Positions 1 through 36,839 of a DNA stretch of 36,839 nucleotides are shown piece after piece. Position 1 is the stretch's first letter, and each line of letters starts with the position of its first letter. The DNA is from a virus (Duplodnaviria; Caudoviricetes). Location: IMG/VR virus record IMGVR_UViG_3300002307_001842, positions 1 to 36,839 of that record. One strand, given 5' to 3'. Under the pieces are notes generated by a model that had not been told where the DNA came from, did not search any database, and saw only the letters and a list, made by a program, of their open reading frames with translations. The translations under genes were made by a program, and so were the position numbers.

Positions 1-2
1 CA

Positions 3-92
3 CCGCTGCCATATCCGGACGATAAAAATTTATATCAGTGGGATGAAGATATAATAAATTGGGTCGTTATAGAACAACAGAGTAAGGAGTAA
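3..92 (+). CDS. 3' end of a phage protein running in from the left edge (...PLPYPDDKNLYQWDEDIINWVVIEQQSKE*)
   Basis: Open frame from window edge to TAA 90-92, directly before the PAAR start. Confidence 0.6.
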   Translation, partial: PLPYPDDKNLYQWDEDIINWVVIEQQSKE

Positions 93-98
93 TTTATT

Positions 99-389
99 AT
101 GCCAGGAGTAGTTAGAAAATATGATCAACATGTAGGACATGCAGGTCTTAACGTACCATTTCATCAAACATTTTATAATGGTGGAAGTTCTAATGTTTTT
201 GTCGACGGTAGAAATGTAATCCGTAAAGGTGATAAATGCGTGTGTGGTGACCCGGCAGTTGGTTGTTCACCGAACGTATTTGCTAATGGTATTCCGGTAC
301 ACAGACAAGGCGATGCCACAGGCGGACATGGTCTATGGCATCCAAATAAAGATTCTACTGCAAGTAATGATGTTTTTGCAAACTCATAA
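99..389 (+). CDS. PAAR-repeat spike-tip protein (T4 gp5.4-like)
   Basis: Repeats GSSNVFVDGRNVIRKGD and CSPNVFANGIPVHRQGD, Cys/His ligands; AAGGAG RBS. Confidence 0.9.
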   Translation: MPGVVRKYDQHVGHAGLNVPFHQTFYNGGSSNVFVDGRNVIRKGDKCVCGDPAVGCSPNVFANGIPVHRQGDATGGHGLWHPNKDSTASNDVFANS

Positions 390-392
390 TGG

Positions 393-421
393 TTGACATA
401 TTGATCTTATTATAGCATAAT
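393..421 (+). promoter_or_regulatory. sigma70-type promoter
   Basis: TTGACA-17 nt-CATAAT. Confidence 0.55.
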
Positions 422-507
422 TTAAGATACACTAACGTTACATAGCCAGTCTAAGGCAAGTAACTAACGTGTTTTTGTAAATATCAAACAAATTAATAGG
501 AGATTTT

Positions 508-699
508 ATGTCGACAAATAGATATCAAGATTTCGCAAAGATTGTTGAAGACATGGAAACAGACTTTGAGAAGTTTTATGACAAAGAAGTAGGTGCAGCA
601 GGAACACGAGTTCGTAAGCATCTTCAAGAACTCGCAACTCTATGCAAAGAAATCCGCAAGAATGTTACCGAAGTCAAATCAACTCGAAAAGCGAGTTAA
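508..699 (+). CDS. Histone H1-like (Hc1-type) small nucleoid protein
   Basis: DFEKFYDK..AAGTRVRK.LQEL...IRK.V motif; AGGAG RBS; TAAATA upstream. Confidence 0.75.
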   Translation: MSTNRYQDFAKIVEDMETDFEKFYDKEVGAAGTRVRKHLQELATLCKEIRKNVTEVKSTRKAS

Positions 700-736
700 C
701 TGACAGTTTAAATAAGAAATTTCTGAGAATATATAT

Positions 737-775
737 TATTATGCCTGAGCGGTTTCGGGCATAATATCATTTTTG
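737..775 (+). terminator. Hairpin, probable terminator
   Basis: TATTATGCCTGA/TCGGGCATAATA stem followed by a T-rich run. Confidence 0.5.
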
Positions 776-857
776 GTTTTAAGGAGATATAATCGGCCAA
801 AACAACATAACATGACGGAACTAGCGATTCCTGATCCAGCGTAAAGGAGATAACAAA

Positions 858-953
858 ATGATACGCATCATTCAACAAATACAAAATTCAAAAACTACTT
901 TTCATTACCATTTCGGTAAAATTCTAGAGAAAGCAAGCCCTTCGGCTTGTTAA
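858..953 (+). CDS. Short ORF or gene stub (MIRIIQQIQNSK...ASPSAC*)
   Basis: Strong AAAGGAG RBS then ATG 858; only 31 aa; may be a remnant. Confidence 0.35.
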   Translation: MIRIIQQIQNSKTTFHYHFGKILEKASPSAC

Positions 954-965
954 TAGGTGACTAAA

Positions 966-1382
966 ATGAAAAATTTTATATCTACTGGCCTTGCCTTATC
1001 TCTATTGTTATCTACCAGTTTGGTAAATGCAAACAAACATCACACACATGAACATCATCACAGACATCATGCTCGTAGTCATTCTTCTCATAGTGAAGAA
1101 ACTCACGGGTTAATAGGAATAGCTAGTTGGTATGGGCATGAATCGGGTAATAGAACAGCTAACGGAGAAAAATTTAATCCGATGGCACTAACAGCGGCAC
1201 ATAGGCATCTACCATTTGGAACTCGGGTTAAAGTTACTAATCTTAAAAATAAAAAATCAGTTATAGTTAGAATTAATGACCGGGGTCCATTTGTAAGAGG
1301 TCGAATTATTGATCTTTCAAAGTATGCTGCAAAAATAATCGAGATGGGAGGAACTCAATTAGTTTCGTTAGAATTACAGTAA
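966..1382 (+). CDS. rlpA: RlpA-family lytic transglycosylase (double-psi beta barrel) with signal peptide and His-rich linker
   Basis: [44 protein letters not shown] motifs. Confidence 0.93.
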
Positions 1383-1432
1383 ATAGTAATTAGAATAAAT
1401 ATACAATAATATATTTTAAAGGAGTTTTTAAA

Positions 1433-2167
1433 ATGCCTTCAGGTTTTCAACAAGATTCAAATCAATTAAGCCCTAGTTACTACAGGGTTCGTATTAATAT
1501 GGGATGGTTCGATCCAGCTAATACTTCATGGAACGCATACGGTGACGCCCCATTAGAAGCAACTGGCAGAATTAATCCGTATAACTGGGATAACTATACC
1601 ACGTTACCAAGTTCACCGGATAACGGTATCGCATTAGCAAATGGCAATTTGCGTTGGCAGAATATTCTTAACGAATTAGGAAGATTCTCCGATATGCAAA
1701 TTTTAGATCTCGAAGTGTATTCCGACCATAAAAACGATGCAAACTATGATATTCAAGGTATTGCATTCACTGTCAAGTACGATCGTGATGAATTTTTATT
1801 CCCGGCATATTGTAAGGTAATGGAACACGATAATACCGGAACTGATGGTAGTACTACAATCGACGGTGTTACGTATCCGATTTATTATTCTTACAGTGGG
1901 GCTGAGTACGATATTGCAACTACTGCTGATGTCGTTAAAGATTTAGTGCTTCGTGGAATCATGTACGGTAGTGGATATCGTTCGTATAGTGAAGAATACC
2001 GTAAGTTTGCTAGAGTATGGAATTCGGACAAGGTTGAGGAATTTGAATCATACATTATGATTTATGCTCCGGGCTCAGCTGGAATTGGTGATGCTCAAAA
2101 CATATTCAATGATATTCTAGTTAGCGAACTTGACGGTACTCCGCTAACAATGGTTAAATCAGACTAA
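1433..2167 (+). CDS. Hypothetical phage protein, possibly virion-associated
   Basis: 244 aa ORF; AAGGAG RBS; TAAATA motif upstream. Confidence 0.7.
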   Translation: MPSGFQQDSNQLSPSYYRVRINMGWFDPANTSWNAYGDAPLEATGRINPYNWDNYTTLPSSPDNGIALANGNLRWQNILNELGRFSDMQILDLEVYSDHKNDANYDIQGIAFTVKYDRDEFLFPAYCKVMEHDNTGTDGSTTIDGVTYPIYYSYSGAEYDIATTADVVKDLVLRGIMYGSGYRSYSEEYRKFARVWNSDKVEEFESYIMIYAPGSAGIGDAQNIFNDILVSELDGTPLTMVKSD

Positions 2168-2170
2168 GAA

Positions 2171-3325
2171 ATGTTTCTAGGCGTGTTAATGCTCTTAACA
2201 GGGTTTACTATCTCTGCTGTCGCAATTTATTATTCAGTAATAGGCATGGCTGCTATCTTCTCTGCGGCCCCTATACCTATTTACATTATGGGTACAACAC
2301 TCGAAATAGCCAAACTTGTAGGAGCCAGTTGGCTTAAATCACATTGGCATAGAGCACCGTACTTTATTAAATCTTATATGCTGATTGCGATAATAGTATT
2401 AATGGGCATAACAAGTATGGGTATATTTGGTTTCTTATCAAAATCTCATTCCGATCAGAACCTAGTAAGCGGCGAAGTAATAGATAAAGTCTCAATCTTA
2501 GACGAAAAGATTAAAGCACAAAGAGAAAATATAGAGTCAGCTCGTAGCGCACTTAAACAAATGGATGAATCTGTTGACCAAACAGTAGCTAGATCAACTA
2601 GCGAAAAAAGTGTTGGTAGAGCTGTTGATATTAGAAAATCACAGAATAAGGAGAGAGGCTTACTTAGAAATGAAATCGAAACCGCGCAACATGAAATTGC
2701 TAAACTCAACGAAGAAAAAGCCCCTATCTCTAAAGATCTCCGCAAAGTTGAAGCAGAAGTAGGCCCGATTAAGTACATTGCAGCTTTTGTTTACGGTGAT
2801 AATCCAGATCAGAACGTTTTAGAAAAAGCAGTTACTTGGGTTATAATAATGATTGTTATTGTTTTTGACCCATTGGCGATTATTATGTTAATAGCGGCAC
2901 AGATGACATTTACGTGGTTGAAACCTGTAAGTCAAGGTCAACAAGAAGAACTGGTTGTTAATCATATCCCCGAGCAGGTTCGCGAACCACTGAGGGACGA
3001 AGTAAAGGAAGAGACGATAGTAGAATTAGTCGAACAGCCTGCGGATTATGTAATTGAAGATCTTGTTGAAATACCTTCACAAGATATCAGCGATGAATAT
3101 CAAGAATTAAAAGTTAAACCAATTGACTTACTATATACTGAATACAACAAAGATAAATTTGCTGGTATAATAATTGATTCACTAAAAGAACCAGAACTTG
3201 CTAAATTTATTGATCAAAATAAAGATAAGCCAAGATTTAGTAATTATTCGGCAGACATATTAAGATATTATGCAAGAAGGATATATGAGCTCAGGAAAAA
3301 TAACAGTAATAACTCCGCCGGATAA
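2171..3325 (+). CDS. Membrane protein: N-terminal TM helices, coiled coil, further TM, acidic tail
   Basis: Hydrophobic segments and heptad-rich region in the translation. Confidence 0.75.
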   Translation: MFLGVLMLLTGFTISAVAIYYSVIGMAAIFSAAPIPIYIMGTTLEIAKLVGASWLKSHWHRAPYFIKSYMLIAIIVLMGITSMGIFGFLSKSHSDQNLVSGEVIDKVSILDEKIKAQRENIESARSALKQMDESVDQTVARSTSEKSVGRAVDIRKSQNKERGLLRNEIETAQHEIAKLNEEKAPISKDLRKVEAEVGPIKYIAAFVYGDNPDQNVLEKAVTWVIIMIVIVFDPLAIIMLIAAQMTFTWLKPVSQGQQEELVVNHIPEQVREPLRDEVKEETIVELVEQPADYVIEDLVEIPSQDISDEYQELKVKPIDLLYTEYNKDKFAGIIIDSLKEPELAKFIDQNKDKPRFSNYSADILRYYARRIYELRKNNSNNSAG

Positions 3326-3689
3326 ATTATTCAATTTAAATCCAAGTTATTTGCTAGTCAAACCTTCATTGACTGTTAAACAACAATTTCAAACTATTTT
3401 AAGTCAAAGTATTGATGACCTAACTGTCTTTATTTTTGACGATAATGACATAGATATTGATTGGCTATTGAGTGTAGCAGGGCAAGTCGATTGCGTTATT
3501 ATCGACATAGATAACTGTGATAAGTTAACTAGCAAGTTTGTCGTTTTTCTGTTAGCTCAGGGAAATACATTCTATATAACGATGGACGAAATTACTCCAT
3601 ACGGTCTGATTTCAAAAAATCGAATTTATGACCTTAATCAAATTGTCGAACAACTAAATGAGGATGATGATGAAGAACTTGAAGACTAG
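3285..3689 (+). CDS. Hypothetical protein (acidic C-terminus)
   Basis: ORF coupled between neighbours; start MSSGKITVITPPD. Confidence 0.7.
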   Translation: MSSGKITVITPPDKLFNLNPSYLLVKPSLTVKQQFQTILSQSIDDLTVFIFDDNDIDIDWLLSVAGQVDCVIIDIDNCDKLTSKFVVFLLAQGNTFYITMDEITPYGLISKNRIYDLNQIVEQLNEDDDEELED

Positions 3690-3915
3690 ACTTGGCGTTA
3701 CTGTGAAAGATCATGAAAATATTGCACAGGCACTTCGCCGTCTTAAAAGGAAAGTAGAAGATTCTGGAAAATTTGAAGTATTGAGAAAGAAAGAATCTTA
3801 CGAAAAGCCGACTACAAAGAGAAAGAGAGAAGCAGGTGCTGCTAGGGCTCGCTATCGTAAGAAATTGGAAAAAGAAGCAGCGGCTTTAAAGGCATTACAG
3901 CAATATAAACGTTGA
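3658..3915 (+). CDS. rpsU: Phage-encoded 30S ribosomal protein bS21 (exact start uncertain)
   Basis: VTVKDHENIAQALRRLKRKVE.SG...LRKKESYEKPTTKRKR..AARAR signature. Confidence 0.92.
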   Translation: MRMMMKNLKTRLGVTVKDHENIAQALRRLKRKVEDSGKFEVLRKKESYEKPTTKRKREAGAARARYRKKLEKEAAALKALQQYKR

Positions 3916-3939
3916 CATACACAAAAAACCTGTTACAAT
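3912..3939 (+). promoter_or_regulatory. sigma70-type promoter with extended -10
   Basis: TTGACA-16 nt-TACAAT preceded by TG. Confidence 0.6.
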
Positions 3940-3966
3940 ATAAATTATTCAAGACGCGAGTAATTT

Positions 3967-4530
3967 ATGGCAAAAGTAGATTGTATGATCGATTTAGAAA
4001 CTCTGGCAACATCTCCCGATGCTGCTATTCTTACAATCGGTGCAGTTAAATTTGATCCGTTCGGCAATGACGTAGACTTTGAAGAAAAAGACAAGTTCTA
4101 CGTCAAAGTTGATTTAGATAGCTGCAACGATCTTAACCTTACCGTTAGTGAAGATACACTTAATTGGTGGGCTACTCAATCAAAAGAAGCACAGGAAGAA
4201 GCATTTAATTCCGAAGGTAGGATTCATATAGAAGATGCATTTGCAGGACTATACAAATTCTGCTGGGGTTCTCAACGTGTATGGTCAAATGGTGCAGGAT
4301 TTGATGTAGTAATTTGTGAAACTGTTTTTAACCGTATACATAAAGCAATCCCATGGTCTTATTGGCAAGTGCGAGATGTGCGAACAATGTTTGATCTCGG
4401 CATTGACCCAAAGAGACCGGCAGTGACTGCACATAACGCTTTAGAAGATGCTATTGCGCAAGCAATATCAATTCAAAATGTTTGTCGAAAATTGAAAGAA
4501 CACGAAATCAATCCATTTACAAAGGTATAA
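3967..4530 (+). CDS. DEDDh 3'-5' exonuclease
   Basis: MIDLETL, WSNGAGFD, RDVRT and HNALEDA motifs. Confidence 0.9.
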   Translation: MAKVDCMIDLETLATSPDAAILTIGAVKFDPFGNDVDFEEKDKFYVKVDLDSCNDLNLTVSEDTLNWWATQSKEAQEEAFNSEGRIHIEDAFAGLYKFCWGSQRVWSNGAGFDVVICETVFNRIHKAIPWSYWQVRDVRTMFDLGIDPKRPAVTAHNALEDAIAQAISIQNVCRKLKEHEINPFTKV

Positions 4531-4531
4531 T

Positions 4532-4720
4532 ATGAATACAGACCAAGCAACAACTGCATTAAATCTCGTTAATGTTGCGATCGATACTATCCAAAAAATT
4601 GCATTACAAGAACAGAAAGTCACAGGTTCTAGGAGTCGAGATATAAGATATGTACAATCGATTATTAAACTGCAAGAAAAAAAACAATCCGTTGAAAACT
4701 TTTTAAATATAATGAACTAA
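4532..4720 (+). CDS. Small hypothetical protein
   Basis: 62 aa ORF tightly packed between neighbours. Confidence 0.55.
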   Translation: MNTDQATTALNLVNVAIDTIQKIALQEQKVTGSRSRDIRYVQSIIKLQEKKQSVENFLNIMN

Positions 4721-5253
4721 TGTCTATTAAAACAGATTGGAAAAGCGTTTCGTCATATAATATCCCGTTAAAGGATTGTAATGTTCCTTATGATATTACT
4801 GAGGTATTTAAGAAGCATAAAACCAAAAAGTATGTATATGTTATAACACATAACAATCTCATCATTAAAGTTGGTATGAGTGCTGCTCGTCAGAAAACTC
4901 TAGGAGAACGATCTTACCGACAAGTTGGTCACTCTAAATCATGGGATAAGCCTCTTACTGGTTCTAGTGGATCGGATTGGTATCATGTTGAAGATATCGT
5001 TAGGAGTAAACATGGTTACGAAATGCACAAAGATAATATAGTAATAACTGTTTACGATTTTACTGATTACCCATTTGTCTCAATCAACCAAGAAGCCGAA
5101 ATTTTAAGAGCAGAATCTGAATTGATTCAACAATATACTAATATTATGGGCGAAAAGCCAATTGGCAATATTACAAACGATGAGACAATTTTTAATAAAG
5201 GTCTTATCCTTCAAGAAACGTATGATAATTTATTTGATGAAGTTAATGGATAA
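4720..5253 (+). CDS. Hypothetical protein, GIY-YIG-like nuclease fold
   Basis: YVYVI...IIKVGMS...R, later AESELI...KPIGN pattern. Confidence 0.55.
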   Translation: MSIKTDWKSVSSYNIPLKDCNVPYDITEVFKKHKTKKYVYVITHNNLIIKVGMSAARQKTLGERSYRQVGHSKSWDKPLTGSSGSDWYHVEDIVRSKHGYEMHKDNIVITVYDFTDYPFVSINQEAEILRAESELIQQYTNIMGEKPIGNITNDETIFNKGLILQETYDNLFDEVNG

Positions 5254-5548
5254 ACAAACTAAAGAAATTTTTTGTATTACTCAAGAAGAGTGTGCAGAGG
5301 TAACTCAAGCCATTTCTAAGATATTTAGATTTGGTATTGATACCACATGGAATGGTCGTACTAATCAAGAACGACTTGAAGAAGAACTTGGCGATCTCAA
5401 AGCAATGCTGCGCATTTTAGAAGTGTCCGGAATTGTACGAGAAGAAAAAGTAATCGAAGCCTCTAAGGCTAAGATAGAAAAATTATCTGAATGGTCAAAC
5501 ATTGTTTTGTCAGAAATGAAAAGAAACAATATACTAAAAGATAAATAA
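5246..5548 (+). CDS. MazG-like NTP pyrophosphohydrolase
   Basis: EECAEV.QAISK..RFG...LEEELGDL; real start ATG 5246 rather than 5162. Confidence 0.85.
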   Translation: MDKQTKEIFCITQEECAEVTQAISKIFRFGIDTTWNGRTNQERLEEELGDLKAMLRILEVSGIVREEKVIEASKAKIEKLSEWSNIVLSEMKRNNILKDK

Positions 5549-5552
5549 TTTC

Positions 5553-5604
5553 GTAGATGCTATCGAGATCTACAAAATTCTTGCTTAATTAAAGGAGAAA
5601 CAAT
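5553..5604 (+). promoter_or_regulatory. dnaK leader: hairpin plus ROSE-like anti-SD
   Basis: GTAGAT/ATCTAC stem, then TTCTTGCTT able to pair with AAAGGAGAA. Confidence 0.55.
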
Positions 5605-7509
5605 ATGAGCATAAAATCACCCATTATTGGCGTGGATTTGGGAACCACCAATTCATGCGTAGCAATTCTAGAAAATGGAGTTGTTAAAATAATTGAAAAT
5701 TCAGAAGGCGCAAGAACTACGCCATCGATTATTGGCTACACCGACGAAGAAATTCTGGTAGGTGCATCGGCTAAACGACAAGCAGTAACTAATCCAAAAA
5801 ACACACTATACGCAGTTAAGCGGCTTATCGGTCGTAAATTTGAAGAACAAGCAGTACAAAAGGATATTGATTTAATGCCTTATGAAATTGTTAAGGCAGA
5901 TAACGGTGATGCTTGGGTCAAGGCAAACGACAAGGAACTTGCACCACCACAGGTAAGTGCAGAGGTTCTTCGTAAGATGAAGACCGATGCAGAATCTTAT
6001 TTAGGTAAGGAAGTTACACAGGCAGTTATTACTGTACCGGCGTACTTTAATGATAGCCAGCGGCAGGCAACTAAAGACGCGGGTAAGATTGCAGGGTTAG
6101 AAGTACTTCGTATTATCAATGAACCTACTGCGGCTGCACTTGCATATGGTGTGGATAAGGCAGATAAGAGAGATCGCAAGGTTGCAGTGTATGATCTAGG
6201 TGGTGGTACGTTTGACGTGAGCATTATCGATATCATTAATATCGACGGGGAAAAGCAGATTGAAGTGCTTTCCACGAACGGGGATACATTCTTAGGTGGT
6301 GAAGACTTTGACCAACGTTTAATGGATTATCTTGTTAGTGAATTTAAGAAGGATTCAGGTATTAATCTTAAGAATGACACCCTTGCACTACAACGTCTTA
6401 AGGAAGCAGCAGAAAAGGCAAAGATTGAATTGTCTAGTACTACACAGACTACCGTAAATCTTCCATATTTAACTGCTGATGCCGGTGGACCAAAGCATTT
6501 AAATGTTACTATTACCCGTGCTAAGTTTGAATCAATGGTTGAAGATCTCATTACACGTAGTATCGAACCATGTAAGATTGCATTAAAGGATGCTAATGCT
6601 ACCGCTAATGATATCGACGAAGTTATCTTAGTAGGCGGACAGACACGTATGCCTAAGGTACAGGAAGAAGTGGAACAGCTCTTCGGTAAGCCTCCAAGAA
6701 AGGATGTTAATCCAGACGAAGCAGTTGCCGCAGGTGCCGCAATTCAAGGTGCAGTATTAGGTGGTGATAAGACCGATGTTCTATTACTTGATGTTACTCC
6801 ACTTAGCCTTGGCATTGAGACTATGGGCGGTGTGTTTACTAAATTGATTACTAAGAACACTACTATCCCAACTAAGGCAAGCCAAACATTTAGTACTGCG
6901 GAAGATAATCAGCCTGCTGTCACAATTAAGGTGGCACAAGGTGAACGTGAACTTTATCGCTATAATAAGGAACTTGGTACTTTTAACTTAGATGGGATTG
7001 CTCCTGCACCGCGCGGTATGCCACAAGTCGAAGTTACTTTTGATATTGATGCAAATGGTATTATGCATATTAGCGCCAAGGATAAGGGAACTGGTAAGGA
7101 AAATAAAATCACCATTAAGTCCGATTCGGGTCTTAGTGAGGCAGAAATTGAACGTATGGTTAGTGAGGCAGAAGAAAATGCAGAAGCTGATGCAAAGGTT
7201 AGAGAAGTAATCGAAGCACGTAATCAAGCAGATGCACAAAGCCATTCTCTTAAGAAGGATTATGAAGAATTTAAGGACCAACTTACAGAAGAAGAACAAA
7301 CTGCGTTCGAGTATGCATTGAAGGCAGTTGACGAATCAACTTCAACCGAGGATGTTGAAGCAATTAAAGATTCAGTGCAAAAGTTATTCGAATCAGCAGG
7401 TCCTGTTTTTGCAAAGAAGCAGACAGCTGAAGAAGCAAAGAATAACCAAGCAGCGGATCAACCTGTGGATGCTGAATTCACGGAAGTTGACAATAATAAC
7501 GAAAAGTAA
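5605..7509 (+). CDS. dnaK: Chaperone DnaK (Hsp70)
   Basis: [32 protein letters not shown] motifs; full length. Confidence 0.99.
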
Positions 7510-7519
7510 TATACTAACT

Positions 7520-7576
7520 ATGTGGGGTGCTCGGGTGAGGCCCCACATTTTTCTTGCTTATTAAAGGAGAATTAAA
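7520..7576 (+). promoter_or_regulatory. hsp20 leader: GC hairpin plus ROSE-like anti-SD
   Basis: ATGTGGGG/CCCCACAT stem then TTCTTGCTTATTAAAGGAGA. Confidence 0.6.
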
Positions 7577-7996
7577 ATGGCACAATTAAAAACAATTAAC
7601 ACAAACGAATTAGCAAATTTAAGTAGATTTTTAGTGGGAGTAGACCGTATTATAAATTCTCATTATGTTCCGTCGACTAATTACCCCCCGCACAATGTAG
7701 TTAAGTATGATGATAACAACTACGGAATTGAAATAGCAATAGCAGGATTTTCAAAGGATCAAATTAGTTTAGAAGTCAACCAAAATATTATTTCGGTTCG
7801 TGGAGAACGCATCGAAAACGAAGAACACTTCGAATATCTATTTAAAGGGTTAGCTGCTCGTAATTTTGTAATTCAATTTCCACTATCTGAATTTATGGTA
7901 ATTCGCGAGGCAGAGGTTAAGGACGGGATGCTTAAGATTTCACTTGAATATGTCGTTCCTGATTCATTGAAACCTCGTCAAATTAAAATTAAATAA
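7577..7996 (+). CDS. ibpA: Small heat-shock protein Hsp20 (IbpA-like)
   Basis: NYPPHNV, IEIAIAGF, GLAARNF, DGMLKI.L...P...KPRQI. Confidence 0.93.
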   Translation: MAQLKTINTNELANLSRFLVGVDRIINSHYVPSTNYPPHNVVKYDDNNYGIEIAIAGFSKDQISLEVNQNIISVRGERIENEEHFEYLFKGLAARNFVIQFPLSEFMVIREAEVKDGMLKISLEYVVPDSLKPRQIKIK

Positions 7997-8043
7997 CTAA
8001 TAATCCGGGGGAAGAATTCTTCCCCCACTCTTTGGAGAATAAT

Positions 8044-8346
8044 ATGGCCGGTACCGATGTTGTCTTTGACAAAAAGACTAAACTTAATGTTTCAGAACCT
8101 ACTTTATGGAAAGTAGTCTTTCTTAATGATGATGTTACACCGATAGATTTTGTAATTTCATTACTTATAGAAGTATTCAAACATAATTTCGAATCTGCTA
8201 GAACAGTTACTATGCAAGTACATGAACAAGGTTCGGGCATTGCAGGAGTATATAATTATGAAATTGCAGAAGCAAAGACATCAGAAGCAACTAACTTGTC
8301 TCGTGCTAATGGGTTTCCTCTTCAAATTAAAATGGTGGAAGAATGA
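8044..8346 (+). CDS. clpS: Clp protease adaptor ClpS
   Basis: KVVFLNDDVTPIDFV..L..VF, MQVHEQGSGIAGVY, FPL. Confidence 0.95.
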   Translation: MAGTDVVFDKKTKLNVSEPTLWKVVFLNDDVTPIDFVISLLIEVFKHNFESARTVTMQVHEQGSGIAGVYNYEIAEAKTSEATNLSRANGFPLQIKMVEE

Positions 8347-8891
8347 GTTTAAAAGAAGCTACTAAAGATAATCATACCCGCGCAGAGCGGCAACCTTTTG
8401 TAAAGATTTTGTTTTCCGGAAATATTGATCCAACACTTTATGCTCAATATTTAAAGAACCAATATCAATGTTATGCAATTTTGGAAACTTGTGCAATGGA
8501 TCACGAGATTTTCAAAGAACTACCCGATTTCCGTAGAGCTCCGCTAATCGATGCAGATTTTAAAGAATTATGGGGAGAAGATAATGAAGAATTACCAGTA
8601 CAACTGCCGGTAATTGAAGATTATTCAAATTATATCATGAGCATTAAAGACGATCCTGAGAAGTTAATGGCGCATGTATATGTTCGGCATTTAGGAGACT
8701 TAGCTGGTGGTCAAATGATTTCTAAAAGAGTTCCGGGGCACGGCAAGTATTACCAATTTGAAGATGCGGATTTATTAAAGACTGCTATTAGAGAACGAAT
8801 AAACGATAACATGGCCGATGAAGCAAATTTATGCTTCGAATATGCAATTCAGTTATTCGACGAGATGATGACATTAGTTGACCATGAATGA
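8343..8891 (+). CDS. Biliverdin-producing heme oxygenase
   Basis: LKEATKDNHTRAE proximal His; AHVYVRHLGDLAGGQMI distal helix. Confidence 0.93.
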   Translation: MSLKEATKDNHTRAERQPFVKILFSGNIDPTLYAQYLKNQYQCYAILETCAMDHEIFKELPDFRRAPLIDADFKELWGEDNEELPVQLPVIEDYSNYIMSIKDDPEKLMAHVYVRHLGDLAGGQMISKRVPGHGKYYQFEDADLLKTAIRERINDNMADEANLCFEYAIQLFDEMMTLVDHE

Positions 8892-9582
8892 TTTTTCGAA
8901 TACATTACTTTCTATACAGCATTCCTTAGAAGAGAGCTTTAATAGAACAGGTACCGAAATCCAAGAAGAAGGAATGGAGAGATTCAATCAAGCGAACTGG
9001 ATCAATCGTGTTTGGTCCAGTAAGTCCTATCGACGGGCGCATCTTAATGTAGTTGATTGTAGAGAAAGTAGCGGATTATGGATGATGCATTGTTGTATCT
9101 TCCCGCATCTACATAATACTGCTCCAATTTATGGGTTTGATATTGTAGCATTGCGTAATAAAATTACAGGATGCTTTCACGATTTCAGTCCAACTGCCGA
9201 TAAACAACATCCTATGATTAATTGGTTTTCGACCGAATCTAAAAAACTTAATTGGAATAGAACACGTGAGTTACCAGACTGGGCTAAACTTATCTTTTCT
9301 AACGACGTAATTGCTGCTAGCAATGTACAAGAAGAGGATGAACTAAATCAAATTGTTGAGCTTGTGAAAAGAACAACAGAGTATTATCTTAATAATGTTA
9401 GGCAATCTAACGATGCCATAGACGAAACAATTATCTTTCAAAACTATTATTCATATAATCAAAAACAAAATCCACACTTATATACTCCTAGGATTATGGA
9501 GAGTTTAGGACTCGATCACGAAGGAGTAACTATATTTGTTGAGAAATGTTTGTTCCCGGAAATATTCAATTTACTACATTAG
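8884..9582 (+). CDS. Ferredoxin-dependent bilin reductase (PcyA/PcyX-like)
   Basis: RRAHL, MMHCCIFP, PIYGFD, FHDFSP, RELPDWA..IFS, QKQNP motifs; coupled to heme oxygenase. Confidence 0.88.
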   Translation: MNDFSNTLLSIQHSLEESFNRTGTEIQEEGMERFNQANWINRVWSSKSYRRAHLNVVDCRESSGLWMMHCCIFPHLHNTAPIYGFDIVALRNKITGCFHDFSPTADKQHPMINWFSTESKKLNWNRTRELPDWAKLIFSNDVIAASNVQEEDELNQIVELVKRTTEYYLNNVRQSNDAIDETIIFQNYYSYNQKQNPHLYTPRIMESLGLDHEGVTIFVEKCLFPEIFNLLH

Positions 9583-9717
9583 TCATACATTTAGCAAAAA
9601 AGAATATGTCTGATGCTAATTTATTACTCTTTGTAAGCAGGTTGCAAACTATAATAAGTGATTAATAAGATTACAACAACCTAATAATAAGATATGTTTA
9701 TTGTAATCTAATTATTC

Positions 9718-9760
9718 GTAAATAATACAAAGCCGGGAGCGAATCGGCTAAGAGCGAATA
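9718..9760 (+). promoter_or_regulatory. Late-promoter-like TAAATA plus hairpin leader with GGAGCGAAT loop
   Basis: GTAAATAATACAAAGCCGGGAGCGAATCGGCT; near copy on the minus strand at 12961-12994. Confidence 0.55.
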
Positions 9761-9898
9761 ATGAAATTAATACAAACTATCATTCTCAGTGTACTCTCAT
9801 CTATAACGATTCTAGTGCATGCTTCACAACTGGTTTATCAATTTAATTGTGTAACGGCAAGTGACTGTAGCCCAATTTCTGTAAAACAAGGTAATTAA
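9761..9898 (+). pseudogene. Deletion remnant: signal peptide plus CsgF-like N-terminus (ASQLVYQFN) fused to an unrelated C-terminus (CVTASDCSPISVKQGN)
   Basis: 45 aa ORF; LVYQF after a signal peptide resembles mature curli-assembly CsgF. Confidence 0.45.
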
Positions 9899-9945
9899 AG
9901 TAGCTGTTAATTCTTTCTGTAATATAGAATCCAATAAATAGTGTT

Positions 9946-10515
9946 ATGAAGACACTAGAAAAAATATTATCGAACCCGTGATTAGCTTTAATAACATTAA
10001 TACTAGCATTAACTATTAGAATCGAAAATCCTGCGTTTGTCGAAAGTATTCGTTTACGATATTTTGATACTATTATTACTAGAAAAACAGTTGTCGAGTC
10101 TGAAGGTATTGCGATTGTTAATATTGACGACACAACTTTAGAGAAATTTAGTCAATGGCATTTTAGAACGCACCATTAGACGATGCAAAGAACGCTGTGA
10201 AAACAGCACTACAAATGTTAGGAAATTTAGAGGAGTTTAACAATGAGGTTGCAAAAGAAGGAGTCCCACTATTTGGGATGGGGTTGGGAATCAATACAGA
10301 TACTGTTGTTGTTGGTAATATGGGTAGCAGCCAGCATTTTGATTATACCTGTCTTGGTGATAGGGTTAATATTGCTTCCAGGCTCAAATGACAGTCAAAA
10401 CAGTACGGGGTTAAAATCATTCTGGGTACGAAAACTAGATTGACCGATGTGCAGAGATGATTTTACAGAAATTACCGATCAAATTCTAAGTAACTATCGT
10501 ACAACGTTGAAATAG
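9946..10515 (+). pseudogene. Degraded CHASE2-domain class III adenylate/guanylate cyclase
   Basis: N-terminal ..FVESIRLRYFD..IVNIDD.TLEKFSQW joined to NAPLD and GLGINTDTVVVGNMGS..FDYTCLGD.VNIASRL; in-frame TGA stops, frameshifts, large internal deletion. Confidence 0.85.
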
Positions 10516-10561
10516 TATAAACTGTTTATAAATATCATTATCACTATTATAAAGAGGAATT

Positions 10562-10720
10562 ATGATGAAACAGAAAAAGTTAGTTATGGAACTATATCGA
10601 GCATGTGTCGATCATAATATTAAAAAAGAAAAAGAACTCATCGATGAAGAATTTAGAAAGATCATTAAACGCAAAGAAAAAGGAAAAACACTCGGTACAA
10701 CGTGGACTATTATAAGGTGA
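10562..10720 (+). CDS. Small basic protein upstream of rimK (MMKQKKLVMELYRACVDH...WTIIR)
   Basis: 52 aa; GAGGA RBS; TATAAATA upstream; absent from the ORF track. Confidence 0.7.
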   Translation: MMKQKKLVMELYRACVDHNIKKEKELIDEEFRKIIKRKEKGKTLGTTWTIIR

Positions 10721-10723
10721 TTT

Positions 10724-11608
10724 ATGAAAATATGGATTTTATCAAAAAAAGAAGGATTTGAGTACGAAAACGGAAGACTGATTGAAAGTTTCAATAGTAA
10801 AGGTATTGAAGCAGAAGTGGTAGATCCTAGTTCTTTTGATATCATCGTAAATAAAGATATTAAGCAGGGATTGCGCTATAACGGAAGTCCTGTGGAATTA
10901 CCAAATTTATTATTAGTAAGATTCGGTGCCGGTATTAGTAAATTTATGCTGGCATTGATTCGACAATTAGAAAAATCTGGTGTGGTTTGCATTAATTCAG
11001 CAAATGCTGTCGAAACAGTTAAAGACAAGTTATATACATCACAAATTTTAAGTTCACAAAGTATTGCAATTCCTAATACGATGATGGTTCGATTTCCAGT
11101 TGACCCGGAAGTAGTTGACGAAGAAATTGGTTACCCTTGTGTAGTGAAGATTGTCACCGGTAGTTACGGCGAAGGAGTCTATCTTTGTGATCGCAAAAAG
11201 GACTTTAAAAAATTAATGGAGTTCATCGAAACACTCAAATCTTCAAAAACACTATTAGTACAGGAATACATGGGAGAACGTCCTGGCGAAGACTTACGAG
11301 TGCTTGTTGTTGGCGGTAAAGTAATTGGTGCTATGAAACGTAGCGCCCCGGAAGGTGATTTTAGAGCAAATATTACAAACGGCGGCACCGGGCAAGCATA
11401 CGAACTTACCGACGAAATCGAATACATTGCTCGAGAAACTGCAAAAGTGTTAAATCTCGACATTGCCGGAATTGATTTGTTGTTTGACTCTAGAGGATTT
11501 AGAGTTTGTGAGGCAAATTCAAATCCTGGATTTAGTGGTTTTGAAACTTATTGCGATATTGATGTTGCTGAAGTAATTACAGACTATATCAAATTCCGCT
11601 TGTCATAA
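10724..11608 (+). CDS. rimK: RimK-family ATP-grasp alpha-L-glutamate ligase
   Basis: DKLYTSQIL, P.VVK...GSYGEGV, VQEY, DLRVLVVGG, DFRANITNGG, GIDLL, EANSNPGF. Confidence 0.93.
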   Translation: MKIWILSKKEGFEYENGRLIESFNSKGIEAEVVDPSSFDIIVNKDIKQGLRYNGSPVELPNLLLVRFGAGISKFMLALIRQLEKSGVVCINSANAVETVKDKLYTSQILSSQSIAIPNTMMVRFPVDPEVVDEEIGYPCVVKIVTGSYGEGVYLCDRKKDFKKLMEFIETLKSSKTLLVQEYMGERPGEDLRVLVVGGKVIGAMKRSAPEGDFRANITNGGTGQAYELTDEIEYIARETAKVLNLDIAGIDLLFDSRGFRVCEANSNPGFSGFETYCDIDVAEVITDYIKFRLS

Positions 11609-11627
11609 AAAGTCCCACATTTTATAA

Positions 11628-11744
11628 AACAAAGGTTGCGCACCGTGGAATAACAGTAAGAAGATCGGTGCTCACTCTGAAGAACGTAAGAAAAAAATAT
11701 CCGAGTCAGTCAAAATGAAAGAACTCGGATATAACGGACAATAA
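11628..11744 (+). pseudogene. Homing-endonuclease C-terminal remnant (NUMOD3-like)
   Basis: Start-less frame NKGCAPWNNSKKIGAHSEERKKKISES...GQ*. Confidence 0.65.
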
Positions 11745-11754
11745 GTGCCCCTGT

Positions 11755-11846
11755 TTAAAATGTGAGGGTAGCGAATCTTCACATTTACGGCCGGAGCCGC
11801 CGTGACGCCTTAGGCACAGATAACTGCGACGGTCCTAAGGTGAATC
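11755..11846 (+). ncRNA. Candidate structured RNA, three hairpins, with 23S rRNA H69-H70-like sequence
   Basis: Stems 11758-67/11777-86, 11787-91/11799-803, 11806-14/11834-42; contains TAACTGCGACGGTCCTAAGGT and GGTAGCGAAT; strand not certain. Confidence 0.55.
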
Positions 11847-11943
11847 TTAACTTTCCCCGGATGATACAGATTTTTTACCTTCGTCATCTAGATTAAATTG
11901 ATTAATCTTTTCTTCGGCATGCACACGACCGCGTTCAATAGTT

Positions 11944-12495
11944 TTAAAACCAAAGCATTAACCCTTGTAACATCAGGATAATGCCAGTAATGGCAAATAC
12001 AAAACTACCGTAAAACAGGTAAGCACTTGCTGATAAAATGCTTGTTGATAACACTACAATTGCTAATTGATATGATGTACTTGCATATGCTATCCAAGGA
12101 CTTTTCTTTTTAGCAACATCACGTTCTGTTTCTAATTTCTTAGCCGCAGCAAACAATTCTTGCTTTCCTTCGTTATTTACCGGGTCACTTTCGTAACTTG
12201 CGGCCTTTCGGGTAAAGTTTTCTTTTAACGCAACGTCTTTCGTTTCCACTGCTGCTAATTCGTACATTGTTTGCTTAACACTTTTTGCTTGATAGAAATT
12301 CCAAATGTCATTAGCTTTAATAGTATTATTCATAATAGTACTATTAATTCCATTGTTAATAAACGTATTTGCTGCTAACAATGCTGCAAAGATATTAATA
12401 ACTAATCCAATTCTACCTTTAATTTTTAAATCTGTGTTTTGAGTTTTTTCTTCAACTTTTCTCATTGCTTTCAATCCAACATCTTCAAGTGCCAT
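11944..12495 (-). CDS. DUF4337-like membrane protein
   Basis: TM - ANDIWNFYQAKSVKQ - coiled coil - QLAIVVLS..IL TM pair. Confidence 0.8.
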   Translation of the reverse strand: MALEDVGLKAMRKVEEKTQNTDLKIKGRIGLVINIFAALLAANTFINNGINSTIMNNTIKANDIWNFYQAKSVKQTMYELAAVETKDVALKENFTRKAASYESDPVNNEGKQELFAAAKKLETERDVAKKKSPWIAYASTSYQLAIVVLSTSILSASAYLFYGSFVFAITGIILMLQGLMLWF

Positions 12496-12679
12496 TAACT
12501 TTTGCTCCTAAATTAAATTGTTCGACCGGATCAATTTTTATAAATTGATGTCTTCCGTCGACATATACTATTTTAAAATATTCGCCTTCATTCCATCCAG
12601 CGGTCTTTAGGTTAAAGTCTCTATCTAACACAAGCCGATCAGGTCGAACATCCCAATTATAATCACTATAATATGTCAT
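12485..12679 (-). CDS. Small hypothetical protein
   Basis: 64 aa ORF overlapping the next gene's start. Confidence 0.65.
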   Translation of the reverse strand: MTYYSDYNWDVRPDRLVLDRDFNLKTAGWNEGEYFKIVYVDGRHQFIKIDPVEQFNLGAKVNGT

Positions 12680-12691
12680 TGATCAATCCCT

Positions 12692-12961
12692 TCAAGCGTC
12701 GTTTTTGCTATCAGCACGAGCAATACGATCTACATCAGGTTTCAACCCTAATGCATTACTTATTACTGTGTTGATTCTGATAAAACCGTGATTCATAGTT
12801 TTTACACAGTTATTTGATGCTGTGATAATGCCAGCCATTCCTTTTACAGAACCGGTGATACTTGCTAAAATGAATTTAAGTGTTAGAAAAACAAAATACC
12901 CTGCTACTAATGCAGCAGCGATTGGGAATCCCACTTCTGATACTAGTTTGAAAAAGTCCAT
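12692..12961 (-). CDS. Small single-TM protein (VGFPI motif; YvrJ/holin-like)
   Basis: Real start MDFFKLVSEVGFPIAAALVAGYFV at 12961 behind GGAG and a TAAATA motif. Confidence 0.75.
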   Translation of the reverse strand: MDFFKLVSEVGFPIAAALVAGYFVFLTLKFILASITGSVKGMAGIITASNNCVKTMNHGFIRINTVISNALGLKPDVDRIARADSKNDA

Positions 12962-13109
12962 CGATTCGCTCCCGGTCTTTGTATAGTATTTACCATATTG
13001 GGTAATCAAAAAATTTGACCAAAAACGAGTTTGACAATATAATAGTACTCGTAAAGGCATAACTAAGGCTATAATTGTGACATTAAGGTTAGCAAACGTA
13101 TGAGATCTT

Positions 13110-13593
13110 AATAAAGAAAAGGCAACAAACAGGCAATTATACAGATTAAGGGTGACGGGCCGTTGTAATACCGTTAGTGAGTCCTTTCTGATGTGCAAAG
13201 GTAACTAAATCTAGTCTCTGTAACTAGGCTTCAATTCACTACCCTAGCCTTCTAGTTAGGATGCCTTTGAAATGATTGTCCATGACAGATAACATTTGAA
13301 TTGTCGTAATAGGTTAAGTATAAGCAATTATATTGTTGATCCAATGCGTTCATAGTAACAATTGACACCGAAGTTACTTTAAAAATCGTAGTAGGTGGGG
13401 TAAGGTACAGAGCCCAGAAACGCGGATCTCATTAATACCTACTGTCAAAGCGAAGCGACTCAGATGAGAACCTTTTAAGACATCCCTTTACAGGGTGTCT
13501 TATGGCTCTACAATCTAGATGAGTATTATATTACTGAGAGAAAGAAAAGAAGATAATGCGATCAGCATTATCTTAGATCACACATGTGATCTT
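13110..13593 (+). ncRNA. Candidate large structured ncRNA (or replication-origin region)
   Basis: No credible ORF; about ten nested or serial stems; lies at the strand switch. Confidence 0.5.
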
Positions 13594-13604
13594 TTAAATA
13601 CTAT

Positions 13605-13703
13605 ATGGATATCTTAGATCTATTAGAAATTTTCACGTACATTATAATGTTTGCTGTAATAGGATTTTTTATATCAGCTTTTTTAGAGTTGTTTATTAAA
13701 TAA
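13605..13703 (+). CDS. 32 aa single-TM peptide (MDILDLLEIFTYIIMFAVIGFFISAFLELFIK)
   Basis: Hydrophobic ORF right after a TAAATA motif. Confidence 0.45.
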   Translation: MDILDLLEIFTYIIMFAVIGFFISAFLELFIK

Positions 13704-13937
13704 AACTCTGCAATCTTTGAGGAATAATTATAGAATGTGTTATTTTGATAACATACATTAACACTATTAATGTTTCTCCTATACAGTTACAGAACGAAGA
13801 AAATATGACTATCATTCAAAGGTTAGCAACAGATTTAAAAGATGCAAAATGTTATCAGGGCACTGCCCCAACCAATTCAATTTGGCTTTTATTAAAATGA
13901 TGCTAGACTATATACTTAACTTAAAAAAGAGGTAAAT

Positions 13938-14165
13938 ATGAATAAGTTAGTAATTGTAGCGTTTGCTGCACTTTTTACAGTTGGATGTGCTTCTAAGGGT
14001 AGTGTAGAAGCGTTATCTTCACGTGTATCTGCTCTTGAAGAATCACACACAAATCTTGAAGCAGATCACGCTACTATCAAGTCTGATCACGAAGCAATTA
14101 AGGCAGAACATGCTGACATTTCTTCAAAGCTCGATCGTGCATTTGTGAAGAAGAACTTAAAGTAA
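13938..14165 (+). CDS. Lpp/OprI-like outer-membrane coiled-coil lipoprotein
   Basis: Lipobox TVGC, heptads, C-terminal KLDRAFVKKNLK ending in Lys; GAGG RBS. Confidence 0.8.
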   Translation: MNKLVIVAFAALFTVGCASKGSVEALSSRVSALEESHTNLEADHATIKSDHEAIKAEHADISSKLDRAFVKKNLK

Positions 14166-14184
14166 TTTTTTGAGGGTAGTGTTT

Positions 14185-14253
14185 ATGGCTAAGAAATCTA
14201 AAACTTATAAAGCAGCAGTTCGTGCTATGAAGACTGCCCGAAAGAAAAAGTAA
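14185..14253 (+). CDS. 22 aa highly basic peptide MAKKSKTYKAAVRAMKTARKKK
   Basis: GAGGG RBS, ATG 14185, TAA 14251-53. Confidence 0.5.
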   Translation: MAKKSKTYKAAVRAMKTARKKK

Positions 14254-14256
14254 ACT

Positions 14257-14352
14257 ATGATTAAATGGTTTAAAAGATTGTTTAACAAGGAATATGTTGG
14301 ATATCAACCTCCTTGGATGAAAGGCTCACTTAAGAAAAAATCTGTGCGATAG
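14257..14352 (+). CDS. 31 aa basic peptide MIKWFKRLFNKEYVGYQPPWMKGSLKKKSVR
   Basis: Starts 3 nt after the previous stop. Confidence 0.4.
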   Translation: MIKWFKRLFNKEYVGYQPPWMKGSLKKKSVR

Positions 14353-14369
14353 TATAGAATTTATAAAGT

Positions 14370-14850
14370 TCTGTATGTGTAGTTCTACCGAAAGGCTGAA
14401 GTCGCAAGGGTGTGTGATACAGACATTAAGAATTGTTGTAATTCCATTAATGAATTAGGATTAGTTAAAGGTAGAATTCGACGAAGTAGTAAGTAGTTTG
14501 GGGTAGACGGGAAGTTCGACTCTTCCCCACCTCCACCATAAAGCATATTAGTGAGAGCCGTTAAACCGGAATTATGCGGATTCTCATAAGTGATTCCGGG
14601 GCTAGTATGTTTTATAATGGGGGTGAATTGGAATCGATACACAAATCAGGGACTATGGAGAATCGGCAATACGAAAGTCGTTAGGGTTGGGATTTCCTGG
14701 CCGAAGAAGTAAAACCTATAGACGCAAACGCATCTAAATTTGAGTATATGACAGTTGACGTTGATTTGTTCGCAAGCAACGATGCAGCTGAAATGGTAGC
14801 TTAAACACCTACAACTCCGGGGCAGTTATGCCTTGTCAAATAAAATAACA
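14370..14850 (+). ncRNA. ssrA: Circularly permuted (two-piece) tmRNA; outer boundaries approximate
   Basis: T-arm plus CACCTCC-A-CCA ends at 14538; GGGGGTGAATTGGAATCGA 5' end at 14619 gives a 7 bp acceptor stem with G3.U70; tag frame 14724-14804 ANASKFEYMTVDVDLFASNDAAEMVA*. Confidence 0.9.
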
Positions 14851-14878
14851 ATAAACCCGCTTCGGCGGGTTTATTTTT
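14851..14878 (+). terminator. Intrinsic terminator
   Basis: ATAAACCCGC-TTCG-GCGGGTTTAT-TTTT. Confidence 0.9.
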
Positions 14879-14948
14879 ACCAAACTTTCGTGGCTTCTAA
14901 AATAAATGACTATATAATAAAACTTCTTTTAACATAAGAGCCTACACC

Positions 14949-15971
14949 ATGTATACAAAAAAAGAAATTATTGATATTTTTTCCCACGAAGTAGCCGAAG
15001 ACGATCATGAGATTATTGAGTCAACATTGTTAGCAATTCGTCAACGACAAGTTATCGCTCAGTTTGACATAAATTTAAAGCCATTATTTCCCGAACAAGC
15101 AGATCGAGAAGTGATTGCAAGTATATTAATGCATACTACCGGTGACTTTGATGCTATGATGTCGTTTGCGCAAAATGTAGGAAAACATGATTTTGTAGAT
15201 TATGATAAGTTCTTAACTAATGATAAAGTGCAAGACATAACTGAATGGTTTACTGGCGGCGAATACGAATTAGCAGCATTTAAGAAATTAGCAAACTTTA
15301 AAACTTCAAATAAAGGACCCGGAGAAATTGCATTGTCAATTATGGCTCCTAAATTTTATAGTGTAGGCGACAAAACAGCCCCTGGAGATTTCATTTACAC
15401 AAATGTTCAAAATGAAAAAATTTCAATAGAATTGAAGTCTGCAAATTCTCCACGTTCACACGGTGGACGACTTCACGATGAGACTCGTTCTAACCATGAC
15501 TGGACCGAATGTTTCAATGTATTGAAATATATTCCGACAGTGAACGGTAAATATACTTTAAATCAATACCTAACTTTGCATCGTAAAACCTTGACAGACA
15601 TTAAAAAACGATCAATTGCTAACGTAGTAGTTGATGCTAATTTTAAGTTTGCGATTGATACAACACGATTAAAAGATCTTTTAGTACGCGGTTCTGAAGA
15701 AGAAATTAAAAAGGAATGGGGTGTTCAAAGTTTCTATAATTATAAAAATTATTCAAAGTTTGAAAAACTAATCTTTATAGATTTTTATGGTGGCAGATCG
15801 TTAGTCACTGAAGATATTAAAAATGTACAAGATCAACTAAAATATGGAACTGTGATTTTTTGCGGAGATCTGAGAAAACATTCGAGAGAAATTATGCCGC
15901 AAATAACCATAATGGGCCCGCATTCTCGGTTGAAAACATCCAAAAAAGAGGATGGGTACACCAGCATTTAA
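14949..15971 (+). CDS. Hypothetical protein, PD-(D/E)XK nuclease-like
   Basis: GPGEIALS...PGDF.....SIELKS spacing resembles a restriction-endonuclease-fold active site. Confidence 0.55.
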   Translation: MYTKKEIIDIFSHEVAEDDHEIIESTLLAIRQRQVIAQFDINLKPLFPEQADREVIASILMHTTGDFDAMMSFAQNVGKHDFVDYDKFLTNDKVQDITEWFTGGEYELAAFKKLANFKTSNKGPGEIALSIMAPKFYSVGDKTAPGDFIYTNVQNEKISIELKSANSPRSHGGRLHDETRSNHDWTECFNVLKYIPTVNGKYTLNQYLTLHRKTLTDIKKRSIANVVVDANFKFAIDTTRLKDLLVRGSEEEIKKEWGVQSFYNYKNYSKFEKLIFIDFYGGRSLVTEDIKNVQDQLKYGTVIFCGDLRKHSREIMPQITIMGPHSRLKTSKKEDGYTSI

Positions 15972-16098
15972 TATAACCGATCACTTTTTAATAATTAGAA
16001 AAACGTATTGAAGAAGGTCGGTAATAAGGCAAGGATTAATCTCATATATCATAATATTCTCACAGATTAATTGTTAACATATAAATATTTGATTAAAA

Positions 16099-17079
16099 AT
16101 GATAGACGATTTACATTATAGACTGAAGACAGCATTACACAACAGCCTCTACTCGTACCCCGATTATAAGGATAGTGTACTGCATCGAATTATTGATGAT
16201 TTAGAAAACTACACAGCTTTTTCGGAAGTTTATTATAACTATATTCCCGTAGAAAAAGTAATAGAACACGATTTCGGAAGTGGGTTAATAGGTACAAATT
16301 TAGACACTTCGGATATTGATTTACTTTCTCTTAATACATACAAGAAGACATTAAAATATATAAATGCTCAAACATCTTATAGTGATATCATATGGACTTA
16401 CGAGAAAAGAGATGGTAGAACATTTGATTACGGCGCAATGAGTTTTACTTTAGTATATCGCCAACTTAATAAAGAATTTTTGTCTCTAGGCGATGCAACT
16501 AGAAGTGTTTCTCACCTAGGTGCTATTAAATTTAACTTACTTACCGTGTATAATGAAGATATTTTTAAAGAATATCACAATTATCTATTGGCTCCAGGAA
16601 GATCAATACAATTTTGGATTAGATTGATGAATATTGCTTATCAATCGTTATTGGTATTGCCAGATAAAGAATTTAATTGGTATTTAAATCCTGCACAAAA
16701 TGAATTATACTCTAAAACATTAGAAATTTGGTCATGGTTAGGTCTACCATACCCTGAGTTATGTAAACAAGGATACGATCCTCTACTATCAAAGTATGTG
16801 TTTCAGTATATTACAATTGCTAAGAATATTTTAGAAAACAACGATTATCTATTTTCTGAAACAGAAAAACAATATATAATCGCTTTAAAAAATGAAGAAT
16901 TAAGTTACAAAGATTATTTAGAAATTAAAAAAAATATTTGGAAACCGTTCAGAAAGGCCGTAGAATCTATTTCACATAGGTATTTTTTGGGTTACGGTAA
17001 TACTATTGAAAAATCTACAAAGTACTTAGGAACCGACGGTGACATGTACATATTAAATTTATTCAATTCAGGAAAATAA
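16099..17079 (+). CDS. Hypothetical protein (Tyr-rich)
   Basis: 326 aa ORF preceded by TATAAATA. Confidence 0.7.
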   Translation: MIDDLHYRLKTALHNSLYSYPDYKDSVLHRIIDDLENYTAFSEVYYNYIPVEKVIEHDFGSGLIGTNLDTSDIDLLSLNTYKKTLKYINAQTSYSDIIWTYEKRDGRTFDYGAMSFTLVYRQLNKEFLSLGDATRSVSHLGAIKFNLLTVYNEDIFKEYHNYLLAPGRSIQFWIRLMNIAYQSLLVLPDKEFNWYLNPAQNELYSKTLEIWSWLGLPYPELCKQGYDPLLSKYVFQYITIAKNILENNDYLFSETEKQYIIALKNEELSYKDYLEIKKNIWKPFRKAVESISHRYFLGYGNTIEKSTKYLGTDGDMYILNLFNSGK

Positions 17080-17170
17080 AATAGCATAAATTAATCTTAA
17101 CGATGTATTGGTTCACTTTAACAAATACACCCCAAAGATGTTACTGTATAAAAAATAACAAAGATTTAAA

Positions 17171-17644
17171 ATGGCAACAATTTTTACAATTAATAATGAT
17201 AACGAACTCGAAGAAGTTACACAAATATTTGGCGGACAATACGATCACAGAAAGCATATTTTCTCAGTAGAGAATAAACTTTCTTGGAGTAAATTTGAAA
17301 TTACAAACCTAAAGTTAAAGAATGTAGGGTCTGATATCTTTTCTACAAATGATTACTACGAGACAACACCTCATTGGCATTATGGTGCAGAAGAACGATT
17401 AATTTTATCCGGGACAGGTAGATTTTATATCCCAACCGAAAACGAAATGTATGTTATAGATGTTGAATCAGGTGATTTAATTTGGCTAAGTCCTTGTTTG
17501 CAACATTGGTTCGAAACGGATAGTATCATGGCTGCACGATTTTTTTCTGAAGATAACGCGCATATCGAACATAAAAATAACATTTCGTATGAAGTTACTA
17601 ACTGGCATGCTCTATACAATCAAGGATTTAAACCACGATTATAA
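17171..17644 (+). CDS. Acireductone dioxygenase-like cupin
   Basis: HWH...EERLILSGTGRF...GDLI.L.P...HWF. Confidence 0.75.
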   Translation: MATIFTINNDNELEEVTQIFGGQYDHRKHIFSVENKLSWSKFEITNLKLKNVGSDIFSTNDYYETTPHWHYGAEERLILSGTGRFYIPTENEMYVIDVESGDLIWLSPCLQHWFETDSIMAARFFSEDNAHIEHKNNISYEVTNWHALYNQGFKPRL

Positions 17645-17742
17645 AAATTTTAATGACAGGGTCGAGCGGGGTTATTGGATCACACATGTCTGCTCGATTA
17701 GAAAAAACTTTTAAAAATTGGAGAAGTATATTAAATGATTGA
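17641..17742 (+). pseudogene. NAD-dependent epimerase/dehydratase remnant
   Basis: IKILMTGSSGVIGSHM (GxxGxxG Rossmann start, ATA at the presumed start) followed by only ~17 residues. Confidence 0.6.
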
Positions 17743-18235
17743 AACAGGGCATGTAGAACCTTGGTGGAACCAACAACATCTTTATCTTAATTACGTCGAT
17801 ACACAATTTAATAACAAAGACGATTTAATAAGATGGGGCAAAGACGGATTTCTTTTACATGATCATGTCGGAGGGGTTTACATACTTCAACGTGAAAATA
17901 CTATTTGGGAAGATCTGTTCTTTACAAAATTTAACGGTAAAAATGTTGGTGTAACTGCATTTAAGATGCGCCCAGGCTTTTTTATTCCAGGTCATTGTGA
18001 TAGTTATTCGTTTTATAAAATGAAGAACAACATTACCAATTTATCACAAATAAAACGGGCTGTTATTTTTCTCGAAGACTGGAAATCTGGACATTTTTTA
18101 GAGGTTGATAATACTCCGATTGTTGATTGGAAAGCAGGAGATTATGTTATATGGCAAGGCGACACACATCATCTTGCCGCAAATTTAGGATCTGAAGATC
18201 GATATACTGCACAAATAACATTTACCTATGATTAA
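17735..18235 (+). CDS. Fe(II)/2-oxoglutarate oxygenase-like (DSBH) protein
   Basis: PGHCD (HxD), RAVIFLEDWKSGH, HLAANLG..DRYT.QIT. Confidence 0.75.
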   Translation: MIETGHVEPWWNQQHLYLNYVDTQFNNKDDLIRWGKDGFLLHDHVGGVYILQRENTIWEDLFFTKFNGKNVGVTAFKMRPGFFIPGHCDSYSFYKMKNNITNLSQIKRAVIFLEDWKSGHFLEVDNTPIVDWKAGDYVIWQGDTHHLAANLGSEDRYTAQITFTYD

Positions 18236-19142
18236 CAGTTTCAATAGTTGGGGTAATCTTAAAGAAATTGTTGTAGGTACAGCAACAAACGCGCATTGGC
18301 CTGTAAATTGTCCGGTATTTCGACAAAAAGAAATTTCAACTTCATGGAAGGAAACACCTGTTCCTAGAGGCCCGGTCGATGAGGCTATTATTAAAGAAGC
18401 AAATGACGATCTTGATAATTTTTGTCACATACTAACCAGTTTAGGTATTACTGTACATCGCCCTACTAATTTAGATTTTAAATCTTTTGATGGTATGTAT
18501 AACTATTGCCCGAGAGATCGTATACTAGTTATAGGAGACAACGTCATCGATGCTCCCATGGCCTACCCTACAAGAATACCGGAAATTGAAGGATTACAAC
18601 ATGTGTTACCGACTAGCATAATTCATTGCAACGACCCAACTGCAATGTTCGATGCTGCAAATGTCTGTAGATTAGGGTTTGATCTCTTATATCTCATTAG
18701 TCAAACTGGCAACAATGCTGGGGCAACATGGCTACAAGAAGTTTTAGGTTCGCAATATAAAGTTCACAAATTAGATAACATTTACAATGGCGTTCATATT
18801 GATAGCACGATCAGTCCGGTTCGAGAAGGACTAGTAGTCTTAAATGCCGATAGAATTAATGATAATAATTTGCCATTAATTTTTAAGTCATGGGACAAAA
18901 TATGGATTACAGGAAATCAGGTGGTCGAACAACCATTTGTACACTATCCGTATGCTGGAAAATATATAGCATTAAATTTTCTTGTAGTAAATCCAAAGTT
19001 AATTATTTGTGATCCAAAACAATCTTATCTTATTAATGAATTAAAAAAATACGGTGTTGATTGCATCGGTACTGATTTACGACACAGTCGCACACTAGGC
19101 GGCGGTCATCATTGTGTAACACTCGATTTAATTAGAGAATAA
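18228..19142 (+). CDS. Amidinotransferase (glycine/inosamine-phosphate type)
   Basis: LKEIVVG, CPRD, FDAAN, HIDST, GGGHHCVTLD catalytic Asp-His-Cys set. Confidence 0.92.
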   Translation: MINSFNSWGNLKEIVVGTATNAHWPVNCPVFRQKEISTSWKETPVPRGPVDEAIIKEANDDLDNFCHILTSLGITVHRPTNLDFKSFDGMYNYCPRDRILVIGDNVIDAPMAYPTRIPEIEGLQHVLPTSIIHCNDPTAMFDAANVCRLGFDLLYLISQTGNNAGATWLQEVLGSQYKVHKLDNIYNGVHIDSTISPVREGLVVLNADRINDNNLPLIFKSWDKIWITGNQVVEQPFVHYPYAGKYIALNFLVVNPKLIICDPKQSYLINELKKYGVDCIGTDLRHSRTLGGGHHCVTLDLIRE

Positions 19143-20239
19143 TGTTTGAACCAGAATTATTTTGGGCAAATATTCCTGATAGAGATGATTATCTAGGATT
19201 TTTAGATTCTCTTATACCTCAATGTTTTCTTAAAGATTTTAAAGAACCGTATTGCATTTGGACCGGAACTGGCGTACTTAATGCATCTAAATTTAAAGAT
19301 GTTCAAAACTTACATTTATTTTTGTACGAACCTCTACGAATAACTAATCAAGAATTATCAGTTGAATTAAATTGTCTTAAAGACTTTGCAATAACAGTAT
19401 ATATTCCTAATTTAAACATTGAACCGCTAGCTAAAAATTATCCAAATTTAATAATAAAAACTCTTGATTTATTTTTTATTATCTCCGGCCTCACATATTT
19501 TTGTATGTACAAAGACAACGACAATCATGTAGACCATCAAGACCTAATATACAAAAAGTTTTGGTGCGGAAATTGGCGATATACAGTACACAGGCATTTG
19601 ATAATGTGCTACTTGGCAACGCTTAATGGAACTTATAGTTGGCATTTCGATTGCGAATATAACGTGCTCTTATCTAATTGTTGGTTTGATTTTAAGAAAT
19701 GCCAATCTCTTAATTTTGATGTATATGCAAGACTTATTAATGGTTGCAACATGCTTACGAAAGATCAATTTTCTTTAGATCAGCTACCATTTATGCCGAT
19801 TAAAATTAAAGATTTAACATATTCATATTATCCTAATAATAAAAAATATGCACCCGGATCAATGGAGTTTCATCAAAGTTACACAACTGCATTCTGCTCC
19901 ATTATAACTGAATCGGAATATGATTATCCTTTTGGATTTTTAACGGAGAAAACACTTTCTCCAATTCTTTACTTTAGACCGTTTGTTTTAGTATCGTCAC
20001 AACATAGTCTCAGATTTCTAAAAAAGTATGGATTTAAAACGTTTAATCAATGGTGGGACGAAAGTTACGATCATGAAGAAGATCATATGCTGCGTATGAT
20101 GAAAATATTTAAAGTTATTGATTACCTCGACTCACTATCGTTAAATGAACTTAAACAAATTTATGCTGATATGTTACCAACTTTAAAACATAATCGAAAT
20201 ATTTTAAAAGAAATAATCGTCAAAAACCCTTTATTTTAA
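19142..20239 (+). CDS. Hypothetical protein, glycosyltransferase-like C-terminus
   Basis: SIITES...FLTEKT..PI...RPF...GFKTF..WDESYD motif. Confidence 0.6.
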   Translation: MFEPELFWANIPDRDDYLGFLDSLIPQCFLKDFKEPYCIWTGTGVLNASKFKDVQNLHLFLYEPLRITNQELSVELNCLKDFAITVYIPNLNIEPLAKNYPNLIIKTLDLFFIISGLTYFCMYKDNDNHVDHQDLIYKKFWCGNWRYTVHRHLIMCYLATLNGTYSWHFDCEYNVLLSNCWFDFKKCQSLNFDVYARLINGCNMLTKDQFSLDQLPFMPIKIKDLTYSYYPNNKKYAPGSMEFHQSYTTAFCSIITESEYDYPFGFLTEKTLSPILYFRPFVLVSSQHSLRFLKKYGFKTFNQWWDESYDHEEDHMLRMMKIFKVIDYLDSLSLNELKQIYADMLPTLKHNRNILKEIIVKNPLF

Positions 20240-20264
20240 CTAGATACTAATTTATAATTATTAT

Positions 20265-20492
20265 ATGAAAATAGTGAGACTTAATGGAACGCATAAACTT
20301 TATTATCAAGGATTTACACACGGACTTAGGTTTGATTATATAACTTGGGATGTAAGAGTATTGATCGATAAAATTGAAACCCGATACGGATATGACGAAT
20401 CAAAATGGACGCATTATAGATCCCGTAAAGGTCGTCCGTATTGGATCGGTTTTAAAGATCCGAAAATTATTAGTTTTGTATTAATGCTTTAA
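20265..20492 (+). CDS. Small hypothetical protein
   Basis: 75 aa ORF. Confidence 0.6.
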   Translation: MKIVRLNGTHKLYYQGFTHGLRFDYITWDVRVLIDKIETRYGYDESKWTHYRSRKGRPYWIGFKDPKIISFVLML

Positions 20493-20542
20493 TTTTTTAT
20501 AGGGAGCAAATCTTTCGTAACACACTATTTTTAGGAAACAAG

Positions 20543-20746
20543 ATGATTGATTTAATATGTTTATTAAACTCACAGGATAGTGTGTTTTATATTGATTTGC
20601 ATAATCAAACGCATACTAACTTTAGACCATGGGCAATTTTAGAAATAACAAAATGGGGCCCAAGACAGTTCGATATTTATGTAACTAAAGAACAAGCAGA
20701 AACGGCTGCTAAGTTATATGGAATAATTATTATTGATAAACCCTAA
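20543..20746 (+). CDS. Small hypothetical protein
   Basis: 67 aa ORF with AGGA RBS. Confidence 0.55.
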   Translation: MIDLICLLNSQDSVFYIDLHNQTHTNFRPWAILEITKWGPRQFDIYVTKEQAETAAKLYGIIIIDKP

Positions 20747-20794
20747 ATACCTATATATTAAAGGTGAAATCATTACCTTAGAACTGAATAACCG

Positions 20795-20822
20795 TTGACA
20801 ACGTCTTAAAAGACGTTATAAT
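20795..20822 (+). promoter_or_regulatory. Consensus sigma70 promoter for tRNA-Lys, palindromic spacer
   Basis: TTGACA-16 nt-TATAAT; AACGTCT-TAAA-AGACGTT spans the spacer. Confidence 0.8.
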
Positions 20823-20835
20823 ACAAGAGCATTTT

Positions 20836-20911
20836 GAGGACATAGCTCAGTCGGTAGAGCATATCACTTTTAATGATACGGTCGAGAGTTCGAGCCTCTC
20901 TGTCCTCACCA
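20836..20911 (+). tRNA. tRNA-Lys (UUU)
   Basis: Full cloverleaf, anticodon arm TATCA-CTTTTAA-TGATA, GTTCGA, encoded CCA. Confidence 0.95.
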
Positions 20912-20951
20912 TATAGAAACACATGTATTTTTATATGGTGATATATACTAT

Positions 20952-21128
20952 ATGGAACACTTTTTCGATATAGATATTAGATACCTTAATTTATTTTCAA
21001 TCATGTTAGGAATGTCATTAGTAGTGCTTTCTAATATGTGGGGCGGAAGAACTCGATACACTAGAATTGTATTTTTTTATATGGCATACTTAATTTTCTA
21101 TTATGGCTTCTTAAGGCAAAATTTATGA
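20952..21128 (+). CDS. 58 aa two-TM membrane protein
   Basis: MEHFFDID...FLRQNL*; stop overlaps next ATG (ATGA). Confidence 0.55.
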   Translation: MEHFFDIDIRYLNLFSIMLGMSLVVLSNMWGGRTRYTRIVFFYMAYLIFYYGFLRQNL

Positions 21129-21625
21129 TCAAGCACATTTATGTTGATATGGATGGAGTACTTGCTGACTTCTTTAAACGCTTTGAAGAACTGTTTAAGG
21201 CAGAACCAGAAATAGATTATCCAAGCAACACTCAAAAAAAGAAAGCATATCAGAAACGCTGGTTAGACTTCATTGAAGGAAAACAGTTCGAAACCCTTGA
21301 TCCAATGCCTGATTTAGAAATGGGATTGAGAGGTCTTAGAATTCTTCAAAAAGCTGTCCCGGTAGAAATTTTAGGTTCTACTGCAAAACCAGAGTTTATA
21401 GATGAGCTTGGAAGACAAAAGAAAATTTGGCTCGATAAACAAGGAATTGATTTTAAACCAATCTTTGTCCCGGGCAAGCATTTAAAAAGGCAGTATGCAG
21501 GGCCAGGTAAAGTACTAATCGACGATACTGCTTCTAACATCGAACAATGGGAAGAAGATGGAGGTATTGGAATTTTGCATAAAGACTGGACTAACACTTT
21601 AATTAAACTTGGTAACGTAGGATAA
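21125..21625 (+). CDS. HAD-family 5'(3')-deoxyribonucleotidase
   Basis: IYVDMDGVLADF, K..WL, LIDD...N...W...GGIGILH. Confidence 0.9.
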   Translation: MIKHIYVDMDGVLADFFKRFEELFKAEPEIDYPSNTQKKKAYQKRWLDFIEGKQFETLDPMPDLEMGLRGLRILQKAVPVEILGSTAKPEFIDELGRQKKIWLDKQGIDFKPIFVPGKHLKRQYAGPGKVLIDDTASNIEQWEEDGGIGILHKDWTNTLIKLGNVG

Positions 21626-21685
21626 TGGTAATACAGCACTTTCATAAGGTGTAAGATGCAAGTTCGAATCTATCTATTACCTCTA
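21611..21685 (+). pseudogene. Degenerate tRNA (CAU anticodon) overlapping the nucleotidase stop
   Basis: GGTAA...TGGTAA...GCACT-TTCATAA-GGTGT...GTTCGAATC...TTACC; broken T and acceptor stems, no CCA. Confidence 0.6.
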
Positions 21686-21725
21686 ATTTAAAATGTAAAT
21701 AACATCACAAACAAATGAGGATTTT

Positions 21726-21902
21726 ATGTATAAAACAATTATCGCAGGCAGCATTGCATTAATAGCAATCTCACTTACTATTATGACTTGGATTGTTAAT
21801 CGGGAAGATTCGATTAGAATGGAAATCGCTGCACAAAACGGGTTAATTCAATGTAAAGTAGCAAATTATGTACTTTGGAAGAAAGAGTGCGACAATAAAT
21901 AA
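21726..21902 (+). CDS. 58 aa N-terminally anchored protein
   Basis: GAGGA RBS; MYKTIIAGSIALIAISLTIMTWIV...C...C. Confidence 0.65.
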   Translation: MYKTIIAGSIALIAISLTIMTWIVNREDSIRMEIAAQNGLIQCKVANYVLWKKECDNK

Positions 21903-21919
21903 TACTTTAGGAGATTTAA

Positions 21920-22117
21920 ATGTCACACAGATTAAAAATTCAACATTGGCATGCCGGTTTGTTAGTTACCCACGAACATATTTTTAAAACTTTTGATGAA
22001 GCGTTAGCTTTTTCTTTTTCTTTTCATAAAATTGCAAAAATGAAGATTTATGACGATGCAGATCAATTAATGCACGAAGTCATACCATGTTTGTTTGATG
22101 AACTAATGTACGCATAA
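21920..22117 (+). CDS. Small protein, paralog 1 of a W..G.L / KIY family
   Basis: AGGAG RBS, TAAATA; aligns with the 22128 and 29109 ORFs. Confidence 0.75.
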   Translation: MSHRLKIQHWHAGLLVTHEHIFKTFDEALAFSFSFHKIAKMKIYDDADQLMHEVIPCLFDELMYA

Positions 22118-22127
22118 GAGAAACAAT

Positions 22128-22331
22128 ATGGCTCAACATAAACTTAGAATGCATTTTTGGCATAACGGTAACCTTGTAACACACGAACATCATTTTAATT
22201 CATATGAAGATGCAAGCGAGTTCGCATTTCAAATTGTAAAACCGTCGTTGTTAAAAATTTATAACGAATACAATGAATTGATTTACGAAGTAACCGCAGG
22301 GATGTTTGATCCAGCAGATTCATACGCTTAA
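22128..22331 (+). CDS. Small protein, paralog 2
   Basis: H.L....WH.G.LVTHEH.F...A..F.F......KIY shared with the previous ORF. Confidence 0.75.
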   Translation: MAQHKLRMHFWHNGNLVTHEHHFNSYEDASEFAFQIVKPSLLKIYNEYNELIYEVTAGMFDPADSYA

Positions 22332-22333
22332 TT

Positions 22334-22412
22334 GCGGGATTAGTTTAGAGGTAACTATGCGGTAAAGTTGCCAACCCGAATGTCGTGGGGTTGAATTTCA
22401 TCTCTCGTTCCA
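22334..22412 (+). pseudogene. Degenerate tRNA-Gly (GCC)-like sequence
   Basis: GCGGGATTAGTTTAG..GGTA, TTGCCAA loop, ends CGTTCCA; stems disrupted. Confidence 0.6.
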
Positions 22413-22420
22413 ATTTTATA

Positions 22421-22449
22421 TTGACAATTAACAGCAGTTGTCATATAAT
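22421..22449 (+). promoter_or_regulatory. Consensus sigma70 promoter
   Basis: TTGACA-17 nt-TATAAT. Confidence 0.8.
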
Positions 22450-22481
22450 ACTTTTTTAGGATAATTGCAGCAAACAATTTT

Positions 22482-23015
22482 ATGTCATCTGTTTGGTTAT
22501 ATTCTGATCCACATTTTGGCCATCACGGCGTTTGTCGATTCTTACGTAATGACGGAGTTACAAAATTGCGTCCATGGGATGATCCTGCGGAAATGGACGA
22601 AGATATGGTTACCTGGTATAATGAATGTGTAAGACCTAACGATAAAATATATTTCTTGGGAGATGTTGTAATTAACCGTAAGGCGTTAAGTACTTTACAT
22701 CGACTAAATGGGGATAAGGTTCTCATTAAGGGAAACCACGACATTTTTAAGTTGCATGAGTATACTGCACATTTTAGAGACATTCGTGGTTACCATGTGA
22801 TGAACAACATAATTCTTAGCCACATACCGGTTCATCCAGAAAGCAAAGGTAGGTTTAAAGCAAACATTCACGGACATACTCATGCTAACAGAGTGAAAGT
22901 TGACGGGATTATCGACCCCTATTATCATTGCGTATGTGTTGAACAGACCGACTACAAACCCATTCTGTTTGAACAGGTTTTGGCTAGAATCGAAGCCGAG
23001 AGAAAAGAGTGTTAA
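22482..23015 (+). CDS. Calcineurin-like metallophosphoesterase
   Basis: SDPHFGH, LGDV, GNHD, SHIP, IHGHTH. Confidence 0.92.
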   Translation: MSSVWLYSDPHFGHHGVCRFLRNDGVTKLRPWDDPAEMDEDMVTWYNECVRPNDKIYFLGDVVINRKALSTLHRLNGDKVLIKGNHDIFKLHEYTAHFRDIRGYHVMNNIILSHIPVHPESKGRFKANIHGHTHANRVKVDGIIDPYYHCVCVEQTDYKPILFEQVLARIEAERKEC

Positions 23016-23182
23016 TTTCCCGCACATTAAGAGATCTACAGTTGTAATAAAATTGCAATCTTATTATGTTTAAATAAATGACGTATGCAGCAGATTGTTA
23101 TTCGAAATCGTTGTTAGTTTAGTCATTACGGTATTTACTGAAATGGTGCTAAAACGTTATTTTCAAAAACTGATAAAACATA

Positions 23183-23977
23183 ATGAAAAATAAATACCGT
23201 TCAATTTTTATTTCAGATGTACATCTTGGTACAACAGATTGTAAAGCAGATTTACTTTGTGATTTTTTAAAACATAACTCAGCTAACACCATTTATCTTA
23301 TCGGTGATATCATTGACGGATGGAAAATTCAACAAAATCGATTAAAATGGCATAAATCACACACAGATGTTATTCGTCATTTACTTAAACATTCAAAGAA
23401 AGGTTCTAAAATTGTTTATGTAGCCGGAAACCACGATGAATTTCTTAGACCTTTGTTACCTTATAATGTGTCATTTGGACAGATTATCTTTGTCAATAAA
23501 ATTGATCATGTTGGAGTAGATGGGAAAAGATACCTAGTTATCCATGGCGACATGTTTGACGGTATTTCTAAATTAGCACCCTGGATAAGTTATTTAGGTG
23601 ATAAAGCATATGATGCATTACTTTATTTGAATACTAAGTACAACTGGATACGGCATAAATTGGGATTCGGATACTGGAGTTTTAGTAAATACTTAAAACA
23701 TAAAGTCAAGGGCGCAGTAGATTTTATTTTTCAGTTCGAACAAAATTTAGCCGATTATTGTAAACGTAAGTATTATGATGGTGTGATTTGCGGACATATT
23801 CATCATGCAGAAATAAAAAGAATCGATGATGTTATATATATGAACGACGGTGATTGGGTAGAATCCTGCACAGCACTTGTTGAACATTTTGACGGAACAT
23901 TTGAAATTATTACATGGGAGCAATTTAAAGATGTATATTCTAGTAGCATTACAAGCAGTAGCAGCACTAGGGACTAG
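23183..23977 (+). CDS. UDP-2,3-diacylglucosamine diphosphatase-like (LpxH-family) metallophosphoesterase
   Basis: ISDVHLG, GDIIDGW, GNHDEFLR, HGDMFD, CGHIH, NDGDWVESCTALVE. Confidence 0.9.
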   Translation: MKNKYRSIFISDVHLGTTDCKADLLCDFLKHNSANTIYLIGDIIDGWKIQQNRLKWHKSHTDVIRHLLKHSKKGSKIVYVAGNHDEFLRPLLPYNVSFGQIIFVNKIDHVGVDGKRYLVIHGDMFDGISKLAPWISYLGDKAYDALLYLNTKYNWIRHKLGFGYWSFSKYLKHKVKGAVDFIFQFEQNLADYCKRKYYDGVICGHIHHAEIKRIDDVIYMNDGDWVESCTALVEHFDGTFEIITWEQFKDVYSSSITSSSSTRD

Positions 23978-24098
23978 TCTGTTCTGGCAACCAATAGGTG
24001 AGTTTGATACCGACCAGTCATGTAAGGTGGCAGCTGAACACCTGCAGAAAGCAAAAGATCATAAAGAAGGTGAGTTGTACGTCTGTTTGAAAAAGTAA
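23931..24098 (+). CDS. Small secreted-type protein with two Cys
   Basis: GGAG RBS before ATG 23931; MYILVAL...GEFDTDQSC..AA...CLKK. Confidence 0.55.
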   Translation: MYILVALQAVAALGTSLFWQPIGEFDTDQSCKVAAEHLQKAKDHKEGELYVCLKK

Positions 24099-24138
24099 CT
24101 ATACATAGGTTGCCTAAATTAAGTTTCTGTGGTAAAAT

Positions 24139-24282
24139 ATGTTATCATCAATGTTAACAATAGAAGAGTTTTATCTCAAACATTATGTTATATCTCTTTT
24201 TATTGTGGTTTTCTGTTATTATGGGATTATAGGTTTGGTCGCAGTCATCTGTAATAGGATTTTTGGTTGTCAGGAAAAGTAA
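24139..24282 (+). CDS. 47 aa membrane peptide
   Basis: Hydrophobic ORF MLSSMLTIEEF...GCQEK*. Confidence 0.4.
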   Translation: MLSSMLTIEEFYLKHYVISLFIVVFCYYGIIGLVAVICNRIFGCQEK

Positions 24283-24286
24283 GTTT

Positions 24287-24391
24287 ATGTACATTTGTAT
24301 TTGTAATGATTTCAATGAACCTGAACTAAAAAACATCATAAAGAATAATCCAAAGATAACAGTCGAACTTTATGTTTGCCTAAAAAAATAA
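24287..24391 (+). pseudogene. Truncated Bfd-like [2Fe-2S] ferredoxin
   Basis: MYICICND....LKNII resembles the Bfd N-terminus; the second CxxC is missing. Confidence 0.5.
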
Positions 24392-24585
24392 TGTCAGAGA
24401 AACTTAAATACCTTTGGCAAAAATCAAAGGAATATATCGATAATAAGTATCCCTATTCAAATGAAAAGACAGAAAAGTATTTAGAAAAATTCGCCGAACT
24501 AGTTATTAATGAATGTTCAGATTTAAGTGATAACAAATTTTATTTTAAGAAAAAACTTAGGGAATATTTTGGATTAAAACTATGA
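24391..24585 (+). CDS. Small phage protein (LEKFAELVINEC motif)
   Basis: ATG 24391; stop overlaps next start. Confidence 0.65.
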   Translation: MSEKLKYLWQKSKEYIDNKYPYSNEKTEKYLEKFAELVINECSDLSDNKFYFKKKLREYFGLKL

Positions 24586-25592
24586 AAAAAATATTGATCA
24601 TTACAGATACTACTGATAAGCAAACTAACGGTGTAGTTAGAACCCTTAAAACTACTGTTAACTTGTTATGTAAAGACTTTGATGTTCATTGGATTACCCC
24701 GGATCACTTTAAAACTATTGCATTACCAGTTTATAAAGAGATAGACATTTCTTTAAACATTTATGCAATCGGGGGAAAACTCGAAAATATTGATCCTGAC
24801 TACATACATATTGCAACAGAAGGACCGGTCGGGTTAGCAGGTAAACTGTATTGTGATAAAAAAGGATATAACTACACAACCTCATATCATAGCAAGTTTC
24901 CGGAATTTTTATATGATATGTTCAGTATTCCTGTTAAATTAACATATCCTTATTTTAAATGGTTTCATGCAAAATCTAAGGCTGTACTTATACCAACAGA
25001 ACAAATTAAAAGCCAATTAGAATCGAAAGGATTTAAAAACTTAATAATTTGGTGCAGAGGGGTTGACACTAATACATTTAACCCCACACATCGGTTTAGG
25101 GGAACAACCCCTTTAATAAAGTATATTTTATGTGTGAGTAGAGTGTCAAAAGAAAAAGGATTAGATGATTTCTGCCAAATTTCAGTGCCAGACGAATATT
25201 ACAAAGTATTAGTAGGTGACGGGCCTTATCTCGAAGAATTAAAAAATAAATATCATGCAGAAAAAATTGAATTTTTAGGAAAGAAGACAGGGACTGCATT
25301 ATCGCAAATTTATGCAGATGCAGATGTTTTTATCTTCCCATCAAAAACTGATACATTCGGGTTAACACAATTAGAATCAATTGCATCAGGAGTGCCTGTA
25401 CTTGCATATAAAGATACAGCATCATCGGAAATTATCAACGATGGTATAAGCGGGTGGTTGGTTGATACATTTAATATTGATGCTATAATGAAAGCATTGA
25501 CGCTAGATAGGAACAACGTATCAAAAGAAGCGGATAAATGGTCCTGGGAAACATGTACAGAAGTTTTTAAAAATAATTTAGTGTTAAAGTGA
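24582..25592 (+). CDS. GT4-family glycosyltransferase
   Basis: QTNGVVRTL, IHIATEGPVG, RVSKEK, VGDGP, FPSKTDTFG...ES.ASGVPV. Confidence 0.93.
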   Translation: MKKILIITDTTDKQTNGVVRTLKTTVNLLCKDFDVHWITPDHFKTIALPVYKEIDISLNIYAIGGKLENIDPDYIHIATEGPVGLAGKLYCDKKGYNYTTSYHSKFPEFLYDMFSIPVKLTYPYFKWFHAKSKAVLIPTEQIKSQLESKGFKNLIIWCRGVDTNTFNPTHRFRGTTPLIKYILCVSRVSKEKGLDDFCQISVPDEYYKVLVGDGPYLEELKNKYHAEKIEFLGKKTGTALSQIYADADVFIFPSKTDTFGLTQLESIASGVPVLAYKDTASSEIINDGISGWLVDTFNIDAIMKALTLDRNNVSKEADKWSWETCTEVFKNNLVLK

Positions 25593-25798
25593 CTATAAAA
25601 GAATTGCAGGAATTAAAATTTGTTTTTGAAACATTGCCGTCGGGAAGAATTAATCTAAAACACAATAAATGTTTTTCGATTAACGGTCTAATGTCGACCA
25701 GTGTAGGCCGCGGACAATGGCTTCATACCTTCGAAGTCAAAAGCATTAACGACGTGGCTGCATATATTGAAACTCTAAGATTTATTAACGTTGTCTAA
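25589..25798 (+). CDS. Small hypothetical protein
   Basis: GTGA overlap with the upstream stop. Confidence 0.5.
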   Translation: MTIKELQELKFVFETLPSGRINLKHNKCFSINGLMSTSVGRGQWLHTFEVKSINDVAAYIETLRFINVV

Positions 25799-25802
25799 TA
25801 AA

Positions 25803-26423
25803 ATGATTATACCTAGCGATAAGGATAGTTGGATTGTTTGCGGGGCAGGAAGAACCGGTAGCTTCCTCATTTCCGAGTACATTATTAATCTATACAAACA
25901 ATGGGATTTAAATTTAAGATTATATGAAGCATTTGAGTATAATCCATCAAGAGGGGTGTTAAACTTAGATTTAATTCATACACATCGACGAGAATATTAC
26001 CAATATATTAACGAAAATATTAGATGTATCATCCCTATAAGAAATATAGTAGAAAGTTGTTTGAGCCAAGCAATTTGCCCTCGTTCTAGACGTTATCATT
26101 TTTACAAAGACACCAAAATTCAGACTATTGTACCATTTGTATTTGAGAAATCAATGCTTATAAAAATTTATAAACAATTTGTTACATTTTATGAAACATT
26201 AGACGTTCCGGCAGATGCAATAATTATCGACTATAAAAATTATTCACATAATGTTGATAATTTAGCAAATCTTATAGGAATCGAGATTAAATATCCTATA
26301 TCTAATGATAGTTTACCGATTAAAACTCCAGGATCGCCGGAAGAATGGTTTATAAATTGGACCGAAATACAAGATTTGATCAAAGATTGGGAAACTGACC
26401 CAACAAAATTTATCTGCTGTTAG
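25803..26423 (+). CDS. Sulfotransferase-like P-loop protein
   Basis: GAGRTGS, HTH, RN...CLS motifs. Confidence 0.6.
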   Translation: MIIPSDKDSWIVCGAGRTGSFLISEYIINLYKQWDLNLRLYEAFEYNPSRGVLNLDLIHTHRREYYQYINENIRCIIPIRNIVESCLSQAICPRSRRYHFYKDTKIQTIVPFVFEKSMLIKIYKQFVTFYETLDVPADAIIIDYKNYSHNVDNLANLIGIEIKYPISNDSLPIKTPGSPEEWFINWTEIQDLIKDWETDPTKFICC

Positions 26424-26438
26424 ATTGGAGTTAAATAG

Positions 26439-27050
26439 GTGATTTATATAATTTTAAGCCCTGGAAGAACAGGAAGTATTTTATTAACAGATATAGTATA
26501 CAAGTACATTTGTAATAATCTTAATTTTGCTGACGAGGTACGCTACTTCTGGTATGATAACCAACCCCCTGTTACTTTTAATACAGATAAAGATTGTGTA
26601 GTTCATACTCATTCTTCCGAAATTATTTCGAAATTAGAGATCGATCCTTCTAATGTTACGTTAATTATAAGTAAAAGATATAATTTATTTGACTTAACAA
26701 TGAGTGATATTATCTCATACGTAACACATGAGTGTACAAGGTATACCGGGCAACAAAAAGAACCGTTTAGTATACCTATAACAATATTCTTAAAGTATAT
26801 AGAACACTATAAAAAATGGTATGAAAACATCGATTTATCATTAAATTATTATGATGTAAAAACAATATTTTACGAAGATTTTATCGATGATTATTCGTAT
26901 ATCGGGAAGTTGCTAAATTTCCCCCATCTTGAAAAGATTAATATCGAAACAGAGAAATCTCCATACGATTACAAAGACCTTGTTGTAAATTGGGAGATAT
27001 TAAAATTTATTTACGAACATCAGGTAATAGGTAATTATATTATAGATTGA
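26439..27050 (+). CDS. Sulfotransferase-like P-loop protein (paralog)
   Basis: SPGRTGS, HTH, FYEDF, KSP......NW. Confidence 0.65.
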   Translation: MIYIILSPGRTGSILLTDIVYKYICNNLNFADEVRYFWYDNQPPVTFNTDKDCVVHTHSSEIISKLEIDPSNVTLIISKRYNLFDLTMSDIISYVTHECTRYTGQQKEPFSIPITIFLKYIEHYKKWYENIDLSLNYYDVKTIFYEDFIDDYSYIGKLLNFPHLEKINIETEKSPYDYKDLVVNWEILKFIYEHQVIGNYIID

Positions 27051-27074
27051 CAATTAAATAAAAGTCTTTATAAT
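27047..27074 (+). promoter_or_regulatory. Consensus sigma70 promoter
   Basis: TTGACA-16 nt-TATAAT. Confidence 0.75.
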
Positions 27075-27150
27075 GTACAAATATTTAAAAATAAATAGAT
27101 TTTCTTGTTATGCGGAAAATACCGGATGCAACCCTAGGCAAGGGCACCTC

Positions 27151-27308
27151 ATATAGTAGCATTTAATAGTGGTACAGCTCGTTGACCAATGTACACAGTT
27201 AACCTTGTTCAATTTGTAGTCCTGTGATACTAGTAATTAACATTTATAAAATGTTAACATCAGGCCGAAAAGAATAGCAAACTGTACCACTATTAAATGT
27301 TACTATAT
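27151..27308 (+). ncRNA. 158 nt element closed by a 27 bp stem; candidate small RNA
   Basis: ATATAGTAGCATTTAATAGTGGTACAG / CTGTACCACTATTAAATGTTACTATAT with one G.U; internal stems. Confidence 0.6.
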
Positions 27309-27366
27309 AAAAATTTATTGCAGGTATAACATTTGAAGGTAGTAGTAACCACCATATTATTTAATT

Positions 27367-27996
27367 ATGAATAACTTAATAGCATTTGGATGTTCGTCAA
27401 CATACGGACAAGGATTACTTGACTGCATGATAAATGTAGGTGCACCGAATCCACCTCCGAGTCAATATGCATGGCCTAATAAAATCGCTGAAAAATTAAA
27501 CATTCCGTGCATTAATTTATCTGATACCGGTGCTAGCAATTTGCAAATATTAGATACTATTTTAAATTATAAATTTGAAGAATCTGATATAGTTTTCATT
27601 ATGTGGACATTTTATATAAGAGATTTTGTATATAACGAAACTGGTCATTGCTCTACCATTCGAGTCGGGGGGGCGTACGATCGAGATTTGTTTAAAACAT
27701 GGGCATTGACACATAATAATTATGACTTAATAATTCGTTCGTGGTTGAATATTCATCATGCACACCAATATTTGAAAAATCAAGGACTTAAATTCTACTT
27801 CTTGCTGAATAAGAAAGATGATACTTTTATTAAAAATAAACCAATTTGGGCAAACGACATTTCATTTTTAGAATATGCTATTTACGATGTAATGCATGAA
27901 TTCCAGCTACCATTTGCAGAAGATCGAATGCACCCAGGGATGAAGTGCCATTCGGTGTTTGCTGATTTAATTTTTGAAAAAATTCGTTCTATTTAA
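27367..27996 (+). CDS. SGNH-hydrolase-like protein
   Basis: AFGCSSTYG, N.S..GASN, DRMHPG (DxxH). Confidence 0.75.
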   Translation: MNNLIAFGCSSTYGQGLLDCMINVGAPNPPPSQYAWPNKIAEKLNIPCINLSDTGASNLQILDTILNYKFEESDIVFIMWTFYIRDFVYNETGHCSTIRVGGAYDRDLFKTWALTHNNYDLIIRSWLNIHHAHQYLKNQGLKFYFLLNKKDDTFIKNKPIWANDISFLEYAIYDVMHEFQLPFAEDRMHPGMKCHSVFADLIFEKIRSI

Positions 27997-28044
27997 TCTG
28001 TAATCATTTCGATCATAAATAGTCGAAATAACAGGTGACTAAAA

Positions 28045-29100
28045 ATGCGTAAAACAAAAATTTTGTTTGTCCTTAAAAGACGAGCTGATTACAATGCTGA
28101 ATTACATTCAGCAAAAACATTAAGTACTGGATTATATAATTCAGTCAATTTTATGAATAAGATGTTAATTAGGGAAAATATCGAATCAAAATTAGTAGTA
28201 GTTGCAGACAATAATGAAATTGACAAACATGTTACTACTTATAACCCTACCCATGTAATTATCGAAGCATTATGGGTTGTTCCAACTAAATTCGACATTT
28301 TACAAAAATTACATCCAACGGTTACGTGGATTATTCGATTACATAGCGATACTCCATTTATTGCAGGGGAAGGAATTGCAATGGATTGGATCGGCGAATA
28401 TAGCGGATTCCGAAATGTTATAATTGCATGTAACTCACCAAAGATATTAGAAGAAGTAAGAACATATGTTCGAATTCGTAATGACTGGACGTTGTCTAAT
28501 ACTCACAACCGAGTAATTTACCTCCCTAATTATTACCCAACGACATACAAAAAGAAAAAATTTAATTACGATAAAGATCATATTGATATTGCATGTTTCG
28601 GTGCAATTCGGCCTTTAAAAAATCACCTGTTACAAGCATTAGCGGCCCTTCAATTTGCTGACTCACAAGATAAAAAATTAAAATTCCACATTAACGGTGG
28701 TCGTATTGAAATGAAAGGGGACGCAGTTCTAAATAATTTAAAATCATTGTTCGAACAACTTGCAGATAACGGGCATCAACTAATTTTCCACGAATGGGCG
28801 CCCCGAGATGAATTTTTAAAGATTTGTGCGCAGATGGATATCGGTTTACAAGTTAGTTTAAGCGAAACGTTTAATATTGTAAGCGCAGATCTTATTAGTC
28901 AGGGAGTTCCGATTGTAGGAAGTGTTGAAATTCCCTGGCTTGTTAAATATAGTCAAGCAGACCCTGTCAAAGCTGATGATATTGCACTTAAATTACAAGC
29001 AGCATATGAGCATCCAAGAATTAATGTATGGATGAATCAACGTGGGTTAACACAATACACTGATAAAACTAAACACATCTGGGTGAAATACTTTAAATAG
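28045..29100 (+). CDS. GT-B fold glycosyltransferase
   Basis: FGAIRPLKN, QVS.SETFNIVSAD....GVPIV. Confidence 0.8.
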   Translation: MRKTKILFVLKRRADYNAELHSAKTLSTGLYNSVNFMNKMLIRENIESKLVVVADNNEIDKHVTTYNPTHVIIEALWVVPTKFDILQKLHPTVTWIIRLHSDTPFIAGEGIAMDWIGEYSGFRNVIIACNSPKILEEVRTYVRIRNDWTLSNTHNRVIYLPNYYPTTYKKKKFNYDKDHIDIACFGAIRPLKNHLLQALAALQFADSQDKKLKFHINGGRIEMKGDAVLNNLKSLFEQLADNGHQLIFHEWAPRDEFLKICAQMDIGLQVSLSETFNIVSADLISQGVPIVGSVEIPWLVKYSQADPVKADDIALKLQAAYEHPRINVWMNQRGLTQYTDKTKHIWVKYFK

Positions 29101-29108
29101 GAGCGATC

Positions 29109-29276
29109 ATGATCCATTTTGTAAAAAGTTATAATTGGGATGATGGAGAATTAACCGTATATCAAAACAAATTTGATACTCTTGAAGAAGCATTATGCTT
29201 TTCTAAAATTATTTACGATCAAATAATTAAAATATATAATGATAAAAACGAACTAGTTTTCCAAAGAAGAGAATAA
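29109..29276 (+). CDS. Small protein, paralog 3 of the W..G.L / KIY family
   Basis: MIHFVKSYNWDDGELTV...FDTLEEALCF...IKIYNDKNELV; GGAG RBS; absent from the ORF track. Confidence 0.7.
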   Translation: MIHFVKSYNWDDGELTVYQNKFDTLEEALCFSKIIYDQIIKIYNDKNELVFQRRE

Positions 29277-29316
29277 CAGAGTTGATTCTTGTACAGCCTG
29301 CTAAATTAAAAATATA

Positions 29317-29853
29317 ATGATTAAAGAAATTCCTGTTATCTGGGATACAACTAAAATAAAGTTTAATTGGGAGTTACACTATTGTATTGATCCATATCCT
29401 AAAGATGACCCGTGGAAAACTACAGATCTAGTTTTAGAACAAGAAAACTATTATAAGTCCTGGGGTATTAAAAAAGAATCAACAGAACATTATCATAGTT
29501 TTGATACTGAATTAGATTTTAAAACAGCTGAACTATTTAAATATTTCAATGGCGACAATCACACATTAAATTTTATGATGATACCGCCAGGTATGACCAT
29601 TCCGTGGCATCGAGATACATATTCATATTATATCAACACAACAAAAATCCCATTAGAAGACTCTACTCAAGTGCATCGATCTGTAATAATGATGCAAGAT
29701 TGGACTGTAGGTCAAGTAATACAAATAGAGGATACGGTATTGACTAAATGGAATGCGGGACACACATATACTTGGCCTCATAATGCATGGCACGGTGCTG
29801 CTAATTTTGGCCCTGACCCAATGATTTTTATGCAAGTTAATTTCAAAAAGTAA
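29317..29853 (+). CDS. Fe(II)/2OG oxygenase-like protein (paralog of 17735)
   Basis: PWHRD, MQDWTVGQ, WHGAANFG. Confidence 0.75.
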   Translation: MIKEIPVIWDTTKIKFNWELHYCIDPYPKDDPWKTTDLVLEQENYYKSWGIKKESTEHYHSFDTELDFKTAELFKYFNGDNHTLNFMMIPPGMTIPWHRDTYSYYINTTKIPLEDSTQVHRSVIMMQDWTVGQVIQIEDTVLTKWNAGHTYTWPHNAWHGAANFGPDPMIFMQVNFKK

Positions 29854-29984
29854 TTAACATTTATAATAGTTGCTATATAATATAAAATTTAACATCTATC
29901 TATTAACGTGTAGTGTATTAAGTATAGTTTTAGGTACCAATTTTAGGATGCTGACGACAACATACAATAACATCCTATAAATTT

Positions 29985-30494
29985 ATGGAATATAAAAGTT
30001 TAAGATACATTAAAAATGTAGTTAACACATTACCAATGCCTTTAGAAGGTAAAATTTTACAAATGGGAGTAGACGATGGAAATGCTTTACGACATCTATG
30101 TAAAATGTATGGTTCTGAAAGAGTTGTTGGATTTGATATAGATCCAAAAATTTCACATCCTCGACTAGTAAAGTTTGATTTATGGAATTTAGATAGTATT
30201 CATTTTGATATTGCATTTTGCGATATTGATCCCGGTGATTATGATATTGACTGGAAATTGCGATTATTTTGTCTTAAATGGGCAGCGATTCGCACAGTTA
30301 AGGGGGGAATGATCTTAACACAATCACCAATGGTTACTGAAGAACACTGGGGATTATTTGGGATTGATTATTTAAAATTCCTAAATTTTCGATGTTTAGA
30401 GTTTGATATATACAAAGATCAACAATGGTTTAAAGAAATGATAGATATTAACATTTGGAATCCGTTGGCTAGTTGTTTATATATTAAAGAGTAA
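29985..30494 (+). CDS. Class I SAM-dependent methyltransferase-like protein
   Basis: ILQMGVDDG, VVGFDID, KGG. Confidence 0.6.
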   Translation: MEYKSLRYIKNVVNTLPMPLEGKILQMGVDDGNALRHLCKMYGSERVVGFDIDPKISHPRLVKFDLWNLDSIHFDIAFCDIDPGDYDIDWKLRLFCLKWAAIRTVKGGMILTQSPMVTEEHWGLFGIDYLKFLNFRCLEFDIYKDQQWFKEMIDINIWNPLASCLYIKE

Positions 30495-30501
30495 AGTCTA
30501 T

Positions 30502-30595
30502 GGAGAGTTGGGTGAGCTGGTTGAAACCACCTTCCTGCTAAGAAGACGACCGGTCAAAATCTGGTCCGAGGGTTCGAATCCCTCACTCTCCGCCA
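30502..30595 (+). tRNA. tRNA-Ser (GCU), long variable arm
   Basis: GGAGAGT/ACTCTCC acceptor, CTGCTAA loop, GGTTCGAATCC, GCCA end. Confidence 0.95.
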
Positions 30596-30615
30596 ATTTA
30601 AAAATATATGAAAAT

Positions 30616-31185
30616 ATGAATATATTAATATGTGGAGATAGTTTCGCAGCCGATTGGACTGTTAAGTATAAAGGACAAGGTTGGCCAAATCTATTAGCAC
30701 AAGAATTTAATGTAACTAATTTAGCACAAGCGGGCTGTTCAGAATATAAGATCTATAAACAAATAGCATCAAAAAACTTAGATGAATACGATCTAATAAT
30801 TGTTTCGCATACTAGTGCATTTAGATGGTATATTGAAACACCACATCCCGTACATTATGCAGACCCATTACATAAAAATAGTGACTTAATTTATACTGAT
30901 ATTGAAGAACATAACAAGTTTAGATCAGGGTTGACATCAATATTACAATTTTTTCGAAAGTGTTATAGTTTAGAATATGCTGAATTTATTCATGAACTAA
31001 TCAGCGAAAAAATTTATAACATAACTAAAGATAAGAAAGTATTACATCTTACACACATTGATGTTATGTATAGCTTTGATGTAATAAATTTTAGTGATAT
31101 CTTCAAACAGTATCGTGGTAATATGAACCATTATACAGATGAAGGAAATCAGATAATTTTTGAAAGAATTAAAAAAAATATATAG
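30616..31185 (+). CDS. SGNH-hydrolase-like protein
   Basis: Real start MNILICGDSF at 30616; NLAQAGCS; NHY...GN. Confidence 0.78.
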   Translation: MNILICGDSFAADWTVKYKGQGWPNLLAQEFNVTNLAQAGCSEYKIYKQIASKNLDEYDLIIVSHTSAFRWYIETPHPVHYADPLHKNSDLIYTDIEEHNKFRSGLTSILQFFRKCYSLEYAEFIHELISEKIYNITKDKKVLHLTHIDVMYSFDVINFSDIFKQYRGNMNHYTDEGNQIIFERIKKNI

Positions 31186-31190
31186 TTTAT

Positions 31191-31265
31191 TGGTATGTAG
31201 CACAATGGCAGTGCATTTGACTGTTAATCAAAGGGTTGCAAGTTCGAGTCTTGCCATACCAGCCA
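31191..31265 (+). tRNA. tRNA-Asn (GUU)
   Basis: TTTGA-CTGTTAA-TCAAA arm, GTTCGA, GCCA end. Confidence 0.93.
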
Positions 31266-31280
31266 AAATAAAAAGAAAAC

Positions 31281-31493
31281 ATGAACATTTATCATATTAG
31301 ATTTAATACTAAACACAATAATAGTGAGTTAGTATGGAGAATTTTTGAAAACAGCAACGAATATTTAGTTAAAGGGTTTAAAATTTCTGTTCCAATGTTT
31401 GATGAAACTACTATCGAAGATGGGATAACAAAATGGAATGTTTGTTGTTACGGTAATATGACAATAGTTGACGATGTTGCAATTATCGAATAA
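31281..31493 (+). CDS. Small hypothetical protein
   Basis: 70 aa ORF. Confidence 0.65.
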   Translation: MNIYHIRFNTKHNNSELVWRIFENSNEYLVKGFKISVPMFDETTIEDGITKWNVCCYGNMTIVDDVAIIE

Positions 31494-31564
31494 TTATCCG
31501 CCATTGGCGTTGTACCAAACAGTCCAGAGTTTAACCCTCAGTGGCTCCGCTATTTTATATAATA

Positions 31565-32476
31565 ATGAATCAAATAACTTCAAATAGACTTTATATGCCA
31601 TACGGTCGCGCGGAAGCGATTGTTAGTTCGTCACATAAAAACATTATATCAGGTATTGCAATACAATGTTTAAATAATCAATGCTTAGATGACGAGACGG
31701 TGCATTTAAGATTTATTGAAAAATATCGAAATTGGATTATTAGTACTAAAACTAATATTGTACATGGATTGGATAACTTTTCGGTTGCGGCTTATAGTAA
31801 TGGCACTACTGAATCGTTTGATAAGTTCTATCTGAAAAATAAAAATAGACGTATACGTTGCTTTAAAGGTGAGTATATGTATCATCAAGCAGCCGGTCGT
31901 AATTATTTTTCAGATTGGCGATTTATCGAAGACGACGATTTAAAATCAAATGATGCTGTAATTATCAGTCAACCTTTTTCGGACACTGGTAATCAACATC
32001 CGTTGTATAAAGAAACATTAGATCGATGTGCAGAGTTAGCTATTCCAGTACTTGTTGACTGTGCATTCTTTGGGTTATGTTCAAACGTCTTATTTGATTT
32101 TACTCACCCGGCGATTACAGATATTACATTTAGTTTAAGTAAATTCTTTCCGGTTGCACATTTACGTATTGGAATTAGGTTTACAAAGACCGACGATGAT
32201 GATACACTTTTAGTAAGCCACAAAACAAAATATATTAATAGAATCGGAGCAGCAGTTGGTCTTAAAATATTTGACTTATATCGGGCCGACTATAATATAA
32301 TGTTGTTTAAAGAAACACAAATAAAATTATGTAAACAATTAGATGTTACGCCGAGCAACAGCGTCATTTTTGGCATTGATGAAAATAAAAAATATCCGGA
32401 ATACAATCGAGGATATATAAGTAATAGATTATGTTTGTCGAAGTACTTAGTAGACGGGCAATTATTAATTTCTTAG
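31565..32476 (+). CDS. PLP-dependent transferase-like protein
   Basis: LVDCAF, FSLSKFF (Schiff-base Lys), RIG; start MNQITS. Confidence 0.75.
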   Translation: MNQITSNRLYMPYGRAEAIVSSSHKNIISGIAIQCLNNQCLDDETVHLRFIEKYRNWIISTKTNIVHGLDNFSVAAYSNGTTESFDKFYLKNKNRRIRCFKGEYMYHQAAGRNYFSDWRFIEDDDLKSNDAVIISQPFSDTGNQHPLYKETLDRCAELAIPVLVDCAFFGLCSNVLFDFTHPAITDITFSLSKFFPVAHLRIGIRFTKTDDDDTLLVSHKTKYINRIGAAVGLKIFDLYRADYNIMLFKETQIKLCKQLDVTPSNSVIFGIDENKKYPEYNRGYISNRLCLSKYLVDGQLLIS

Positions 32477-32484
32477 GCAATTTT

Positions 32485-32745
32485 ATGGTACAATGGCATG
32501 GTGGTAAAGGATCTACTTCAAGAAAAGTAGATAAGAAAAAGTTCAATGAAAACTGGGATAAGATTTTTGGAAAGAAAGATGACGTATTAGATTCCTATAA
32601 CGATGAAAGACTGGTTTCTAAATACGATAAAAAATACAATTTCTTCAATACAATTCGTGGGCCAATAATTGTAGATGGAAAACTTAACCCAGAAAATCCA
32701 GCGCATCAAAAAATATTAGTTGACAAAAAAGAAAATAATAAGTAA
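32485..32745 (+). CDS. Small phage protein (HGGKGS..R...F.ENWDKIF)
   Basis: ATG 32485; basic N-terminus. Confidence 0.65.
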   Translation: MVQWHGGKGSTSRKVDKKKFNENWDKIFGKKDDVLDSYNDERLVSKYDKKYNFFNTIRGPIIVDGKLNPENPAHQKILVDKKENNK

Positions 32746-32778
32746 ACTATACAAATATTAACGCAACCGAGAAATAAG

Positions 32779-32958
32779 ATGGCAACAATTAGTAAAGCAA
32801 ATAGACCACGTAGAGTTGCAGGACAAACTAGAAATGGTCGTCCTAGACTAAGAGCATTGAGTATTGTACAACTAGAAGATTTGTACACAAAGAGTTCAAG
32901 TAGAAAAGCTAAAGGTAAAATCCTAAACGAGTTAAGTCGTCAAAAAGCAAGAGTTTAA
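32779..32958 (+). CDS. 59 aa very basic protein MATISKANRPRRVAGQTRNGRPRLRALS...QKARV
   Basis: Follows TTGACA-17-TAAACT (32720-48); ends 1 nt before tRNA-Thr; absent from the ORF track. Confidence 0.65.
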   Translation: MATISKANRPRRVAGQTRNGRPRLRALSIVQLEDLYTKSSSRKAKGKILNELSRQKARV

Positions 32959-32959
32959 T

Positions 32960-33035
32960 GCCTCCGTAGCTCAATTGGTAGAGCAACGCACTTGTAATGC
33001 GTAGGTTGTGGGTTCAATTCCTATCGGGGGCTCCA
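32960..33035 (+). tRNA. tRNA-Thr (UGU)
   Basis: ACGCA-CTTGTAA-TGCGT arm; GGTTCAATT; CCA. Confidence 0.93.
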
Positions 33036-33039
33036 AATA

Positions 33040-33233
33040 ACTCGTCTACACTTTGTCGTAAATAAAGTGGGTAATTGCCAAACCATAAGAGCACGGTGCG
33101 TAAGATCTACCGCAAGGCTCCAGTTCGGAGCGACTTGATAATATCTTAGGGTGAGTGCAACATCATCCATATGAACAGTTGCTGGACAGGGTAACAACTC
33201 AGTTTAGGGCTTTGGTAGTGCGAGTAGCTAAAC
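33040..33233 (+). ncRNA. Candidate ~195 nt multi-stem ncRNA in the tRNA cluster
   Basis: Stems CACTTTG/TAAAGTG, GCAC/GTGC, TAAGAT/ATCTTA, CTCC/GGAG, GGGTGA/TCATCC, GTTTAG/CTAAAC; no ORF. Confidence 0.6.
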
Positions 33234-33335
33234 ACTTTAATAAAACATACTGTATCGGCTCAAAAATAATAGCAGTCGCTAGACAGGCGTAGATCTAGAC
33301 TACTTAAAGGTACTGGCAGTATGTTTTACTAAAGT
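33234..33335 (+). ncRNA. ~100 nt stem-closed cassette directly 5' of a tRNA-Gly start
   Basis: ACTTTAATAAAACATACTGT / GCAGTATGTTTTACTAAAGT. Confidence 0.5.
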
Positions 33336-33365
33336 GCGGGTGTAACTCAGTGGTAGAGTACTCTG
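33336..33365 (+). pseudogene. 5' third of a tRNA-Gly-like gene
   Basis: GCGGGTGTAACTCAGTGGTAGAGTA acceptor 5' strand plus D arm; no matching 3' half. Confidence 0.65.
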
Positions 33366-33366
33366 A

Positions 33367-33439
33367 GCGTTCTTAGCTCAATTGGTAGAGCACCGTCCTT
33401 CCAAGTCGGGGGTTGTCGGTTCAAACCCGATAGAACGCT
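33367..33439 (+). tRNA. tRNA-Gly (UCC), no encoded CCA, U.U mismatch in the anticodon stem
   Basis: GCGTTCT/AGAACGC acceptor; CTTCCAA loop; GGTTCAAACC. Confidence 0.8.
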
Positions 33440-33523
33440 CAGAGTACTTTAAATGCTACAGATGGATACAATCAAGCAATTCTGAAATTGTTAAATCGCA
33501 TTCCAATTTAAATAGAGGTTATA

Positions 33524-33787
33524 ATGAAAGCAAGTCATATTTTAGTCGAAACAATTGAACAAGCAAATGAATTAAAGCAAAAGATTACAGAAGGTGCAAG
33601 TTTTGCAGGGGTTGCACAAGCATATTCAAAGTGTCCAAGTAAGGAAAATGGTGGTGACCTTGGAGAATTTGGACCAGGTATGATGGTTAAGCCGTTTGAA
33701 GACGGTGTACTTGCATTGGATATAGGCGGAATTAGTGAGCCTGTACAAACACAGTTTGGTTATCATCTGATTCATAGGACAGGATAA
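33524..33787 (+). CDS. ppiC: Parvulin-type peptidyl-prolyl isomerase
   Basis: ASHILV, YSKCPS...GGDLGEF..G.MV.PFE, TQFGYHLI. Confidence 0.95.
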   Translation: MKASHILVETIEQANELKQKITEGASFAGVAQAYSKCPSKENGGDLGEFGPGMMVKPFEDGVLALDIGGISEPVQTQFGYHLIHRTG

Positions 33788-34023
33788 TGGCTAACATTAA
33801 AGAATTAATTACAGGAAAAGATAATGAAACGCTTTGCATGGGCCGAATCAGTTGGGCCGCTAGTTATATTGCTATTGTTGGGGTTGCTAGTGGTATTATT
33901 TTATCGGGCGGAATGCTCGGAATCGCAGAGCTTGGAATTGCCCTTGCCACAATTGCAGCCGGTCATGGAGCAGCAATCAAACTTAAAGAAACTACTGAAC
34001 CAACGGTAGTAGAAGATGAGTGA
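33787..34023 (+). CDS. Small two-TM membrane protein (holin-like topology)
   Basis: Two hydrophobic segments, charged tail. Confidence 0.6.
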   Translation: MANIKELITGKDNETLCMGRISWAASYIAIVGVASGIILSGGMLGIAELGIALATIAAGHGAAIKLKETTEPTVVEDE

Positions 34024-34033
34024 TGTTATAATT

Positions 34034-34180
34034 ATGAAGGTTGATTCATCTAGAGTTAACACAGTATTAGAAGAATATATTGAAATTTTAGAAGAAAAGT
34101 ATAAGGATGCATTTGCTCCGGCAAAGTTGGTTGTAATACCAGACTATATTGACATTAGCGTTCTTCCGAAGCAAGAATAA
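34034..34180 (+). CDS. 48 aa hypothetical protein (MKVDSSRV...LPKQE)
   Basis: Open frame between the membrane gene and tRNA-Gln. Confidence 0.4.
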   Translation: MKVDSSRVNTVLEEYIEILEEKYKDAFAPAKLVVIPDYIDISVLPKQE

Positions 34181-34234
34181 AAGAGATTAGTTTATTATAC
34201 CGGTTGGGAATACTAATTTTTTTAAAAAGTTTAA

Positions 34235-34309
34235 TGAGAGATCTTCTAATTGGCAGGAAAACAGACTTTGACTCTGTGAATCTAGGTTCGAACCCTAGTC
34301 TCTCAGCCA
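34235..34309 (+). tRNA. tRNA-Gln (UUG)
   Basis: TGAGAGA/TCTCTCA acceptor; CTTTGAC loop; GGTTCGAACC; GCCA. Confidence 0.92.
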
Positions 34310-34394
34310 AATATCAGGGTGTTGACAAATGACATCATCGAATCTACTTCGCAGACATCATGCATCGAGTATATAAATTTGACGAAGTAGATTC

Positions 34395-34560
34395 TTATCA
34401 ATTATATCTAAAAAATCTCAAAATTCAACCACACGACTGATATTGGCGTAAAAACGATATTACATGTCGTTATAACAGTCAAGGTTACCGTGCTTTAGAA
34501 TGGAAAAATTGTGATTGGAGTAATAGTATCGTCATTTTTAGGTGTTCTACTATACTATTG
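34395..34560 (+). pseudogene. Fragment of an SGNH-like gene N-terminus
   Basis: YLKNLKIQPHD*YWRKNDITCRYNSQGYRALEW...SIVIFRCS, with in-frame stop and no start. Confidence 0.5.
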
Positions 34561-34628
34561 AAAATGTTCAAGATCTTTTACAGACAACAATAACTTTGTA
34601 AATACAATACTATATTATAGGTATTAAC

Positions 34629-36419
34629 ATGTTGAAAAAAAATTATAGGTCGATACTGTTTGCATTACTTGTGATAGGGTTGTTTACAACATTCACAAAT
34701 GGGGTTTTATATCCCGAATATGAGGAAATCCCCTTACCTTACAGTAGTTTCCTTCGAGAAGTTCGTGGACATACTATTAAACGTGTAATCATCGAAGATA
34801 ACAAGTTACTTAAAGGAGAAACACGAAGCGGGGATTGGATCGTTGTTTATACCCCCGAAGATCAACACCTTCTTAACGATTTATTAAAAAATGATGTAGA
34901 AGTTAGAATGGCAACTCCTCCAAAGAAGAATATCTTTTTTGAAATTTTCATTAGCTGGTTCCCAATGTTATTATTAATTGCTGTTTGGATATATTTTATG
35001 CGCAGACAGCCCGGGATGTCAAATAACGGAAGTGGAATGGGTAAAAGTAAACACAAATTACTTAACGAAGTTGGATCAAAGATCACATTTTCAGATGTTG
35101 CAGGGTGTGATGAAGCAAAAAGTGATGTTGTTGAAATTGTTGATTTTCTAAAAGATCCCAAGAAATTTAGTAAACTAGGAGGTAAAATTCCAAGAGGTGT
35201 TTTATTAGTAGGTCCACCAGGAACAGGTAAGACATTACTAGCAAAAGCAGTAGCAGGCGAAGCAGGTGTATCATTCTTTAGTATCTCCGGATCTGACTTT
35301 ATTGAAATGTTTGTCGGAGTGGGCGCAAGTCGTGTTCGCGATATGTTTGTTGAAGCACGTAAAAACGCTCCATGTATTATATTTATCGACGAAATTGACG
35401 CAATCGGCAAAGCTCGTAACGGGAGTATTATGGGCAATGACGAACGCGATCAGACCTTAAATGCATTGCTAGTTGAAATGGACGGGTTCGAGGCATTGAC
35501 AGGAATTATTATTGTTGCTGCTACTAACAGACCCGAAATTCTTGATAAAGCATTGCTACGTCCTGGTAGATTCGATCGACAAGTAACAGTTGGTCTACCG
35601 GATATCAACGGCCGTGAGCAAATTCTTAAAGTTCACACTAAAGATGTACCACTAGCAAAAGACGTTAAACTGCATGACTTAGCACGTGGTACTCCCGGAT
35701 TTAGTGGTGCAGAACTTGCAAATCTTGTCAACGAAGCAAGTATTTTAGCAAGTAAATGTGATCGTGAATCGATTCATATGAAGCATTTTGAAAAGGCTAA
35801 AGACAAGATATTAATGGGAGCAGAACGAAGAACATTTGCAATGAGTGAAGATGAAAAACGGTTAACTGCATACCATGAAGCAGGCCATGCAGTTGTTGGT
35901 TACCTAACACCGGAACATGACCCAATTTATAAAGTAAGTATTATTCCTAGAGGTCGTGCGCTAGGTATCACAATGTTCCTCCCGGAGCGTGATTCAGTTA
36001 GTATGAGTAAACGTAAACTAGAAGGGCAAATTGCAAGCCTTTATGGAGGAAGAATTGCTGAGGAGATCATTGCGGGTGATGACGGAATTACAACTGGTGC
36101 TAGCAATGATATTGAACGAGCTACTATTCTTGCTACTAAAATGATAACAGAATGGGGTATGAGTAAGAATCTACAACCTATCAAATATGTTGAAGAGGAA
36201 GGCGGGTATATCGGTGCAGGGCATAGTCACTTAAAACAAGGATTAGACGAAATTAATAATTTGATCGAAAAGGAAATCGAAGAAGTTATCAAACGTAATT
36301 ACAACCGCGCTAAAAAGATACTTGACGATAATTGGGATAATGTCGAAACGATGGTCACCGCGTTAATGAAATATGAAACGATTAATTTTAAACAAATTGA
36401 GAAGATTATGAAAGGTTGA
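34629..36419 (+). CDS. ftsH: ATP-dependent zinc metalloprotease FtsH
   Basis: Two TMs, [33 protein letters not shown]. Confidence 0.99.
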
Positions 36420-36443
36420 CAGATATTTAATTTCAAGTATAAT
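36416..36443 (+). promoter_or_regulatory. Consensus sigma70 promoter followed by an inverted repeat
   Basis: TTGACA-16 nt-TATAAT; AATAAAGGCTTA/TAAGCCTTTATT immediately after. Confidence 0.75.
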
Positions 36444-36480
36444 AAAGGCTTACTTTAACAATTAAGCCTTTATTTTTGAT

Positions 36481-36660
36481 ATGACAAAAGCAGAACTTAT
36501 AAGTATTCTCAATAAATTTGATGACGATGCCGAAGTCTATGTGCATATAGCATATAACACTTATGATATCAGACAGATTGTTAATTGGGAGGATTTTGCT
36601 GTGTTAAACGCAGGGTCTGTTGTTAACCCCGAACCGTTTAATTTAGATGAGATGGCATAA
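36481..36660 (+). CDS. 59 aa phage protein (MTKAELISILNKFDDDAEV...)
   Basis: ATG 36481 to TAA 36660. Confidence 0.65.
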   Translation: MTKAELISILNKFDDDAEVYVHIAYNTYDIRQIVNWEDFAVLNAGSVVNPEPFNLDEMA

Positions 36661-36662
36661 AA

Positions 36663-36839
36663 ATGAACAACCATTACATACCATCCAAGTGGATTATCAT
36701 TGAAATTTCATCTGCTGAAGATTCCGTTAGAAAGGTACTTGCTTCTTGGTATGGTGGGTATCTTGATGGTGATAGTTGGAGATTGAGTTCTGGTATTACC
36801 AAAGTGGAAGATAAGGGAGACCATTATCTATTTCATAAT
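36663..36839 (+). CDS. Conserved myophage-type hypothetical protein, truncated by the window end
   Basis: KVLASWYGGYLDGDSWRLSSGI motif; open to the edge. Confidence 0.75.
   Translation, partial: MNNHYIPSKWIIIEISSAEDSVRKVLASWYGGYLDGDSWRLSSGITKVEDKGDHYLFHN

What the first reader, a model, noticed from the sequence alone, without database searches (positions are those of the whole stretch)
11755..11846. Phage three-hairpin element that mimics 23S rRNA helix 69-70, immediately downstream of rimK
Seen: TAACTGCGACGGTCCTAAGGT (11821-41) matches the conserved 23S segment TAACTATAACGGTCCTAAGGT at 18/21 positions. The 23S continuation GGTAGCGAAAT appears separately as GGTAGCGAAT in the loop of hairpin 1 (11767-76). 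Hairpin 2 holds TTACGGCCG and GCCGCCGT, both reverse complements of the adjacent 23S stretch ACGGCGGCCGTAA. So three rearranged pieces of one ~45 nt rRNA region sit in a GC-rich 90 nt island of an AT-rich genome. Established: this region (E. coli ~1900-1940) forms bridge B2a, contacts RRF and release factors, is modified by RluD/RlmH/RlmD, and contains the I-CeuI site. Inference: a phage RNA acting as an rRNA decoy (for ribosome-directed toxins or rRNA-binding factors) or pairing with H69, working with phage RimK, bS21 and tmRNA. I know no described family for it.
Basis: partly seen in the sequence, partly recalled or inferred. Interest (0 to 1): 0.85.

Follow-up and report, generated by a model that had tools for sequence, protein, structure and literature searches.

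The report
Phage RNA complementary to 23S rRNA
The flagged stretch is one copy of a conserved, knotted RNA-like element found in hundreds of large lake-phage contigs, sitting just after a stop codon on the strand opposite to rimK, and its least-changing bases are the exact complement of the ribosomal RNA stretch that joins the two halves of the bacterial ribosome, so the phage likely pairs an RNA with its host's large ribosomal subunit, which is untested.

Summary
The element is real, but probably read on the wrong strand and not tied to rimK. It belongs to a phage family of about 75-110 nt (roughly 600-2000 viral stretches), mostly one copy per 260-370 kb genome. Three stems and a pseudoknot covary. 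No Rfam family or paper matched. The 23S match is not significant in this window alone, but it is conserved in relatives chosen without it: CCTAAG in 78 of 84. The second loop has three versions, each matching a strand of the H67-H70 junction. The element follows a minus-strand stop codon (97 of 145 loci; 47 of 65 in a second set), wobble pairs fall on that strand (42 vs 16; 8 vs 1), and promoter motifs point away. The RNA is therefore likely antisense to 23S 1919-1937, not a mimic. Best reading (0.5): a 3'-end RNA that binds free or immature 50S subunits. No transcript evidence. The scan noted apparently the same family earlier on other genomes.

The parts
11745..11846 (-). whole structured element (three hairpins plus 3' pseudoknot tail), likely transcribed on the minus strand
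   Evidence: family alignment and model; strand inferred
11829..11841 (-). guide segment 1, exact complement of 23S 1919-1931 (H69 3' strand and the following CUAAG); in this copy 11834-11840 is masked by pairing with 11808-11814
11815..11828 (-). small hairpin in the place of the H69 loop; one pair is G-U on minus and A-C on plus; AAC kept in 55 of 62 relatives that have this hairpin
11802..11814 (-). complement of 23S 1826-1834 (H67 5' strand; 11802-11810) and the masking strand (11808-11814); present in a subgroup only (GACGCC in 39 of 201)
11787..11803 (-). hairpin 2: 5-bp stem and 7-nt loop that forms the pseudoknot
   Evidence: covariation in all 4 stem pairs tested
11758..11786 (-). hairpin 1 with guide segment 2 in its loop (11767-11775, complement of 23S 1929-1937)
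11747..11753 (-). 3' tail that pairs with the hairpin-2 loop (pseudoknot); one pair is U-G on minus and C-A on plus
   Evidence: 3 pairs tested, all cells paired, all with compensatory changes
11847..11945 (-). 3' remnant of a gene that is intact in relative L034; its stop codon (11847-11849) abuts the element
11691..11732 (-). 10-bp hairpin followed by a U run on the minus strand; possible terminator of the transcript that carries the element (not called by the consensus scan)
   Evidence: one search did not list it
11606..11647 (-). relic tail of an older copy of the element (34 of 42 identical to the tail of L034)
10724..11608 (+). rimK-like gene, convergent neighbour, not part of the element
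   Evidence: Pfam PF08443 and PF18030

Best explanation
The element is a conserved folded sequence that large freshwater phages likely transcribe as the 3' end of a minus-strand message, and its two guide segments, which are exact complements of 23S rRNA 1919-1937, would base-pair with helix 69-70 of free or immature host 50S subunits and likely hinder their maturation or joining to 30S. Shown: the family, its stems and pseudoknot, the complementarity, the position after stop codons, about one copy per genome. Inferred: the strand, release as a stable 3' fragment (the pseudoknot would protect the 3' end), binding to 23S, and the effect on the host. Because the upstream gene is almost any gene, the RNA probably acts in trans. 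In this copy guide 1 is masked in cis except for a 5-nt toehold, so binding would need strand displacement.
For: Conservation independent of the search pattern: CCTAAG in 78 of 84 and GGTCCTAAGG in 56 of 84 elements found by the pseudoknot alone; the loop motif in 49 of 54 matches found by the 3' motif alone. Second loop in 95 pseudoknot-selected elements: 61 match 23S 1929-1937, 21 hold the 6-mer of 1964-1969, 9 match about 1970-1978, 4 other. The third class goes with the H67 partner strand (7 of 9 against 1 of 86). Strand: minus-strand ORF ends within 15 nt in 97 of 145 loci against 14 on plus, and 47 against 6 of 65 in the metagenome set. Origins of G-U on minus 42 against 16 on plus, and 8 against 1. 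Promoter-like TAAATA 43 minus against 1 plus in 201 flanks. Upstream genes fall in 68 families of 158. Predicted binding to 23S 1900-1945 is -8 kcal/mol or better for 98 of 99 minus strands against 17-40 of 99 for four control rRNA pieces (this follows from the complementarity, no pseudoknots modelled). The target 20-mer is identical in all five rRNAs tested. Helices 67-71 are unstable in 45S precursors and H69 is part of bridge B2a (PMC3737534, passages). A PNA against H69 blocks translation (PMC12828698, passage citing Kulik 2017).
Against: No transcript, binding or phenotype data. The G-T juxtaposition closing loop 1 (173 of 195) would be a wobble pair on plus and was left out of the 42 vs 16 count because both bases belong to the conserved motif. 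Counts share ancestry, the tree is from about 100 nt, and about 9 of the 210 parsed elements were mis-parsed. Substitutions are not clearly wobble-tolerant: U1923-to-C (11) fits pairing, but A1937-to-G (5), A1936-to-G (2) and G1922-to-T (4) do not. In 11 of 61 class-A elements both guides cover 1930-1933 and would compete. The invariant core CCTAAGG is nearly self-complementary, so both strands display a similar small loop. A phage needs ribosomes, so the benefit of blocking 50S is not obvious.
Confidence: 0.5

Rival explanations
1. Plus-strand miniature of the 23S H67-H69-H70 junction that acts as a decoy for a host nuclease, modifying enzyme or ribosome factor.
For: In the fullest members the order H67 5' strand, small hairpin, H69-like hairpin, CCTAAGGTAG is colinear with 23S. 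When loop 1 lacks the 1930-1937 strand, GTAG more often follows CCTAAG in cis (16 of 21 against 11 of 61). Conservation peaks sharply on CCTAAGG. G-T closes loop 1 in 173 of 195. Loops are A-rich on plus (by eye).
Against: Neighbouring genes run on minus with a stop codon a median of 3 nt away; promoter motifs point away; wobble pairs favour minus. Colinearity is expected of a captured rDNA piece in either orientation. Hairpin 2 pairs in a register that differs from the 16S loop it resembles (recalled 16S structure).
Confidence: 0.15
2. Cis-acting 3'-UTR element: the ribosome ending translation unwinds the first stem, and the exposed guides catch the 50S subunit released at that stop codon, holding subunits on phage messages or slowing recycling.
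For: Very short and constant distance from the stop codon (97 of 145 within 15 nt); H69-H70 is exposed on split 50S (own knowledge).
Against: About one copy per genome behind unrelated genes (68 families of 158); in this window it follows a gene remnant; the next gene often has its own promoter motif.
Confidence: 0.15
3. Self-cleaving ribozyme or 3'-end processing or terminating structure; the rRNA likeness is ancestry or chance and no rRNA is contacted.
For: Size, pseudoknot, invariant loop bases and position after stop codons are typical of small ribozymes (own knowledge). One genome has a second copy with the pseudoknot and loop 1 but a different first loop. Single-sequence rRNA coverage is close to the genome background.
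Against: No Rfam ribozyme or terminator family matched on either strand. Two adjacent universal 23S segments and alternative loops from the same junction are kept in sets not selected for them.
Confidence: 0.1

Closest known systems
Loop-presenting antisense RNAs (CopA/CopT of plasmid R1, RNA I/RNA II of ColE1; recalled)
   Same: short structured RNA that shows complementary bases in loops
   Different: target is host rRNA and not a cis-encoded partner; two separate short guides; pseudoknot at the 3' end
3'-UTR-derived bacterial sRNAs (CpxQ, MicL type; recalled)
   Same: starts just after a stop codon at the end of a transcription unit
   Different: they target mRNAs with Hfq or ProQ and end in a plain terminator; no processing was shown here
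rRNA-pairing guide and chaperone RNAs of archaea and eukaryotes (C/D, H/ACA, U3, snR30; recalled)
   Same: two short elements complementary to neighbouring rRNA segments
   Different: no box C/D or ACA motif conserved in the alignment; bacterial virus; the guides cover 1919-1937 without the unpaired gap of a pseudouridylation pocket
Synthetic PNA against H69 (Kulik 2017, as cited in PMC12828698)
   Same: same rRNA target, base pairing
   Different: synthetic oligomer; shows only that the site can be blocked
Ribosomal-protein leaders that mimic rRNA (PMC7247131, search listing only)
   Same: rRNA-like sequence outside rRNA
   Different: they are sense-strand, 5' of r-protein operons; this element lies 3' of unrelated genes

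Membership tests
Any Rfam 15 family | covariance-model match at gathering score | tested here: not met
   none in the region; 3 chance-level hits at E 3.5-6.7; 0 hits at E<=2 in 20 family loci
Known self-cleaving ribozymes (twister, twister-sister, pistol, hatchet, HDV-like, hammerhead) | family core and topology | tested here: not met
   no Rfam hit on either strand; topology compared with recalled folds did not fit
Known self-cleaving ribozymes (twister, twister-sister, pistol, hatchet, HDV-like, hammerhead) | self-cleavage in vitro | not testable with these tools
   needs in vitro transcription
C/D or H/ACA guide RNAs | conserved box C/D or H/ACA motifs | tested here: not met
   consensus and invariant columns of alignment A1 hold none
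Loop-presenting antisense RNAs | conserved complementary bases exposed in loops | tested here: met
   mean unpaired probability 0.66 for guide 2 (77 elements) and 0.45 for guide 1 (99 elements); guide 1 is largely masked in this copy
Loop-presenting antisense RNAs | target encoded on the opposite strand of the same locus | tested here: not met
   no plus-strand promoter motif or gene start is tied to the element
3'-UTR-derived sRNAs | position directly after a stop codon, co-oriented | tested here: met
   97 of 145 and 47 of 65
3'-UTR-derived sRNAs | discrete processed transcript that pairs with a target in vivo | not testable with these tools
   no RNA holder listed
rRNA-mimic RNAs | sense-strand transcript carrying the rRNA sequence | tested here: inconclusive
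   indirect evidence favours the other strand; no stranded reads

The most novel reading that the evidence does not exclude
The RNA is a phage guide or splint for host rRNA: its two guides grip both sides of 23S G1929/G1930 and direct a cut, a modification or the repair of a defence-nuclease break, while the pseudoknot loop and tail, which in most members complement 16S 519-527 and 23S 1099-1105, reach further sites around the A site. This would be a viral RNA built from several antisense pieces of the ribosome's core.
Probability: 0.12. Interest if true: 0.95.

Novelty: categorically new. Interest (0 to 1): 0.78.

Why it matters
I know of no natural bacterial or phage RNA that acts by base pairing with the functional core of rRNA, and my searches found none. 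If these phages use one against H69-H70, it is a new way for a virus to control host ribosomes, directed at a site identical in all five bacterial rRNAs tested. The RNA is under 110 nt, has minimal natural versions of about 75 nt, and can be tested directly with E. coli ribosomes. If the mimic reading holds instead, it points to an unknown host factor that attacks or senses this junction.

Tried and rejected
Link to rimK: rejected (1 of 24 rimK loci; rimK in 1 of 5 element-bearing genomes, where it lies about 0.8 kb away and convergent, so one lineage keeps them close). Hairpin-2 antisense pieces: private to this copy. A single large RNA over 11605-11945 (z -2.6): not kept, because relatives conserve only 11745-11846 and the right part is a gene remnant. 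Homing-endonuclease (NUMOD3-like, recalled motif) remnant at 11628-11744: no Pfam or PHROG match. Binding to 16S 500-545 or 23S 1051-1108: predicted energies no better than controls, and 82 of 124 elements not selected on it have that loop sequence, so it is common but not required. Cellular genomes: of 120 stretches returned (about 130 estimated) only L324 showed the architecture by eye; the rest were rRNA or chance. Annotated phage records: no match. Expression: no RNA holder listed; two RNA contig sets from one sample had nothing laid; this says nothing either way. Two independent DNA runs carry the region, one contig spanning 11346-12700 with 3 differences, so it is not an assembly artefact; three further runs did not cover the element. 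The 31% against 4% coverage by universal rRNA 8-mers is inflated by my search patterns and is not used as the main proof. Host not determined. Literature: seven searches (listings) and passage or supplement look-ups found no description; supplements 1, 2 and 4 of PMC10690425 and the supplement of PMC5737381 could not be searched and could hold this motif as an unnamed candidate.

Full report
Observation. With E. coli rRNA from a fetched record, the 21-mer matches 23S from 1911 at 18 of 21, but the window has a second such match and shuffled windows give 0-2, so the single match proves nothing. rimK (10724-11608) and bS21 (3658-3915) are confirmed by Pfam, and a permuted tmRNA by Rfam. The element itself matches no Rfam family. 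Two independent DNA runs hold the region.

A family. A pattern from the 3' hairpin found 54 viral stretches; 49 of the 54 matches also carry the loop motif upstream, which the pattern did not ask for. A pattern from the two rRNA-like motifs gave about 610 stretches. A pattern from the pseudoknot alone, holding neither 23S motif, gave about 2000; of 114 unique matches 84 passed a strict hairpin test (30 dropped, about 9 of them real members with one mismatch), and of these 78 have CCTAAG and 56 GGTCCTAAGG downstream. A metagenome scan gave about 2000 more. On 43 sequences not selected on the pseudoknot, 96% of cells pair, 9 of 10 pairs show compensatory change, and the three pseudoknot pairs are paired in every cell; slid controls fall to 27-52%. 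A model from 32 members finds one copy in each of five 259-372 kb genomes, one full and one degenerate copy in a sixth, and otherwise only the reverse strand of E. coli 23S. Cellular genomes and annotated phage records hold next to nothing. Twenty family loci gave no Rfam hit at E<=2.

What is conserved. In 95 pseudoknot-selected elements (looser hairpin test), 93 have the core within one mismatch, with the bases equivalent to 23S 1924-1927 unchanged and conservation fading on both sides. The loop of hairpin 1 comes in classes: 61 match 1929-1937, 21 hold the 6-mer of 1964-1969, 9 match about 1970-1978, 4 are other. The third class usually carries the partner strand of H67 downstream (7 of 9 against 1 of 86), and the second class usually extends the core to 1933 in cis (16 of 21 against 11 of 61); these counts share ancestry. 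The 6-mer alone is weak evidence. The small hairpin before the core keeps AAC, as in the H69 loop, in 55 of 62. The family therefore looks like a reduced, rearranged piece of the H67-H70 junction. The commonest pseudoknot loop and tail also match universal rRNA (16S 519-527, 23S 1099-1105), but they vary freely with each other, are absent from this copy, and give no predicted binding above controls; I leave this unexplained.

Which strand. Of 145 elements with at least 400 nt of flank, 97 have a minus-strand ORF ending within 15 nt (median 3 among 119 found) and 14 have a plus-strand ORF ending that close on the other side; the metagenome set gives 47 against 6 of 65. Beyond the other end, TAAATA occurs 43 times on minus and once on plus, TATAAT 49 against 13, in 201 flanks: these promoter-like motifs serve the next minus-strand gene, and none feeds the plus strand. 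Non-standard stem pairs that are G-U on minus arose about 42 times against 16 on plus (the loop-closing G-T, which favours plus, was left out), and 8 against 1 in the metagenome set. In the window the element abuts the stop codon of a minus-strand gene remnant that is intact in L034 and is followed on minus by a hairpin with a U run. I read it as the 3' end of a minus-strand transcript. This is inference; no RNA data were available.

RimK. One of 24 rimK loci has the element within 3 kb, and 1 of 5 element-bearing genomes has rimK. Upstream genes fall into 68 families of 158 and downstream genes into 58 of 181. The neighbourhood is incidental.

Mechanism. On the minus strand the two conserved segments are exact complements of 23S 1919-1931 and 1929-1937, a stretch identical in all five rRNAs tested. 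Helices 67-71 are unstable in late 50S precursors and H69 forms bridge B2a (PMC3737534, passages); a synthetic antisense oligomer to H69 blocks translation (PMC12828698, passage). My best reading (0.5) is a trans-acting RNA that binds free or immature 50S subunits there. Rivals are a plus-strand decoy (0.15), a cis element that catches the subunit released at the stop codon (0.15), and a ribozyme or 3'-end structure (0.1). Against the best reading: no direct data, substitutions that are not consistently wobble-tolerant, overlapping guides in some members, and masking of guide 1 in this copy.

Known or new. It works most like loop-presenting antisense RNAs and 3'-UTR-derived sRNAs (recalled), but fails the membership tests I could run, and its target would be rRNA. 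Seven literature searches (listings and abstract starts) found no description. I read passages of PMC10690425, PMC12828698, PMC3737534 and bioRxiv 10.64898/2026.09.22.753630, and the outline and one section of PMC10085705; I searched the supplement of PMC10085705 and six files of PMC10690425 without a match to this family. Three files of PMC10690425 and the supplement of PMC5737381 could not be searched. Earlier notes of this scan describe apparently the same family on other genomes with the same antisense reading; I saw them after reaching the strand conclusion, and they are not independent evidence.

Verdict. Observation partly confirmed; interpretation partly supported. A real, undescribed phage RNA family, likely antisense to 23S H69-H70, function untested. 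Interest 0.78.

Noticed in passing
window 11606-11744: Between rimK and the element lie a relic tail of an older copy (34 of 42 identical to L034), a second tail-like motif near 11667-11676, and two hairpins; the stretch folds better than shuffles on both strands (z -3.5, -4.6). It suggests repeated replacement of the element at this site. An open frame at 11628-11744 resembles a NUMOD3 motif (recalled) but has no Pfam or PHROG match.
   Followed up: partly
L547 16943-17017 (G006): Second, degenerate copy that keeps the pseudoknot and loop 1 but has a different first loop, also just after a stop codon; either a decayed copy or a sign that the pseudoknot is a reusable module.
   Followed up: partly
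family-wide, e.g. L421, L204, L235: The commonest pseudoknot loop and tail match 16S 519-527 and 23S 1099-1105 (also 23S 1070-1076) in the same polarity as the H69-H70 matches, although they pair with each other and are not required.
   Followed up: partly
L453, L468, L483, L489: Fullest members are colinear with 23S 1826-1933: H67 strand, small hairpin, H69-like hairpin, core; best candidates for tracing the origin from captured rDNA.
   Followed up: partly
L425, L441, L572, L679, L623: Further loop-1 classes with no clear rRNA match.
   Followed up: no
window 11847-11945: Gene remnant: only the 3' end of a 107-aa gene intact in L034 remains, fused behind the DUF4337 gene; the same arrangement is in another sample's contig.
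   Followed up: yes
window 3658-9582 and 14475-14804: The phage carries bS21, a DnaK-like gene, heme oxygenase, a ferredoxin-dependent bilin reductase, a permuted tmRNA and, further on, seven tRNAs.
   Followed up: partly
L324: The only clear copy among cellular genomes is on a 7.6-kb contig of a metagenome-assembled genome, probably misbinned phage DNA.
   Followed up: no

Follow-up and report, generated by a model that had tools for sequence, protein, structure and literature searches.

The Polynucleobacter-1 motif (Rfam RF01718) was described by Weinberg et al. in 2010 (PMC2864571), where its table row and supplementary text assign no function; it covers only the 5′ third of the element considered here. 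ColE1 RNA II is a promoter-driven, structured noncoding RNA of several hundred nucleotides, for which the relevant section of PMC5043065 proposes a persistent hybrid at its own origin and a displaced strand that serves helicase loading. The R-loops at the T4 origins oriF and oriG are presented, in the part of PMC3016281 concerned with them, as sequence independent and without a shared motif, so that an ornate RNA is not required at oriF. ARRPOF, GEBRO, and PAGEV are structured motifs of 220 to 350 nt that PMC5737381, in its account of these three, ties to plasmid replication, with ARRPOF sitting in a region that replicates without Rep. DRT10, according to the available text of 10.1101/2025.10.16.682844, needs a linked reverse transcriptase (RT) and a SLATT gene, and works with a 9-nt repeat unit and anchors of 2 to 4 nt.

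The window, a virus record of which 36,839 nt were analyzed (L167), carries T4-like and host takeover genes (those for PAAR, an exonuclease, S21, Hsp20, Hsp70, RimK, and FtsH) together with seven tRNAs and one permuted tmRNA. DNA samples with near-matching sequence were freshwater or unspecified metagenomes. The element lies between a three-gene block on the minus strand (11944 to 12961) and genes on the plus strand. An initial annotation had placed it at a strand switch and had called the region ORF free. The switch consists of just this three-gene block, and a genome-scale switch is absent; the region is ORF free except for a TTG-extended reading on the minus strand (12692 to 13198), whose PHROG-matched part is an 89-amino-acid (aa) ORF at 12692 to 12961. 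Lengths of the relatives were evenly spread modulo 3 (17/18/23).

The permuted (two-piece) tmRNA at 14475 to 14804 (plus strand) scored 61.5 bits. Its likely tag frame is unusually long (26 aa, ANASKFEYMTVDVDLFASNDAAEMVA), with the resume codon taken from the Rfam alignment. Directly before it, 221 nt (14245 to 14467) are missing from a contig of run X2, which indicates a strain without this piece. An ORF of 75 aa for a small lipoprotein-like product with signal peptide and cysteine (13938 to 14165, plus strand) is shared with L076 and had no Pfam or PHROG match; presumably, it is Lpp-like. A match to Rep3_C at residues 2 to 48 of a 326-aa protein (16099 to 17079, plus strand) was borderline (E = 1e-4), with no stretch passing alone, and is probably spurious.

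The first relative was found via the neighboring protein and was 90% identical at 13229 to 13525 versus 74% in the downstream flank. When the 89-aa protein served as bait, the RNA element was present in 1 of 80 loci. Pattern scans returned 27, 31, and 70 viral stretches and 60 metagenome stretches; among 185,579 prokaryotic genomes, the pattern occurred in 2, both on short contigs of metagenome-assembled genomes. Dropped from the collection were 15 of the 70 viral-scan loci (HMM hits absent or trivial), 14 loci that were partial, and 17 of 177 hits that were not full. The 58 representatives (<95% identity) had a mean identity of 67% and lengths of 362 to 499 nt, and 54 of them made up alignment A2, from which four relatives with long inserts were excluded. 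Many relatives sit on contigs of 140 to 354 kb with mostly unalignable flanks, and neighbor genes vary, the commonest cluster occurring at 12 of 58 loci. tmRNA or tRNA genes were often nearby (6 of 20 loci scanned, two of the six being duplicates). A blastn search against phages gave one chance match of 30 nt. The element is a ∼390-nt conserved feature of T4-like freshwater jumbo phages, and its parts and surroundings are as follows.

13015 to 13043, plus strand: sigma70-type promoter-like site, TTGACC-17-TATAAT (11/12 match)
13055 to 13134, plus strand: four copies of AGGC, paired at a spacing of 11 nt (13055 and 13066; 13120 and 13131), which include AAAGGCA
13148 to 13525, plus strand: conserved structured core of ∼390 nt, type A subfamily (58 representatives, <95% identity)
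13150 to 13306, plus strand: 5′ domain of hairpins and a long helix, weakly like Rfam Polynucleobacter-1
13154 to 13175, 13176 to 13206, 13211 to 13227, and 13243 to 13260, plus strand: hairpins of the 5′ domain (from helix counts)
13232 to 13238 with 13297 to 13303, plus strand: long helix of the 5′ domain (from helix counts)
13340 to 13426, plus strand: central domain, closed by 13340 to 13350 with 13419 to 13426
13354 to 13378, plus strand: hairpin in the central domain, arms 13354 to 13359 and 13373 to 13378
13363 to 13369, plus strand: loop TGRCACC, complementary to the TGYC boxes at 13443 to 13447 and 13494 to 13500
13391 to 13442, plus strand: pseudoknot-type helix GTAGG/CCTAC (from pairing counts)
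13396 to 13416, plus strand: near-invariant hairpin with loop AAGGTACAGA, its invariant columns being partly selected by the search motif
13443 to 13467, plus strand: unit 1, TGTC ... ACTC plus hexamer AGATGA (13462 to 13467)
13476 to 13502, plus strand: hairpin with a near-invariant right arm GGGTGYC and a left arm that drifts to G.U pairs
13494 to 13522, plus strand: unit 2, GGTGTC ... ATCT plus hexamer AGATGA (13517 to 13522), proposed DNA target of the RNA
13550 to 13592, plus strand: tandem hairpins after a purine tract (from mini-hairpin and loop counts)

Conservation and covariation of the core are far beyond chance. RNAalifold predicted 58 pairs from the 54 sequences, 41 of them with changes on both sides. 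A 69-pair model was 92.6% paired and had 46 compensatory pairs versus 15 to 21 when slid, a lenient control because the model was derived from the same sequences. Covariation E values came from a home-made null with 12 replicates and not from R-scape, and several covarying pairs of the P3 region are alignment artifacts. Folding energy was near chance, with z scores of −1.91 (plus strand) and −1.04 (minus strand) for 13100 to 13600 and −0.22 for the core; 9 of 12 representatives were weaker than −1.5.

All motifs named in the initial annotation were found where it had placed them. Across the 54 relatives, its helix CTAGT/ACTAG was 84.6% paired with compensatory changes at all five pairs, CCTAGC/GTTAGG was 95% paired, TAAGACATCC/GGGTGTCTTA was 93% paired, and GTAGG/CCTAC was 98% paired, four of its five pairs being compensatory. 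TGGG/CCCA was also well paired (94%) but had zero compensatory changes, three of its four pairs being invariant, and CCTTT/AAAGG lies in a poorly aligned region and was 59% paired. The large structured noncoding RNA proposed on these grounds finds support in covariation, G.U bias, GNRA core loops, and an upstream promoter match. Of the long-range helices drawn for it, two do not hold up and one more lacks support. TAGTGAGT/ATTCACTA was 64.8% paired and is displaced by CAATTCA/TGAATTG (98.9% paired, 7/7 pairs compensatory), ACTCA/TGAGT was 37% paired, both strings being flanks of the twin repeats described below, and the AAAGGCA (13118) of AAAGGCA/TGCCTTT precedes the conserved 5′ edge, outside the helix count. 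The two helices that close the central domain and its hairpin (13340 to 13350/13419 to 13426 and 13354 to 13359/13373 to 13378) were 93 to 100% paired with all pairs compensatory. The closing helix AAGG/CCTT was 92% paired and, because compensatory changes are absent, is regarded as putative. A helix at 13277 to 13287 was 40% paired owing to a register problem, and RNAalifold places a shifted helix there.

No match to RNase P or to group I or II introns was found in Rfam at E ≤ 10 in 12700 to 15200 or at E ≤ 2 in nine relatives, in line with the initial annotation, and the same searches gave no match to GOLLD, ROOL, OLE, or raiA. A likeness of 13268 to 13288 to the 3′ end of RNase P was discarded, as the pattern was not conserved (present in two stretches) and Rfam RNase P did not match.

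A G.U bias was seen on the plus strand (63 G.U versus 18 A.C), and loops of the core are of RNA type, with 1.61 GNRA loops per kb versus 0.43 after shuffling. Covariation, G.U bias, GNRA loops, and upstream promoter motifs together make it likely that a plus-strand RNA is made from the element. The promoter-like site at 13015 to 13043 is its likely driver, judging from the match. In the 100 nt upstream, 32 of 57 relatives had a −10 hexamer, compared with 9 of 52 control windows. A phage-type promoter motif, TTTGG-N7-9-RTATAMT, was seen upstream of 20 of the 57 relatives and in none of the controls; the window itself is without the TTTGG motif. This motif precedes, among others, L082, L083, L091, L093, and L099, and CCAAAA inverted partners often lie ahead of it. 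On the opposite strand, from which an antisense control RNA like RNA I of ColE1 would come, no promoter match was found inside the element of the window, and a −10 hexamer occurred on the minus strand of 9 of 58 cores, which is background level. At least three AGGC repeats, mostly spaced by 8 to 11 nt, were present in 16 of 57 relatives versus 0 of 51 controls; they possibly form an optional leader, as phased protein sites or as a competitor for UGCCU.

The main feature of the element, overlooked in the initial annotation, is a twin repeat. The two AGATGA hexamers of the window start at 13462 and 13517, 55 nt apart. Among relatives, this spacing was 50 to 65 nt and not fixed modulo 3, so that there is no DRT2-like endless ORF. 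In 56 of 58 relatives, the hexamers following ACTC and ATCT had the same sequence, and seven such matched states occurred. Parsimony requires 14 and 15 changes for the two hexamers taken singly and 15 for both together (17, 18, and 18, respectively, on a tree of the 5′ 300 columns). The second-strongest covariation of the alignment, between columns 334 and 388 (13465 and 13520; 96 versus null maxima of 46 to 67), is sequence identity and not a base pair. None of the alignment columns was a strict pairing partner of the variable hexamer positions (best values of 0.66 to 0.88, mostly near-invariant columns), and just 2 of 58 relatives had an exact hexamer complement within the element. Pairing of column 317 with hexamer column 334 reaches 0.95 if G.U is allowed, so that local hairpins may explain part of the twin pattern. 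A conserved extra C directly precedes hexamer 1, and at flank offset −6, a mismatch in the direction disfavored in a hybrid was present in 5 of 58 relatives.

Each hexamer is preceded by a TGYC box, the Y being the same in both boxes in all 58 relatives. The TGRCACC loop of the central domain can form 7 bp with box 2 (99.2% paired) and 5 bp with box 1 (89.6% paired). The distance from box 2 to its hexamer was 21 nt in 45 and 22 nt in 9 of 58 relatives, and that from box 1 to its hexamer was 13 to 25 nt. Box 2 doubles as the right arm of the hairpin at 13476 to 13502, so not all pairings fit one RNA fold, and pairing of the loop with the boxes excludes this hairpin. This exclusion, the good match of the loop to both boxes, an invariant loop and linker that resemble an active site, and the extra C ahead of hexamer 1 are what would be seen in a ribozyme or switch made of RNA only. 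Its TGRCACC loop would dock on unit 1 and then on unit 2, and it would cut, splice out, or circularize the 50- to 65-nt piece between the hexamers. We consider this possible but rather improbable, since it leaves unexplained both the identity of the hexamers, for which it offers no complementary strand, and the strand-specific hairpins of DNA type downstream.

The template strand complements both hexamer copies, which would require their identity without a partner inside the RNA. Of the strands that could complement both hexamers, the template DNA of copy 2 is the simplest, and this favors a primer RNA with a clamped R-loop. The lockstep of the twin repeats thus suggests that the RNA grips its own DNA, perhaps starting DNA copying. 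Our main reading, to which we give a probability of roughly one-half, is that the element encodes a primer RNA of the ColE1 kind. By pairing with its own DNA, this RNA would open a replication origin and probably also prime it. RNA made from the promoter at 13015 to 13043 would fold during its synthesis, and its hexamer 1 (13462 to 13467) would then hybridize to the template strand of the DNA at hexamer 2 (13517 to 13522). Masukata and Tomizawa reportedly found in 1990 that a repeat of RNA II pairs with the template at its downstream copy. The TGRCACC loop would grip the displaced plus strand at GGTGYC, 21 nt or two helical turns upstream, so that the R-loop would be clamped on both strands. 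The displaced plus strand may then fold into G.A mini-hairpins (13550 to 13592), a likely loading signal for a helicase or primase, and the end of the RNA, perhaps after trimming, would prime DNA synthesis like ColE1 RNA II and the T4 oriF transcript. Against this primer model stands the fact that unit 2 also forms a G.U-rich hairpin, as expected of RNA. Further points against it are the flank mismatches and the pairing of column 317 noted above and, as given below, the loci without a strict mini-hairpin, the GC skew, and the absence of a match to plasmids or RNase H.

The downstream patch is the part of the locus with DNA-like features. Mini-hairpins of the form C-G(N1-3)A-G within 120 nt of the core occurred at 7.1 per kb on the plus strand versus 0.9 on the minus strand and 1.4 after shuffling, relatedness being ignored in these counts. 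A strict mini-hairpin within 120 nt was present in 30 of 55 loci and missing in ∼25. Loops here were of DNA type on the plus strand only (per kb, GNA, 2.84 versus 0.84 after shuffling; GNYA, 1.35 versus 0.46; GNRA, 0.27; relatedness ignored). GNA- and GNYA-type loops are stable when formed by DNA, not by RNA, and are similar to signals of primosomes or of single-strand initiation. We infer that the hairpins at 13550 to 13592 may act as a single-stranded DNA signal on the displaced strand. The two terminal hairpins of the initial annotation lack sequence conservation but are part of this conserved patch with its DNA-type loops. The AGATCACA/TGTGATCT palindrome has a loop of two bases (13583 and 13584), which is CA in the window and its reverse complement TG in 3 of 3 DNA runs, an inversion of the loop as expected of a DNA hairpin. 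In the clade of L212, L224, L225, L247, L253, and L261, the mini-hairpin patch is missing and direct repeats, CCGCAAAA/CCGTAAAA, are found downstream, possibly protein-binding iterons that substitute for it.

DNA-type loops of this kind, and the fact that comparative methods also pick up single-stranded DNA motifs, as noted in the part of PMC5737381 that deals with such methods, would suit a purely DNA-level element (a single-stranded origin or recombination site) without a functional RNA. This is the reading we hold least likely, given the GNRA loops and G.U bias of the core, its pseudoknotted long-range helices, and the predicted upstream promoters.

The Rfam search proposed in the initial annotation assigned no family, but it brought to light, as a link the annotation had missed, a subthreshold match to Polynucleobacter-1 in the 5′ part (24.2 bits, E = 0.014, 13150 to 13306; gathering score of 37 not reached). 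RF01718 was not found at the gathering score in 20 loci of the family or at E ≤ 2 in 9 loci. The weak match spans the whole 141-position model, and the CACTAYC...GGAYG block is present in both. The tail that follows in RF01718 loci carries ACTC|X7...ATCT|X7 twins as well as G.A hairpins in tandem. The window has an RF01718-like layout of 5′ hairpins, CACTAYC/GGAYG block, twin tail, and downstream hairpins. The five phage-type RF01718 loci that were aligned have an AGGTAC hairpin core in common. The central domain of RF01718 differs from that of the window element. Hits between HMMs of the two were weak and colinear (best E = 6e-5; 5 of 58 at E < 0.01; none in reversed controls). Above the cutoff, RF01718 was found in 13 of 121 genomes of the genus of G006, at loci that extend ∼300 nt further.

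An independent set is given by the RF01718 loci above the cutoff whose 3′ side is complete, all 15 of which terminate in ACTC/ATCT twins; this count excludes L275 and L290, which are incomplete, and L287, which is below the cutoff. Over 7 nt, 11 of these twins were identical, 2 differed by G versus A in the direction tolerated by rG.dT wobble, 1 matched at 6/7 positions, and 1 matched at 5/7. The window element is an uncatalogued subfamily of this orphan RNA motif. No description of the element was seen in the literature, judged by titles and the starts of abstracts, and the core motif was absent from six supplementary files of PMC10690425, of which three other files could hold it.

Bacterial RF01718 loci lie on integrase islands beside DUF6641 and a small tyrosine recombinase, often with an AAA gene. 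The recombinase, of 188 to 190 aa, adjoins the sister element in 5 of 5 loci. On islands L327 to L333, RF01718 lies between DUF6641 and this recombinase, and a tRNA is within 20 kb on five of the seven. Two RF01718 copies each are present in G117, G026, G006, and G046. A separate RF01718 element was found in 4 of 14 carrier phage records and not in the other 10, most of which are incomplete; a control was without any match. In the two carriers examined, it follows directly after a GIY-YIG/SegE-like gene near baseplate hub and SbcCD-like genes, and in both G004 (L335, 1200 to 1650) and G005 (L336), it starts at the stop codon of the SegE-type GIY-YIG gene. This gene and the RF01718 element may form a homing unit.

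In all four phages with both elements, the twins match within each element and differ between elements, so the window element is a paralogous subfamily and the twin constraint is local, and such element-specific twins argue against a shared host or phage partner. A further reading is a scaffold, sponge, or antidefense RNA of the GOLLD or ROOL kind, whose twins would be two sites for one protein or RNA. A large and ornate phage-borne RNA with its own predicted promoter, often near tmRNA or tRNA genes, is what one would look for in such a case, and we nevertheless hold it unlikely, with twins that change together ∼14 times and differ between two elements of one phage, and with the absence of a match to GOLLD, ROOL, OLE, or raiA.

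Slightly less unlikely is an RT template RNA with A-B-A′ realignment, as in DRT10, DRT2, and telomerase, or a decoy thereof, which would give tandem cDNA of 50 to 65 nt. Identity of A and A′ without a third partner is the signature of DRT10 in the available portion of 10.1101/2025.10.16.682844. A search of five carriers, including two that are near complete, found no RVT_1 (PF00078), and no RT was found among 45 island proteins; a recurring neighbor gene is likewise absent, and the B segment holds a stable hairpin.

The initial annotation had offered a replication origin as an alternative to an RNA; in our primer reading, the origin becomes the likely job of the RNA and is probably not a rival to it. 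GC skew gave this no support, as its turning point was not at the element in 2 of 2 near-complete carriers (G004 and G005), a weak test because skew follows gene direction and transcription in these phages. A family B polymerase was present in 5 of 5 carriers, and RNase H (PF00075) was not found in any of the five searched. The T4-type RNase H belongs to a family other than PF00075. No Rep family was found among the 45 island proteins scanned (82 called).

More broadly, and only tentatively, the jumbo phages and integrative islands may share a family of self-targeting primer RNAs that recognize their own DNA on both strands at once, with a reprogrammable hexamer contacting the template and, two helical turns away, a loop contacting the displaced strand. 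Such an RNA would be an RNA-only initiator, and its twins a private address that prevents cross-priming of paralogous origins. In any case, the motif of 2010 is extended to a family of ∼400 nt with at least two subfamilies. If the origin model is true, T4-like jumbo phages would use an ornate, sequence-programmed primer RNA, unlike T4, and apparently Rep-less islands would gain a replicon with a reprogrammable hexamer. If it is false, the design with its two registers suggests that the RNA is a new ribozyme or RT template.

Compared with DRT10 as described in the accessible text of 10.1101/2025.10.16.682844, the element shares an A-B-A′ identity (56/58) that varies between systems; unlike DRT10, it has no RT found nearby, and its RNA would be ∼3 times as long as the 137-nt DRT10 RNA. 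With ARRPOF, GEBRO, and PAGEV, it has in common a structured motif and a proposed link to replication, and it differs in hosts and by the lack of an Rfam match to them; twin repeats are not described for these motifs in the portion of PMC5737381 that covers them. Like T4 oriF and oriG, as they appear in the pertinent part of PMC3016281, it belongs to a T4-like phage, has a promoter followed by an A-rich tract, and can occur with more than one related element per genome, whereas its predicted RNA, in contrast to theirs, is highly structured and conserved. No similarity to plasmids was found by blastn against 72,556 plasmids (E ≤ 10). In its way of working, the proposed primer RNA would have its analogue in ColE1 RNA II, to the extent that this RNA is treated in PMC5043065. 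Unlike ColE1, the element resides in jumbo phages and combines variable twin hexamers with a loop that could grip the other strand.
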